Part shown: positions 1 through 64,000 of the stretch, one piece after another
How positions within the stretch are numbered: position 1 is the first letter of the stretch
Layout: each line of letters starts with the position of its first letter
DNA from: Marsupella aquatica
Lineage: Eukaryota > Plantae > Marchantiophyta
Length of the DNA: 64,000 nt
Reading direction: 5' to 3'
Assembly: GCA_973895155.1 (NCBI GenBank)
Contig: OZ316893.1
Location: forward strand, 9,925,660-9,989,659
Made by a program: the position numbers and the translations under genes
Notes under the pieces: model-generated
Databases searched by the model: none
What the model saw: the letters and a program-made list of their open reading frames with translations, nothing else
Told to the model about the DNA's origin: nothing

Positions 1-3000
1 TAATTATAATTCAGGATCAAGGTCCACTGTTCATGACCTACTCAATTGAATGAAGAGGTAGGCCATTATTTCTCTAGTAACAACAAATTATGATAATTAT
101 ATTAGTTTGCTATGCTATTAAGTAGGGATCGGCATGAGGAGTCTGGGTACACGTCGTTCCTGTGCATACACAAGTGTAGCTAGGATACTCCTAAGAACCA
201 GTAAATAATTTTTGCAATGGTTGCTAATACAGATTTACAGGAGCATGGGAAAGACACTTGCATTTGCCTTCTTTGGACCTCTTGTGCTTTTACTCTTGTT
301 ACATGCAATACAGGAAGCAAGCCCACTCAGAAGGAACAGCCAAGGCTGTCAGCCAGAACAAGACATCCTACTTAACCTGGACATAACCACTTGTGGGGGA
401 TTCCTTGGGGACTAGTTTCTGGCATTTTGTGGGTTTTTTCAACTATGTCCTGTGGGTCTTAAACTATAGGTGCCACTGCTGGAAGGGCTCTGTTTCTAAC
501 TGATACCGGCCACTAGTCATATGCCTAGGTGAGCTGTATCCACCTGGGGACTGTTCATTTGCCTACAAACTTTCCCATGCATTTCCCATCATTGGACTCT
601 ATACCCTACAGAGGGTTGGTGGTAATTCTTTAAAAACCTGAACTACTTTTAGAGGCAGAGTTTTTGTGTAACATAGATCTTTATGAGATCTATATTTTGA
701 GCAGTAGATCGCCCTATGATGAACTAAGGAGGTGTCACTCATGCTCGGAAATTCTCAAAAATCTGATATGTTCTGCCATGAACACTATCATATTAAAATG
801 AGTACCACAAGTGACCTGGAATAGTTTAACAATTGTTTTTGTATTGAACTGAAATGAGGAAGAACACTTATAGTCTCTCCCCCCCCCCCCCCCCCCCCCC
901 CCCCAATGTGACATATTTTGGGGTTATTAAGGTCCTTAAAAAATCTCCTACTGATTGAAAGCCAATCATATCATTATAAATACATTTTCTTTTGCGTTTC
1001 GAATAAAGGAGAAATGCATGGCTATCAACTGCTCCTCCCTCAGACAACTGTAGACCTTTTTGTGAGAGACTTTTACTCTTTCCCATGGAACTCATGTTTG
1101 TAGTGCTGGATTCCCAGATAACGCTGAATCTAACTTTTGGAGGAGCATAGTGTTGTTTTTAAATATATATATTTTAGTTAGGAAGGAGTAAAGTAGTAAC
1201 GTGTTGTTTTTGTTTTCTAAAGCAGTAAAGTGTTGTTGAAGGATCGCACATTTCTTCCATGTGACCCCAAAAAATAGACAAGCTCACAGTTTACTACTCA
1301 TCATTTCTCTCTTATACCATGTACCGCGGTAAACTCCTCCAATTTAAAGGACCAAACCCCTCTGGCTGTCCATCTTCCACGTTATTAATGAGAGAGCCCC
1401 ACCCACATTCCCAGACTTCAATGCGGAGTCGTGCGTATCTTTGTATGTTCACAAGGACCACAACGAACCCATATTCTAACGATCTTCTTCTCCCTCTCCA
1501 AGGTCAATGCCTGCCTGTGATTAATCATTCCCTTGAATGTCGCATGGCATCAAAGGGGACTGAAATAGAAGAAACTCTGGTTTTGGGGTTTGCTTTAGCC
1601 TTGAGGTTAGTGCACTTCTTCTTTGACCCTCATTGGTTTTAGTCCATTGTATTTTGTTTGGCCTTTTTAAACCACACCTGCTCATTGAAAGAGGCCCCTT
1701 CCTTGCTTGACTACTGTTCATACATGCTCGCAGGCTGACCAAAAAAAGTGGAACTCACCATAAAAGGTGGCCCTCACAAGGTGGCCCTCACAGTAATGCT
1801 CTTGCCCATCCCTCTGTGAATGTGATTGTGTAGAATAAAGAGCTACGGGTTACCTGGAGCTCTTATACGTGAGACTGTGGTTGCAAAGCACATGTGCGCT
1901 TCATTAGTCTGGAACACATGTGACATCTATTTCAGACCAAAAAGATAGAAGAAAAAAACCAAAATAAAACAGAGTGTAGCACTGAAAGTAGAAGATTTTC
2001 ACCTTTAGCAAGTGCTTTCCTTTTTTTTCTCTCTGCAAGAAACCGCCCAGACGTAGAATGCCCAGGGTAGAAAGCCAGGTAGAAAGCAAGTGTTAGGAAC
2101 AAAACTGAAGCTCCAATGAGCTGTCAATGTGCAGACGGACCATTGCAACCCCCATTGACTACTATGAAACATTGCTTTTAACTCAGCTCGTAGCTTCCTT
2201 TCCTATAAATGCTCACCATTATCGAGTGCCCAGATCAAACCTTGGGGATCCATCCATATATCAACTTCTTTTGCCATTTCAATGCCTTCCCTTGCAACAA
2301 AAAGGAGTCCAAAATTGAAAAAAATTAAAAATCTTACTATGTCACCCCCAAAATTGAACTAAATTACTAATTTGCCCCCTGAACTATTTTAATTCCTAGA
2401 TTGCCCGCCTACAAGGCATTGGAAGCCCAAAATCACTCAATACTTGGAACGTAGGCTAATATTTATCCAACCGAGCAGCTTACTAATTAAATCACTTTTG
2501 GGGCCAGCTTACAAGGGTTGTGCAGATAGGGATAACTTACTTAAAAACAGTGGGAAAACCCCCAATACTTAAGAAGGTTGTGCAGTTTTGGGTAACTTAC
2601 TAAAAAGCAGTTGAAAGAAAACCCCCAAAATAGAGGAAAAACAATCCTAGGACGTAAAGTTCTCTACACTACTGTAGTCCCCACTATCCTTTCTCCTCCT
2701 GCATAGTATGCGTGCACGGCAGTTTGTCCCTCCAGTGCACCCTTCTTCATTCCTTACATTATGGCTTAGCCTGGTTTGCCTTCATTCCCTGGATTAGCTT
2801 GGTATGCTTTGTCAATGCTTCCTTCTGGATCGAGCAATCGATCGTGCTTTCGTCTTTAGGACGTGCGTAGTATTAATAGCTTGTTCGTTGTGTGAACACT
2901 ACTACTGTTCTCGGAAAGTCCAACGGTATCCTTTTTGGCCGACGAACATTCCATTCATCCCGCATCCCCTAATTCCCATTCATTGCACATTACCGTAGGG

Positions 3001-6000
3001 ACGAGCAGGTTGGTACATGTTGTGCCAATGCCATAAATAATTTATTACATTTCCCTTGTTTACTTTAAAAATGTTTATATCCATACATCATTATTTCACT
3101 TGAGAATATTTAGAATGTTCCTAGATATGCATTTTAAGAAGTTTCACAACATTATCCCGCTTTTTCGTGGTGGGGGTGGGGAGCTGAGGTTTTTAAAAAT
3201 CAGTTATTTCTTGCGAGAACGGAGAACCTGATAGTCTTTAGTGTCTTGTCTTGTCTCAGCTCAGGTTGGCTAATAACTACTTAGTGATCTTTACAATTCA
3301 ATAGTCCAATGCTCCTAGGTTGCACCCTGAAGATGTCAAGAAGAGACAAGAAAACACTAGCAAGCCACAAAGATGCAAGTGAGTAAATGAAATGTGAATG
3401 AGGTAAAGAAAATCCAAGCATGGGCACGCTTACCCTTTCCCTTACCCTTACCCTTACCCTTTCCCTGCCCCTTCCCTTTCTCTTTTCCTTTTCCTTTTTC
3501 CCTCCCCTCCTTTCTCTCCTTTTCCTCTTGCTCCTTCCCACGCTCCCTCTCCTCACCCTTTTTCCCTTCAACAAAATTTAGAAAGACGAAAGGAGGAAAA
3601 AGTAACCCAATAGAAAAAGATAATTCCTCTTTATAAAGAAAAAAGCCAAAAAATGCTCTTATACCGATGTACTTTTATGCACTGCTTCCATGCTGGAGAG
3701 TTATGTTGACATTAGGTGTTGTCAGTACCTTGTACCTATTTAGTGTAATAGCAAATATATCCTTTGGAAACATTTTTAGTCAATCCAAGGATATCAAAAA
3801 CCCTGGAGTACATCTGATGCATTGCATTGTTTCTCCTTAGTATTCAAAGTTTGCAAACAGATTGCACTCGAACATTTAGGCAGAAAAGAGTATTACAGTG
3901 TTTCATTAAAATTTTTGATAAACATTGGTATAAGCCATCTGCACTTTTGTCTAAAACTAAAGATCAAGGCGCACGACTGTGGACATTGTACACGAGAGGA
4001 GGCCTGGAGGCGAAAGTAATTTTTGATGTGGGCAAGGGGCATGGGCCAATGTGACCTTTGTTCTTTTTGGACTCAACACGCCTAATGCTCATGATGAGGG
4101 TGGCTCACACAATGTTGGGGGCCCTGCTTCTCTCTTAGATTAATCTGGATCCTATATGGAGTGAAAAAGGTTGCAATTGGCTTTACAAGAACTCAAAGGG
4201 CAATCAAATACATTGTCTACTACTTCATGACAAGTAGTGGGCCCAAGAAAATGCTGACATGGAGTGATCATTTTGTCTAGAATGTTAGATCACCTACAGA
4301 CTTGATTCAACAAGTTCCAAACTTTGGTTCCCTCAGGCTTCATCCAAGGGATTTACATTTACTTTCAAAAGATTTATGGTCCAGAGTCTATCTTCAGAAC
4401 AACAAATGATTGCCCAAATGACTTTGGTGATAAAATTCCCAATGTCTTGTAAGTCCACCCTTGACCAGAAGCACCCGTTATGAATGTGTTGGGTCCTGCT
4501 GCCCACGCTATTGTGGGCTAAACATGCTTACTCAAAATGAGGGTTTGAGCATTGGTGTGGTTTGGAGACCCCTTAATTTTGAAACTGCTATATGATGAAT
4601 TCACCTTTCATAGTTTATCTTGTTAAGAGTTTTAGTGTCATATATTTTTATTTCAATGTGCCTTATCAAGGGGCAACATGTGTATAATATACATTTTTAT
4701 TTAATTTATGGACCCCTTTAATTTTAAGATTCAAGAGTATTTTGAACTCATTTTGGCAGCCCCCATATAAATTTTGATATTTGTGATTTATCAGAGATGA
4801 ACTAAAGCTCCACCACTTGAACAAAGTATTATTATGAGTGAGAGAAATAGTTCTGTTTGTGTCTTAAGTTTTTCTTATGTCTTTCTTTCCTAAGTTTATG
4901 ATTTTTATTGAAATGAGTGTCATTCATGAGGACATTGAACTAAGTGCAGACATAGTAGCATCCTTGATTGTACTTTCATTGGTCATTGTATACCAATCCT
5001 TCTAGTTATGTTTTCATATTTTATTTACTTTCAAATCACTACAAGACGCTATATGGAGAGACTTCAGGGTTAGTCACCTTTGGTCCTAAAATGTGTTTAT
5101 GTCAGAATTTGAGAGTTTAATGAAAACACTATTGAGGGAGAAAAAAATGATAGTATATACAAAATACTCTGTCCTTGAGGTTCAATGTCCAAAGGTAATT
5201 ACACTATTATAGCACAATGCTCAAACCTTGTTATGAGGGGTAGCATTTTTAGGTGGAAAAAAGCTGTCTGAAAAGTCTTGGTCACTTTTGGCAAAAGTTT
5301 TGATAGGTTTTCTCATTAGCCAGTTTCTCGCCTAGCCACAGACCCAATTAGTTAGAATTTCACTACTATCTTTAAATCTACTGTAGTAAATTTGCAAAAA
5401 TGAAATAAGAAATATTACTACTGTAGCATCTTCTCCATAGGTCACATTCGCCACCCTGGCAAAAGTGAATCCACTGTAAGAATACCAAATTACTCTCCTG
5501 AGGGGTAAGACTGTACTCGGAAAAAGCCTTTAATGTTAGTGAAAACATTCACAAAACTCTAAAACCGGCCCAAAGTGCGAGGCTTGGCCCAAAATGCGAG
5601 GTCTGAGTCTCATCTGTGCTCCAGCATGTGGGGAAAAAGCCTGCCGTTAAGCACGCCATGTGAACCATTTCTGGACGGTAATGTTCAGCTCAATGAATAC
5701 TAATCGGATGGATTATTGATGATAATTGGACTTTAGCGACCCGCCAGCAAACTGTGTGATTGCCTCTTGCTTTTCACTTGCCTTTCACTTGCCGTAGATT
5801 TTCGAGATCGACGTCGTAAAATGTCTCCCGGGATCTGGGAGCAAAGGATATTCATTTAGCTTCGAATTCTGTGCCCAGAAATGGGAACTCACCCCCATAT
5901 ATTAGTGACCACCATGCAGGTTGGTTCACTCCATATAAGTCAGACAATTGAGTTGAATTGAAGTTTGTTTTTGGTAGTATGTAAAATCATTACCTGAATT

Positions 6001-8549
6001 AAATTCTCATGTAATCACGTCCTGTAATCTGGTTTCCGCCATTGGTAGAGCACTTGAGCAACTACAGTGGATTCTCATATCGGATTAGGTGGAGCTGACT
6101 ACACAAGGATAAGAATAGAACTATAGTACTTGTAGCCGTAGATCCGAGATATCCACGGCGGGGAGCACTTATTTTGTCCGCTGACTGAAGTAAATGGTAG
6201 CGCAACCGCTTGCAGACTACAGTAAAGTACTCTAGTGGGAGTAGTGTGTAACTATATCTGTCAGTTCGGTCCATCGTGGGTTAACGTGTCCTGCATAACG
6301 CGGGGATCCGTTGTGGGACCGTTAGATCATACCACTTCGCCTCTAATTAAACCTCTCTGCCTAACCCCGGTCGGCATGATTCCGCTCCACAGTCACAGTC
6401 ACACCGACGAGTCCCTACCGTGGACATCCTTCCCGGTGCCGAGTGACCCTGCGCTGATGGCGGCGTAGTCTAACGAACCCGATAGTCTTTCCGATTGATC
6501 CACAATTTATATGGGCCGTAAGATTCCCCCGACGGACTGCTACGATGCACTTTCGTGAAATCGGGAAAATAAATGTGGTGGAACGAGGGCAGGATATAGT
6601 TCTCGGCAACGGGTGGGTCTTTAGCGAATCGCTAGGATACACGTGGAATAAGCCGCCGGGGAAGCAGTGCTCAGATGCCGGAGCGGGCGCTGTGCAGCGC
6701 AGGCGGTATCGGCGAGTAGAGAATGATGCACATATCAGTGTTTTCCCTTCCCGGCGCCGTTCCCGGTCACGGACACGATTACACGAAGGGTTGTGTTGCT
6801 GACGACAAGAGCATTGATTTCCGTGACGGGATCCTTTGACCGTAGAGTCTGTCTTCTTGGGTGATCGATTGAGGGAGAAAAGAGCCGTAGTAGAGTACTG
6901 AGTGAGAGATTAGTGCGAGACGGCGATGGAGATATGAGAGAAAGCGGACACAAATGCAATCCGGATGGCAGGCCTTGCTTTTGCTGCATTGCTCTGAGCT
7001 GAGCTGAGCTGAGCTGCACGCACATAAAAGGAAGAGCGAGCGATTGACTGGCAACTGTCCAAATAATGCCTCTACTTTCTGGCATCCAGAAGAGAGCCAC
7101 AGGGATTCCCTCGGGATTGGGAAGAGCTAAAGGAAACAGCGTGTGTCTGGCTGAGCGGTGTTGCCCAAGGCAGATAGATGCAATAGAGAACAGAGGCCGA
7201 GTGGACTTTGGAGTAGGTCTTGTCGAGTCTTATTGAGCCTGCAATTGTTTTGTCAGCCTCAATGTGAAGCAGACAGAAAGCTGCTGTTTCTTCTTCTCTT
7301 CTTCTCTTCTTCTCTCTGGTGGAAGGCGAAGAGGTTCCTCTTTGAGTGACTGATCGCGAAACAAAAGATCAATTCCCACAAGCCCCCGGCGAGTCCATTG
7401 CAGACAGGTAAACGTAAAGTGGATCAGTGGATGGTCGTACGGCCAAGGGAGACGACTGAGTCAATTGTGGGTCTCGCATTGTTGATACTCTCATTATAGT
7501 TGTTGACAGAGGTCGAAATTGGATTTTGGAATCTCACTAGACTTCCGGATGCTGAGTGTGGAAGTGTTGTTTTGCTGCTGTGGAAGCATTGTTGGGCCTG
7601 AGGCTGAGCAGTGGAGGCAGACGTTTCGAGCGGGCCTTTGAGTTGGCGACAGCAGTGCAGTCAGTAGCGGTTGACAGTGATCGATGGTGGTGCATGGACG
7701 AATGATTCACAATCACATCGTCCGGCAGCAGCAGCTGTGGCTGGGTTGGAGAGTGAATGTCTCGGATGTGGACAGGTTGAGTTGCCTGGAGGACGTAACT
7801 ATTCGTGGGAAATTAGAACATTACAGGTTCGGAATCTACAATAGGTGATCGAAGCTAAACGCTGGGACAGGTTCTAGGGAAAGAAGAGGCGATAGGTGTG
7901 CGCTCCTCGGATTGTCAATGTGTCAGACGACGACCACCATGATGGGTGGCAATGGGAATGGCGATTCTCACGTTGATCGACATGTCTTGCGCAACACTCA
8001 GCGGAAGCTGAAGGTGAGCTAGATCTTACAGTTGAATGTCGCAGTCCCACGGAACGCCCTTCCCGAGTTCCTCCCCCTCCCTTCTGTGTCTCTCCCCACT
8101 CTTCTCCTGACTTAGGATGCTTGCTGTCCAGTGTCCCGTTTAGTGATTTGTATCGGAGATTTACAGAGTCGCAACTGACGTGGGGTATATTGTAATCTGC
8201 ACGTCTCCCGTTGAATATGATGTGAGCTTTCGAATATGCCCATCAAGAACATCGCTTTCTAACATGAGAACTGAGACTTGGTTCTCTCTCCCTCTCACGC
8301 ACAGCCAGAGTACTTGTACGGAAGTATGGTGTATGCGCTGAAATTCATTCCTTGTGTTTCTCCCTTCCAAGTGCCGGAGGCGCGAGAGGGGGCTCTGATA
8401 TTGCAATGCTGTCTCCCTAAGTCGGACTCTTGCGTCTTCGTTAGCCAAGAGAGTAGTTTATCGTCGTTTCGTTGCTCCATGTATCTATTATTCCGCCAAA
8501 TTGAACCAACGGCACGGAGATTCAGAAGAAGGTTCCAGTCTTGCAAGTT

Positions 8550-9254
8550 ATGAAAGCTCATCGTGCCTTCTCTCGTCCACAGATGGAGGCGGTGCTCGGG
8601 AGTACCGTGTTGGGAAGTGTGGGACCGGATCGTCTGCGCACGCCATCTCCACAGCGCAAAAGCATCTTGTCTCGGAACCAGGGGTATTCTGGTAAGGAGA
8701 ACAATCCTAGGACACCAACGAGCCATGCTGTGCCGACGACACCCATATCTCGGCTAGGGAGTGAGAGCGCTGCTGTTGCGGGGGCGTCTTCGTCTCTATC
8801 ACCGACGAAAACAACCCCATTGCTAGGCTCTGAGGAGAAGCGGGAGTGCCTTCGGTACACGAGCTTGTCGGAGTTGGTAATCACAATTCCGAATTCTCCG
8901 TTTTGCAGATCGGAGAGCTTTGGGACGAGCAGTCCATTGCCGCAGCAGCCTCGTACTCCCATGAAAGATGCGCTCGTAGAGAAAGCTGTGCGAGCTTATC
9001 TCCAGCCCTCCGAGTCTTTCAACACACGAAGAATGAGTTCTGGCTGGGGGATGTGCTTAGTTGTTCACCAGTTCTTGCCCAGCTTTATGACGAAGTTCTC
9101 GTTTGCCATCCCGAATCCTATTCAGTTCTTCTGCTGTGCCATCCACGCGTTCACTATGTACATGACGAAGCAATCGATGCCGCTTCCATTGTATCTATCT
9201 CCTATTACTTCGCAAACCGAGCCTGAGTGCGCTAGATCTCCGTCAATTGGTTGA
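8550..9254 (+). CDS. Uncharacterised Ser/Pro-rich plant protein with a 'MKDALVEKAVRAYLQP' motif
   Basis: 234-aa ORF from the ATG at 8550, in frame with track ORF 8541-9254. The motif resembles the conserved (I/M)KNxLVxxAAxAYLQP box of a land-plant family of unknown function. Upstream is a CT/GA-rich, 5'UTR-like stretch. Confidence 0.6.
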   Translation: MKAHRAFSRPQMEAVLGSTVLGSVGPDRLRTPSPQRKSILSRNQGYSGKENNPRTPTSHAVPTTPISRLGSESAAVAGASSSLSPTKTTPLLGSEEKRECLRYTSLSELVITIPNSPFCRSESFGTSSPLPQQPRTPMKDALVEKAVRAYLQPSESFNTRRMSSGWGMCLVVHQFLPSFMTKFSFAIPNPIQFFCCAIHAFTMYMTKQSMPLPLYLSPITSQTEPECARSPSIG

Positions 9255-11147
9255 ATTAGTCAGCGAGCAACGACGAGCACTTAGAAACAACATTTCTACA
9301 ATCACATGTAGTACAATGTACTACAGCGGCATATAACTAGGAAGATTGAGATAAAAATGAAGTCTCATGAGACGGAGAGGATGTTGAGCAACATAGACGG
9401 ATCACATATCCTCGTGAGAGCGAGAGAGACAATGGGGTTGATCTGGGCTTCTGAGAAAGTAGGTTTTTGCATGCATCACACGTTTGGGAGAATTCACTTC
9501 TGGTCAGATTGTTGTGGAAGTCCCAGATTTTGTAACGTTTGATTTGGTCATCTTGCCGTCAGCGAGACGTGCAGCCCCGCACCGCCAGGGGAAGACAGAG
9601 ACGCTAGTCCTAGGAAGTTCGTAAATTCTTCAATCGGTCCAAGGTGATTCTGCGTCGCGAGCTACGATTGTCACTGGCAAACCGAGAGTAGAGTTAGGCT
9701 TCTGGAATTGAATTGCCCTGAACCGAAGTAGCTCGTTTATGCACAAGTGGAGGAGAATTCTCTACTCGTGAGGACCGATTGATTAGTAGTAAGTAGCAAA
9801 TTATAGTAGATCTGCCTGAGGTGTTTGGTTGGACATGCACCTTTCCAGGACGCCCGGCAAGACAGGATATAGTTGACAGGAGTAGTAAGATATAGGTAGT
9901 GTTGTATGCAGCAAGTACCGTTTTGTCGTCCATCTTGAGAGAAGATGGCTGAAAAGACGGGTGGGAAGTTTCAGCTCTGACATCATGTGATGTACATTTT
10001 AGACTTCTAGAGGGACAAGATGTGGAAGCTATCTTTTTGGATTTCTTTCTTCACTGCCTTGGCGAGTACAGGACAGAGCAGACATTGACAGGTGGAATAC
10101 TACTTCCAGATCTACCTGTTCGGTGGAGCATGAGCTAGGTAGTAGACGGCCTATCCTTAGGTTAGATAGTTGTCAAGTGTTAATGGAGACAAAGCCTTCA
10201 GTTCATCGGCATTTAATTGACTGACTAGATAGATCAGTCGATGTGAATATCATTCTGTAAACGGAGCTGTGGTTTTGGTAGCTAGCTTTGAGTAATTCTA
10301 GAGATCAAGCTGAAACAGGGTTGTGGTCTCGTAACTGAGAAGTGTGGTTCCATCAATCATTCGGTAAATTCGCCGGTGGTATGTGTATTGATTTCTTCCA
10401 ATTATGATATGCGTAATTATCATTCAGTACGAAGCTTTGTCAAGTACTCCGTACTTGTAGCGTATTCTAGTGAAGTCGATTTTAGTTCGGCACCTTTGAG
10501 GTCATAAATATATGATCACAATGGTGTCCGACGTATTGTTGGCTATATCTTTGGGAATTATTCTGTTAGTACTGCGTCGGTAATGGTTGGCTCTCTTTTC
10601 ATGGTGACCGAGCTGCTGGTACAGCTACCGCTACCGTAGGTCGTCTGTCAACCAAAGGTGAACCAAATTCATGAGGAGAGACCAGATTGACCAGCCTATA
10701 ATGTTGACATGACATTATATTTCGGAGAGCACAATTCTGTTTCATGGTATTCTGACCCATGCCGCGCCGGTATCGTTCGTTCGTTTGTGTGCGCTGAGGT
10801 AAGGACCTCTTTCCATTGTGGACACATTGTTGTAAGGCAAAGCAAATACGCATTAAACATTGACCACATTTGGAAATGTTCCGGACGAAGTATTCATCAT
10901 GCAGTTGTACATTGAGAAGCAGGAAGTTGCTTAGGGTGTCAATCAAGTTGTGTAGCCCTGGTTTCGTGTTCATTTGGTCCCTTGACATTTTCAATTGTTG
11001 ACAGCACCATTGTAAAGAAAATCAAACACGCTGTGTGCATCAAACATTGATCACATTTCGAAATGTTCAAAATTAGGACATACCCCGGACTAAGTATTCA
11101 TCATTCAATATTAGAGTTTTCCGTAAAGCGGTCAATCCCGGGTGAGT

Positions 11148-11230
11148 CCACCATTACTTTCAGTCCAATTCGGGGTGAGTCACTAAGACCACCATTACTT
11201 TCAGTCCAATTCGGGGTGAGTCACTAAGAC
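11148..11230. repeat. 41-bp tandem duplication
   Basis: CCACCATTACTTTCAGTCCAATTCGGGGTGAGTCACTAAGA at 11148 and 11189. Confidence 0.9.
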
Positions 11231-12319
11231 TTCTGAACAAGACAACTTTCTGATCAAGAGAGCTGTTTCGTGCTTTTTTAGAGCTCTTCGTGAACTCGCC
11301 CTCGGTTTAGTGACTAGCTGTGTGAGGGTTTTACAGCCAATCAATTTTGGGCTGTCACTGGTCTTTCCAACCAGTTCATTTGGGTACTAGTCTAATTGTT
11401 TCATTGAGAAGCAGAGGTAAGCTTAGGGTTTCAATCAGGCTAGGTTTCTCGGTTTTGCCTTTCATTTGACTGCGCCTGGTAGTTTCATTTGGAAGAGTAA
11501 ATGCTTCTACGGGTATTAGTAGCGGGAAACGCGTATGGGGTACGTGATCAATTTATTCCTGCAGATTTTGGCCTGTGTCTGATACCCCTCGTCCATCTGG
11601 AAATTCGCAAAGAAAGTAACTCATCTTCTCCAGAAACTCAATTCAGTTTCTTCGCAATACTGCTATCAACTGGCGTCATTGATTGACCTTCAGCAAAAGT
11701 GGAAATCAAACATTTAGAAGAACAGTCGTTTCAGTAATTTGGAGATTCAATACAATTTTGTCGCCACGAGACAGTACACGAGCCGAGAAATTGAAGAAAA
11801 GTTCGACAGACGGGACTTTTGGCAAGGCCTTTAGGAGCTAGTAGAATATAAAATTGAAGAAGATTCGACAGACCAGAGGCATTGATGAAGGATAGGAAGA
11901 ATCCGAATAGAACTCCATCAAATCGCCACATTGGTGTTCTTGAATTAACCATTGAGACTCCCATCAGATGTTCGACAACGGAGGAATAATGAGCGAAAAG
12001 GGTAAAACCTGCCAGTTTGGCAGCTGGATTATGTCTATCATTGTACTTATATATTTTGTAACAGTGGGGATAGTCATCAGAGCGGCCGGTATGCAAAGAT
12101 ACTTCAGCTCAGCTTCTGGATTCTATCCATTGTCATATATGAACCCAATCTAGTGGGTCGAAGGAATGAGAGACTCCTAGCAAAAAAATTCCGATATCCC
12201 CCACTCAACAAAACTTCCTGACTTCGTGAGCGGACACTCTGACGCCAAGAATTGATTGGCATCAAAAACCATCCTGTAACTAAAGGAGCAAGGGGGTTCT
12301 GACTTTCAGAAATTTCGAG

Positions 12320-15300
12320 TTAAACAAAATTCGCCTGGTCGATTGTTATGACGGTGGGCGTAGAGTGAATGGTCACATAGACGAATCTTATGGACTCTCC
12401 CGGCAACAAAGATTTTTGGTATTCAGGGAAGGTGAAACTGGCGGTGCTTCCGATTTGGCGAAGCCCATAGACAGGTCCTTCAAGAGATCCAAAGGCCAAT
12501 CTGAGGTCCTGCAAGGTGCGGTGACTGCCATTGCTAAGAGTGCCCTGGTATTTGAAGTAGTAGACGTCACCCGCTCTCCACGACGCAACGAAGTGTTGTG
12601 TAACGTGGACAAGAGCTGCTTCATAAGAACTACCTGCAGTTCCACACAATGTCCAATGTTTAGACTCTTGCAAGTACAAAACTGGCCATTCTGTTCGATG
12701 CAGGCTAGCAAAGAAAAATACCGACGACGTCACTGATCTGCCAAAGTGAGGAGAACTCGAAATGTGGAACTAAAAAAAACTGCGGGATGCGGGCGAAATT
12801 CGCACTGAGCTAATTTAGAAACAGATTGCATTTGTAGGATAAGTTTTGTGATCCGTTCACTTATCACGACATTGGTGGGTCTTTCGAACTACTGCCGTAC
12901 CACCTTCAACTTCAGCGTGACAGAGAAAATTAAGAGAGAAGGCATCTTAATGACGAGTGCCACCCTGATTCGGTGTCGAAAGGAATGTAACTCTCCTCAA
13001 AAATCCGGAAACTACAAACCTCTACAAAACTCGACTTCATATGCCATCTGAGATAGACCGACTGACGGATGAACACATAGGCGAGGACTCTGTTTCCGAC
13101 TTAACAGAGTAGAAACGACCGATTTGTCTACGAAACGAAGTTTAAATTCAAAAACTGAAGAGAACTCCAGAGGTAACTCATAGCGTTTTTTATTGAGGGT
13201 TATGTTTCAGGTATTGGCTAAAGCTCACGGTCGTGGGAGTCACGAGTAAGTTTTCGAGTTGGAAAGTGGTCATGCTTAGTACATGTTGCCAGTCTAAACA
13301 ATGTCATCTCTAGGATGAATCCTGGTGTGCAGGCCAGTATCAGAATAGAGATTATTAGATTCCAGAATTGATTTCCCAACCATTATTCAGACACCAAGAA
13401 CTTCTGTGGATTAAAGGCAACTAATATCGGGGGGAAATTTTTTGCCGTGGTACTCCAGAATTCCATCCATCAGGATCTGTTTGGCGGAGGCTGAAGGTTT
13501 TTTTTCACACTTGCGCGACGAGGCTTCCCACAAGAACTGGCCAAAGAGGACACACGTTTGTGAATGGGAAGGAAGGCGCGAACATACACAACACAGGAGT
13601 GCATGAGTCTTAGTTCTAAATGTGCCATGACAGAGTAGAAAGGGACCCAAGAACAGAAATGAAAGACTCATATTCGTAGACAATGGACACAAAGCACTTA
13701 CCAGAGTAGGAGACAGTCGATGGATATGCACCGCTAGCCAAGCGTGCGAGCAAGCCCACCAAAGGGGCGTTGTTGTAGACACACGCCTCGCTCCCCATCC
13801 AGTTGGTGCGACTGTCCTGGTAGTTGTCATTCTGGTCAGGCCCTCCCACAACAGCTCCGACTAGGACGTTGGGGTTCGGATTCGGGCTGCTGTACCAAGT
13901 CGAGTACCCCGTCAGACACTGCTCCTGTGCGTTGCTCACATAGATGGAAGGCATGGAAGCTCCGCGATGGTGGACGAACCTTGGATAGTTCTGCCCGTAT
14001 CCTACCATGTAACTTTCTCCTCTTGGGTTATTTCCCAATATGTAGTCAGCCTGCACGCAACAGGAAAGAAGAGGCATTGAGGACTTGAAACGAATTTAAA
14101 TACTTTGGTCAAGCGTAATTGAGTAAAAGAATCGAACTAACACTGGAATGGGACCATTATGTGCGACTTTTCACTGCCTGCAGAAAAAGGGATCTGTACA
14201 CATGGACAAACTGATGAAAACTAGGAATACATGGAGGCTCTGTTCCAAATACCTGTGACTGTCCTAAGTTGAGGAGCTCGCTGGGTTGCACCAGATTCCC
14301 TGAGCAATAGAGCTGCCCATTGTGCGCATTCAAAAGGTCTGCATAGTAAGTGTCCAGGAACGCGGCCGAGGTCACAAACTGCATGTTGTTCCACGTCTGT
14401 GTGAACAACATGCCCCCTGGTGACCGTGCGACGTTTGGCCCACTGTTCTTGCCGAGAGTGCTGCACACGAAGAAATCTGCTTGTTTCTTGTAGGCCTCAA
14501 GCGTGCTCGTGTATGCCCCTCCTCGACCCTCCAACAAAATTTTCGTGACCAAAATTTGTACACCGACATACTTGACATCCCACCCGAACTCAGTGATCCC
14601 CCATCCGACACCTCCCAGCGTCTGGCCGTTGTCACTTACATATTGGAGGTAGAACTCGTCATTAGTGGCTTCGAAGAGCCACACTGCAGCCCAGAGCAGC
14701 TCATCGTCGTAACCACTGGGCCCGGATGGATAATACTTCTTGACTAAAGGAATGGAAGCATCATAATGTCCCCTATAAGTGTCAGCAAAGGTGAAAAGCT
14801 GCTTCGCATGAGTGAGCAAAGTCGACGAATACGAAGGATCCGATCTGCTAAACGCAATGGATGCAGCCGCCATAGCTGCAGCCGTCTCCCCAGCAACCTC
14901 GGAACCAGGGTTGTTGGCGTCAACCTTGAAAGCTTGACGAGATGTCGTCATGTCCTCGGGTCGTTCCCAGCAGAAATGATCTGTATCACCGTCTCCGACC
15001 TCCGCCCAGAGCACATTGGGTTCTGGATGTGCCTTGATGAAGTAGTCAGTGCCCCACCTGATTGAATCCAGAGCAGTGCTGAGCTGCCCTTGTGCTCGCA
15101 GCTGCCCTTGATACGCAATGACGCTCCACGACAATGTCGTGATTGTGAAAGCCATGGGCAGCCCGAACTTGACGTTGTCTCCAGCATCATAGTATCCTCC
15201 CGTGAGGTCGATCTGTTACGTATATATTACGACAATCTATCAGTTTAACGAGCCCATCACATCCTTCCAAGATCAATCAATTCTGACTTTAAAAGAGCCA

Positions 15301-16208
15301 AAGAAAGTTCTCTCAATATTACATCCAGAAATCTGCTTTGCAAGCCCAGTACAACGTGTCAAATGTAGGCCATAATGTCCGTCATGAATCTGTGCATGCA
15401 TCAGGTTGCGCATTCCCAAATATGTCGACGAAAGTCAAAAGTAGAACGAAAAGCGCATCATGTTCCCGAAAATTCTATGTTTTGAATGACACTTTCGAGT
15501 GTCGATCGAGTGTATGTTAATGTATATATATATATATATATATATTATGGAGAACACACATTGCACTGAGAGAAAATCATCGTCACTAGCTGCAATGTAC
15601 ATCGTCCAGCTCAGAGAACAACTCCGCGTTCATGGACTCGTTAGTTATTTCCCGTTGGTATCATGTTGATCCCCGAAGAGACCTACTCCAGATTCTTCGA
15701 AACAAATTACCAATATTTCACCGCCATGATACAGCAAATTCTAGCACTAGCTGTCATTCACATCACGTATGCAGCGAAATAACAGAAGGTGGCATGAACA
15801 ATCACGCAGAAGAACTCGGGTAATTAATCGTCAGTCACGAATTCTAATTGGATTGTCCCGAAAGTGCAATCCAACGAATGCAACATACTAACACATATAT
15901 ACTGACATAACGTATGATCGATCGAGTGAGGAACGAAAAGCTCATGATGCACGTACTCCTTGGCTCTTGCCATCGTGAAGACCGGAATCGGCACGCCAGC
16001 TGAGCCGGTTGTTTGCAGGTAGATAACCTGACCGTTGGGCTTGGAAGAAGTGGAAACTCAACCCCAACGCTTGCCCGTAATCATAACTGGTGGCTCTCAC
16101 CACTCCCACCAGCGAGCTGACACTGAGAAGAAGTAAAATTGTGGAGCTTGCAGGTACAGACATCCTTGACCTCATCTGACTGCGAGCTCCGTCTCTAGAG
16201 GTTTCCAT
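12320..16208 (-). CDS. Secreted glycoside hydrolase family 9 endo-1,4-beta-glucanase with C-terminal CBM49 (class GH9C), 4 exons
   Basis: Predicted exons 16208-15957, 15212-14253, 14050-13702 and 12690-12320 (alternative acceptor 12732), all GT-AG and in phase. Has a signal peptide (ILLLLSVSSLVGVVRA) and the motifs FFQAQRSG, WRADSGLHDG, DLTGGYYDAGDNVKFGLPMA, HHRGAS and GGPD...SEACVYNNAPLVG. The CBM49-like tail reads TQHFVASWRAGDVYYFKY...YGL...FTFPEYQKSLLPGESIRFVYV. The start could be a later Met (e.g. MSVPASS). Confidence 0.92.
15523..15545. repeat. (TA)n microsatellite in GH9 intron 1
   Basis: Direct reading of the TATATA run. Confidence 0.9.
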
Positions 16209-19200
16209 AGTGGTGGCACGTAATTCACCACCGGATCGATCTAGCTGAGGAAAAACGCAGACTGAGGCAAGAATTGAACGCTCGATCTAAGTTGTGATAT
16301 GCATTGCGCTCTCTCACTCTAGAACCTTCGGTTTGGGATCTGCGCCACGGAACCAGATCCTTATGCATGCACATGCACGGCGAACTGCTTGAGGGGAGGC
16401 TGGAGTACGTCGGGAGGGACGCTGAGCTGCAGTATAACAAAGGTCGATCATCGATCGGAGCCAAGCAGTCAGTCCCAGAAATCGTGGCAACTCAAATTAG
16501 ATTACAAAATTGGACTGTTCAACAATTTAAAAATTTCGAGATTCTCCGAGCCGGGCGGGCGGGCCCAGTGAAAGCCCCCGATTTTTTTCAATGATCGATA
16601 TTAGGGGCGCCAAATTTAGTCCCCTCCACTTCTGGGTTATGGGCCTGACAAAGACGACTTACGGACTTATGCCCTTGGTCAGGATCTACAACAGGGCCTT
16701 TGTGCAGCAAAAAGCACCACGAAGACGCCTAAGACGAAACAATTGCGACCTTTAGCAGTAGAGGACAAATAGTGTATCTAAAACCTCCCCTCCGCCGACC
16801 GAAGCGCCCCCCACGATAGTTAATGAATGTCCTATTTTTTATGCGTACTTTCGCTTTGACCAGAAACGACTTAGCGCGCAGCCAATCTCCCGGCGTACTT
16901 TCCTCTCGTCCTGGGTTCTTGGTCCACTACTCCACTTGGTTCCACCGCTTCATCACTCTCTTTCGTGGTGAGAGCTCAGCTGGTCCGCTACACAAATGTT
17001 CACACTATTCTCTTCCATGCGTAAATTGCGGGAGCGCCGGGCCGGATGTGATCTACTGTTCTTCCTCTGGCACACTAGGTCGGAGTACACCACGAAGCCT
17101 ACGACTGATAGTTTTGTGGTGATCGAAATGGGGGGCCACTAAATTCGTGCGGGAAGCAATCATACTCGCTCACACCCATCCGATGAACACTGCTCCATCC
17201 TTCAGGAAGAAGAGCGCCGGTGTAAATAATCTAAAAGATTCTCGCGAGTTGCATGACGTCGTTGCTTTTCCATTGTCTTCGACAACGTGAGTCAGCGGAG
17301 TTTTGTTATTACAACCGGCCCCTCAGGCTATTGATGCTAAATACAGTCGCACCGCAATTCGCATCTTGCTTCGCAGATCATGGACTTGTTCTTCCCGTAT
17401 GCAATGCGCCAAGACTGCAGTAAGGCGTTCACAATTTGGAATGGGATGATAGACTGTAGCTGCATTATTATGCGAAGATCATGAGTTTAGGAGGGAAAAC
17501 TGGGACGCCAACGTTTCAGAATCCCGTCCCTTCCTCAGACACCACATTCCCGTGCCTTCCACGCCATGTAGAGTCCGTGGTCCAGCTCTATGTCAATCGG
17601 CATCGTAGAATTCAGAACAGTCTCGACTCTCGAACAATTCCTCCTCTGTCAAACTAGTGTCTGGAAAGCCCGAACATGCGGGGTAACGTGTCCAGCAGCT
17701 AGCGTACCGGTATATCCAGTCGCTCTGTCTCCAATGCAGTACCGATTTTCTATCAGTAAGTTGCCTCAGAAGTCTAAGGTATGCCGTATCGTGCTACCCT
17801 TTTTCCAGTAGGTAGGTCAATCTCAGGTCCCTGAAATTGCTATCATTGAAACAGTAGCTTTATTATGTCAACGTTAACGACACCTGGTTCCCTCGATGCC
17901 CCCAGCTAAGAACCCATTACTTGTCAACTCCTTCCCAATACAAGAATGAACTAGTTAGTCCTGTACTGAGCGTTTTTTAGTCTGATTCGTTCGATCTATG
18001 ATTCATCTGAGCCGTTTTAGTAAATAATAGAAATCGAGCCTGCGGATGATGGCCATCATTTTGTGTGATGTTTCTTGAATTGATCGGGTACGGTTACTTT
18101 GAAGAAGAATTAATCGCAAAAATATCTCGATCCTTGTTAAACAATGCAAAGTCTGAAACGGTATTATAACGTGCAGTTCGATAACCTGGTTCAAGAGACG
18201 GAGAAAGTCTCTGGCTTGCAAACTAATGATGCGAAACTATTCCACGGGATTGAGAGCACCATTCTAACAGGACAACGTCGAGGGCCCCTTACACAATTCC
18301 CTACGTTCGAAACACCAATTGTGTTTTTCACCGAAGCTTAATATTTCTCCTCCTGTTCCAAATGTAGCCAGCAGCAATTGTAACGAATCATCTCCCCTTC
18401 CCAATCGTGAGCTCAGAGGGGGAACCGATCTATTATTACAGACAGACAGGAAAGTTCAAGCTTTCACGGACATCCTGACCTCACCGAGAACAACTGATCT
18501 ATTACAGAAATGGAATCTGAACCTCTGCTCCAAAGAACATTGGTGAATGCAATTTGCGCCGCCATCAATTACACGACAAGTAACAGTAGTAATCATTTAG
18601 ATGGGACTTGCAACTGTTGAGTCGGTCTTTTTAATCAACCAAGCCACACTCAGTCGGAAGGGAATGAAATCAATGAATGATTAGGGCCGGAATGATGCAT
18701 CCATGTGAAGACTTGGCGAACTCAAGGGATGACGATGACAGGCTCTAAAGTTGTCGCTACCACACCCACTATTACGAATCACTTATCATACCCGTAGACC
18801 CGGCCCATCCTTCTCATGATTGGGTAGCAACGACATTCTTAGGCCGCAAGCTTCTCTTGTCGTCCAGTCACGGGTCTTGACATCTCTATTCTCTCCTGAC
18901 GAGATTATATATCAAACTAGAAGAGCCGAAATCTCCAAAATTGAGATTTTATTATTTTGCCACGAATACGAGCAAATTGGCTGGAAAATGCAATGCCGTG
19001 AGTTTTTGTGTTCTAGATAAATTTCTAATAAGTAAAAACCAGAAAACTAGAAAAACTGACAAACTTGCCACCATTCCCTATTTTAGTGTCACCGAAACTA
19101 AGCAGAGCTTCTTTTGGCGAAAACTGTCCTCAATAGATGAAAATCATGACATGAAGCTCACTAGTTTTTTCATGGCAAAGTACTATTAAAATTCCAAATC

Positions 19201-19996
19201 TCCAAAAAACGTGGCCATGTAAGCTGACCCGGTACAAATCTTCTAACTCTTTTAGGAACTTGGATAGGTTTTGTTATCTTCAATTCCACTACCCAGTTTC
19301 ACACCCCACTACGGTAGCCAAAATCTATCGGTTATCCTCAAATCCAATGTAAGGAGATCTAAAGGTCAAAAGTTAATCTCACAGAAATTGATAAGTAATA
19401 TTCTGAGCATTGTCTCATCTAACATGACATTCTCAGGTGAAAAAGAAGAAACCTTAAAGCGCCACTGTCAGAAGAAACCTTAAAGCGCCACTGTCCATGA
19501 CCATAATACTTTAGTGATTTTTTTCTTTGCATTTTTGAGTACATTAATTTCACATACAGACTCCTTTCTTTTGAAGAGGGTATTATGTGAAATATCACAA
19601 AAATAGGATAACTTGTATCAAATCATAAGATTTATTTTAAACTTCTTTCTTGCTTTTGGCCAATTGCAGGCCCTTGCACTTGGATTGTCTATTCAGAGAT
19701 TTTTTTTTTTGGTTTGTTATCAAAAAATCACTCAAGTTTTTATGCACATTAATGTTTAATTACAGGCATTATGAGAATAACTCCCTCAAACCCTGGCCTG
19801 CTACCCTCCTTTTTCAGGGCATTATATCTCATAATGCCCTCTAACCAGGACATTATTCTATTCAAAACCTAGATCCACTAGGTTTCACCATTTTTAGACT
19901 TTTTTTAACTGAAAGTGTGGAACAAATTCTCACCCTAGAAATGAAAAAGTGAAAGGTATTGGACACTTCTCCTTTCATATTTAGATATGGACATTA

Positions 19997-20532
19997 GGGG
20001 CACTTTACAAGACGTCAGGGGCCGTTCGCTTCCTTTTCTACCAAAGCTGAGCCAGCAGCAGTTTCACATGCTAAAAACAGTATACCGGGGCTAATAGAGA
20101 ATTTAGAAGACTTTTATTGCCCCCGACGTCTTGTAAAGGGAACTCTGGCCAGTGTAGCTAGAATCATTGACTAGAAGACAAACTTGGGACCCACTCCACC
20201 TGAATCTTTGGCTAATGCTGGCTAATCTTTGGCTAATGCTGGTTCCTGTGGGTCCGCATTTATTGAAAACTGCCCATAATAGGAATGGACCAAGCGGCCG
20301 GATGAAGGGACCTCCAACGGAGGTGGTCTAAAATTCTGGACAAAAAAGAGCTCCACGTCGGCAAAAGTTGGGCCCCACTGAAGTCCATGTAGGATCGGCA
20401 GAATCAATGAGCAAAACTGCCCCCACGTTTTCTAAAGTGAACTCCAGCACTATCTCCCCAATGGATGGCCCGGATTGGATCTTGGATGTCAAAAAAGTGA
20501 AGGAACTGCCCCCACGTCTTGTAAAGCCACCC
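19997..20532. mobile_element. PIF/Harbinger (Tourist-like) MITE, ~536 bp
   Basis: Imperfect TIRs GGGGCACTTTACAAGACGT / GGGTGGCTTTACAAGACGT (reverse complement of the right end). TTA flanks both sides (19994-19996 and 20533-20535). No coding capacity. Confidence 0.75.
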
Positions 20533-22415
20533 TTATATGGACAGTGGTGGTTTAAAATAAACAACTAAAGCTACTTTGAAACCTTACCATCGCCGTCCAG
20601 TACACCTCTTCCTCCTGCGAAGCTTGTCCAAGTGCGATGGTACGATTCCATGTCCCCAAGTAAGAGTTATGCATTTATGAGGGGCCTGCATGGTATCGAC
20701 GGCTGGTGTTGTGGGAATGTCCCAAGGGGTCAATCCACGCCGTAAGTGCTGTCCCTGCGAATCGATTGAGGGATTGGGGGAGTGGGACCTTCCCACTGAA
20801 CGACAGCCCCCGTTGTGCCGGAGAGTGCATTGGGCCTTTGTTTATTATTTACCCTCGTCAATCATTCGTCGCAAGGCTAACTTCTTGGTGGAACTTTTGA
20901 GTAGTCATGTCGTTTTCTAGCTCTAAATAAATCTGCCAAATTGGGCCCCACTCACACCGGGGTGCCCCCACTGGTGATGTTCACCTCACTTTTGATTAAT
21001 GTTTATTGAACCTTTCAAGACAAAACATAAATGAGATCGAGGGTCAGAGTTCTTCTGTGCAATAATTGAAAGATCTGCATAGTCACGAGAGATTTGCTTG
21101 ATGGGACCCCCAAAAATAAAACGTGTTATTTAATTTTATTTAATAGTACTTAAATAACCCAGAGTGATCCATACTGTTGATTGACCTTAAATTTAAGCAC
21201 CCAATTTATTTATCAAGCATCAAGCAAATTCCTTGCACAGTCACCATCACATTTGAATTTAGATTATGTTTTGTTTTCAATGCAATTTTATTTGACAGTA
21301 GAGATGCCCTAACCTGAAAGGCTGGTAAAGTTCCTGAGTAAACCCCTAGAAAGTTGGAATTTGTCTAGAGTCCCTACAACCAATAAGCTTGGCTCTATGA
21401 AAAACAGTGAAGCATGAGCCAATCCCTAGAACTATGTAATGTGTCAAGAGGCCCTAAAATCAAAAGCTTATTGGCTGCCTGAACTAACCCCTAGAAAGGT
21501 GGAATTTGTCTAGTGGCCCTATATCCAATAGTCTTTGTCCTTAGGAGAGTGAAGAATGCAGGAACCCTCTCTAGTGTCATAAACTATCACTATCTAAGAA
21601 GGCAGTAAGACAAGTAATGCCATAAAAGCTACCTTGGGTGGCCAATACAAGCAAGGTCTGGGACCTCCTTGTCAATTGCCGACTATGCTTGTTTCATACT
21701 TGATAAACACAAAAGAAAAACCTAGTGACACTGTTCACTGTATTAGTGTTATTCACTAATCAGAGAGCACACATCTTCGGGCTCTACCAATTGATTAGTG
21801 TCACTCACACTAATTCTGTTATAACACTGATTAATTTTGCATGCATGAATTCATGTTATTGTAGTCTCAAGAGTCAGTGGAAAAATAGAGGGAAAACAAC
21901 TACTTTGAATAATCCAAAAGAAGTATGGTTACTTTGGACTCAAGATATATCACTCCTGGGGGATCACTCATTTTTTACTGGCAATTTAAACAAAAGTGGG
22001 GAAAAGGCATTCTGATAAGCTAGAAAATTTAGTGTTAATTTGTACTCAAGATCACTTTTACCAAAATTAGTGTTAGTACCACTCATTTTTTAGCAATGCT
22101 AATTCTTAAAGAATTTAGAATCAGTGATACTCTTGCGTAACAAGAATGGAGGGCATCTCTCTTGCAAACACAAGATCAATCCTTTCATTGCATGTATGAA
22201 ACCAAGAATGATCTAGCACTCAGTTACTACTAGACTACCCACCAGACTACATTGCCATTCTGGCCTGGAGACACCCCATGCACCGCCATGTTGATCAAGT
22301 GATTAAATGCACATGCGGGGGCACCCATCTGCACATATAGCATGTTCATCCTGGAATATACATGCCTCTTTTTTTTGTCTTGTACTGATATGTAATTCAT
22401 TTATGATAAAAGAAG

Positions 22416-22532
22416 TAAGTACATGTAAGGAATATACCAAGAAGAGTGAGTGACATAACACACAAAACCATAAGTACATGTAAGGAATATACCAAGAAGA
22501 GTGAGTGACATAACACACAAAACCATAAGTAC
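22416..22532. repeat. 55-bp tandem duplication
   Basis: TAAGTACATGTAAGGAATATACCAAGAAGAGTGAGTGACATAACACACAAAACCA at 22416 and 22471. Confidence 0.9.
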
Positions 22533-23740
22533 ACATGCAAAGAAAAGCACATTATGATCAAGAAAGTACCAAGGTACTAAAGAGTTGTGCACATATAGTA
22601 TAAATTTACATTGGCTTCTAGGTAATGACAATAAACTCAATTAAAAACATAACTTTTGTAAAGGAACTCACAAGGGGAACTTAGTACACCAAATGTGCAC
22701 ATTGTTCAAATTCATTGCTCTCACCCTCATGAGAAAAAACAAATTCACTAAGGAGTGATTCAAAATGAAAGATTAAACATTTATGAGGGGAGCCAAATAC
22801 ATTCAAAATATTCTAAGTTCACTAAAATTTAAAGGGGTCCAAAAGTTAATTCAAAATCACTTAATACAAGTAATTCACCTTGTTAGGGCACATTAAAATC
22901 AAAATACTGGAAGACAAAATCTGAAACCTGGACTCACCATTATAGCAACTTCACAATATACCTACTGATAGCTTGATAGTAATTTTGAAATTTCAGATGA
23001 ATGCATTCCTGAATCAGAGGAACGCTTGGATAGAAGACTAAAGAGTATACTGGCTGTGAATTTGTCTAGTTACCCTATAACCAATAGTCTCTTACAACAG
23101 TTTGCCACTTTGCTCCAGCTAGCAAAATTTTCATTGCAGCACACCAGTGTCTTCAATGCTCAACTTGAGAAGATGAGCTACAAGAAAGCATAAGCCTGGC
23201 TTAATTATGTACCTTCTAAGCCATGTTTCTTAATACATAGTACCTCCTCTAGCTCAAACACACCAATATATCATGCATGCCCTGAGGAAGGGGTGAGTGA
23301 CCACTCTCACTATTTAACCAATGAGGATGGAGGAGTAGCACTTATACATCTGAGGATAACCTTGGCTGATGGATGAAGGAGTGACCATAGTCACCAACCA
23401 ATGAAGATGACAGAGGAGCGCACAAGGGATAGACTTCTAAGCCATGTCTAAGCATTATGACAGAGGCATTTGATAGAATCTAGCAAGCAACATAACACTG
23501 CAGTCATAACTTGGTTTGCAATCAGAGGTCTCTAAAGTTTGTTTTCACTTGCTTCCAGACTATAACAGACCGTACCATCAAAACATTTCCCCATCTAGAA
23601 AGTTTCCTCTGTTGTGTTTTAGGTGTCTGGCCAAAACATGTGCTAGCTGCCAATTGCAATAGAAAACACTTTTTCTGAGACAATTTGCCTCATATAAAGT
23701 TTTCTAAGTTATCATGGCTAGAACTCAATGTACTCCTCGG

Positions 23741-24036
23741 CTCGAGGGTTTCACTTTCACAAAAATGACATATTATGTGCGACAAAGGATAGGGTCATTT
23801 TATTGGTTGAAAAATGAAGACTTAAAATTTTTCTTAGAAGAACAATTATGGGTCTTTTAGAATCCAATTTTGTGAACTTATAAGAACATTAGGGCCCTTC
23901 TAGCCAAATTTTTGGAATATTCCAAGAATATTCCAACTTTATAGGGATCGGAAAATAAATTTTCTTACATTTTAGGGGGTCTGAGGCCTAAACCGTCGCA
24001 GGTGATGAGAAGGCCTCCATATAGTGAGACCCCCAG
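23741..24036 (+). mobile_element. ~300-bp MITE with CTCGGGGG-type TIRs, copy 1
   Basis: Starts CTCGAGGGTTTCACT and ends AGTGAGACCCCCAG. The 8-bp flanks CTCCTCGG / CTCCCCGG match at 7/8. The body aligns by eye with 42433-42729. Confidence 0.8.
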
Positions 24037-24535
24037 CTCCCCGGCCAGTGCATAGTTTCCAGTCCACCCTTTTGGAATGTCACGTTTGGCAAATAATTTT
24101 AAAACATAATTATTTGCCCAAACATTGTACACACATATTTGTATGGCGATAAATAATTATAGTAGAAGTATGGCAAATTGCATGCACAACATAAGTAACA
24201 CAATGACGGACCAAACTTCTCGTTTTGCCCGCGGCAGAAAAAGTTTCTAAGGCAAAAAAGTCTTGGATACGGAATTAGTATTCCCCCTAAAAACTAGTTT
24301 TTAGATTTTAAAAAATGGGAAAAATCGACACGAATACGAAGATGGGATGGGATACGGCGTATCCCATTTCGGATCCAACCATGAAATTCCCCCAAAAAAT
24401 AAAACAAATGCAGTAAAAGTGCCGATATTGGTTTACCCGTTAAGAATATTTCCAAACAATTCTTATCAACGGTAACATTTAACCGACTGCGATGCAACTG
24501 CAGTCAAAAACTAACCACGGTCAGGGAGAAAACTA

Positions 24536-24920
24536 TTTTGAGCATAGACGACGATCGCAACGGCAAGCCCATGAACCATCCAACGCACAATAGTCGACAC
24601 AAGAGATACGTGGTTCACCTCCTTGAGGCTACGTCCACGGGAACACACAAGAGAGCTTTACTGAACTCTAAGCCCGTCGGCTATACCGAGTCTCCACAGT
24701 GTAAGCTCTCCTTATCTCTCAAGTGGCTCCATAACAATGAGCCTTGGTTCTACCTCTCCAAGCACACATGCCTTTTATGATATAGTGTGCAACTTAGTTG
24801 TACCTAACCACATAGTTGTACCTAATAACGTAGTTGTACCTAACCACGTAGTTGTACCAACCCACGTTGTTGTACCAACCACGTCATACCTAACCTAGAC
24901 GTAAGAGTAAATACCCAACA
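24536..24920 (-). repeat. 3' LTR of the copia element
   Basis: Direct repeat of 40237-40621, with the plus-strand terminal TG mutated to TT. Contains five 17-18-bp tandem units (TAGTTGTACCTAACCACG-like). Confidence 0.96.
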
Positions 24921-24932
24921 ATCTTCCCCTTG
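24921..24932 (-). promoter_or_regulatory. Polypurine tract
   Basis: Minus strand reads ...AAGGGGAAGAT immediately before the 3' LTR. Confidence 0.85.
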
Positions 24933-25110
24933 ACTCTGGTCTAGGGGAGAGTAATACTGCCAATGTATATGATCCCTCAGCGGGAAGTTCTGGACAAAAA
25001 CCAAACCGGTTTCCCTCTCTAACTAGAGCAAACCAAAACTAAGCCATAGCCTAATACATAGGAATGAGGAAGAGCATATATCAGTAATTACAATGAATGT
25101 TAAGAAAACT

Positions 25111-25996
25111 CTACTTGTGATGCAATTGCAAAACCTGCAATACGTCACGGTGTCTAGAGAAACTCTCCAAAGGAATCACTTTGGTAAATGCGTCAGCCGG
25201 GTTGAGTTTACCATCAATCTTGACTAGCTCAAACAAATTATCAGACACAGCCTGCCTGATAAAATGGTACCTGACGTCAATGTGCTTCACTCTGCTGTCC
25301 ATCACCTGGTTGACAGCAAGGTGGAGCGCACTTTGACTATCACAATGGAACTTCACATTCCCCTGTGGCAATCCCATTTCAGTGATAAATCTATCCAACC
25401 AAATCGCTTCCTTTGCTGCTTCCGCAGCTGCAACATACTCCACTTCTGTAGTAGACTGAGTAATACACTTCTACAAAGTAGACCTCCAACTTATGCATCC
25501 ACCGCCAAGTGTGAACACGTATCCTGTTGTTGATCTCCTTCGGTCCAAATCTTGTCCATAGTCAGAATCAACATAGCCAATCATTGATTTAGCATTCTTT
25601 GCATTCGCATCAAATAAAATACCATGATCCACGGTACCCTTCAAGTACCTGATAATCCACTTCACTGCTTCCCAGTGTACCTTCCCTGGATTCGACATGT
25701 ACCTGCTTACCTTGCCCATAGCCATGGCAAGATCAGGTCTAGTGCAAGTCATCAAATACATGAGACTCCCCACTGCCTTGTCATATGGAACCTTTGACAT
25801 CAACCCCTTCTCTGTGTCATCCGTAGGACAGAACGCTGATGATAACTTGAAGTGTGGAGCCAACGGGGTACTTACTGGCTTGCTATTCCCCATATTGAAC
25901 CTTGCAATTACCTTCCTCGCATAACTGCTCTGCATCAACCATAGCTTGCCAGCCTCCAAGTCCCTAGTGATCTCCATACCCAAAATCCTCTTAGCT
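25111..25996 (-). pseudogene. Copia RT C-terminus and RNase H (3' part)
   Basis: AVGSLMYLMTCTRPD, GYVDSDYGQDLDRRRSTTGY, KHIDVRYHFIR and NPADAFTK, with one in-frame TAG at 25471-25473. Removing the CACTA plus one TSD restores ...MKDLGPAKRILGMEI... Confidence 0.95.
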
Positions 25997-26641
25997 CACT
26001 ACAACACTACCGACCCCTTTTGCGAACCCCGTCCCATCGCAACTAACAAAGGACCAAATTATGAAATTCCGGCGTTTGCAAAACGCTACGCATCGCAACC
26101 CTTTCGCATTCTTTGAAACCCACAGCTTCGCAATCGGACTTTTGCAACCCCTTCGCAACACCTTCGCACACTGCGAAACTTATTTTATCGCACATAAATC
26201 ACATTTATGCGATCTCAACAGACTCTTTATCGGTTTGCGACGCGCTCTGAACTATAACTTATTTGCGAAGCTGTTGTCTTGACAATTCTGTTGCCATTCA
26301 TATGGTATCGCATAACTGCGTCAGTCAGGGTGTCGCACAATTGCGGAACCAAAAGTATCGCAATGTTCCAATACTCAATGTATGGCAAGTTTGCGATAGT
26401 ATGGCGTTCGCATGTGTTTCGCAAGGATAGTTTGAGGGCTGGGTTTTGTATATTTGGGTTCATAATTGGGTTGGGGTCTTATTGCTCCACATGAAGATAC
26501 CAAAGCAAAACTTTATATATGCCAAAAATCCTTGAATGTACAAAAATTAGGGTTTTCTAAAACCCTATGGGGTATCAAATACCAAGACACTGTCCTTTGA
26601 CTAATCCATATGCCATATGGAGTGAACTACATCTGCATCCT

Positions 26642-28705
26642 CTAGAATGGAGCCCGCCTACTCCTCTTTGCTGGCCTCTTCCCCTTGTCCTTCTTGCTTT
26701 GGGCGGGACGAGCTGGACGGGAGGGGGGTGGTGGTGGTGGTGGCGGTGGTGGTGGTGCCTGCTGCTCCTCCCCATCTAGCTCATCCTCATCATCGTCATC
26801 ATCCTCATCATCATCCTCTTGGTCTCCTGGTGTGCTAGGTGTGGCAGCACTCCCTGCCCCTCTGGACCCACTCGTGGTGGCCCCGGTAGTGTCCCCATCA
26901 TCAGCGCCGCTATCCTCCTCACTGCTATCCTCACTCCCCTCCTGCTCCTCCTTATCCTGCTTCCATGTCACAAGGTTAATTCGGGTTTAGGGTTAATAGG
27001 AAAAATGTATAAACCTTATAAATGGAATGGGTGCGGGTTTAGAAAGGGTACTACAAATCACTCACACTAGCCAACTCTGCATCAACCAACTCAAAGAGAT
27101 GTCTGGCCCCATGCTCTGCCCCTATCTCCATCTCCTTTGTTGTTATCTTGCGGCGGTACCTCTTATACTACCACAAAAAATGAAACACCAAAACATAAGG
27201 GGCCCGGGTTAGTAACTAAGGGTACTTAAGCAAAAAAGGAATCCTAAAAAGGGTAAAAAGGGTACCCTAACCAAAAAAAAACCCCATTACCCTAACAAAC
27301 ATTTGTCACTCGACACTAAACGTTTTTCAAAATGAAACAAGCTTTGCGAAACTCCCACCTTCGCAAATTCAAATATATTTAAGTTTGCAAAATAGACTGC
27401 GAATCGGATTGCTTCGCAATGGCTTCGCAAACCTTACGGGAAAAAGGTTATAATAGAGTTTGCGAAACAATTGCGAGGCAACCCGCTTCGCAATTGTTTC
27501 GCAAACTGTGCTCTTAAAAAAATCCAAGAAATGGCTAAGGCACGCAATGTGTCAGGGTGACCTAAAACGAAAGGGGAGGCCATAAGGGGTAAAGCAGAGG
27601 TCTGCGAGGGGCATTGCAGGCAAGCAAACAACAATTGAAGGCGAAGGAAAAGAAGCAGGAAAGGAGGGGAGAGGACTCACGAAGGTTGCTTTCAGGCCGG
27701 GAAGTCCACCTTGCCCCATCTTGTGTGTGGTCTTGGGGCGTTTGCTGACTCGGTCTGCTGCAAGGATGAACTTCTGGGGTGGTGTCCCCACTTCATCCAC
27801 GATGTGCTGCAGCTGAGAGACCTTCTCAACCAATGCCTTGAGGTCTTGGTCTGACTTCCCGGCCTGAAGTGCCTTGGCCTCATTCTCCTTCCAGAATTGG
27901 AGGTCCTTGGCTGCTTTCAGCTGCACCTCGACCTTATAGAACGCGTTCCACACATCCTCTGTGAATTGCACTGGCCTCCTCACATTCCTGTACTCCTGCA
28001 AGCTTGCCAGGTAGGCCCTCACCTTCCTCCTATCATGGTATCGTGCTTGAGACATTGAATTCGAAATTCTATCTACAAGCCACTGGTCATCAATCTCTGC
28101 TCCATTTCTGAATGAATCTTTGACCTGAGTCATTACTTTCCTCTGCTCTGCTCTGCTTAGTTTCCCCCACTCAACACCTCGTGCAAAGCTAGTCCTCACA
28201 GCAAGCCTGATAGTGCTCTTTGGCCCAGTGTAGGCCAACTCAGTAGGAATGCCCTCAACCAAGGCAATCAATGGCAGCTTCTTCCTCTCTTCCTCCTTTT
28301 TCCGCTGCGCCTCACGTTGTACTCGAATCTCATCTCATTCCTCCCTTCTCCTCTTCTTTTCGAGGGCTGCAGGAGAGAGTACTCCTACCTTAGCCCTCTC
28401 CTCCTTCTTTCGTTTCTTCTCTCTGGCCTTCTCCTCAACTGCAGCCTTTGCCTCTTTCTCCCTCTGAGCCTGCCCTGCTGCAACCCCGGGGTTGCAAAGC
28501 TTGCCCTAGAATTTCACTCAAAGAAGCAATCCTAGCTGGTGTACTCAAATCCAAATGGCTCAGCTGTGTGGCATTGAGATGCTCGGCCATCAAATTCGTC
28601 CATTGATCGATTACTCTCCTCATTCCTGTTCCCTCCATTGTCATTGCCACTCCCACTCCCACTTGCCCCTGCCCCATCCCCTCCACGCCCTCCACTAGAA
28701 TCCAT
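26642..28705 (-). pseudogene. CACTA ORF2 (TnpA / Ptta-En/Spm-like), 3 exons, frameshifted
   Basis: Predicted exons 28705-27681, 27167-27066 and 26956-26642 (GTGAGT donors, phase 0). Motifs RPVQFTEDVWNAF and RVSKRPKTTHKMGQGG resemble Transposase_24-type proteins. Acidic/poly-Pro/basic tail. The 5' part has two apparent frameshifts and a TGA. Confidence 0.7.
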
Positions 28706-30070
28706 AGCTATCCAACACCAAGCGCGCGCAAGCTCTCCTCCTGCCCTCCCTCACTTCAAAAAACGTCGAATGGGCCTCGTAACCCGGCGGGAAGGTCTGA
28801 ATGCCCAGACAAAACACATTTGCGACGCAGTCCGCATCGCAATTTGTGAATCAGCCCGCTTCGCAACTAGTATCTCAACTTTCCAAAACCAATGCGAAAC
28901 CACACGCTTCGCAAAGCCTTCGCAAAGCTGTAGAGACGCGAAAAAACGCTCTCGGGCTCTGTTTTTCCGAAGCTGTTGCGAAACATTTTGCTTCGCAAAT
29001 AATGTGACCAAATTCTGAAGCAGGTTGCGAAGCAGGTCGGTTCTCAATATCGTGGCAATTCCTGGCAATTTTTTTTTTCACATTCTTTCCCTCCTCCTTT
29101 TGTTTAGGCCATGTAAGTTATACTATGCCCTTTTGTGTAATTAAGAAATTCCGCCGTTTCAAATCCCGGCTTTTGTTAGGGTTGGGTCTTGGATGAAGCT
29201 GGTTTTTTTAGGGGTTAAAAGCGAGATTACCAGTCAAACCTTCCATTTTTTAAGCTATACATGGTGTGGGTGTAGGCTAATTTTGATAAGAGTTGGGTTT
29301 TGGTTTAAAATTAATAAGTGAGGAAAGGGTTTAGGATTAAAGTTGGGTTTGGGTTTAGGGTTTAAGTCTTTAATTTTGGGTTTAAGCAGGGTTTGCATTT
29401 ATGGTTGTAGGCTTTTAGGGTTCAAGCAAGGGTTTAGGGTTTAAAACAAAAGAGAGGAAGGGGATTGGGAGTGAGGGTCTAGGTTTTTGTAATAGGTCAG
29501 AGGTTTGGGGGTGAGGGTTTGGAAAAGGCAAAGCAAGGTTAGATGAGATTAATGTTTTAGTTGTTTTACCATGGGTTTTATGGGTTTTAATGGGTTTTAT
29601 GGATCTTTTGGGTTTTAATGGTTTTTCCATGGGTTTTATGCTAACAAAGGAGGAGGAGCTATGACAACTTGCAGGGTGCGGCACTTTTGCATGAATTGAT
29701 ACTAGCTAATGCATATGCATCATGAGAGCCTGGGCATCTGGAGGTACGGACTAAAATAGATGGGTCTAGTTAGGCTTATTCATGTAATTAAAATTTTTGG
29801 TTCCCACTATCTATAAAGAGGACATGTATGTAAGGTGTTCGCTTGTGTACTTGCAGCTTTTCTCATACTTCCAGATTCGGTTCATTATTTTAGAGCCACA
29901 AGACCTATTGGCACCGCTGAGCCTGGGTCTCAAAAAGGTATTTTTTAGTGTTCCTTTTGTGTTTGGTTTCATGTCATCATTACTTGAGAACTTACATTTG
30001 TCCAGCTTGATATTGTGATGTTATTTGGTAATAACCCCTAACTTGCAAATTATACATCTTTGTAGGGGCA

Positions 30071-31221
30071 ATGTCTTCATCTTCTGAGATCTCCACCACA
30101 GATTCTTCCTCCTCCGATGAAGATATATCACCTCCTCCTCAACCTCACACGACTGCACCTCCTCCTCGTGGTCCACCCCGTCAGCTTTGCCAATGTGCCA
30201 AATGCGTGGGTCAGGTTTCCCAAAAGTCCTATATATGCACCCAGCATATTGAGAGATATGGACGTTACGGACGTCATACAACAGGGGCTTCCTCATCCCA
30301 TGTGGTAAGTGTTTACGCCTTAGTTTCTACCCTATTTCCACATCGCAATGGTGAAGGTTTTTAATTTCACACCTCTTGTTGTTTGTTTTGGTTTGGGTGG
30401 AATAGGTATCTAGTAGGCCTAGACCTGCGGCATCAGCACCTTATGTCCCATCACAAGGTGTTCTAGATGCTATAGGCAATGCATTCTCACAAGCCTTGGG
30501 TCTAGCAACAGCCCCCTCCAGTCCTAGGGCAGTTGGGGGTGAGCCTGTTGTCCCAAGAGGGAGAAAGCGTTCCAAGAGACGGCCCCGAGGGGATACTGAT
30601 TTGTACAAGGTAGTGCTTACCGGTAGGTGGGGTGATTGTGAGTTTACTGCCAGATGTGTTCCTATCATCAAGGACTGGGATCCCCAGACTCTTGGTTTGC
30701 CACAAGAGCTTTCCTATGGTGAGGAGGTAGAGGTTTGGGGAAGACGTTGGGTTATCAAACCTTCCACACTTGGGGATAGACATGGCTATGGAGTTTTTGC
30801 TTGTGAAGACATCATTGTGGATACCGAGAGTGGTAGTGGTGGACGCGGTCGAGAAGGACCTACGTTGTTTCCTTATGGTGGACCCATCTACAAGAGAAGA
30901 CATTGGAACATGATCCTTGCACAACATCCTGAGTGGAAGACTTATGCCTTGGAGTTAGATACTTTTGATGGAAACACTAGGAGGTATAGTGAGCAACGGG
31001 TGATAGATGGGGACCCCATACGAACTGGGAATATAGCTGGTTTCATAAACAGTACTGTGGGGACTCGCCCCAAGCGTAGGCAAAATTGTGAGTGGGTTTT
31101 CATTGAGGGTCCTCCACCAGCCCCTTATGGCCAGACATATCATCATGACCATTGTCTGGTTGTAGCTACTAGGACCATTCACTCAGGTGATGAGTTGTTT
31201 ACTCACTATGTGTGGGATTAG
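30071..31221 (+). CDS. Transposon-encoded SET-domain protein: CxCxxC-H Zn motif plus a compact SET fold, 349 aa predicted
   Basis: Exon 30071-30304 (GTAAGT donor) and exon 30406-31221 (AATAG acceptor) join in frame with no stop. SET motifs: IKPSTLGDRHGYGVFACEDI, PYGG, VIDGDPIRTGNIAGFINS, QNCEW, VVATRTIHSGDELFTHY. Confidence 0.8.
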
Positions 31222-31364
31222 AAAATGACCATACACATGGCGTTTGGCCACATTTTGTATTTACACCAGTACCGATATTATTTCATGTTTGCACACCCCC
31301 ATATATTCTTCTACATGTTGTAACTATTTACTTTGTAACTTTCAATTGTTTGCATTGTTTTTAG

Positions 31365-34300
31365 AATGTGCGACCCTCTCAAAATATGTTACCGCGGAGA
31401 TTGAGAGCAGCATATCGGGAAATGGGTATGCCGGAAGAAGGACAAGGCTCTGAGTCACATTCCTCATCAAGTGACAGTGGAAGCAACAACCCTGATCGCA
31501 ATGTACCCAAAACATATGAACAGGTTATTGATGACCAAGATAGAGCCATGGATGATTTTATGGTTGATTGGTTTGGTGTTGACGTCCCTGGTGATGATGC
31601 TGAGGTGTCTGCTGATCAAGGAGGTCATGTGCCCCCCAATGATCCACGACCAAGACATACCCCCGAGGGACAGCGCCAATGGGAGGAAGCAGAGGAACAT
31701 GCCCGAACTCCTATCTATGAGGGTGCTCGTTTGAGTCATCTTTCTGCTATCTTGGGGTTGATGAATCTACAGGCCAAACACAAGGCAAGCAATGCCTTGT
31801 TATCTGATATGTTTGCACTTTGCCATGACCTTATGTTACCTTCTGGCAATGTGTTGCCAGGAACTTGGAAGGAGGCCAAGCGTGTTCTCTCATCAATTGG
31901 CATGGACTATCATATCATTCATGCATGTGTGAATGATTGCATGTTATTTCATGGGGCCGATGAGAAGAAGACACAGTGTACTGAATGTCATGAGCCACGG
32001 TATGACCCCAACATGATTACAAAGAAGGTGCCAAGAAAAGCTGTTCGTTGGTTTCCCATCATTCCTCGGTTGTTGCACATGTACAGGTGTTCTAATTTGG
32101 CAGAGTTGATGGTATGGCATAAGACTCATCGATCAGAGCCTGGTGTTATGCGACTGCCAATTGACTCTCCTGCAGTCAAACATATTGAGGAAACATGGCC
32201 AGACTTTGCACATGATCCTCGTCATGTGAGGTTGGGATTGGCATCTGATGGGGTTAGTCCTCATGCCCTTGGAGGCAAGGGAAGACCTACATCAGTTTGG
32301 CCTGTGGTTGTGATGAATTACAACCTTCCACCATGGCTATCCATGAAGAAGGGGTTCCTCTTGCTGTCTTTGATTATTCCAGGTCCAAAAAAGGTGAAGA
32401 ACTTTGACACTTATTTGGCACTATTGATTGGAGAACTCCAAAAACTGTGGGGTGGAGTGTGGGCATATGATGGCAGGAAAAATACAGGAGGCATTCCACG
32501 TGTATTTAAATTGAGAGGGGTAGTTTGTTGGACAATGCATGACTATCCTGGTAAGATGACTTTTTGACCATATGCCACCCTTCTTTGATATGCTCTTTAA
32601 TATACTTGTTTGTCATGTGACAACCTAACATTTAGTCTGGTTTTATTTTTGGTGTAACCAGGGTTTGGCTTTGTCTCTGGATTGCAAACTCAGGGGTACA
32701 AAGCTTGCTCCACCTGTGGTCCACAATTGCAAGATATGGCAATTTGGTCCCCATGGCTTAGGAAGATTGTTTACATTGGGCATACAAAGTTTCTTCCGAT
32801 GGGGCATGAGATGAGGTCTGACCCACTTTTATTTTCCTCCTTTGACATGCCCCTTGGTGATATGCGAGAAATTCCGGAACCAACAACTTTTGGGCATTGG
32901 AAGTCACTAGCTAATAGGGTGGCAGACCCTGATGATCCCCTCACCTTTGATGGTACTGGGTTGACGAGGTGGAGTATACTAGCCAGTTTGCCCTATTGGT
33001 CAGAGTTGAAGATCCGCCATCTTTTAGACCCCATGCACATAGAGGGAAATGTGGGGAAGGCGTTGATAGCTCATTTTTATGGGGAGAAGGACACTAACTT
33101 CAGGGAGGCATGTGAAGAGTTGGAAATGCATCTAGATGTATGGGTACAAGTTGATCCTGCCACAGGTTTGGAACATCGTCCTTCTGCTCCTTGGGTGCTT
33201 AGTGTTGGCCAAAGACGTGAATTCCGGAATCGTATAGGGGAGATGCGGTTTCCTACAGGCTATGGTGCCAATTTGAGGAAAGATTTTGGGATGGAGGACA
33301 ATCACAAATGGCCACGGTATCTCAAGACACATGACTATCACCGCTTATTGCAGCATATATTGCCAGTGGCAATTATAGGGTTGGGGACCAAAGAAGTGCA
33401 AGATGCCATTTGGTCATTGGGTCGTTTGTTGAGATGGATATGCTCAAAGGAGATATATGTGGAAGAGATTCCTGGAATGGAGGTATTGGCTGCTGAGGTG
33501 GTTTGCAAGTTGGAGAAGGCCCTCCCTCCTTCCTTCTTTGATTGTCAAGTTCATTTACTTGTGCATCTTGTGAGGGAGGTTGCCATTGCTGGTCCAGTTC
33601 ATTGTCGATGGATGTACTGGCTTGAGCGTTACATGTAAGTCTTGAAGGCTTATGTACGTAACCGTGCACGAGTGGAGGGAAGCATAGCTACAGGATACTT
33701 GGCTGCAGAGAGCATGTTTTATTGTACATAGTAACATCTTGGCCACCATTGATCGGACTTTACCACGTACTTGGATGGAGGAGAGGCAAGAGGAGGAGGA
33801 CCGTTTAACAGGAGCAACAAAAACATGCATGCTTACATCAACAGAGTGGACACAATTGAATACATTCATGTTGAGTAATAGCAATGTCATGGATGAATGG
33901 AGGGAGTTTTATGACAATGCCAAAAGAATGAGTCAAAGAGCAAGGATTTTTCCTAAGTTGCATGAGTTTATGAAGGAAAAGTTGGTTGAGTTGGATGGCA
34001 TTTTGGCACAAGGAGGAGATGTCTCACAGTTTCCTACTATGACAAATGACATGCGGACATGGCCCTTTGAGAGTGGTAACATCCAAGACGACCATGTGGA
34101 CCCAAGGGAGACACTTCAGGTTTCACTAGTTCCTAACCTTGTTTTCCATATTCATGTACTACTACTTAAGATATAGTAATCATTTTACTTAAGATAAGTG
34201 TGTTTTTCTCTTTTGGTATGAAAGGTTCCTCATAACATGATTAGTGTTTTTTGTGTAGTAGTAACAATATATGGGTCTTGTTAATTTCAGGATTTCTTCC

Positions 34301-34720
34301 CTTGATGAGAAGAGGGCTCGTACTTTTGATTGTGGAGTTCAAGGGCAGTTTTGTCAGGACTCCCGGAGTAGCCGACATGACAGGAACATTGTTCGTGATG
34401 TTGTGCCACACTATGGGAAGATAGAGGAGATTTTGGTGGTCTCATATGACAACCAATCTAAGTTTGAGGAGTATGTCTTCAAGTGCAAGTGGTTCAAAGT
34501 GAACCTTGTTGGTAATAATCGCACTGTACTCCAAGATGAAAGTGGGTTTACACGGTTGAGGACAAGTGCCACTAGTTTTCAAGCATCTCATTGGCAAACG
34601 TCAGAGCCATTTACTTTCCCATCTCACTTGGAGCAATGTTTCTACGTTCCATACCCCTTAGACCCAGAGTGGTCACTTGTCATCACATATGTGCCACGGT
34701 CTCGTTCCATTTTTGTGTAG
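31365..34720 (+). pseudogene. CACTA TnpD/Tnp2-type transposase (Transposase_21, DUF4218- and DUF4216-like regions), disrupted
   Basis: IHACVNDCMLF, CTECHEPRY, RHVRLGLASDGVSP, SVWPVVVMNYNLPPW, LLLSLIIPGPK, HDYPG, LDPMHIEGN, LKTHDYH, PPSFFDCQVHLLVHL, RWMYWLERYM, FKCKWF. Introns at 32551-32661 and ~34120-34290. Premature TAA at 33636-33638 and frameshifts near 33727 and 34058. Confidence 0.93.
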
Positions 34721-35652
34721 ATGTAGAGGACATTGAAGGTGACCAAATGTGAGAGACACTTATGGATATTTAAACCAAAAATCTATATCATGGATTGTTC
34801 ATGTTGTTTCTTAATTAATATTTCATACACTATTAGTGTGGTAGGTATTTTCATTTTGGACTCCTACTTTCAAAAGAGGTCATGCATATAAGTGACATGG
34901 GTACTCCCTCCCTTATCCCTCCTCCCTCTTTGAACCCAAACTCTCCTTCCTCTTCCAAAAACTCCATAGCTTTTTCTCCTCCCTCCCTCTTCGCTAAAGT
35001 CTCTTCTATTTTTAGTAAACCCTCTTTGGACTCCCTACTTCCTCCGTCCCTCATCCACCTTCCAACTCCCTTCCTCCCTCTTTCACCTTTCACCTCCCTC
35101 CCTCCTCCTCCCCCATTCAAACTCTAACCTAGATGCACACACAAGTCTAACATAAACGTTTGCGAACTGTTTGCGAAACTAAACAAATCCCAACCAAATC
35201 GCAATTCTGCCATTTAAACCGTTTCTCAATTATTCCATACTATACGCTTCACTATTTTGCGATATCCAGACCATCTCACCTTTACCATCCACATCATTTC
35301 GCACATTTGCCATACAAACCCATCGCAAATTGTTTGAAGCTAACCTTTTCGCAAACATCCTCCAATACTAATTGTTTCGCATCATTAATGTTACCGTGGT
35401 TTCGGACTTTCGGAGTGGTCGCGGAGCCTTCGTAATTTGTTTTGTAATCTCTGTAGTTTCGCAAAATATTGTGATACAATAAAGTTCCCAAAATGTTTGC
35501 GATGCAAATCGCATGGAAGACCAAAGTTGCGATACCATAAGTATCGCAAATTGCGATGCATATTGAGTCATCAACGGTTTGAAGCATCTGGAATCGCAAA
35601 CGTGTATCCGGACGCAAATGAGCTTCGCAAAAGGGCAAAATATGTTGTAGTG

Positions 35653-38600
35653 GCTGGCCCTAAGTCCTTCATCTTAAACTCTGCACTAAGCAGTGCCTTG
35701 AGCTTAACAATCTCAGACCTATCCTTGGCTGCAATTAGCATATCATCCACATAAAGTACTAAAACAATGAACCCAAAGACAACATTCTTTACCGGTTTCA
35801 AATACACACAAGGGTCAAATACACTTATGTGAAAACCTTGTGACCGAATCCAATCGTCAAACCGCTTGTTCCACTGTCTTGGTGACTGCTTCAACCCATA
35901 CAAGGATTTCAGCAATCTGCAAACCAATTCCTCCTGTCCTCTCTTCACAAAACCTAGCGGTTGTCTCATGAAGATCACCTCTTCCAATGTGCCATAGAGG
36001 AAAGCTGTGACAACATCCATCTGATCTAGCAGCAGACCAAACATTACACCAAGTACACACAATAGTCGTATTGTAGAGTACTTAGCAACTGGTGAGAAGA
36101 CCTCATTGTAATCCACACCTTTCTCTTGTGTGAATCCCTTTGCTACCAACCTAGCCTTGTAGACCTTCGATCCACCTCCTATGGAATTATCCTTCAGCTT
36201 GTAAATCCACTTGCTGTCCACCACTTGCTGACCCTTAGGCAGCTTAACAAGCTCCCAAGTTTTGTTGTCCTTTAGTGATTGCATCTCCGTTTGCATTGCT
36301 GCAGTCCACTTCTGCTTCTCCTTTGAAGCACTTGCCTCATGAAATGAAGAAGGTTCCCCTTCTTCCAAAATTAACGCATCACCCTCATCATCAGCTGCAA
36401 AATCATCCTCTTGCAGTTGAGATGAATCAACCCACTGTCCATACCTTGGTGGAGCGCGTACAGTGCGACCAGATGTTCTTCTAGCCGATGACTCCGATTG
36501 ATTTGCGTGTGCTGGTACAATTTGAAGCTCAATAGCATCCACTTGCTGCTCACCAGCATCAACAAACTCCTCTGGTTCCTCTGGCACAGGAACCAGCTCC
36601 ATAATTGGAGCAACTCCTTCTCTCCGGTCATGCACCTCATAACCAATCTCCCCCTCAACGAGATCCAGGATAGGAGATTTTCCTTTGTCAGTACGGGAGA
36701 CCTGAGTATTCTCCCCCTCCTTCAATAATCTGGATTCATTGAAGGAAACATCCCTACTGACAACGAGCTTACAGGCAATAGGATCCCATAGCCTATAGGC
36801 TTTCACACCACTCTGGTACCCAAGAAAAACACATTTCTTGGAGGTAGGATCCAACTTGGTCCTATTCTGCTTCGGTGTGAGAGCATATGCATCACTTCCA
36901 AAAACTACCAAGCCATGATAGTCTGCTTGCCGCTTATAGCGCATCTCAAACGGCGTTTTGAAATTGATAGCACTAGAAGGAGAAAGATTTACCAAATAAG
37001 CTGCGGTATTGACAGCTTCTGCCCAAAATTCTTGTGGTAAACCTGATTGGCTCAACATACTCCGTGACCGCTCCAATAGTGTACGATTGAGCCTCTCAGC
37101 GACACCATTCTGCTGTAGAGTATAAACTGTGGTAAGATGACGAGTTATCCCCTGTTCTAAACAGTACTCTTCAAATTCCATTGAAGTGTACTCCCCGCCG
37201 TTGTCTGACCTCAGACTCTTCACCCTTGTATCCAAACACTTGATCGTGTTTCCAGTCTAATTCTCCACCTGGGCCTTCCACTTCTTAAAAATGGACAAGA
37301 CATCAGACTTATGCGTCATAAAATAAATCCACACAAATCTTGAGTAATCATCAATAAATGATACATAGTACAACTTTCCAGAGTGTGAGGGAGTCGGGGA
37401 TGGACCCCACACGTCACTATGTATGTACTCAAGAACCGCTTTGGAACGATGAGTTCCAACACCAAAAGCACGACGATGCTGCTTTCCAAGAATGCAATGC
37501 TCACAAAACTCTAATTTACAAGATTGCAAATCAGAAATGAGTCCATTCTTCCGTAAGATAGCCAAACCCTTCTCACTCATGTGGCCTAGCCGTGAATGCC
37601 ACAGTTGAGTCATCTGCTCGTGAGACTTGGTTACATTGGCCTCTCCACATACAGTATTGCCCTGTAACAAATACAAATTCTTTTGTCTACTCCCTTTCAA
37701 AATCATTGTCTCTCCCGACCTGACTTGAAGTTCACCATCAATAACGCTCCATTGATAACCATTTGAATCCAACACACCGAGTGAAATCAGATTCTTACGC
37801 ATGCCAGGTACATACCTGACTCCGGACACTGTGCGCACAGCGCCATCAAACATTTGAATCTTCACAGACCCAATTCCCTCAATTTGATAGGAGTGATCAT
37901 TTCCCATCAGAACTGAACCGTTTGAAACAGAGTAAGAACTGAAAAACTCACGAATGTAACAAATATGAAAAGAGCAAGCACAATCAAGAATCCACACATC
38001 ATCTGCTCTCCTAGATGACGTGCACAGGGCATACCCCTGGCTTCATAAAACATACTCATCATTGAGTAAATCAGCTTCTCCATCAGCCCTAGCCACATTT
38101 GCCGATGAAGTTTCTGCTGCCTTTCCCTTACAGTCTCGCTTGAAGTGTCCAACTTGGTTGCACTTCCAACATGTCACCTGCCTCCTCTGAGGGGATTTAC
38201 CCTTGGACTTAGATCTAGATTTAGATCTAAACTGGGTTCTACGGTCCCCAGTTGGTCGCTGCATATTCCTCCCACGGTTAACATTGAGGGCAGCACCAGA
38301 TGATGAAGACTGTGACGTGATGTGCATCTTCTGCTGAAGATCATCACTAAGCAGAGAACTTACCACGTCATTATATGAAATGGTATCCCTATCACGATGC
38401 AACAACACTCGTGATAGGGACTGGTAAGATGGAGGCAATGAACTAAGAAGCTGTAGAGCCTTCGTCTCATCATTCAAAGTCTCCCCAAGGTTTTCCAAGT
38501 CAACGACCATGTCGTTGAAAGCATCCACATAGTCTTGCAACTTTGTACCGGATTTCTTCATCCTGAAACTCATTAGTTTGTAGGAAGTGTAGAGCCGGTT

Positions 38601-39083
38601 CGACAACTCCTTGCGGTGATACTTGCTCTGCAATTCCGTAAACAAGGACATGCAATCCTTATGTGCACCCAACTGCTTGATGATGGGAGGCATGAGATAG
38701 AGTGTAACACACCACACTCCCTGCTCCTGCATGCGGTCCCATTGTTTCTCATCAACATCGTCTTCACGAGGGCTCAGCAGTTGGCCCATCCCTGACGCAT
38801 AGAGCACTCCCTTCACCTGCTTCTCCCATAGCAAGTAGTTAGAGTGCCCATCATACTTTGTCACTTCATACTTGGGTCCCCCAAGCTTGAAAGTCCCCAT
38901 CTTTTTCTTTGGCACTACCGTGAGCTCCGGTAGTAGTACTGCTTCCTCCACCACACGCCGCACCGGTGATGGTATCGGTGTCACGTGCTCTTCCTCCTGC
39001 TCCTCTCTCTGCCCCTGAAACCTCCGCGGTGATCCTCGTGCTTCAAGTTCCACGTCTTCAAAAAACTCCTCCGAATCACTCAT
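35653..39083 (-). pseudogene. Copia gag-protease-integrase-RT (5' part), with in-frame stops
   Basis: Gag with CCHC knuckle CWKCNQVGHFKRDC; protease WILDCACSFH; GAG-pre-integrase LWHSRLGH...CEHC; integrase HSDVWGP, LRSDNGGEY and QQNGVAER; RT YKARLVAKGF, LYGLKQSPRQW and YVDD. In-frame stops at 38043-38045 and 37257-37259. Confidence 0.95.
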
Positions 39084-40222
39084 ATGAGAAAATCACAAAA
39101 AATGTTGTTTTTCACAACTTCTCAAAAAACTCGAAACTCAACACCGCCGCGTAGCCCACAAAGCTAGGAGTCCAATACTGAAAACCAAAATCAAAATCGA
39201 AATTTAACGAAAAAGTTATTCAAATTTCGGTCGAGGTGGGTAAAACCTTGGGAAACTCCCTCGTTTTGACCACCTCAAGGAATAACCGAAATACCAAGTA
39301 CAACCCGTTGTCCAAATTGCAATGTGATTGGTGCACCGCGTTGCCAACTTCAATGGCTATGACCTCGCCGAAAAATAACCAAAAAAATTACCGTTCGGCG
39401 GATGAAATCTTTGTCGGACGGTCAAAAAATAGCTCTCTGGTTTTTTGGAATATTCTATGACCCTTGTACAGGCCCTGTGGGAATTTTGGAAGAACAATCG
39501 AGGGGCTGACAAGTGTCCTCGAACCCCCAAAACCCCCTACGACCCTTCGTCGTTGAAATCTGGTCGCGCGCGCAGAAAATACACACGGCAGAATGTACCC
39601 CTCGACACCAAACGCAAGATATCTCACTCGGGTTTTGACGAAATCAAGATCTGATTTCAGATTTGGAAACTAGACTCCGAGGCGGTGAAGATCGATAGAA
39701 GAAGCACCCAAAACGAGGAAAGAACGAGGGAGAAAAAAATTGGTAAAGATGACAGATTTCTCTCAATTGCCATAGCCAATTTCGAATCAGTTTTTCAAAG
39801 AGAAAAAAATGGTACCTTGTCAACAACGAATGTTGATCAATTGCACTTGGTGCCGTCACCAAGTCCAACAAGGTAATTGATTTTGCTTAGCCTTCCTCTT
39901 TGCATCAAAGAGCCAATCCTGGACTCAAAACAATCGTCTTGCCTCAATCTCTCCGTTGAGTCAAAACACTTGATGCTTCTCCCTCCGAGTTGATTGCCAA
40001 CTTTCTTCACAAAATCCAGAACGACGAAAACTTAGATCTCTCTGCACCACGAGCTCTGTTCAGCGATTTCTTCACACCGTTAGAAAGCTCTTGCCCTGAT
40101 CTATCCGTTGAGCCCATAAACTCCAAGTTCCATGCGACGGAACTCCGGGAAATCCACCGACACTCAACGCTGGAAAAACCGTCATGAAATCCCGTCACGA
40201 ACACATGTCACCTCCCAAGCAT

Positions 40223-40234
40223 GCTCTGATACCA
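40223..40234 (-). promoter_or_regulatory. Primer-binding site (initiator tRNA-Met)
   Basis: Minus strand reads TGGTATCAGAGC, 2 nt downstream of the 5' LTR. This is the canonical plant tRNAiMet PBS. Confidence 0.93.
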
Positions 40235-40236
40235 AT

Positions 40237-40621
40237 TGTTGAGCATAGACGACGATCGCAACGGCAAGCCCATGAACCATCCAACGCACAATAGTCGACA
40301 CAAGAGATACGTGGTTCACCTCCTTGAGGCTACGTCCACGGGAACACACAAGAGAGCTTTACTGAACTCTAAGCCCGTCGGCTATACCGAGTCTCCACAG
40401 TGTAAGCTCTCCTTATCTCTCAAGTGGCTCTATAACAATGAGCCTTGGTTCTACCTCTCCAAGCACACATGCCTCTTATGATATAGTGTGCAACTTAGTT
40501 GTATCTAACCACATAGTTGTACCTAATCACGTAGTTGTACCTAACCACATAGTTGTACCTAATCACGTAGTTGTACCAACCACGTCATACCTAACCTAGA
40601 CGTAAGAGTAAATACCCAACA
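40237..40621 (-). repeat. 5' LTR of the copia element
   Basis: TGTTG...CAACA termini. About 10 differences from the 24536-24920 copy. Adjacent to the PBS. Confidence 0.96.
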
Positions 40622-40787
40622 AACTATAAATAGGAGATCCCCGCTTAAAAATTTCCCGCTCATTTTTTCTCGCTCCGTATCCTCTTCCTCTCGACGAATG
40701 CACACTGTCTATACAAATTCGTATTCCCTGAAAATCAGATTTGACTAACAGGTGAGAATCTTTATGGAGATGGCGAGGACGAATCCC

Positions 40788-41255
40788 AAATGGGATACGG
40801 CGTATCCCGTTTGGGATTCATCCTTCAAATGTCCAGTTTTTGTTTCTCTTTAGCTAAAAAAGGAGGTTGGATGCGAAGTGGGATACGGGGCATCTCATAT
40901 CGCATCCAACCTCCGAATATGAAGCATCTTAGTTTCCAAATGTCAAAACCTCAACTTTGAATGCGAAATGGGATACGACGTATCCCGTTTGGAATTCACC
41001 CTTCAAATGTCCAATTTTGGTTTCTCTTTAGCTAAAAAAGGAGGTTGGATGCGAAGTGGGATACGGGGTATCCCATATCGCATCCAACCTCCGAATATAT
41101 AGCATCTTAGTTTCCGAATGTCAAAACCTCAACGTTGAATGCAAAATGGGATACGGCGTATCCCGTTTGGGATTCAACCTTCAAATGTTCAGTTTGGGTT
41201 TCTCTTTAGCTAAAAAAGGAGGTTGGATGCAAAGTGGGATACGGGGTATCCCATG
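40788..41255. repeat. 178-bp tandem repeat (~2.6 units) built from hairpin palindromes
   Basis: TGGGATAC anchors at 40791, 40969 and 41147 give a period of 178. A further diverged unit lies at ~41440-41580. Confidence 0.88.
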
Positions 41256-42432
41256 TGGTATCTACCTAGAGTTTTCTTGGAATGATGGGAAAAATCTTAT
41301 GGATTGCTGATTGTTTCGCAGGCACAGTTTGACTAAACACGCACTGAAGCTCTTGCTGCCGTTCAATGACAGACACCGACTCAAGCTTTAGCTTTCCTGG
41401 GAAAACGATATTTTCTCTTGTGAGTCTAATGGCGGTCCAGATACGACGTATCCCATTTGGGATTCAATCTTCAAAAATCCAGTTTGGGTATCATAACGTG
41501 AAAAAATGAGGTTGGATGCGAAGTGGGATACCCCGTATCCCACTTTGCATTCAACCTCTGAATATGAAGCATTTAGGTGCGAAATGCAAGATTGACTAAG
41601 ATATGATCAGATTAAGTTGTGGGGTGAAATTATAAAATTACAAAACTTAAGTTTGTACCCTTTGGAAGTCATATCTTTATCGGTATTTATCCAAATTCCT
41701 TATAATTGATACCGTTAGAAAGAAGAGCTTGAGACTTTTTGGCCGCTTTACTCTGCACTGCAAAAATAGAAAAAGAAAAAATCTGAAATCAGGCAAAATC
41801 TCGCAAAAAATATCAGATTGCATTTGTAAAAAGATCACAAATGATCAAAACTTCAAGAGGAATACCAAGTGGGATACCAAGTATCCCATGTAGTATTCAA
41901 ACATGTTATTTCACAAATCTAGAAAGGAAAAAATTATAAAATCTTGTATGAATACCAAGTGGGATCCATGGGTCCCATATTTGGTATAAGAACATGTTGT
42001 TTTATCCCATTTGGTATAAGAACATGTTATTTTACAAATCAAGAACTTTACAAAGAGTGATAAGAATTTTACAAAGACCAAATGAAATCCAATTTGGTAT
42101 TCAAATGTGAAAGTGGATGAGTGACTTGTGACCGAGGGCCAATCCGGGACTTTGAATCTGAGGTGGGATCCACAAACCCACTTGGTATTTGCCTCCATTT
42201 TTAGGTAGGTCTGTTGATTGGTCCTACATATTTTGAAAGAGTAAAAAATGGATGTGATTGGGGTTGAATGTACTGAGCAAGGAAAAATCGAAAATTGTTT
42301 TGGAGTTGAATCAACAAATGGGACTCATGGATCCATGTCGGTATGGATCCGTGTCGGTATTCAAACCTCACTATTGAGGTGCGAGGTGTGGCAATGGCAA
42401 ATTTTGGCGGGTGAATACCAAATGGGATCTGT

Positions 42433-42729
42433 CTCGGGGGTTTCACTTCCACAAAAATGGCATATCACGTGCGACGAAGGATAGGGTCATTTTATTGGTT
42501 GTAAGGGAAGACTTAAGAATTTTTGTAGAAGAACAATAGGGTCTTTTAAATTCAATTTTGAGACTTATAAGAATATTAGGGCCTTCTTAATCCAATTTTT
42601 GGAATATTCCAAGAATATTCCAACTTTATAGGGGTTAAAAAATAATAATTTTTTCTTACATTTTAGGGGGTCCAAGGCCTAAAAACGTCGCAGGTGATGG
42701 GGAGGTCCCCATGTAGTGAGACCCCCGAG
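42433..42729 (+). mobile_element. ~300-bp MITE with CTCGGGGG-type TIRs, copy 2, nested in the TIR element
   Basis: CTCGGGGGTTTCACT...AGTGAGACCCCCGAG with a perfect 8-bp TSD GGATCTGT (42425-42432 and 42730-42737). Confidence 0.9.
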
Positions 42730-43851
42730 GGATCTGTGGATCCGTGTTGGTATTCAAACCTCAATATCAAGGTGCAAGGTACAACAAGGGCAAATTTTGG
42801 CAGACGAATACCAAATGGGATCCCATTTGGTATTCATCCTTGGTTTTGAGTGGGTTATTTTTGGACTTGTTCAGAAAAATGGGATACATGGATCCCTATT
42901 GGCATTCCTTGATTGGTCCGTATGAGGGTTTTTTAAAGTGAGAGTCTGTATTTTCAAGGAATGCTGAAATTTAAATTGTAGATTTTTGAGGAAGTCGTCG
43001 TGGATCCCTGTTGGTTTTCAAACTAGAATATCAAGGTATGCAATGCGAAAAGTTTAAAATGTAGAGGTTGAATACTAGATGGGATCCCATCTGGTATTCA
43101 TCCTCCTGTTTTCCCGATGAGTTTTTGGACTTGCAAAAAAAAATGGGATCCATGGATCTCAGTTGGTATTCATGTCGAAAGATCTCCTGATGCAAAGTTG
43201 CAGGTGGAAAACATTGCGGTTGAATACGAGAGTGGATACTTGGATCCCGTCTCGTATTCATCATGCGTTATGGGCTAAAATATTTCCAAAGATGTCGTCG
43301 TGTTAACTTAACTAACTGTGTGGGTCGACTGTAGTCTACGGTCAATTTTTCGCAGTTTTCAGTTTTACCGCAGTTAAAAATTCAAATATTTTAAACCCGA
43401 GGTTAAATGGAAGCGTCAAGAGAATGATTTGGTGCGGTTTTCGTTCATGTTCAACGGTTGAATCCGAAATGGGATACGCCGTATCCCATTTTCAGTTTGC
43501 CATTTTGATTGCAAAAATGAAATCTTGTGTTTTCCTAGTTTTGTTTGATGCTTGGATTTAGCTTTTAGAAGGATCACGTGAAAAGCATTGTTTTTCTAGG
43601 TTTTGGAATTTGCCCTTTTTTTAGATGAAGTGTCTCGGAATTCTGGAATGTAACAATTCTTTGTTTTTGTGTCAACAGTATCTCGATTTGAAATCCGATG
43701 TTGGATGCGATTTTGGATTCATCCTCAAAATAGCGTTTTTGATCTTAATTTTAGTGATTTTTTGCCGTTTTTCGCGAAATCAAAAACACACTTCTCGTTT
43801 GGTGGTCATACTTCTCGTTTGGTCCGTCACTGTGTTAAGTGTACTCCCAGG

Positions 43852-44167
43852 CTCGGGGGGGTCCACTATATGGAGGGTCATACATCACGTGCGACGTTTT
43901 AGGGTTTGACCCAAGTGAAAAATATGTATTTGCAAAACTCTTTTTTTCTTTAAATTTTGTAAGTTTTATTAAAAATCCTTGAAATATTTGAATAAAATAT
44001 TTTTTATAATTAAATAGGCCTATGTGTTCTTTAAAGTTGTCCAGTCAATGAAACATGTCCTATGTGTTCTTTCATCAAAATTTGGAAATCTTTCGTCACA
44101 CCCATTTAAATGGACCTATACTTTATCGCATGTGATGTGTCACTTCAGTGGAAGTGAACCCCCTGAG
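43852..44167 (-). mobile_element. ~315-bp MITE with CTCGGGGG-type TIRs, copy 3 (inverted, more diverged)
   Basis: CTCGGGGGGGTCCACT...AGTGAACCCCCTGAG. Flanks CTCCCAGG / CTCCCAAG match at 7/8. Confidence 0.78.
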
Positions 44168-44889
44168 CTCCCAAGTTGACAAGACATGGGAGTGGTCCAG
44201 GGTAACGTTTTGGGGTTTTTGTTTTGTTTTGGCCATTGTGGCTAAAGTCACCTTGTGAGAGGACTGGACGCCAAGAATATTCATTCTATAATTTTCAAAT
44301 ATTTTTTACCACTAGATCTCCCTACTAGATTCAAGAATAATTGTGACTCAGATTCTGGCTAATGGGGGTTTGTGGCTAGGCAAGAAACTGGCTTGTGGGA
44401 TACTAAAAGCCTGCCAGATTTAGCCGGAAGTGGCAAGATTTTTCAGTGAGGTGGAATTTGGTTAATTTTGCCACTTAAAAAATGCTGAATTGGTCAATGC
44501 TCACAATCCTTTCTCACAGCATACACACATATAACACTCTTAGAGAACAATGACAGGAGACCAAAGTGGAGAAATCTAGGGACTACCAAAAAGTTTGAGA
44601 GTCCCCTTCAATGGCACTGAAAGAACTGAGCAACAAACTGAAAAGCCTGGTAAAGATTGTTTCACCCCTTCTGGATTAGAGCCCATAACCCTTCCCAGGC
44701 CATGGGTTACCCTACACAATATATAATTATCACACCAGGGTGTCTCATTGGTCGTGGGTATCATTTTGTGTCAACTCAGCTTGTGGATCCAAACTCACGA
44801 GCACCAGCCACATGAGCCCTTTGGTCACGAGAAGACTGAAGGAAGCCTCTTCTCTCTCTCCTCGTACTCCAACTCCTACACCCTTGCGC

Positions 44890-45185
44890 ATGCTGTCCTT
44901 TCCCAATGATTCCCAATTATGTATTTTTGCTGTATATATCCATGAATCAGGTTGCAATATTTTAGACTATCCTACACAGGGAGATTCCTCAAGTACTGCC
45001 TTCAACCCTGCTCATGCTGTCCTTCCCAATTCTGTATTTTTGCTGTATAATCTTGTTGCAACATTTTGGACTATCCTACTCAGGGAGACTCCTCAAGTAC
45101 TGCAGGAACTCCTTCAACCCTGCTCATGCTGTCATTTCCCAATTATGTATTTTTGTTGTGTATATCTAAGAACCTGGTTGCAATA
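44890..45185. repeat. Imperfect ~115-bp tandem repeat (~2.5 units)
   Basis: Recurring CATGCTGTC..TCCCAATT.TGTATTTTTG.TGT and GACTATCCTAC.CAGGGAGA.TCCTCAAGTACTGC blocks. Confidence 0.75.
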
Positions 45186-47732
45186 TATCATCCCAGGTCT
45201 CCGCATTGTGCGCCTCCACCCATACAGTCGATGTGAAGTCGCAATCGCTAGTGAGATAACTGTTTCTGTATGTTCTGTACAGTGAATAGGGAGTACATTC
45301 CGCGTCTCCTCCACCACCCATCGAGAAAGAGCTCTGAGAAGCACTACCTTTTGTACCACGGATGTGGCTGAAATTACTAGTCCGCAGCTCAATAAGCAAA
45401 ATGTTGAAATTCTGCGACTGAGAGACTCGGGATAGAACCCCAAAATCCTGAATGCTAGAAGCAAGAATTCCAATAGTTTCTCGGTGGCCACATGCTGCTT
45501 ACTCCCCGGGTTTTTATTGTGAATAAGACGGAATCTCATTTCCTTGGACACATTCCCACTTGTGCATCTTTGATCGAACCCTCTACTTGTACTCTTGCTA
45601 GAACTGCGCTATCAAATACGGACAAATTTCACTAATTACTCCACCTACCAGCCACTAATTACTCTACCTACCTAATTTCACTAATGTCCTTTAGGGCACT
45701 GCTTGGACGCTGTACTCATAAATATCTTAGTCAGTCTCTGATTCCCAATTCCCACTCTGCATACACATTGAAAGGAGTGACGGCAATGGAACTGACCTTG
45801 CTCCATCCAATCCATCACAGATCATGGTGATTTTTATTGCAGTTCTCACTCATGCAACTCCAGAGATACAAGGTACAAAAGGATGATTGAGATGGAATGT
45901 CGGTCTCTAGCACAAGAAGAGCAGGAAAGCTGAGCACTGTATATACTAGACCAGGCAGGTACTTCATACAACTGAAGGGCATCATGATACAACTAAGTGA
46001 ACGCTACTGAAGAACACGAGTTGAGCAGAAGGGGTCGGCATGCTATTGAAAAGGAGGCAAGTGGCAGGTGGGTCCTTCCTGATGGTCACTTGAAGTTGTG
46101 CCCAACCAAGAACGTATAGTTGGAGTTTTTCTTTCATCTTGCTAATTGACAAATCCCATGAATTGTAAAACTAGTGATACTGAGACTCTCCCAACATGTT
46201 CCAGCCGCGGAGAAAATTAATACTTAGTTATAATGCCCAAGGGGATCCCATCAGGCCGTGGGACTCACAATATACAATGACTTCGCAGTATCAAATGCGA
46301 CAATCACACTCAATGGGAAGCAAACACAATAGACTAAGTCTGGAGCAAATCTTGAGCATTGACAGCAGACAATCGGTTTCCATTCCAGATGTGACGGAGA
46401 ATGCTGTACACATTAATTCACACCCCCAAACAGGTGTCCAACAGCGGGCTGGACTTAGTGCTCTCATGACAACTACATTCAAACAGGTAGTTTTCATTTA
46501 AGCGCTGCAGAGCACAGTGCCTCTCAAATAGCGGTGCACGTCTATTTGTCACTTTCAAAAGCCGAGCTGTGAGATTCATACTTGAAAGGATCCAAGCTTC
46601 GCAATCTGGCCTGCACGACCTGCTCATTCCTTCTACTCTCGGAATCAAGATCCCCAGCGAATTAAAACGATATTTTGGGAGCCAGCATTTTGGAGATCGA
46701 CTTAAATATTATGCACCTATCAGTTCCACTGACCCCTCAATGCCCTGTCATCGGCATCCAGCAATAGTACACATATGAACCAACATTCAATTCATTCCCT
46801 TTGCATTCGTTAACAGTTGACAGTAAAACTCACGTCTGAGCGTTGATTCCAACTAACATCCCCAACTTGAGATCATCTCTGAAAATCTAACAATTATACA
46901 GTTGAAGTTGTCAATAAAGCCCCAGGACAACTTTTACACAAACACTGCGAAACTGACAGTCAGGATATAATTTCTGTGATCCCTAGGTAGGGGTCGTTTA
47001 AGTGGATAACGGTGACTCTGAAGACATCTACAAACTCTATTGAGGCCAAGCCTGACCCCAAAGGAAGTAGTAACCATCTAACACATATAATATCTTACCT
47101 TCAATCTCGCCAGGTCAAAAGCTTCTACAGAAGTGAATGGCTTCAGACATGAACGAACTCAGCAAATTTGGTCTCTTGCCCGATTGAAAACGAGTCGCTG
47201 CTCCGCTGCTTCCACTCTTCTGTCAGAAGATCCCAACTATAGTAATCGTCCATTAACTTCTTCAAATAGTACTACTTGGGCAGTTCTTGAATTCTGTACA
47301 TTCCTTTTCCGATTAAAATGGCTCTGACTGCAATGTGTCAGGAGGAGCACCATTCGAGTGTGAACTTCCCGCCACACTCGCTCCCTAAATCCAAAACTTT
47401 ATAGAGTTTACAGATCCACTCTGAATCTACGGCCCGTAGAATGCTAGGATCACGTTGACGGATACAATTCGCAGTCAGAAGCAACTGTATTCAGCTCCTG
47501 AGCAACTTCCTGAGTATACTCTCCAGAATCCCTAAAAAATAGGTTTCTCGCAAGTAGCACGCCCAGAGCAGCACTTGGTAGAGAGCTTGGCAGGCCCGTC
47601 TATATGGTAAACACCTAGAACTGTACAGCCCATTTTCACTCCAATGCTGCTGTGTTGGGAAAGATGTTGCAGACTAAGGTCCGGCCCCTTCACAGTCATC
47701 GGAATTATCACCTTTTGCGATCTCCAAGGGCC

Positions 47733-49610
47733 TTAAAACTCTTTCTCATCCCCGGACCAGCTGGCCTTTTCTTTGGGTCCAGAGGGCCCTTCCTCACCGC
47801 CAAGCTCATCTGGCAGCTTATTGATAAGGCCCATGACTGATTTTCTGAGAAACTTGGGCAGGAGATTCAATACTCTCTCCAGCTCAGTCCTCGAGTCGTA
47901 TGTGATTTTGGGGCCCCACTGCCTCAAGTAATCCACCCACGGAAGTTGCTTTGCATACCCAGTGTCTCCGTTGCTGCTCAAGTAATCCACATTTATCAAC
48001 TCATATTTGGTGCTACTGTCCATCATCAACGTGCTTCTCGCCGTGTCATTTCGAATTCCCACCCCAAGCTTTGCATCCCCTTGAAGGTGATCTCCCTCTT
48101 TCGAATACAAGGCATGAGTGTTCTTGGCAGAGTACACTACCGCTCGGTTAGCAGAGACGTATTCGAGCTCATCCGGTCTAAACCACGTCCCTGCAGCATG
48201 CTCACCCATGTAAAGTCGACGCATCTCACCAGAAAAGTTGTCGACCCGGACGGTGAAATGCTCCCAGTCTGACACATGCTCCCCGATTTTCCCCAGCGCA
48301 AGGGATTTGATAAGCCCTAGCTTGGCAATACTCGATCCATTAAAACAGTGGTATATCCAACAGCACACGTCAGTAAAAATTCCCCCAAACATAGGCTTCA
48401 CATGGATTAAGGCCTTTGCCACCGAGAGATCTCCCCTCTTGACAGTCTCTTGAGTACCATCCGTTGGGAGATCTAGCCAGTACATTCCATCATTGCCATC
48501 ACCCCCGGGAGGCAGGTTCGATCCACCAGGAGCAACTCTCACAGGTGCATCCGGAGACGCAGCAGAGTAAAGAAGAGCACCATTGTCAAAGAACCACTCG
48601 GGAGTGGCGGGGAGATACTCCTCCTCTGGATGGAAGAATACCGTCGGCCCAAACGTGGTCACAATCTGCTCTAGCTGCTCGAATGTGGGCATTATATCCA
48701 TAACTTGGTTCACATTCTTAAGGCATGCAATTGGCAGCGGCGACTCAGATGTTACAGCCGGATGACAATAAAAAGTGTTGACAGGAATTCCAATCCCATG
48801 CACACCCACAGTGGATGGCTTTGTGGTCCAGGTGGAGAATTCTGGGACTCCCTCAAGCTGGGAAGTATCCCACAGTAACTTTTTCACAACAGAGACGTCA
48901 GTGAGGTCTTCCCTGACTAGAGCAATGTCATCTCTCCCCGGCTTGTCTGGAGAATTGGTCACGACAAATCCCAGTGCCTTGTACCCTGATGGCACCTCTG
49001 GAGCCCAGAAGAAGGCCAGCACATCCTGCTCAGCTCCAGCCCAGTCAGCACTGCTCCAAACGAGGGTGTAATCCGTGGGCTTGGCTAGTGGAGGAGAAGA
49101 GCCATCAAACGAGCCTGCTATGGCCAGAACCCAACCTCGAGGAGGCACTGCATTGAGTTGTGCATAGCTACCCAAGCTGCAATACCCTTCAGGGATGTTC
49201 ACAGGATTGTAATACGAGGCCCCGGATTGACCCGAGCCGCTGTTCCAGACTTGTTGGAAGGCTGCAATTCTGACCAAGGACAGTTCTCCGAGATGGAATT
49301 TCGTGGTGGCAAAGCCTGTCCCGGATGCCCAGGTGGGTAGGGCACTCGGCAGGCCAGCAGTGTGGACTCGAGTGCCTACAAATGGTGGGTCTGGCGGCGT
49401 TCGGGCAAGGGCGTTTCCATTATTTTTCCACAGTTTCCAGTACTTGTTCCAACCCTTTCCTTCCCCTTTCTGAGACGGAATTGCTTCCACCTTCCCCATG
49501 TAGTCGATTGGCTTTCGGTCACTACCAATGGACAGAACTCCAATCCTCTTCCCAAAATAACGATAAAGCAAATTCCAAAATCCGGGCCAGTTGTTCCACA
49601 CTCTAAACAA
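47733..49610 (-). CDS. Vps62-related / DUF946 family protein
   Basis: 625-codon uninterrupted ORF with family motifs: PEGYCSLGSYAQ, LAKPTDYTLVWSS, PSGYKALGFVVT, GPTVFFHPEEEYLP, WFFDNGALLY, IHVKPMFGGIFTD, IGEHVSDWEHFTVRVDNFSGE, GIRNDTARS, RQWGPKITYD, EEGPSGPKEK. The first in-frame ATG is at 49499; a possible acceptor sits at 49612/49611. Confidence 0.9.
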   Translation of the reverse strand: MFRVWNNWPGFWNLLYRYFGKRIGVLSIGSDRKPIDYMGKVEAIPSQKGEGKGWNKYWKLWKNNGNALARTPPDPPFVGTRVHTAGLPSALPTWASGTGFATTKFHLGELSLVRIAAFQQVWNSGSGQSGASYYNPVNIPEGYCSLGSYAQLNAVPPRGWVLAIAGSFDGSSPPLAKPTDYTLVWSSADWAGAEQDVLAFFWAPEVPSGYKALGFVVTNSPDKPGRDDIALVREDLTDVSVVKKLLWDTSQLEGVPEFSTWTTKPSTVGVHGIGIPVNTFYCHPAVTSESPLPIACLKNVNQVMDIMPTFEQLEQIVTTFGPTVFFHPEEEYLPATPEWFFDNGALLYSAASPDAPVRVAPGGSNLPPGGDGNDGMYWLDLPTDGTQETVKRGDLSVAKALIHVKPMFGGIFTDVCCWIYHCFNGSSIAKLGLIKSLALGKIGEHVSDWEHFTVRVDNFSGEMRRLYMGEHAAGTWFRPDELEYVSANRAVVYSAKNTHALYSKEGDHLQGDAKLGVGIRNDTARSTLMMDSSTKYELINVDYLSSNGDTGYAKQLPWVDYLRQWGPKITYDSRTELERVLNLLPKFLRKSVMGLINKLPDELGGEEGPSGPKEKASWSGDEKEF

Positions 49611-50050
49611 CCTGTTCCAAAACTAAAAACGAATTGAAAGATGCCGTGGGCCAATCGGTAAAGTAATTTCAGTTCCAGGAGCTCAACGGTCACCACCTCA
49701 AAGGCCTGCTGCTCGACTCCAAATCTTGCAAACCTATTTTAAGTAATTTTCAACGAGATCCCTCATCTCTGTCTTTCTGTGGCCCTCCTCTTCAATCTGT
49801 CTCTTTGATAGTTAGAGTTGCTCTCATCAATCCCCCCTGACGCACCGTACGAGTACAAACCTCCTACTGCCACTCTATCTTCACACAACTTCTATTGGTG
49901 TGTCTCTCAGTAGGAGCACCTCAAAGCAACATCAAGCTCCAATCGTTGATGTTGCTTCTGGACCCACTGCAATATTCCGGACCCACAGCAATACCACTGC
50001 CTACGCGACGACGAGGAGATTCGTGCTTGGATATTAATGTGGTCCACAGA

Positions 50051-50438
50051 GGACCAGAAACCTTCGTGGCAGGCCTCGTAAACGGAAGCCAACAAAACCC
50101 GTTTCTGAAGGTTTCGCTGATGCTACCCTCTCTCAATGTTGAAATTCTTTGGCTACCACCAAGAGAGCAGACTAGTGTCCTCCCAGATTGGCACCCGGAG
50201 CTCTATGAGCTTGCCAACACATTCCTTGTGGCCTCGAGTACTCTGTGGACCAGAAACCTTCGTGGCAGGCCTCGTAAACGGAAGCCAACAAAACCCGTTT
50301 CTGAAGGTTTCGCTGATGCTACCCTCTCTCAATGTTGAAATTCTTTGGCTACCACCAAGAGAGCAGACTAGTGTCCTCCCAGATTGGCACCCGGAGCTCT
50401 ATGAGCTTGCCAACACATTCCTTGTGGCCTCGAGTACT
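50051..50438. repeat. Near-identical 192-bp tandem duplication (period 196)
   Basis: GGACCAGAAACC...GCCTCGAGTACT at 50051-50242 and 50247-50438. Confidence 0.93.
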
Positions 50439-52890
50439 TTACTGGCAGTAAAGGAGGGAACCCCAAAACGAGGATTCCAAGGCAGTCTCCAGCACGTTCG
50501 TAGTACATCTCAAAACGGTGGACCACATAGAGATTGCCGGCCACGGTACATCAGGACATGGTTTTTCACAAGCACTGCAATTCCAAGGTGCACCCTAAAT
50601 CTAACAAAACGTGGGACGGGTGCAGAGGATGGCGTGTGTCTATAACATTGAGTCTGCCATTCGCATCCACAGTTGGCACGTCGCTGTGGAAAAGTTTCGC
50701 GTGTGTTCACTGAGTTCTTAGTTTACGTGTGGTCCTTGAGACTCATAGAAACCTAATTGCATCCATGTATAAGAGCATCTCCAGTGATCATTGAGTCCAC
50801 TATATGTTGAGTGGGACCCGTAATGTTCAGCAAAAGGTTCGCAAAAGAGGAGTCTCAAAGGAGGGTTGTAAGGAAAAGTCACAGGACACCAATTGTACCC
50901 ATAAAACACATTAGGACCAGACTTTATGGGTTATTAGTGCATGTCAAAGTTCTCCTCTAACCAAAGTGTTACAGTTAAATTTTTTGTCCTGGTCTTAACA
51001 ATGTTTTATGTCCTAAGCCAGAATTGAGGTATGCATTGAGGCTGTGCTTTGACACTCCCTATTGGTTGCAGGGGATATGCATTAACCTGTGCCAAAAGGG
51101 ATAAGTTATGGGTATTCACTCTCAAAATAAGTGCTGTTGGCCAGTCCTTGTCCAACAAACCCAACCCTATTACCTTGACAAGCAGTCACAATAACATTCT
51201 AATCATACATAGTGATTCACATGCCATTTCTGTCCCTAGATGACGCAATGTTGTGATGACTCGATGTTGTGATGACTCTATGTTGTGATGAAGCTAATTC
51301 AAAGTTTCAGAGTTACATTACGGGTTTCTGTTAGTGGTCATGACACTATCTTATGGAAAGCCAATTTTGGCCTCTTGCATCTTTTATGGCCGTTCTTGTA
51401 ATTTAGTCCTAACTTACGTGTAAGAAACCGTCGGCTCCAGACTAGACATCAATTGCCAAACATGAGAGCATTCAATCTCATACTACATCAACAAGACACC
51501 ACGATGGAAAAACTCCTGAAGAATCCATAGTTCATGAGAAAGTACATGTGAAAAATGAGAGACATAATGTTCTCTCTCCAACCTATACCCCCCGGGGGGG
51601 GGGGGGGGGGGGGGGCTGAGATGTGTGGACATAAGCAAAGCGGATCTTATCCTAATGTAACCAAAGGTTAAACTAACCCTAGTGAGGCCAAACTAACTAA
51701 AAGCCGGGAACACAAGTCAATTCCTAACATTACAACCAACTCAAAACTTGTTGAGACCCCCTACTATAACCTTATCTAAACCAGACCCTGTAAGGTTTAG
51801 CAAAAAAGGCAACCCCAATGGGTTAATGGAACTCTATTCAATTGTGACGCATAGATGAATAAGAGCATAACTCATGGTTATTGGGTTGGTCCACTCTCAT
51901 GCATGTTGACCAGACCCAATAAGGCTGAACAAAAATGGCAACCTCAATGGGTTGGTCTATTGTAAAGCTATGTTTACCAGACCCCGTAAGGTGTAGCCAA
52001 AAAGCAACCCTATATTTGGAACTCTATGCAGTTGTCAGCCTTACTAGGTTTTTTGGTTACACAATCTCTATAGGAACAGTTCTATATGCTACTACACATT
52101 TACTCTTACTCAAGACCATTTTTAGTTTCAAATTGATTTATTAGTACTATTGCGATGCTTCTTAAATACAGTAACAATGTGTTCAGGACAAAATGAGGGC
52201 TTTAGCCTAATTTTTGGGTCACTATTATTGCCTGCCCAGGTTACAAAGAATTAATACTTTAATCGAGACTTTAATAGCTTAACAAATAATTGTACTCCCA
52301 CTGTTTGTGGTTCTTTTTTTCTCTTCTTTCTCACCTACCAAGACATATTAAGTAGAGGACAAATCTCACCATGACTTGCACAGCATTTGAAGTGCATTCC
52401 CTAAAATATTTAATTTCATTCCTACTATATATTTCTCTTGTTCTTTTTTTCCTTTGAGCCCACATAATCATGCAGCATTATCAGGTGATGGGAAGCTGCA
52501 ATTATATACTTCTCTTCTCCAAAGAGGTTTGATTAAGGTTTGCAGCTCTGCCAACTCTCTACTATTCGATGCAATCTACGGCTCAAAATCTAGACCTAAA
52601 AGAGATTTACCACTGAGGAAAAACAGCATTGGAAAATCTTGAATAATAAAACAACAAAGGAAAAAAAATGATGCCTGCATTGTGATTGATTGAATTTGCA
52701 TTCTGGGGGAAAACTTGCATATCTAGATTATCTCCTTTGTTGCCTCTAGACATTTTATTCATCCCTGCCCCAGTGTACTCCCATGTGGGATGCAATGCAA
52801 GTAAAAGTGTACTTGCCCCTCCCCTTGGTACGTGCATGAAATGAGTACACTACATGAAAACAAGTGTACTTGGCAACTATTTCATTCAAA

Positions 52891-53386
52891 AAGTAACTCT
52901 TTTGGGGCATAATACATACCTTGCCCTGATTTTTTCTATTTATCATGATCCCACTGTTTATGTTAGTCAGTTAAGGAAATTAACCTGGGTTAGCTCCTTC
53001 ACATCCATTGACTATCATTGCACCTAGTCCTGGAGTTGGATGGCTTTGGTCTCCTTCACGGTGACTTTGACCACCCTCAATAGGACAGGCAAAGTGGGTG
53101 GCAGAGGACTGGTTGTGAGCAAGGACAGGTTGGCCTTGGACACAGGCTATGTGTAGGATGGGAGGATCGGACCATCCTACCCACCCCTCGGTCAACTGAT
53201 CCAAGGGTGGTCAAATTCATCTTGAGGGAGACCATGCTGTTCAATTGGAAAATTGGGAACAATGACAATTGGATGTGAAGGAGCTACCCTGGTTAGTTTT
53301 CTTAACACCAACAAAAATTGTGGCATTTGTGATAAGAAAAGAAAAACCAGTGGCAAGGTATGTATTATGCCAAAAAAGAGTGACAA
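52891..53386. repeat. Imperfect inverted repeat / foldback (~130-bp arms, ~240-bp spacer), probably an old MITE
   Basis: 52891-53022 is the reverse complement of ~53259-53386, sharing GGATGTGAAGGAGCTA and GGCAAGGTATGTATTATGCC. Confidence 0.7.
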
Positions 53387-55212
53387 TCTCTTGACGGGCA
53401 ATCTGGTAATTCCCAGTTTAAACAAAACAATAAAGTTTATCATTGTATGGAAGCATATATTGTCATATTTTGATGTGTGAATTAATCGGAACCCTTTTAT
53501 AACAGTATTGTCTTCCCCCAAACACAAGGCCATGGTATTGTATTCAAATAGTGGGCCATGCCTGGGGTGCTTTATTTGAATACAGTGCCCAGTGCGTTGT
53601 GTTTGAGTTTTGACTCTCAATTTTCACCTGGTTTTCTGTGCTTGCGGTGTTGTGTTTAAAATGTGACATTGTGTTGGAGTATTGGCATTGTGGTTGAATT
53701 TTGACATTATGGGATGAATGGAGGGCATAAGCAACAATGACAGGCATAGTTAACTATTGTGTCTTATTTAGAGAGAAATGCTGGAGTTCAAGCTTCTTCC
53801 ACTTCCCAACAATATTTCCTCCCAGAAAGGAATGTGTAGGTAAATAATTTGACCACTGAAAGAGGATTTAAAGTACATCTTTATGATTTCTGGTAGTTTG
53901 GAGACAGATGTAATTATTTGTACAGGGTAAAGTTGTTGATTGGCATTTCGACGGAGTATGTCTGGGCCATATTTCTCCCAAAATTGTTGCCACCATTGCT
54001 TTTCTTCTACTCTAACTGTAATGTGGAGATACAAATTAGAACACTCAATTGATATGACAACCATTCCAGTTGCCCATCTGCTTGTAACGATGAGGCTCAG
54101 AGAATGGATTTGTGTCATGCAATTGATTTCATGAACTCACATCTTTGGTGCTCAATGTCATTACTTTCATTAGGGTCCAACTTGAACAGAGGGCCAAATT
54201 CAAACACAACGCCCACTTCAAAAACAACGCCCGGGAGTTATGTTCAATGGACCAAGTGCTCTAATTGAAAGCACTTTTTTATTATGGGACCAAACAAATT
54301 CCATTTTTGAACGGGGAAATGGTAATTTTGATATAAGTTCTTCTGCGTGGAGGAAGGCACCAACGAAGTGGACGAAAAGCCCACAAGAAATTGCTCTTCA
54401 GACCAGAGCCGTTCGATACGAAGAGATGACATACTCTGATGTCACCGGGACCGCCACCTCGAGATGAAAATTATTTTACGCATTTTGAACAGTAAAATTC
54501 TGCTGCAAGACTGCTTTTGCGGATTAAAAAAGGTTCTGTAAGAGGTCATTTGTCATCCGTCTTCAGTCACAGAGAGCAGTCCACAAAGAGCGGAGCTCAA
54601 TGACATTGAGACACGCATTCTCACGAGGCTACATCGATTGGCTGCCAGAGAATCTGCATGTACACGTACCTGCTTTCTCTAGAGGGGCCACTGCAGGGAG
54701 CTAGAGAGCAGCCCCTCATGAGACTCTTCAGAGCGCTGGATCCCAAGAGCTGGACCTCGTATGGGTGACCTTTGCATCCGTTCGGGATCGGTAGCCCAGT
54801 TTGGGTTCGGGAAATTCTCAATCTTCTGATGTCACTCAGGAACTGGTGAGCATTTCGAATCATGGGCCTCAGGCGATGTCTTCCTCCTCAGGCGTACTGA
54901 TTGAGGTCTCCCAATAGTCGTGTTTCAATTTGTTGGTGTCTTTCTGTCTTGTGCAGGAAACGTCTTGAGTTTGTAGCAAACGTAAGTATACCAGGTCTCT
55001 TCGTGTCTTCTTCGTCTGGTGGAAAGAATTGTGCTCTAGTGGTCGTCATCGGTCTGCTTCGTGAAGTCACCTGTCTGAATCCTAGTCACGTTGATTGCAA
55101 GTTATTCGGATTGTAGGGATCTAACTCTGTTGTGGGTACCCGTTGATTGTGAGTTCAGACAGGTGAATCACTCAAAAGGAAGGCTGGCTCACTCACAAGC
55201 TGCTCAAGAGCT

Positions 55213-56436
55213 ATGACTCCCCTACGAGGGCTGGCCTCGACGTCGTGCTTAGAAGAAAGACGAGGGTATCATCAGGGCATGGGCATGTTACCGGACTACC
55301 TGTACAAGTTGGGTGGTATGCAGGGGAGCCCACTGAGGAATTCTGAAGGCAGTGGTGCTGGAAATGCTCAACGTGCGTCCTCCTCCACACCTGCCTCGTC
55401 TTTGTCATCATTGAATCTGTTGAGAAGGAACTTAGGTAGTTCTAGTTCACCAGCTACGAGTGGTGATTACAATGGACACTCTCGTTTGGAGCCTAGAAGG
55501 CCAAATGCTCGGGGCAGCAGATTCATGGTTCCCTCAGCGGTTGAATCTGGCGGCATTGAGCTCTACTCCGCGAATTACTTTTACACTTGCGCAGTCGGTG
55601 GCGCCATATGCTGTGGATTGACGCATTGTTCAATGACCCCTGTAGACGTGATCAAGTGCAATATGCAGATTGATCCGGTCAAATACAACAGCATCTTGGG
55701 TGGATTTAAAACCGCTTATACGGAGGCAGGGATTGCTGGCCTAGTGAGGGGGTGGGTGCCAACTCTGTTTGGGTACACCGTTCAGGGTGCTGGTAAGTAC
55801 GGTTTCTATGAGTTGTTTAAGTACTACTATGGAGAAAAGGTTGGGCCAGAAGCTGCTCAGCAGTATAAGACCTTGCTTTACCTGTCTGCCTCTGCATCTG
55901 CAGAATTCCTGGCAGACATAGGGCTCTGTCCATTTGAGGCTGTGAAGGTACGCGTACAAACCCAACCAGGATATGCGAAGGGTATATCTGATGGGCTTCC
56001 CAAATTGCTGGCCTCCGATGGATTTGCCGGTTTGTACAAGGGAATCGTCCCACTCTGGGGAAGGCAAATCCCTTACACCATGATGAAGTTCTCCACGTTT
56101 GAAACCACAGTTGAATATCTGTACAAGAATGTTGTGACGGTCCCAAAGGACGAACTTGGAGGGCTAGGTCAGCTTGGGGTCAGCTTTGTGGCCGGTTACA
56201 TTGCAGGGATTGCCTGCGCCGTCATCTCACATCCTGCTGACAATCTTGTGTCCTTCCTTAATAACAAAAAAGGAGCCACAGTCTCGCAGGCATTTGAGGA
56301 GATGGGAACACTGGCACTTTTCACCCGAGGACTTCCTCTTCGGATCTTCATGATTGGAACCCTCACTGCTGCGCAATGGGTAATTTATGACGCCTTCAAA
56401 GTATATGTTGGCCTGCCTACCACGGGTGGTCACTAG
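55213..56436 (+). CDS. Mitochondrial phosphate carrier (SLC25 family, PHT3/MPT-like), single coding exon
   Basis: IELYSANYFYTCAVGGAICCGLTH, TPVDVIKCNMQIDP, RGWVPTLFGY, KYGFYELFK, CPFEAVKVRVQTQPG, LWGRQIPYTMMKF, HPADNLVSFLNN, FTRGLPLRIFMIGTLT, QWVIYDAFKV. The true start may be one of several Met codons between 55213 and 55318. Confidence 0.95.
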   Translation: MTPLRGLASTSCLEERRGYHQGMGMLPDYLYKLGGMQGSPLRNSEGSGAGNAQRASSSTPASSLSSLNLLRRNLGSSSSPATSGDYNGHSRLEPRRPNARGSRFMVPSAVESGGIELYSANYFYTCAVGGAICCGLTHCSMTPVDVIKCNMQIDPVKYNSILGGFKTAYTEAGIAGLVRGWVPTLFGYTVQGAGKYGFYELFKYYYGEKVGPEAAQQYKTLLYLSASASAEFLADIGLCPFEAVKVRVQTQPGYAKGISDGLPKLLASDGFAGLYKGIVPLWGRQIPYTMMKFSTFETTVEYLYKNVVTVPKDELGGLGQLGVSFVAGYIAGIACAVISHPADNLVSFLNNKKGATVSQAFEEMGTLALFTRGLPLRIFMIGTLTAAQWVIYDAFKVYVGLPTTGGH

Positions 56437-58229
56437 GAAAGTCTTCGCTGCAAAAGTCGTAATAACCAATTGAAGGGCCAAAGCGGAATGGCTTGTCAAG
56501 GACAAATAGCATTCCACTGCAAACGATGGAGTCCTGATTTTCCTTGAATGTGGCAGTTTTTCAAAAATGATTTTGATTGAACTAGAAACGATTAGGACAT
56601 CAGCGCCCTTCATTCCCGAATGACTTCTAAGATCCCTTTGCCAGTCTCGAGCGAGTGAAAGTTTGCCATCAATTCGAAGGATACATTTGAAAGTCTTTGA
56701 GACTATCGGTAGTTCACATGATCTGGCAAGGTGAAAGTGGGTGTCGATCTTCGTGAGTGGTTATCTAGAGACAGTAGAGGTGGCATGAGTTTCAGCTTGA
56801 AAGCATATGTACATTTTGTTCATAATGAGATTCACTTTTTCTCTACAGCTGATGTTCAATTATGCGCAGTGCAAATTTAGTTAACCTACTGGTAGATTGA
56901 TCTCCGTAGAGTACCAGGTCTTCGAATGAATTCGGCCTCTGTAATGTTGGTTTTATTTGGTTTTGGTTCCTTGGTCTTGGCATTGGATTCGGATCTTGTT
57001 TGTCTCTTCTGTGTATCTAGTTACTTAGAATTGCCATCCTTTCTTTCGTCCTTGGTGTGCGTTTCGTTGCTTCGAAGGAGTAAGGATTCTGTAACACTCC
57101 TACATGCCTTCTATTTACAGGCTCGATTACAATCTCATGATTGAATCTCTAGGAATTCGGTGCCTTACAATTTGTGTACATGCTGGGCATACAATCAAGA
57201 TTTACGATCGGCTTTTTGCACTTGGACAACTAAGTGCACCAAGCCCAATGCCACAAGCTTTGGTTACCGACGAATGTCAACAAAGAAGAGTGCATAGAAT
57301 AAATGAATCAGCTTAAATTATCTGATCCAATGCACCTTTGCATCATACTGAATATTGGGCGAGTCGGTTTTCCCTGAGTAACTGGAGTGACTCCATGGAT
57401 GTCTGCTTTGACAAACAAAGTGCAGCATTTGGTTTTGGAAATGATCAGTTCCATATTGTATTGTTTGGCAAATGCAAAAGGAGTAATTACTCTGCATGTG
57501 TTACAAGTTACGACAAACATGGCTCAATTCAATACATATGTTTTTGATTTCCAATTGTGAGGTGGTCATCATTCCGCTCGTCACTCTGATGTTGCAAATT
57601 ATTTTCATGACTAGATGTCCGTTGTAGTCCTCCATAGACATGTGAAGGTGAGTAAAGAGGGAAAGAGTCTTAGAGCCACGCTGAGTGCTGCGGGTCCAGA
57701 AAGCCATCATCCTTGTTCATGTCAGTGGTAGCAACGCTCTTCCTTCTCTGTTGGGTGAAATCTCTTTTTTCGTGCCCGTGAAGCAAGAGGAAAGAGAGAA
57801 CTAAAGAGAAACCCGTATCCTAGTTTCTACCAGTTTTCAACTTGTAAGATATATGTTCATGCTATGGGCGGAGTCTTGTAATGTAGTTTCTAACAAGATC
57901 GGTTTATGTGGGGCAGCTGTTTCTCAAAAGGTGGTCAGGGTATCGATGACCTACCAGCAGTGCCTATGATGTTCATTTCTTCTCCTATGCCGGTAGTCCT
58001 TGAGAAACTTCCTTCCAACGGTGTACTTCTCACTGGTCTTATAATGGAGATAGTTGGCAAATTAGCCCTGTTGAAGCTAGGATGAGCATCATGTCCTACA
58101 CGCCTGCCTTGCTACCCAACACCTGCTATGTCAGAATCCCATCATAATCTGGAGGTAGACTTTAGGCTGTTCAAAAGTAGCTTCAGGAGGCAGCCCTCAG
58201 GCTCCACTAGCCCAATGTCCTTGTGTTGC

Positions 58230-58635
58230 AGAGAATATGTTGAGATCAGGAAAATATGTTGAGATCAGGAAAATATGTTGAGGTTAAAAAAAAAGACGTT
58301 GATGAGAGGAAAAGGTGTCGAGGTGAGGAAAATAAATCGAGGTGAGAGAAAGATGTTGATGAGAGAAAAGATGGCGAGGTGAGAAAAAGGTGTAACGATG
58401 AGAAAGAGATGTTGAGGGTGAAATAAAGATGTCAAGGTGAGCTGAAGATGTGAAGGTGAGAAATATGTAAGATGCTGAGGAGTAAAAGATGTCAAGGCAG
58501 GTGAGAAAAGATTTCGAGGAAAGAAAAAGCTGTCGTGGAGAGAAAACATGTTGAGGGTGAGAAAAATGTTGTCATGAGATAAAAATATCATTGTGAGAGA
58601 AAAATGACAAGATGTGAAAAAGATGTCAAGGCAAG
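58230..58635. repeat. Degenerate purine-rich ~19-20-bp minisatellite
   Basis: Repeating GAGAAAAAGATGT..GAGGT-like units, starting with the exact duplication AATATGTTGAGATCAGGA. Confidence 0.7.
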
Positions 58636-59399
58636 GTTGTTGTGGTGGTGTTCAATAACCCTTGCATTGGACATAAGAGACCCAAGATAATGTCCCAATG
58701 CCCTGACCCTCGCTTCCAAATACCGCATCATACTGTCCAAGCACAACAGAGTGATAGGATTTTTGTTTCAAATTTTTAGAGAGAAGAATGTTTAAATATT
58801 TATAGTGAAGTTTTTTGCAAATTTAAAGCTAATCACAAATTTAATGCCCTGAATATTTTAGTGACTCTCCGTACCCCCTACCCGAATTATAAAAGGAGAA
58901 CTTGTCTCCAAGACTTTTCTTTTTCACATTCTTTTCTTCTAGAGTGAGACTTGGCTCCACAATGTCAGGAAAAAAGTTCTAAAAATGGTGAAACCTGGTG
59001 ACTCCAGGTTTTGTCATGGACAGTGGCACTCTAAGAATGGCCTGGTGCAAGGCCTTATGTAGGGCTTATGGGGGCTTGTGGCTTTTGGTTACCCCTGCAA
59101 AGGAGGGTGCCTGTATATGCAGGCCTTGTACAGGGCTTAGGGAGGGCTTGTGGTATTTACAAATGGCCTTGTGTGAGGCCCTATGAAGGGCTTATGAAGG
59201 CTTGTGGCATTTGGGAACCTGTGCGCAGGAGGGTGACCATGAGTGCATGGCAGGGAAGCCCCGGTTTGGACTTGCCCGGCAAATAGGCCGTTTTAAGGCC
59301 GTCAACCGGCAAGCCGACACCCGGTCTCTCCCGGTCGGCATCATCCGGTCCCGGCCCGAGTAAATCCGGTCCCGGCCTGAGTACTCCCGGTCCTCTTCC

Positions 59400-59879
59400 C
59401 TCCCGGCCCCGGACCCTAAACCCCCCCCGGCCCGGACCCCGGATCCTTCCCCCTCCCGACCCCGGACCATTCACCCTCCCGGCCCCGGACCCTAAACTTC
59501 CCCCGGCCCGGACCCTTCACCCTCCCGGCCCGGACCCTAACGCCCCCCCCCCGCCCGGACCCTACAGCTCTCCCGGCCCGGACCCTAAAGCCCCCCCCCC
59601 GGCCCGGACCCTAAAGCCCCCCCCCCGGCCCGGACCCTACAGCCCCCCCGGCCCGGACCCTAAAGCTCCCCCCCGGCCCGGACCCTAAAGCCCCCCCCCC
59701 AGCCCGGACCCTAAACCCCCCCTCCCGGCCCGGACCCTAAAGCCCCCCCCCCTCCCGGCCCGGACTCTAAAGCCCCCCCCCGCCCCGGTCCCTAATTCCC
59801 CGCCTCGGTCCCTAAAGCCCCCCCGGCCCGGCCCACCCCCGCCTCGGGCGGGGGTGGGCCGGGCCGGGGGGCTTTAGGG
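59400..59879. repeat. GC-rich minisatellite (GGCCCGGACCCTAAAGCCCCCCCC-like units) ending in a long hairpin
   Basis: More than a dozen ~25-30-bp units. 59810-59879 is a near-perfect inverted repeat. Confidence 0.9.
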
Positions 59880-60774
59880 TTAGGTCGCGAGAGGAGGGCA
59901 GCCGCCGGGAGGGATCGGGCTCGGCCACCCAGGGTCGGCTTGCGAGGTGGGGGGGGGGCAGACCGGGACCGGGGCTATAAAGTGAGGAGGTCTCCTCACT
60001 TTCTCTCATTACTAACTTCTCAACTAAGTTTGCTTGTTTTGTAGGAGAAGCCTTTGGTAAGTTTTTCTTGCTTTTGCTTATGTTTTGCTTAGTTTTGAGT
60101 TTAGTTCACTAGTTTTTGAATTGTTTTGAGTCTTTTTTTTGCTATGCTTTGCCATGTATGATTTTAACATTTAGTTTTAATTTGGAGGGATATTAGTGTT
60201 CTCACGTATGCGCATGCTTGGAGCTTATGCTTGGCATGTGGTATTTTGTATGAGAGAACCTAATATCGCCTTAACAGTTTAGTGTGATTTGTGAATTGAG
60301 TGGAGTATTTTCTAGGATAGAGATTTTCATGTACGCATGCTTGGAGTTTCCGCTCGGCATGTGGTACTCTGCATGGATATCTCGATTCCTTGTAAATATT
60401 TCCACAACATTTACAAATGACATCTAAACTATAGGTTTCACATAGATTGGAATAGGAATGTAACAACTTGAAGGAAAAGACATCTTTTGTGCGCATGCTT
60501 GGAGTTTCGGCTTGGCATGTGGTATTTCACATAGTTGTCTTTCCCCTTCATCGTTGTTACTTTCAAAGTACTAAACAAAGGAATAAAAAATTGAACAAAT
60601 ATTAAAATTTCATTGCTTGGGTATTATTGGTACCAACACAAAGTGTGAAATGACATTTCAGGATTGTTGATCCAGCTTTATTGTACTTGCATCATCCATA
60701 CCCTCGGCAAGCAGCCAACACACTCCGTAAGCGCCTATTCTTTGTCCTACAACTTGTTGTGGTTACTTGACAAC

Positions 60775-61350
60775 ATGGCCGCTGCAAATGTGAGTGTAGA
60801 GTATATGAAACTTTTTGAGGCAATGAAGACCATGCTAAACGAGGGATACCAACCAGATCCTCATGCCCTCAATGCTCTAAGGAATGCTCGCAAAACCTTA
60901 GAAATTTGTAAACATGGCAAAACCTTAGGGAAACGAAAACATAGAGGAGGAGCAATTGGTGCTGCATTGAAAGAGAGAAGGCAACATGTGTTAGTTGCAA
61001 TTTGGAAAAAGATTCTATATCCCTACACTTTGCCAGCACAGTATGAGCAGGATGGCTTTGAGAGGAAGTATGCTATGCATGGAGCAGAGGGTTACAAAAA
61101 CCTTTTAAATGACATGGGACGTTGCATGCGTGAGACTATGGAGAAAGAAGAGGACATGACCCGAGATGAAATTGCTGCCTTAATAAGTGATTTTGAGAAG
61201 CCGGGTGGATTTGTTGAACATTTGGCGTTGAACTTTGCGGTAAATCTTTGGGATAAGTTGGAATCCAATTTGGATGAGGCTGGGGCCGTCATGCTTGGAG
61301 TTCCTGGGCTATACACACATAGTCTCGTACTGCTTCAAACCTTGGCATAG
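60775..61350 (+). CDS. Orphan, probably TE-derived helical protein (191 aa), possibly 3'-truncated
   Basis: ATG at 60775 in good context (AACATGG) and protein-like composition. Upstream are a TATAAA (~59976) and intron-like GTAAG (~60057) / TTTCAG (60661) signals. The last ~40 nt overlap the opposite-strand remnant. Confidence 0.4.
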   Translation: MAAANVSVEYMKLFEAMKTMLNEGYQPDPHALNALRNARKTLEICKHGKTLGKRKHRGGAIGAALKERRQHVLVAIWKKILYPYTLPAQYEQDGFERKYAMHGAEGYKNLLNDMGRCMRETMEKEEDMTRDEIAALISDFEKPGGFVEHLALNFAVNLWDKLESNLDEAGAVMLGVPGLYTHSLVLLQTLA

Positions 61351-62500
61351 TTTGGCCACATCCTTCTTGCAAGGAGAAATTCGAGTATTGCTCTCCCAGT
61401 ATTGTTCCATAATCTTTCGCACCTCAATAGAAATCTTGTCACTCCTAACCTTTCGGTCACCGGTAGGATATCTCAATGCTGCATCCTTATCAAGCTGTTT
61501 CCTCATTGCACCTGCTTTGTGGATGTTTTGACATTTGACACCCAAAGTTGTGGCCAATGAGGTCTGGTATCTACTCCCTACTATGGACTCTCCTACCAGC
61601 GATATCAAGAGCCCTCTCTTCATGGCTAGATGATCTTTGCGTCTAGCTGATTTCACAATTTTTAGAGATTTAACAAGGTCAATCATGGCAGACCCTACAG
61701 ATGCATCTAGCCTTGCACACCCAAGCGCTACAGGCTAGTATTGTCTCAAAGCACTATGCAACCAAAATCTCTCCATAACTAGCTTTCTAGCAGCCACATT
61801 AAGGTCTTTCATTTGACTCATTAAAACCCTAATGAAATTGGAAACTAATCTATTGATGCACTATCGCTTCCGGTTTGGGATAGGATCACCGTGGTCACTA
61901 CATACCCCCGTTCTCTTCATGCGGGTGCAAGATTGGTGCTCCTCTTGGTATTGAGCTCGTTTCCTTGCTGTGTCTCTTCTCCGAAATGCTACAGCCTTGT
62001 CCAAATCATGAAATTGAAACTCTGGCTCATCAATAGACACTGCGAGTTGTGCATTCAATGCTTGGAGACGTGCTTCCCTTCTGCCTATGGTTGCATTCAA
62101 AACACAGACTCTTTCCTTGCCTTTAGCAACTTCCTCTTGCAAGTTTGAAAGCATGGTGTGTAACAACGGAGCAACCTCACTCTGTGCTTGGGCAGTGATT
62201 TCTCGTATGTCATCCATAGCAGCCATCTTTAGCGCCTCGCATTGTTGATTCACACCACGAAGCAATTGCTGCCCTTCTTGCTCTGCCTCAGTGAGCATGT
62301 TTTCACATTGTAACTCTGCATCCGCAAGCATATCCAAACCTTGTTGCTCCGCATCTGCAAGAATGTCATTACAGTGCTACTCTGCATCCGCAAGAACCTC
62401 ATTCTCCCAATTGCACTGAGTGGTTGCATCTTTTTTCTTCCTCTCAGATTGATCGTAGTATTTCTGACGCCTTCTTTGGTTATGAGCCTCTCTCTTTATC
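61309..62500 (-). pseudogene. Degenerate DNA-transposon ORF, resembling the N-terminal part of Sola2-type transposases
   Basis: One reading frame broken by TAG stops links track ORFs 62337-61861 and 61686-61309. It has 11-aa LADAE coiled-coil repeats, then RKVRSDKI...EQYWESNTRISPCKKDV, and is truncated. The family assignment rests on motif recall only. Confidence 0.5.
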
Positions 62501-63883
62501 CCCTGGGCCCTAAGTGTTACTAATACAGGGAGGACGTGCGAACATCGCAAGGGTGTTTTTAATGTAATGCAAACTAATTTTTATAATAGTTTTTAAAGTA
62601 GGCAACATCCATGTATATATATTCAGCACAATATTAGTAATAAGGCTCTTATCAAATACATGTCAGATTAATCTTATGCAAGGGTACCCAAAATGCCAAG
62701 TACACATGTCACTATATGGTTGGCACACATGTCATCACTTTACTTACGCACATGTTCATATAGTAAATCAGATATTTAATTATTTGTCGTCATAAGGCAA
62801 GTTTGGTTTCGTGGGCTTTAGGAACAGTGAGAGGATAGTGCAGCCATGCTTGTCTGTATACTACAGGAAGAACTATAATTCTCTGGTACTAATTTTGTTT
62901 AACTATATAAAATATGTACCCTAAACAAAGGCGTAACATACAAGTCCCCTATGCAAAATAAAGTCTTATCTATTTCAGTATGATATTTGCAATTTTAAAA
63001 ATTCAAGGATGTTTTCAATTCCTTGAAAAACTATATTATAATTTACAAAAGGATAAAATTTAATAGGAAAAGTTAATATTTTTACATTAACAAGGGGATT
63101 TTTTTTGTGAACAAAAATATTAAGAAGGGGTACATGGGGGGTGTCTGTTCTCAGGGGGGTTCACTTTATATAGTAAGAGTGAGGGCCCAGGGTCTTTATC
63201 CTTTCAAGTGCATCTTGAACTACGTTACTAAGAATCACCATCTCTCGTTGATGAACTTGAAAATAAGCTTTGTATGCGCCCGCCCTCTATGCACTCACCT
63301 CTACTCTAAATATCACTGACTTCTGAAATGGAATTGTTCATGAATAAGGAAGACTCTCAAGTGAAAGGAGGGATCTGAAAATAATGCAACATCAAACCTG
63401 ACCGTGTGCATTCTTTCAAGCGTTTCATCAAGAATGGGAATATTGAAAGCATTACGTGTTGTGCCTTGAGCTTTGGATACAGAGTCCGACGCAACATTCA
63501 AAATAAGTCACGAAGCTCCAAAGGAGTCATCGGGCAACAGTGGTTGCAACAGTCCTTGTTTTGGATTTAGCATAAAGTTTGGGATATCTTAATTGATATT
63601 TTGAATTTTGAACCATCCTAAAACCGGCGTCTATAATCAAACAAAGATCCTTAATCACTAACAACTGGCTTTTGGGGCCACCACTTCGCTTTAGAGGGGT
63701 ACATTCAATGCATATTTGGACTCAAATTCAAATCTGACCTTTGGATGGGCACGAAACAGATCTGGGCCCTTCGATGTCACATTTTGGTCACTGGAGAATA
63801 CTCTGAGAATTAGTTCAAGGACCCAAGTCCTTTTGGTGGAGAAATTGGAGATCCTTTTAGTACCCCTCTAGCTTGCTTTTGAC

Positions 63884-64000
63884 CTTGAGTATGTACATAG
63901 TGATGTGTGGGGACCAGCCCCTACTCCCTCACACTCTGGATGGTTATACTATGTCACGTTCATAGATGATTACTCAAGGTATGTGTGGATATACTTTCTA
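63884..64000 (+). pseudogene. Copia integrase fragment running off the window edge
   Basis: [39 protein letters not shown], closely similar to the integrase at ~37320-37435. Confidence 0.88.

Follow-up and report, generated by a model that had tools for sequence, protein, structure and literature searches.

The 64,000-nucleotide window of Marsupella aquatica DNA analyzed here carries a bryophyte-type CACTA transposon, in which a conserved exon encoding a SET domain separates the first coding exon from the body of the transposase. In the reading that we favor and consider probable, the first coding exon (exon 1), which encodes a Cys/His module, is shared through a splice switch. Use of a near acceptor would give a 349-residue Cys/His-SET protein, whereas use of a far acceptor would give the transposase. 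The features of the element are listed in Table 1.

Table 1. Features of the CACTA element, in window positions. L001 is the one related locus found in metagenome contigs.
Feature	Position	Strand	Details
Whole CACTA/EnSpm element	25997-35652	.	9656 bp; 10-bp perfect terminal inverted repeats; 3-bp target-site duplication (GCT)
Left subterminal TCGCAA/TTGCGA cluster	26019-26424	.	Defined by hexamer count and repeat families
Further TCGCAA/TTGCGA clusters	27344-27505, 28819-29030, 35160-35630		
Main open frame of a second, divergent gene, probably multi-exon	27552-28334	-	260-codon frame
Predicted short non-coding 5' exon	29875-29937	+	45 of 63 bases identical to L001; no ATG inside
First coding exon (exon 1)	30071-30304	+	ATG at 30071; 234 nt, 78 codons; CxCxxC-x13-H; phase-0 donor GTAAGT
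Intron to the proximal SET acceptor	30305-30405	+	101 nt; 39% GC, 43% T; 111 nt in L001
SET exon	30406-31221	+	271 codons plus stop (31219-31221), intact; Pfam SET
T-rich gap, predicted to hold the SET 3' UTR and, for the distal acceptor, the polypyrimidine tract	31222-31364	+	143 nt; 33% GC, 41% T
Transposase exon (TnpD core, Transposase_21)	31365-32550	+	Pfam E 1.4e-37; first in-frame Met at 31386; out-of-frame ATG at 31366
Rest of transposase (end of Transposase_21, DUF4218, DUF4216)	32662-34720	+	Broken in this copy

The element has both the CACTA...TAGTG termini and the 3-bp target-site duplication of a CACTA transposon, and its three TnpD-type domains (Transposase_21, DUF4218, and DUF4216) all score above the curated Pfam cut-offs. 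It interrupts the pol frame of a Copia element, and this host frame contains one stop once the CACTA element and one copy of the duplication are removed. The long terminal repeats of the Copia element are 97.4% identical over 387 bp, suggesting that the CACTA insertion is fairly recent. The hexamer TCGCAA/TTGCGA occurs 61 times in the window, 41 times inside the element, where it is clustered near the two termini as well as around the minus-strand gene. Repeat families D1, D2, D5, D7, and D8 match the subterminal clusters, and the element thus displays the subterminal repeats of a CACTA transposon. The minus-strand frame shows no convincing Pfam family and no match among 120 stored transposase-family proteins; its gene, by a general resemblance, is a possible TnpA-like partner. 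The transposase is not uninterrupted, as it would be in an autonomous copy. It contains a stop (33636-33638) and a frameshift near 33730, exon 1 and the SET exon being intact, and this copy can no longer make the whole transposase.

The sequence-only reading had proposed an exon at 30071-30304 ending at a phase-0 GTAAGT donor, and its coordinates proved exact. It had also identified the encoded module as a transposase-associated domain, which is borne out by the spacing of the Cys/His residues and by similarity to TnpD profiles, but not by the Pfam PF13963 scan. Indeed, no Pfam family matches exon 1 at E ≤ 10, and the exon does not reach the gathering score of PF13963, a family touched weakly by four of 15 exon-1 relatives (best E 0.025). 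All 15 of these relatives nevertheless retain the three Cys and the His. A CxCxxC..H motif is present within the first 260 residues of 80 of the 118 stored TnpD relatives, and 61 of these 80 have the 13-residue spacing seen in exon 1. When scored on a profile of TnpD N termini, exon 1 reached 11.0 bits, a value attained by none of 2000 shuffled sequences (1859 reported, maximum 8.4). Profile-profile comparison with the same N termini gave a probability of 88.3% (E 2.9e-6) over 33 columns. Exon 1 was also the top scorer on the profile among the 1293 six-frame segments of the window, although narrowly (E 0.041 versus 0.048 for an unrelated segment). The transposase exon has no CxCxxC..H motif of its own, and a search with the transposase N terminus in the Atlas led to unnamed clusters and to PF13963, the latter with a score below 0.9 that was not counted. 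We read the exon-1 module as a diverged homologue of the TnpD N-terminal Cys/His module rather than a formal member of PF13963. Judging from its motif, the module may bind zinc.

The SET exon matches the Pfam SET family with an E-value of 4.8e-6 (27.4 bits, cut-off 22.4), and 42 relatives were found among 2066 candidates, the named ones being from Calypogeia (best, 73%), Sphagnum, and Riccia, which by itself points to a likely bryophyte host. Since the fold predicted for the whole exon was too poor (mean pLDDT 43.9), the core only was used (mean pLDDT 64.5). The best Foldseek match of this core was MLL1 (E 7.3e-6). Structural comparison gave a Z score of 9.7 with EZH2 (rmsd 2.6, 117 aligned residues), 8.9 with SET8, and 6.4 with the SET domain of SETMAR, and viral SET domains matched the fold similarly. 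In the Atlas, the core was grouped with SET clusters, and a sequence search of solved structures using SET profiles returned nothing meaningful. An assignment of substrate by fold rank was rejected: MLL1, SET8, and EZH2 are effectively tied, and all solved SET subfamilies share ∼15-25% identity with the core, with none standing out. The GYG, YGG, Asn, and ELFxHY motifs are conserved in 43-47 of 44-47 aligned rows, the Tyr of ELFxHY being kept in 43 of 44. The exon has INST in place of the NHS of most SET domains, so that the His after the Asn is replaced, and there are no post-SET cysteines. The 349-residue Cys/His-SET protein is predicted to methylate lysines.

Two acceptors in phase with exon 1 had been proposed, one at 30406 yielding a zinc finger-SET protein of 349 residues and one at 31365 running into the transposase frame, and both were confirmed at the level of reading frames. 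The near AG ends at 30405, and the joined frame stops at 31219-31221. The far AG ends at 31364, is preceded by 95 nt free of any other AG, and joins exon 1 in an open frame to Transposase_21. An in-frame stop is found at each acceptor itself, and neither the SET nor the transposase frame therefore extends upstream. A strict acceptor rule (the 40 nt upstream clear of further AGs, a T content of ≥55%, and C or T immediately before the AG) singles out just the near and far acceptors from the 3882 AGs on the plus strand of the window, its thresholds having been chosen after the sites had been seen; under looser settings, both sites are among the 7-30 selected from these 3882. No AATAAA-like hexamer was found, within one mismatch, in the 143-nt gap that separates the SET stop from the far acceptor. 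In plants, a missing hexamer of this kind is weak evidence, and the 3' end of the SET transcript may be formed in this gap. Read-through of the SET stop into the transposase was rejected, because the gap shifts the frame and contains an in-frame stop.

The near join is well supported. The exon-1 motif was present in 78 of 252 stored proteins, which are redundant predictions gathered largely with SET and exon-1 queries, and these 78 consist of 42 unspliced read-throughs and 36 spliced models. A Val encoded by a GT codon stands exactly where similarity ends in 40 of the 42 read-throughs, so that the donor is conserved. All 36 spliced models, from Calypogeia and Sphagnum, continue from exon 1 into SET, with two later jumping from within SET into the transposase; being redundant predictions that usually give one isoform, they fall short of RNA-level proof of the near join. 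Among the members listed in cluster look-ups, joined exon 1-SET proteins all came from annotated assemblies and none from sequencing-run contigs. In the Marsupella copy, the first Met of the SET exon is residue 169, downstream of the first SET motif at residue 127, which indicates that splicing to exon 1 is needed for a whole SET domain.

A scan for related DNA identified one locus (L001) from 235 candidate stretches in metagenome contigs, whereas scans of genome contigs and viral contigs found none. In L001, exon-like blocks lie upstream of exon 1, which ends at a phase-0 donor; an intron and a SET exon in phase come next, and 219 nt past the SET stop there is an acceptor-like end resembling that of the window. 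The expectation that the splice sites would be conserved in relatives thus held for the donor and the near acceptor. For the far acceptor it extends to this acceptor-like end in one truncated contig, which stops 6 bases beyond it. The sequence of the gap is not conserved (44% identity), although its acceptor-like end is matched. Introns flanking the predicted short 5' exon are 45-53% identical to L001, a lower level than within the exon itself. A further donor is predicted after 29743, and the acceptor ahead of exon 1 ends at 30065; the short exons in this upstream region are probably non-coding. The sequence-only reading had overlooked both these exons and the broken state of the transposase. 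Comparison of the coding exons with L001 gave a dN/dS of 0.245 for exon 1 (0.105 for its core, residues 33-78) and of 0.30 for the SET exon (0.235 for its core and 0.96 for its first 30 codons), rough values from a single pair with a dS of 0.4-1.6. The ratios of 0.1-0.3 show purifying selection on both exons. The link between SET and transposase is also seen from the transposase side. Among 150 long transposase relatives, the best two come from Riccia and are models with SET sequence just upstream, which makes the linkage a family trait.

That the SET exon is nested within the first coding intron of the transposase, as the sequence-only reading had it, agrees with its position between the Cys/His module and the transposase body, whereas the junction that this implies is found in none of the 36 spliced models. 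Nor was an exon 1-transposase model found by searches targeted at exon 1 (13 and 17 hits) or by cluster look-ups of 30 proteins. We infer the far join from its phase, from the strength of its acceptor and the probable counterpart of this acceptor in L001, and from the N-terminal location that the module commonly has in TnpD proteins. Its main rival, which we regard as rather unlikely, is that SET permanently appropriated the original first exon. Translation of the transposase would then begin at 31386, its own Met, the transcript either skipping exon 1 or being initiated within SET, and its Cys/His module having been lost or being supplied in trans by the SET protein. Besides the missing junction, this is consistent with the length of the product, since the far join would separate the first Cys from the HAC motif by 224 residues, more than in any of the 50 measurable relatives (92-203, median 179). 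Riccia model P0043 keeps the Met of MLPRR, and L001 has an in-frame ATG just past its acceptor, but Riccia model P0044 has no Met at the corresponding place. In the Marsupella copy the out-of-frame ATG at 31366 precedes the Met, which disfavors an independent start on a transcript using the far acceptor. Split-gene layouts are described for EnSpm elements (PMC13547354), and 38 of the 118 TnpD relatives have no motif in their first 260 residues, many of which may be partial models. Against permanent capture of exon 1 by SET, on the other hand, most TnpD proteins carry the module at the N terminus, and the phase of the far acceptor fits that of exon 1, for which there is one chance in three.

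Two other arrangements were considered. In a bicistronic message, exon 1 would always be spliced to SET, with RNA running through the gap and the transposase translated by re-initiation past the SET stop, with or without removal of a small intron in the gap. The absence of a poly(A)-like hexamer speaks for this, as does the gap being intron-like in composition and length. We nevertheless consider it highly unlikely, as the best donor in the gap of either copy matches at most 5 of 9 consensus positions and eukaryotic ribosomes re-initiate poorly once they have translated a frame of 349 codons. A fusion in the manner of SETMAR, in which a donor within the SET exon leads to one Cys/His-SET-transposase chain, seems barely credible. 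Models P0028, P0173, and P0043 do pass from SET into the transposase, with exits close to the same NC/NY/NV residues, and the window has a donor at 31088 matching 7 of 9 positions. This donor is in phase 1, however, whereas the acceptor is in phase 0; L001 has no GT at its site, the entry points of the three models into the transposase differ, and the chain would drop the ELFxHY motif with its nearly invariant Tyr. The shared-exon switch is the reading that we retain.

The most likely history under this switch is that a SET exon was captured into the first coding intron of a TnpD gene, by which the passenger would have acquired, at no cost, an N-terminal module together with a promoter and a start codon. 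Splicing would probably use the near join by default, with the far join as a minor, regulated event. By analogy with other element-encoded factors, the likely benefit would be altered chromatin on the element, i.e. anti-silencing. Whether exon 1 would steer SET to the DNA of the element is a matter of speculation. Nothing was found that links the module to the TCGCAA clusters, and it is a different module from the DNA-binding domain of Spm, which is the tandem helix-turn-helix of TnpA-like proteins, apparently restricted to flowering plants (bioRxiv 10.64898/2026.08.24.746577). Tethering through protein-protein contacts is as plausible as DNA binding, and among titles and abstract openings no account of PF13963 function was found. 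The fullest version of the idea, a moss and liverwort CACTA family that switches by splicing between transposase and chromatin writer, with the shared module bringing the enzyme to the element ends to lay down a protective histone mark, is in our view quite unlikely.

Chromatin enzymes of their own are known from few transposons, and in the papers cited below the SET cases are described from sequence only. A nested SET exon kept in mosses and liverworts would offer a compact and testable case of counter-silencing by a histone-type writer. If the splice choice is real, the element would be able to make its own candidate chromatin-marking enzyme; if the exon is shared, it provides a handle on the transposase-associated domain, since whatever this domain binds would serve two different enzymes.

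Other transposons also carry SET genes. These are described on HarbingerS and on MuDR elements of oomycetes (Phytophthora) (PMC12730594), on Helitrons, and on red-algal Plavaka elements of the EnSpm/CACTA superfamily, as PAG2 (both bioRxiv 10.1101/2025.02.11.637652). The Marsupella element resembles HarbingerS, MuDR, and Helitrons in its SET methyltransferase-like cargo, but these belong to other superfamilies and hosts, and the accessible text of those sources does not mention exon sharing with a transposase. Plavaka is closer in having a SET domain on an element of the same superfamily. As described there, however, PAG2 is an accessory gene beside the transposase locus and includes a DNA adenine methylase domain, whereas the SET exon here is nested in a plant-type TnpD gene. 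This nested layout is unusual and was not found in print, as searched by titles and abstract openings for bryophyte CACTA elements outside Repbase and subscription journals. VANDAL elements encode VANC anti-silencing proteins with demonstrated sequence-specific action (bioRxiv 10.1101/2025.02.11.637652); as an element-encoded factor that changes its own chromatin, VANC may be a functional analogue of what is only predicted here.

The closest parallel for the splice switch is within the CACTA group. Two proteins are obtained from EnSpm elements, either through alternative splicing or because the genes are split (PMC13547354), splicing of CACTA transposases has been treated as a possibility (PMC4158355), and in maize En/Spm and Arabidopsis EN/SPM3 a single gene is alternatively spliced to yield TnpD and TnpA (PMC13547354; bioRxiv 10.64898/2026.08.24.746577). 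The Marsupella element shares with En/Spm and EN/SPM3 the CACTA ends, the 3-bp duplication, the TnpD domains, and one unit predicted to yield two proteins. It differs from En/Spm in that the second product is a SET protein instead of a helix-turn-helix TnpA, and in that SET lies upstream of the transposase core, the predicted product ending before this core. Outside transposons, SETMAR/Metnase and CSB-PGBD3 are host genes that took in a transposase. SETMAR resembles the present case in having SET beside a transposase, and CSB-PGBD3 in an alternative choice of terminal exon involving a transposase. The direction is reversed here, since a mobile element took in a SET exon, and SET and transposase are predicted to be alternatives rather than parts of one fused protein.

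The two short blocks that lie 5' of exon 1, the first coding exon of the SET/transposase unit, are 71-73% identical to L001, a related contig with the same exon 1-SET layout, whereas the flanking introns are only 45-53% identical. Judged from this alignment, both blocks have the look of non-coding exons whose sequence is constrained. Also upstream of the unit is a G/T-rich tract (29280-29640) containing short, telomere-like GGGTTT(A)-like repeats.

Features of the CACTA element and of its Copia host (window positions)
Feature	Position	Strand	Remarks
Upstream block 1	29720-29743		L001 counterpart of the two blocks, about 300-497
Upstream block 2	29875-29937		
Second gene of CACTA element	26642-28750	minus	head-to-head with SET/transposase unit
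Copia element, host of CACTA insertion	24538-40625		LTRs 97.4% identical

The Copia element is divided in two by the CACTA insertion, and stops are present also in its gag-pol frames. Elsewhere, a further CACTACAA start at 5037, for which a simple pattern search gave no matching end, may mark one terminus of another CACTA element, and a GC island is found at 59001-60000 (69% GC versus 35-52% in the rest of the window).

Clustering at 90% identity places 360 members together with P0004, an exon 1-SET protein from Sphagnum; this SET-carrying CACTA transposon may therefore raise the number of 'SET domain-containing' genes counted when Sphagnum genomes are annotated.

The main frame of the minus-strand gene is flanked on either side by TCGCAA clusters. 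A family match was sought for this gene and none was found. Its K-R-x4-H-x-x-G stretch is reminiscent of TnpA/Transposase_24, a likeness to which comparison with 120 transposase-family proteins lent no support.
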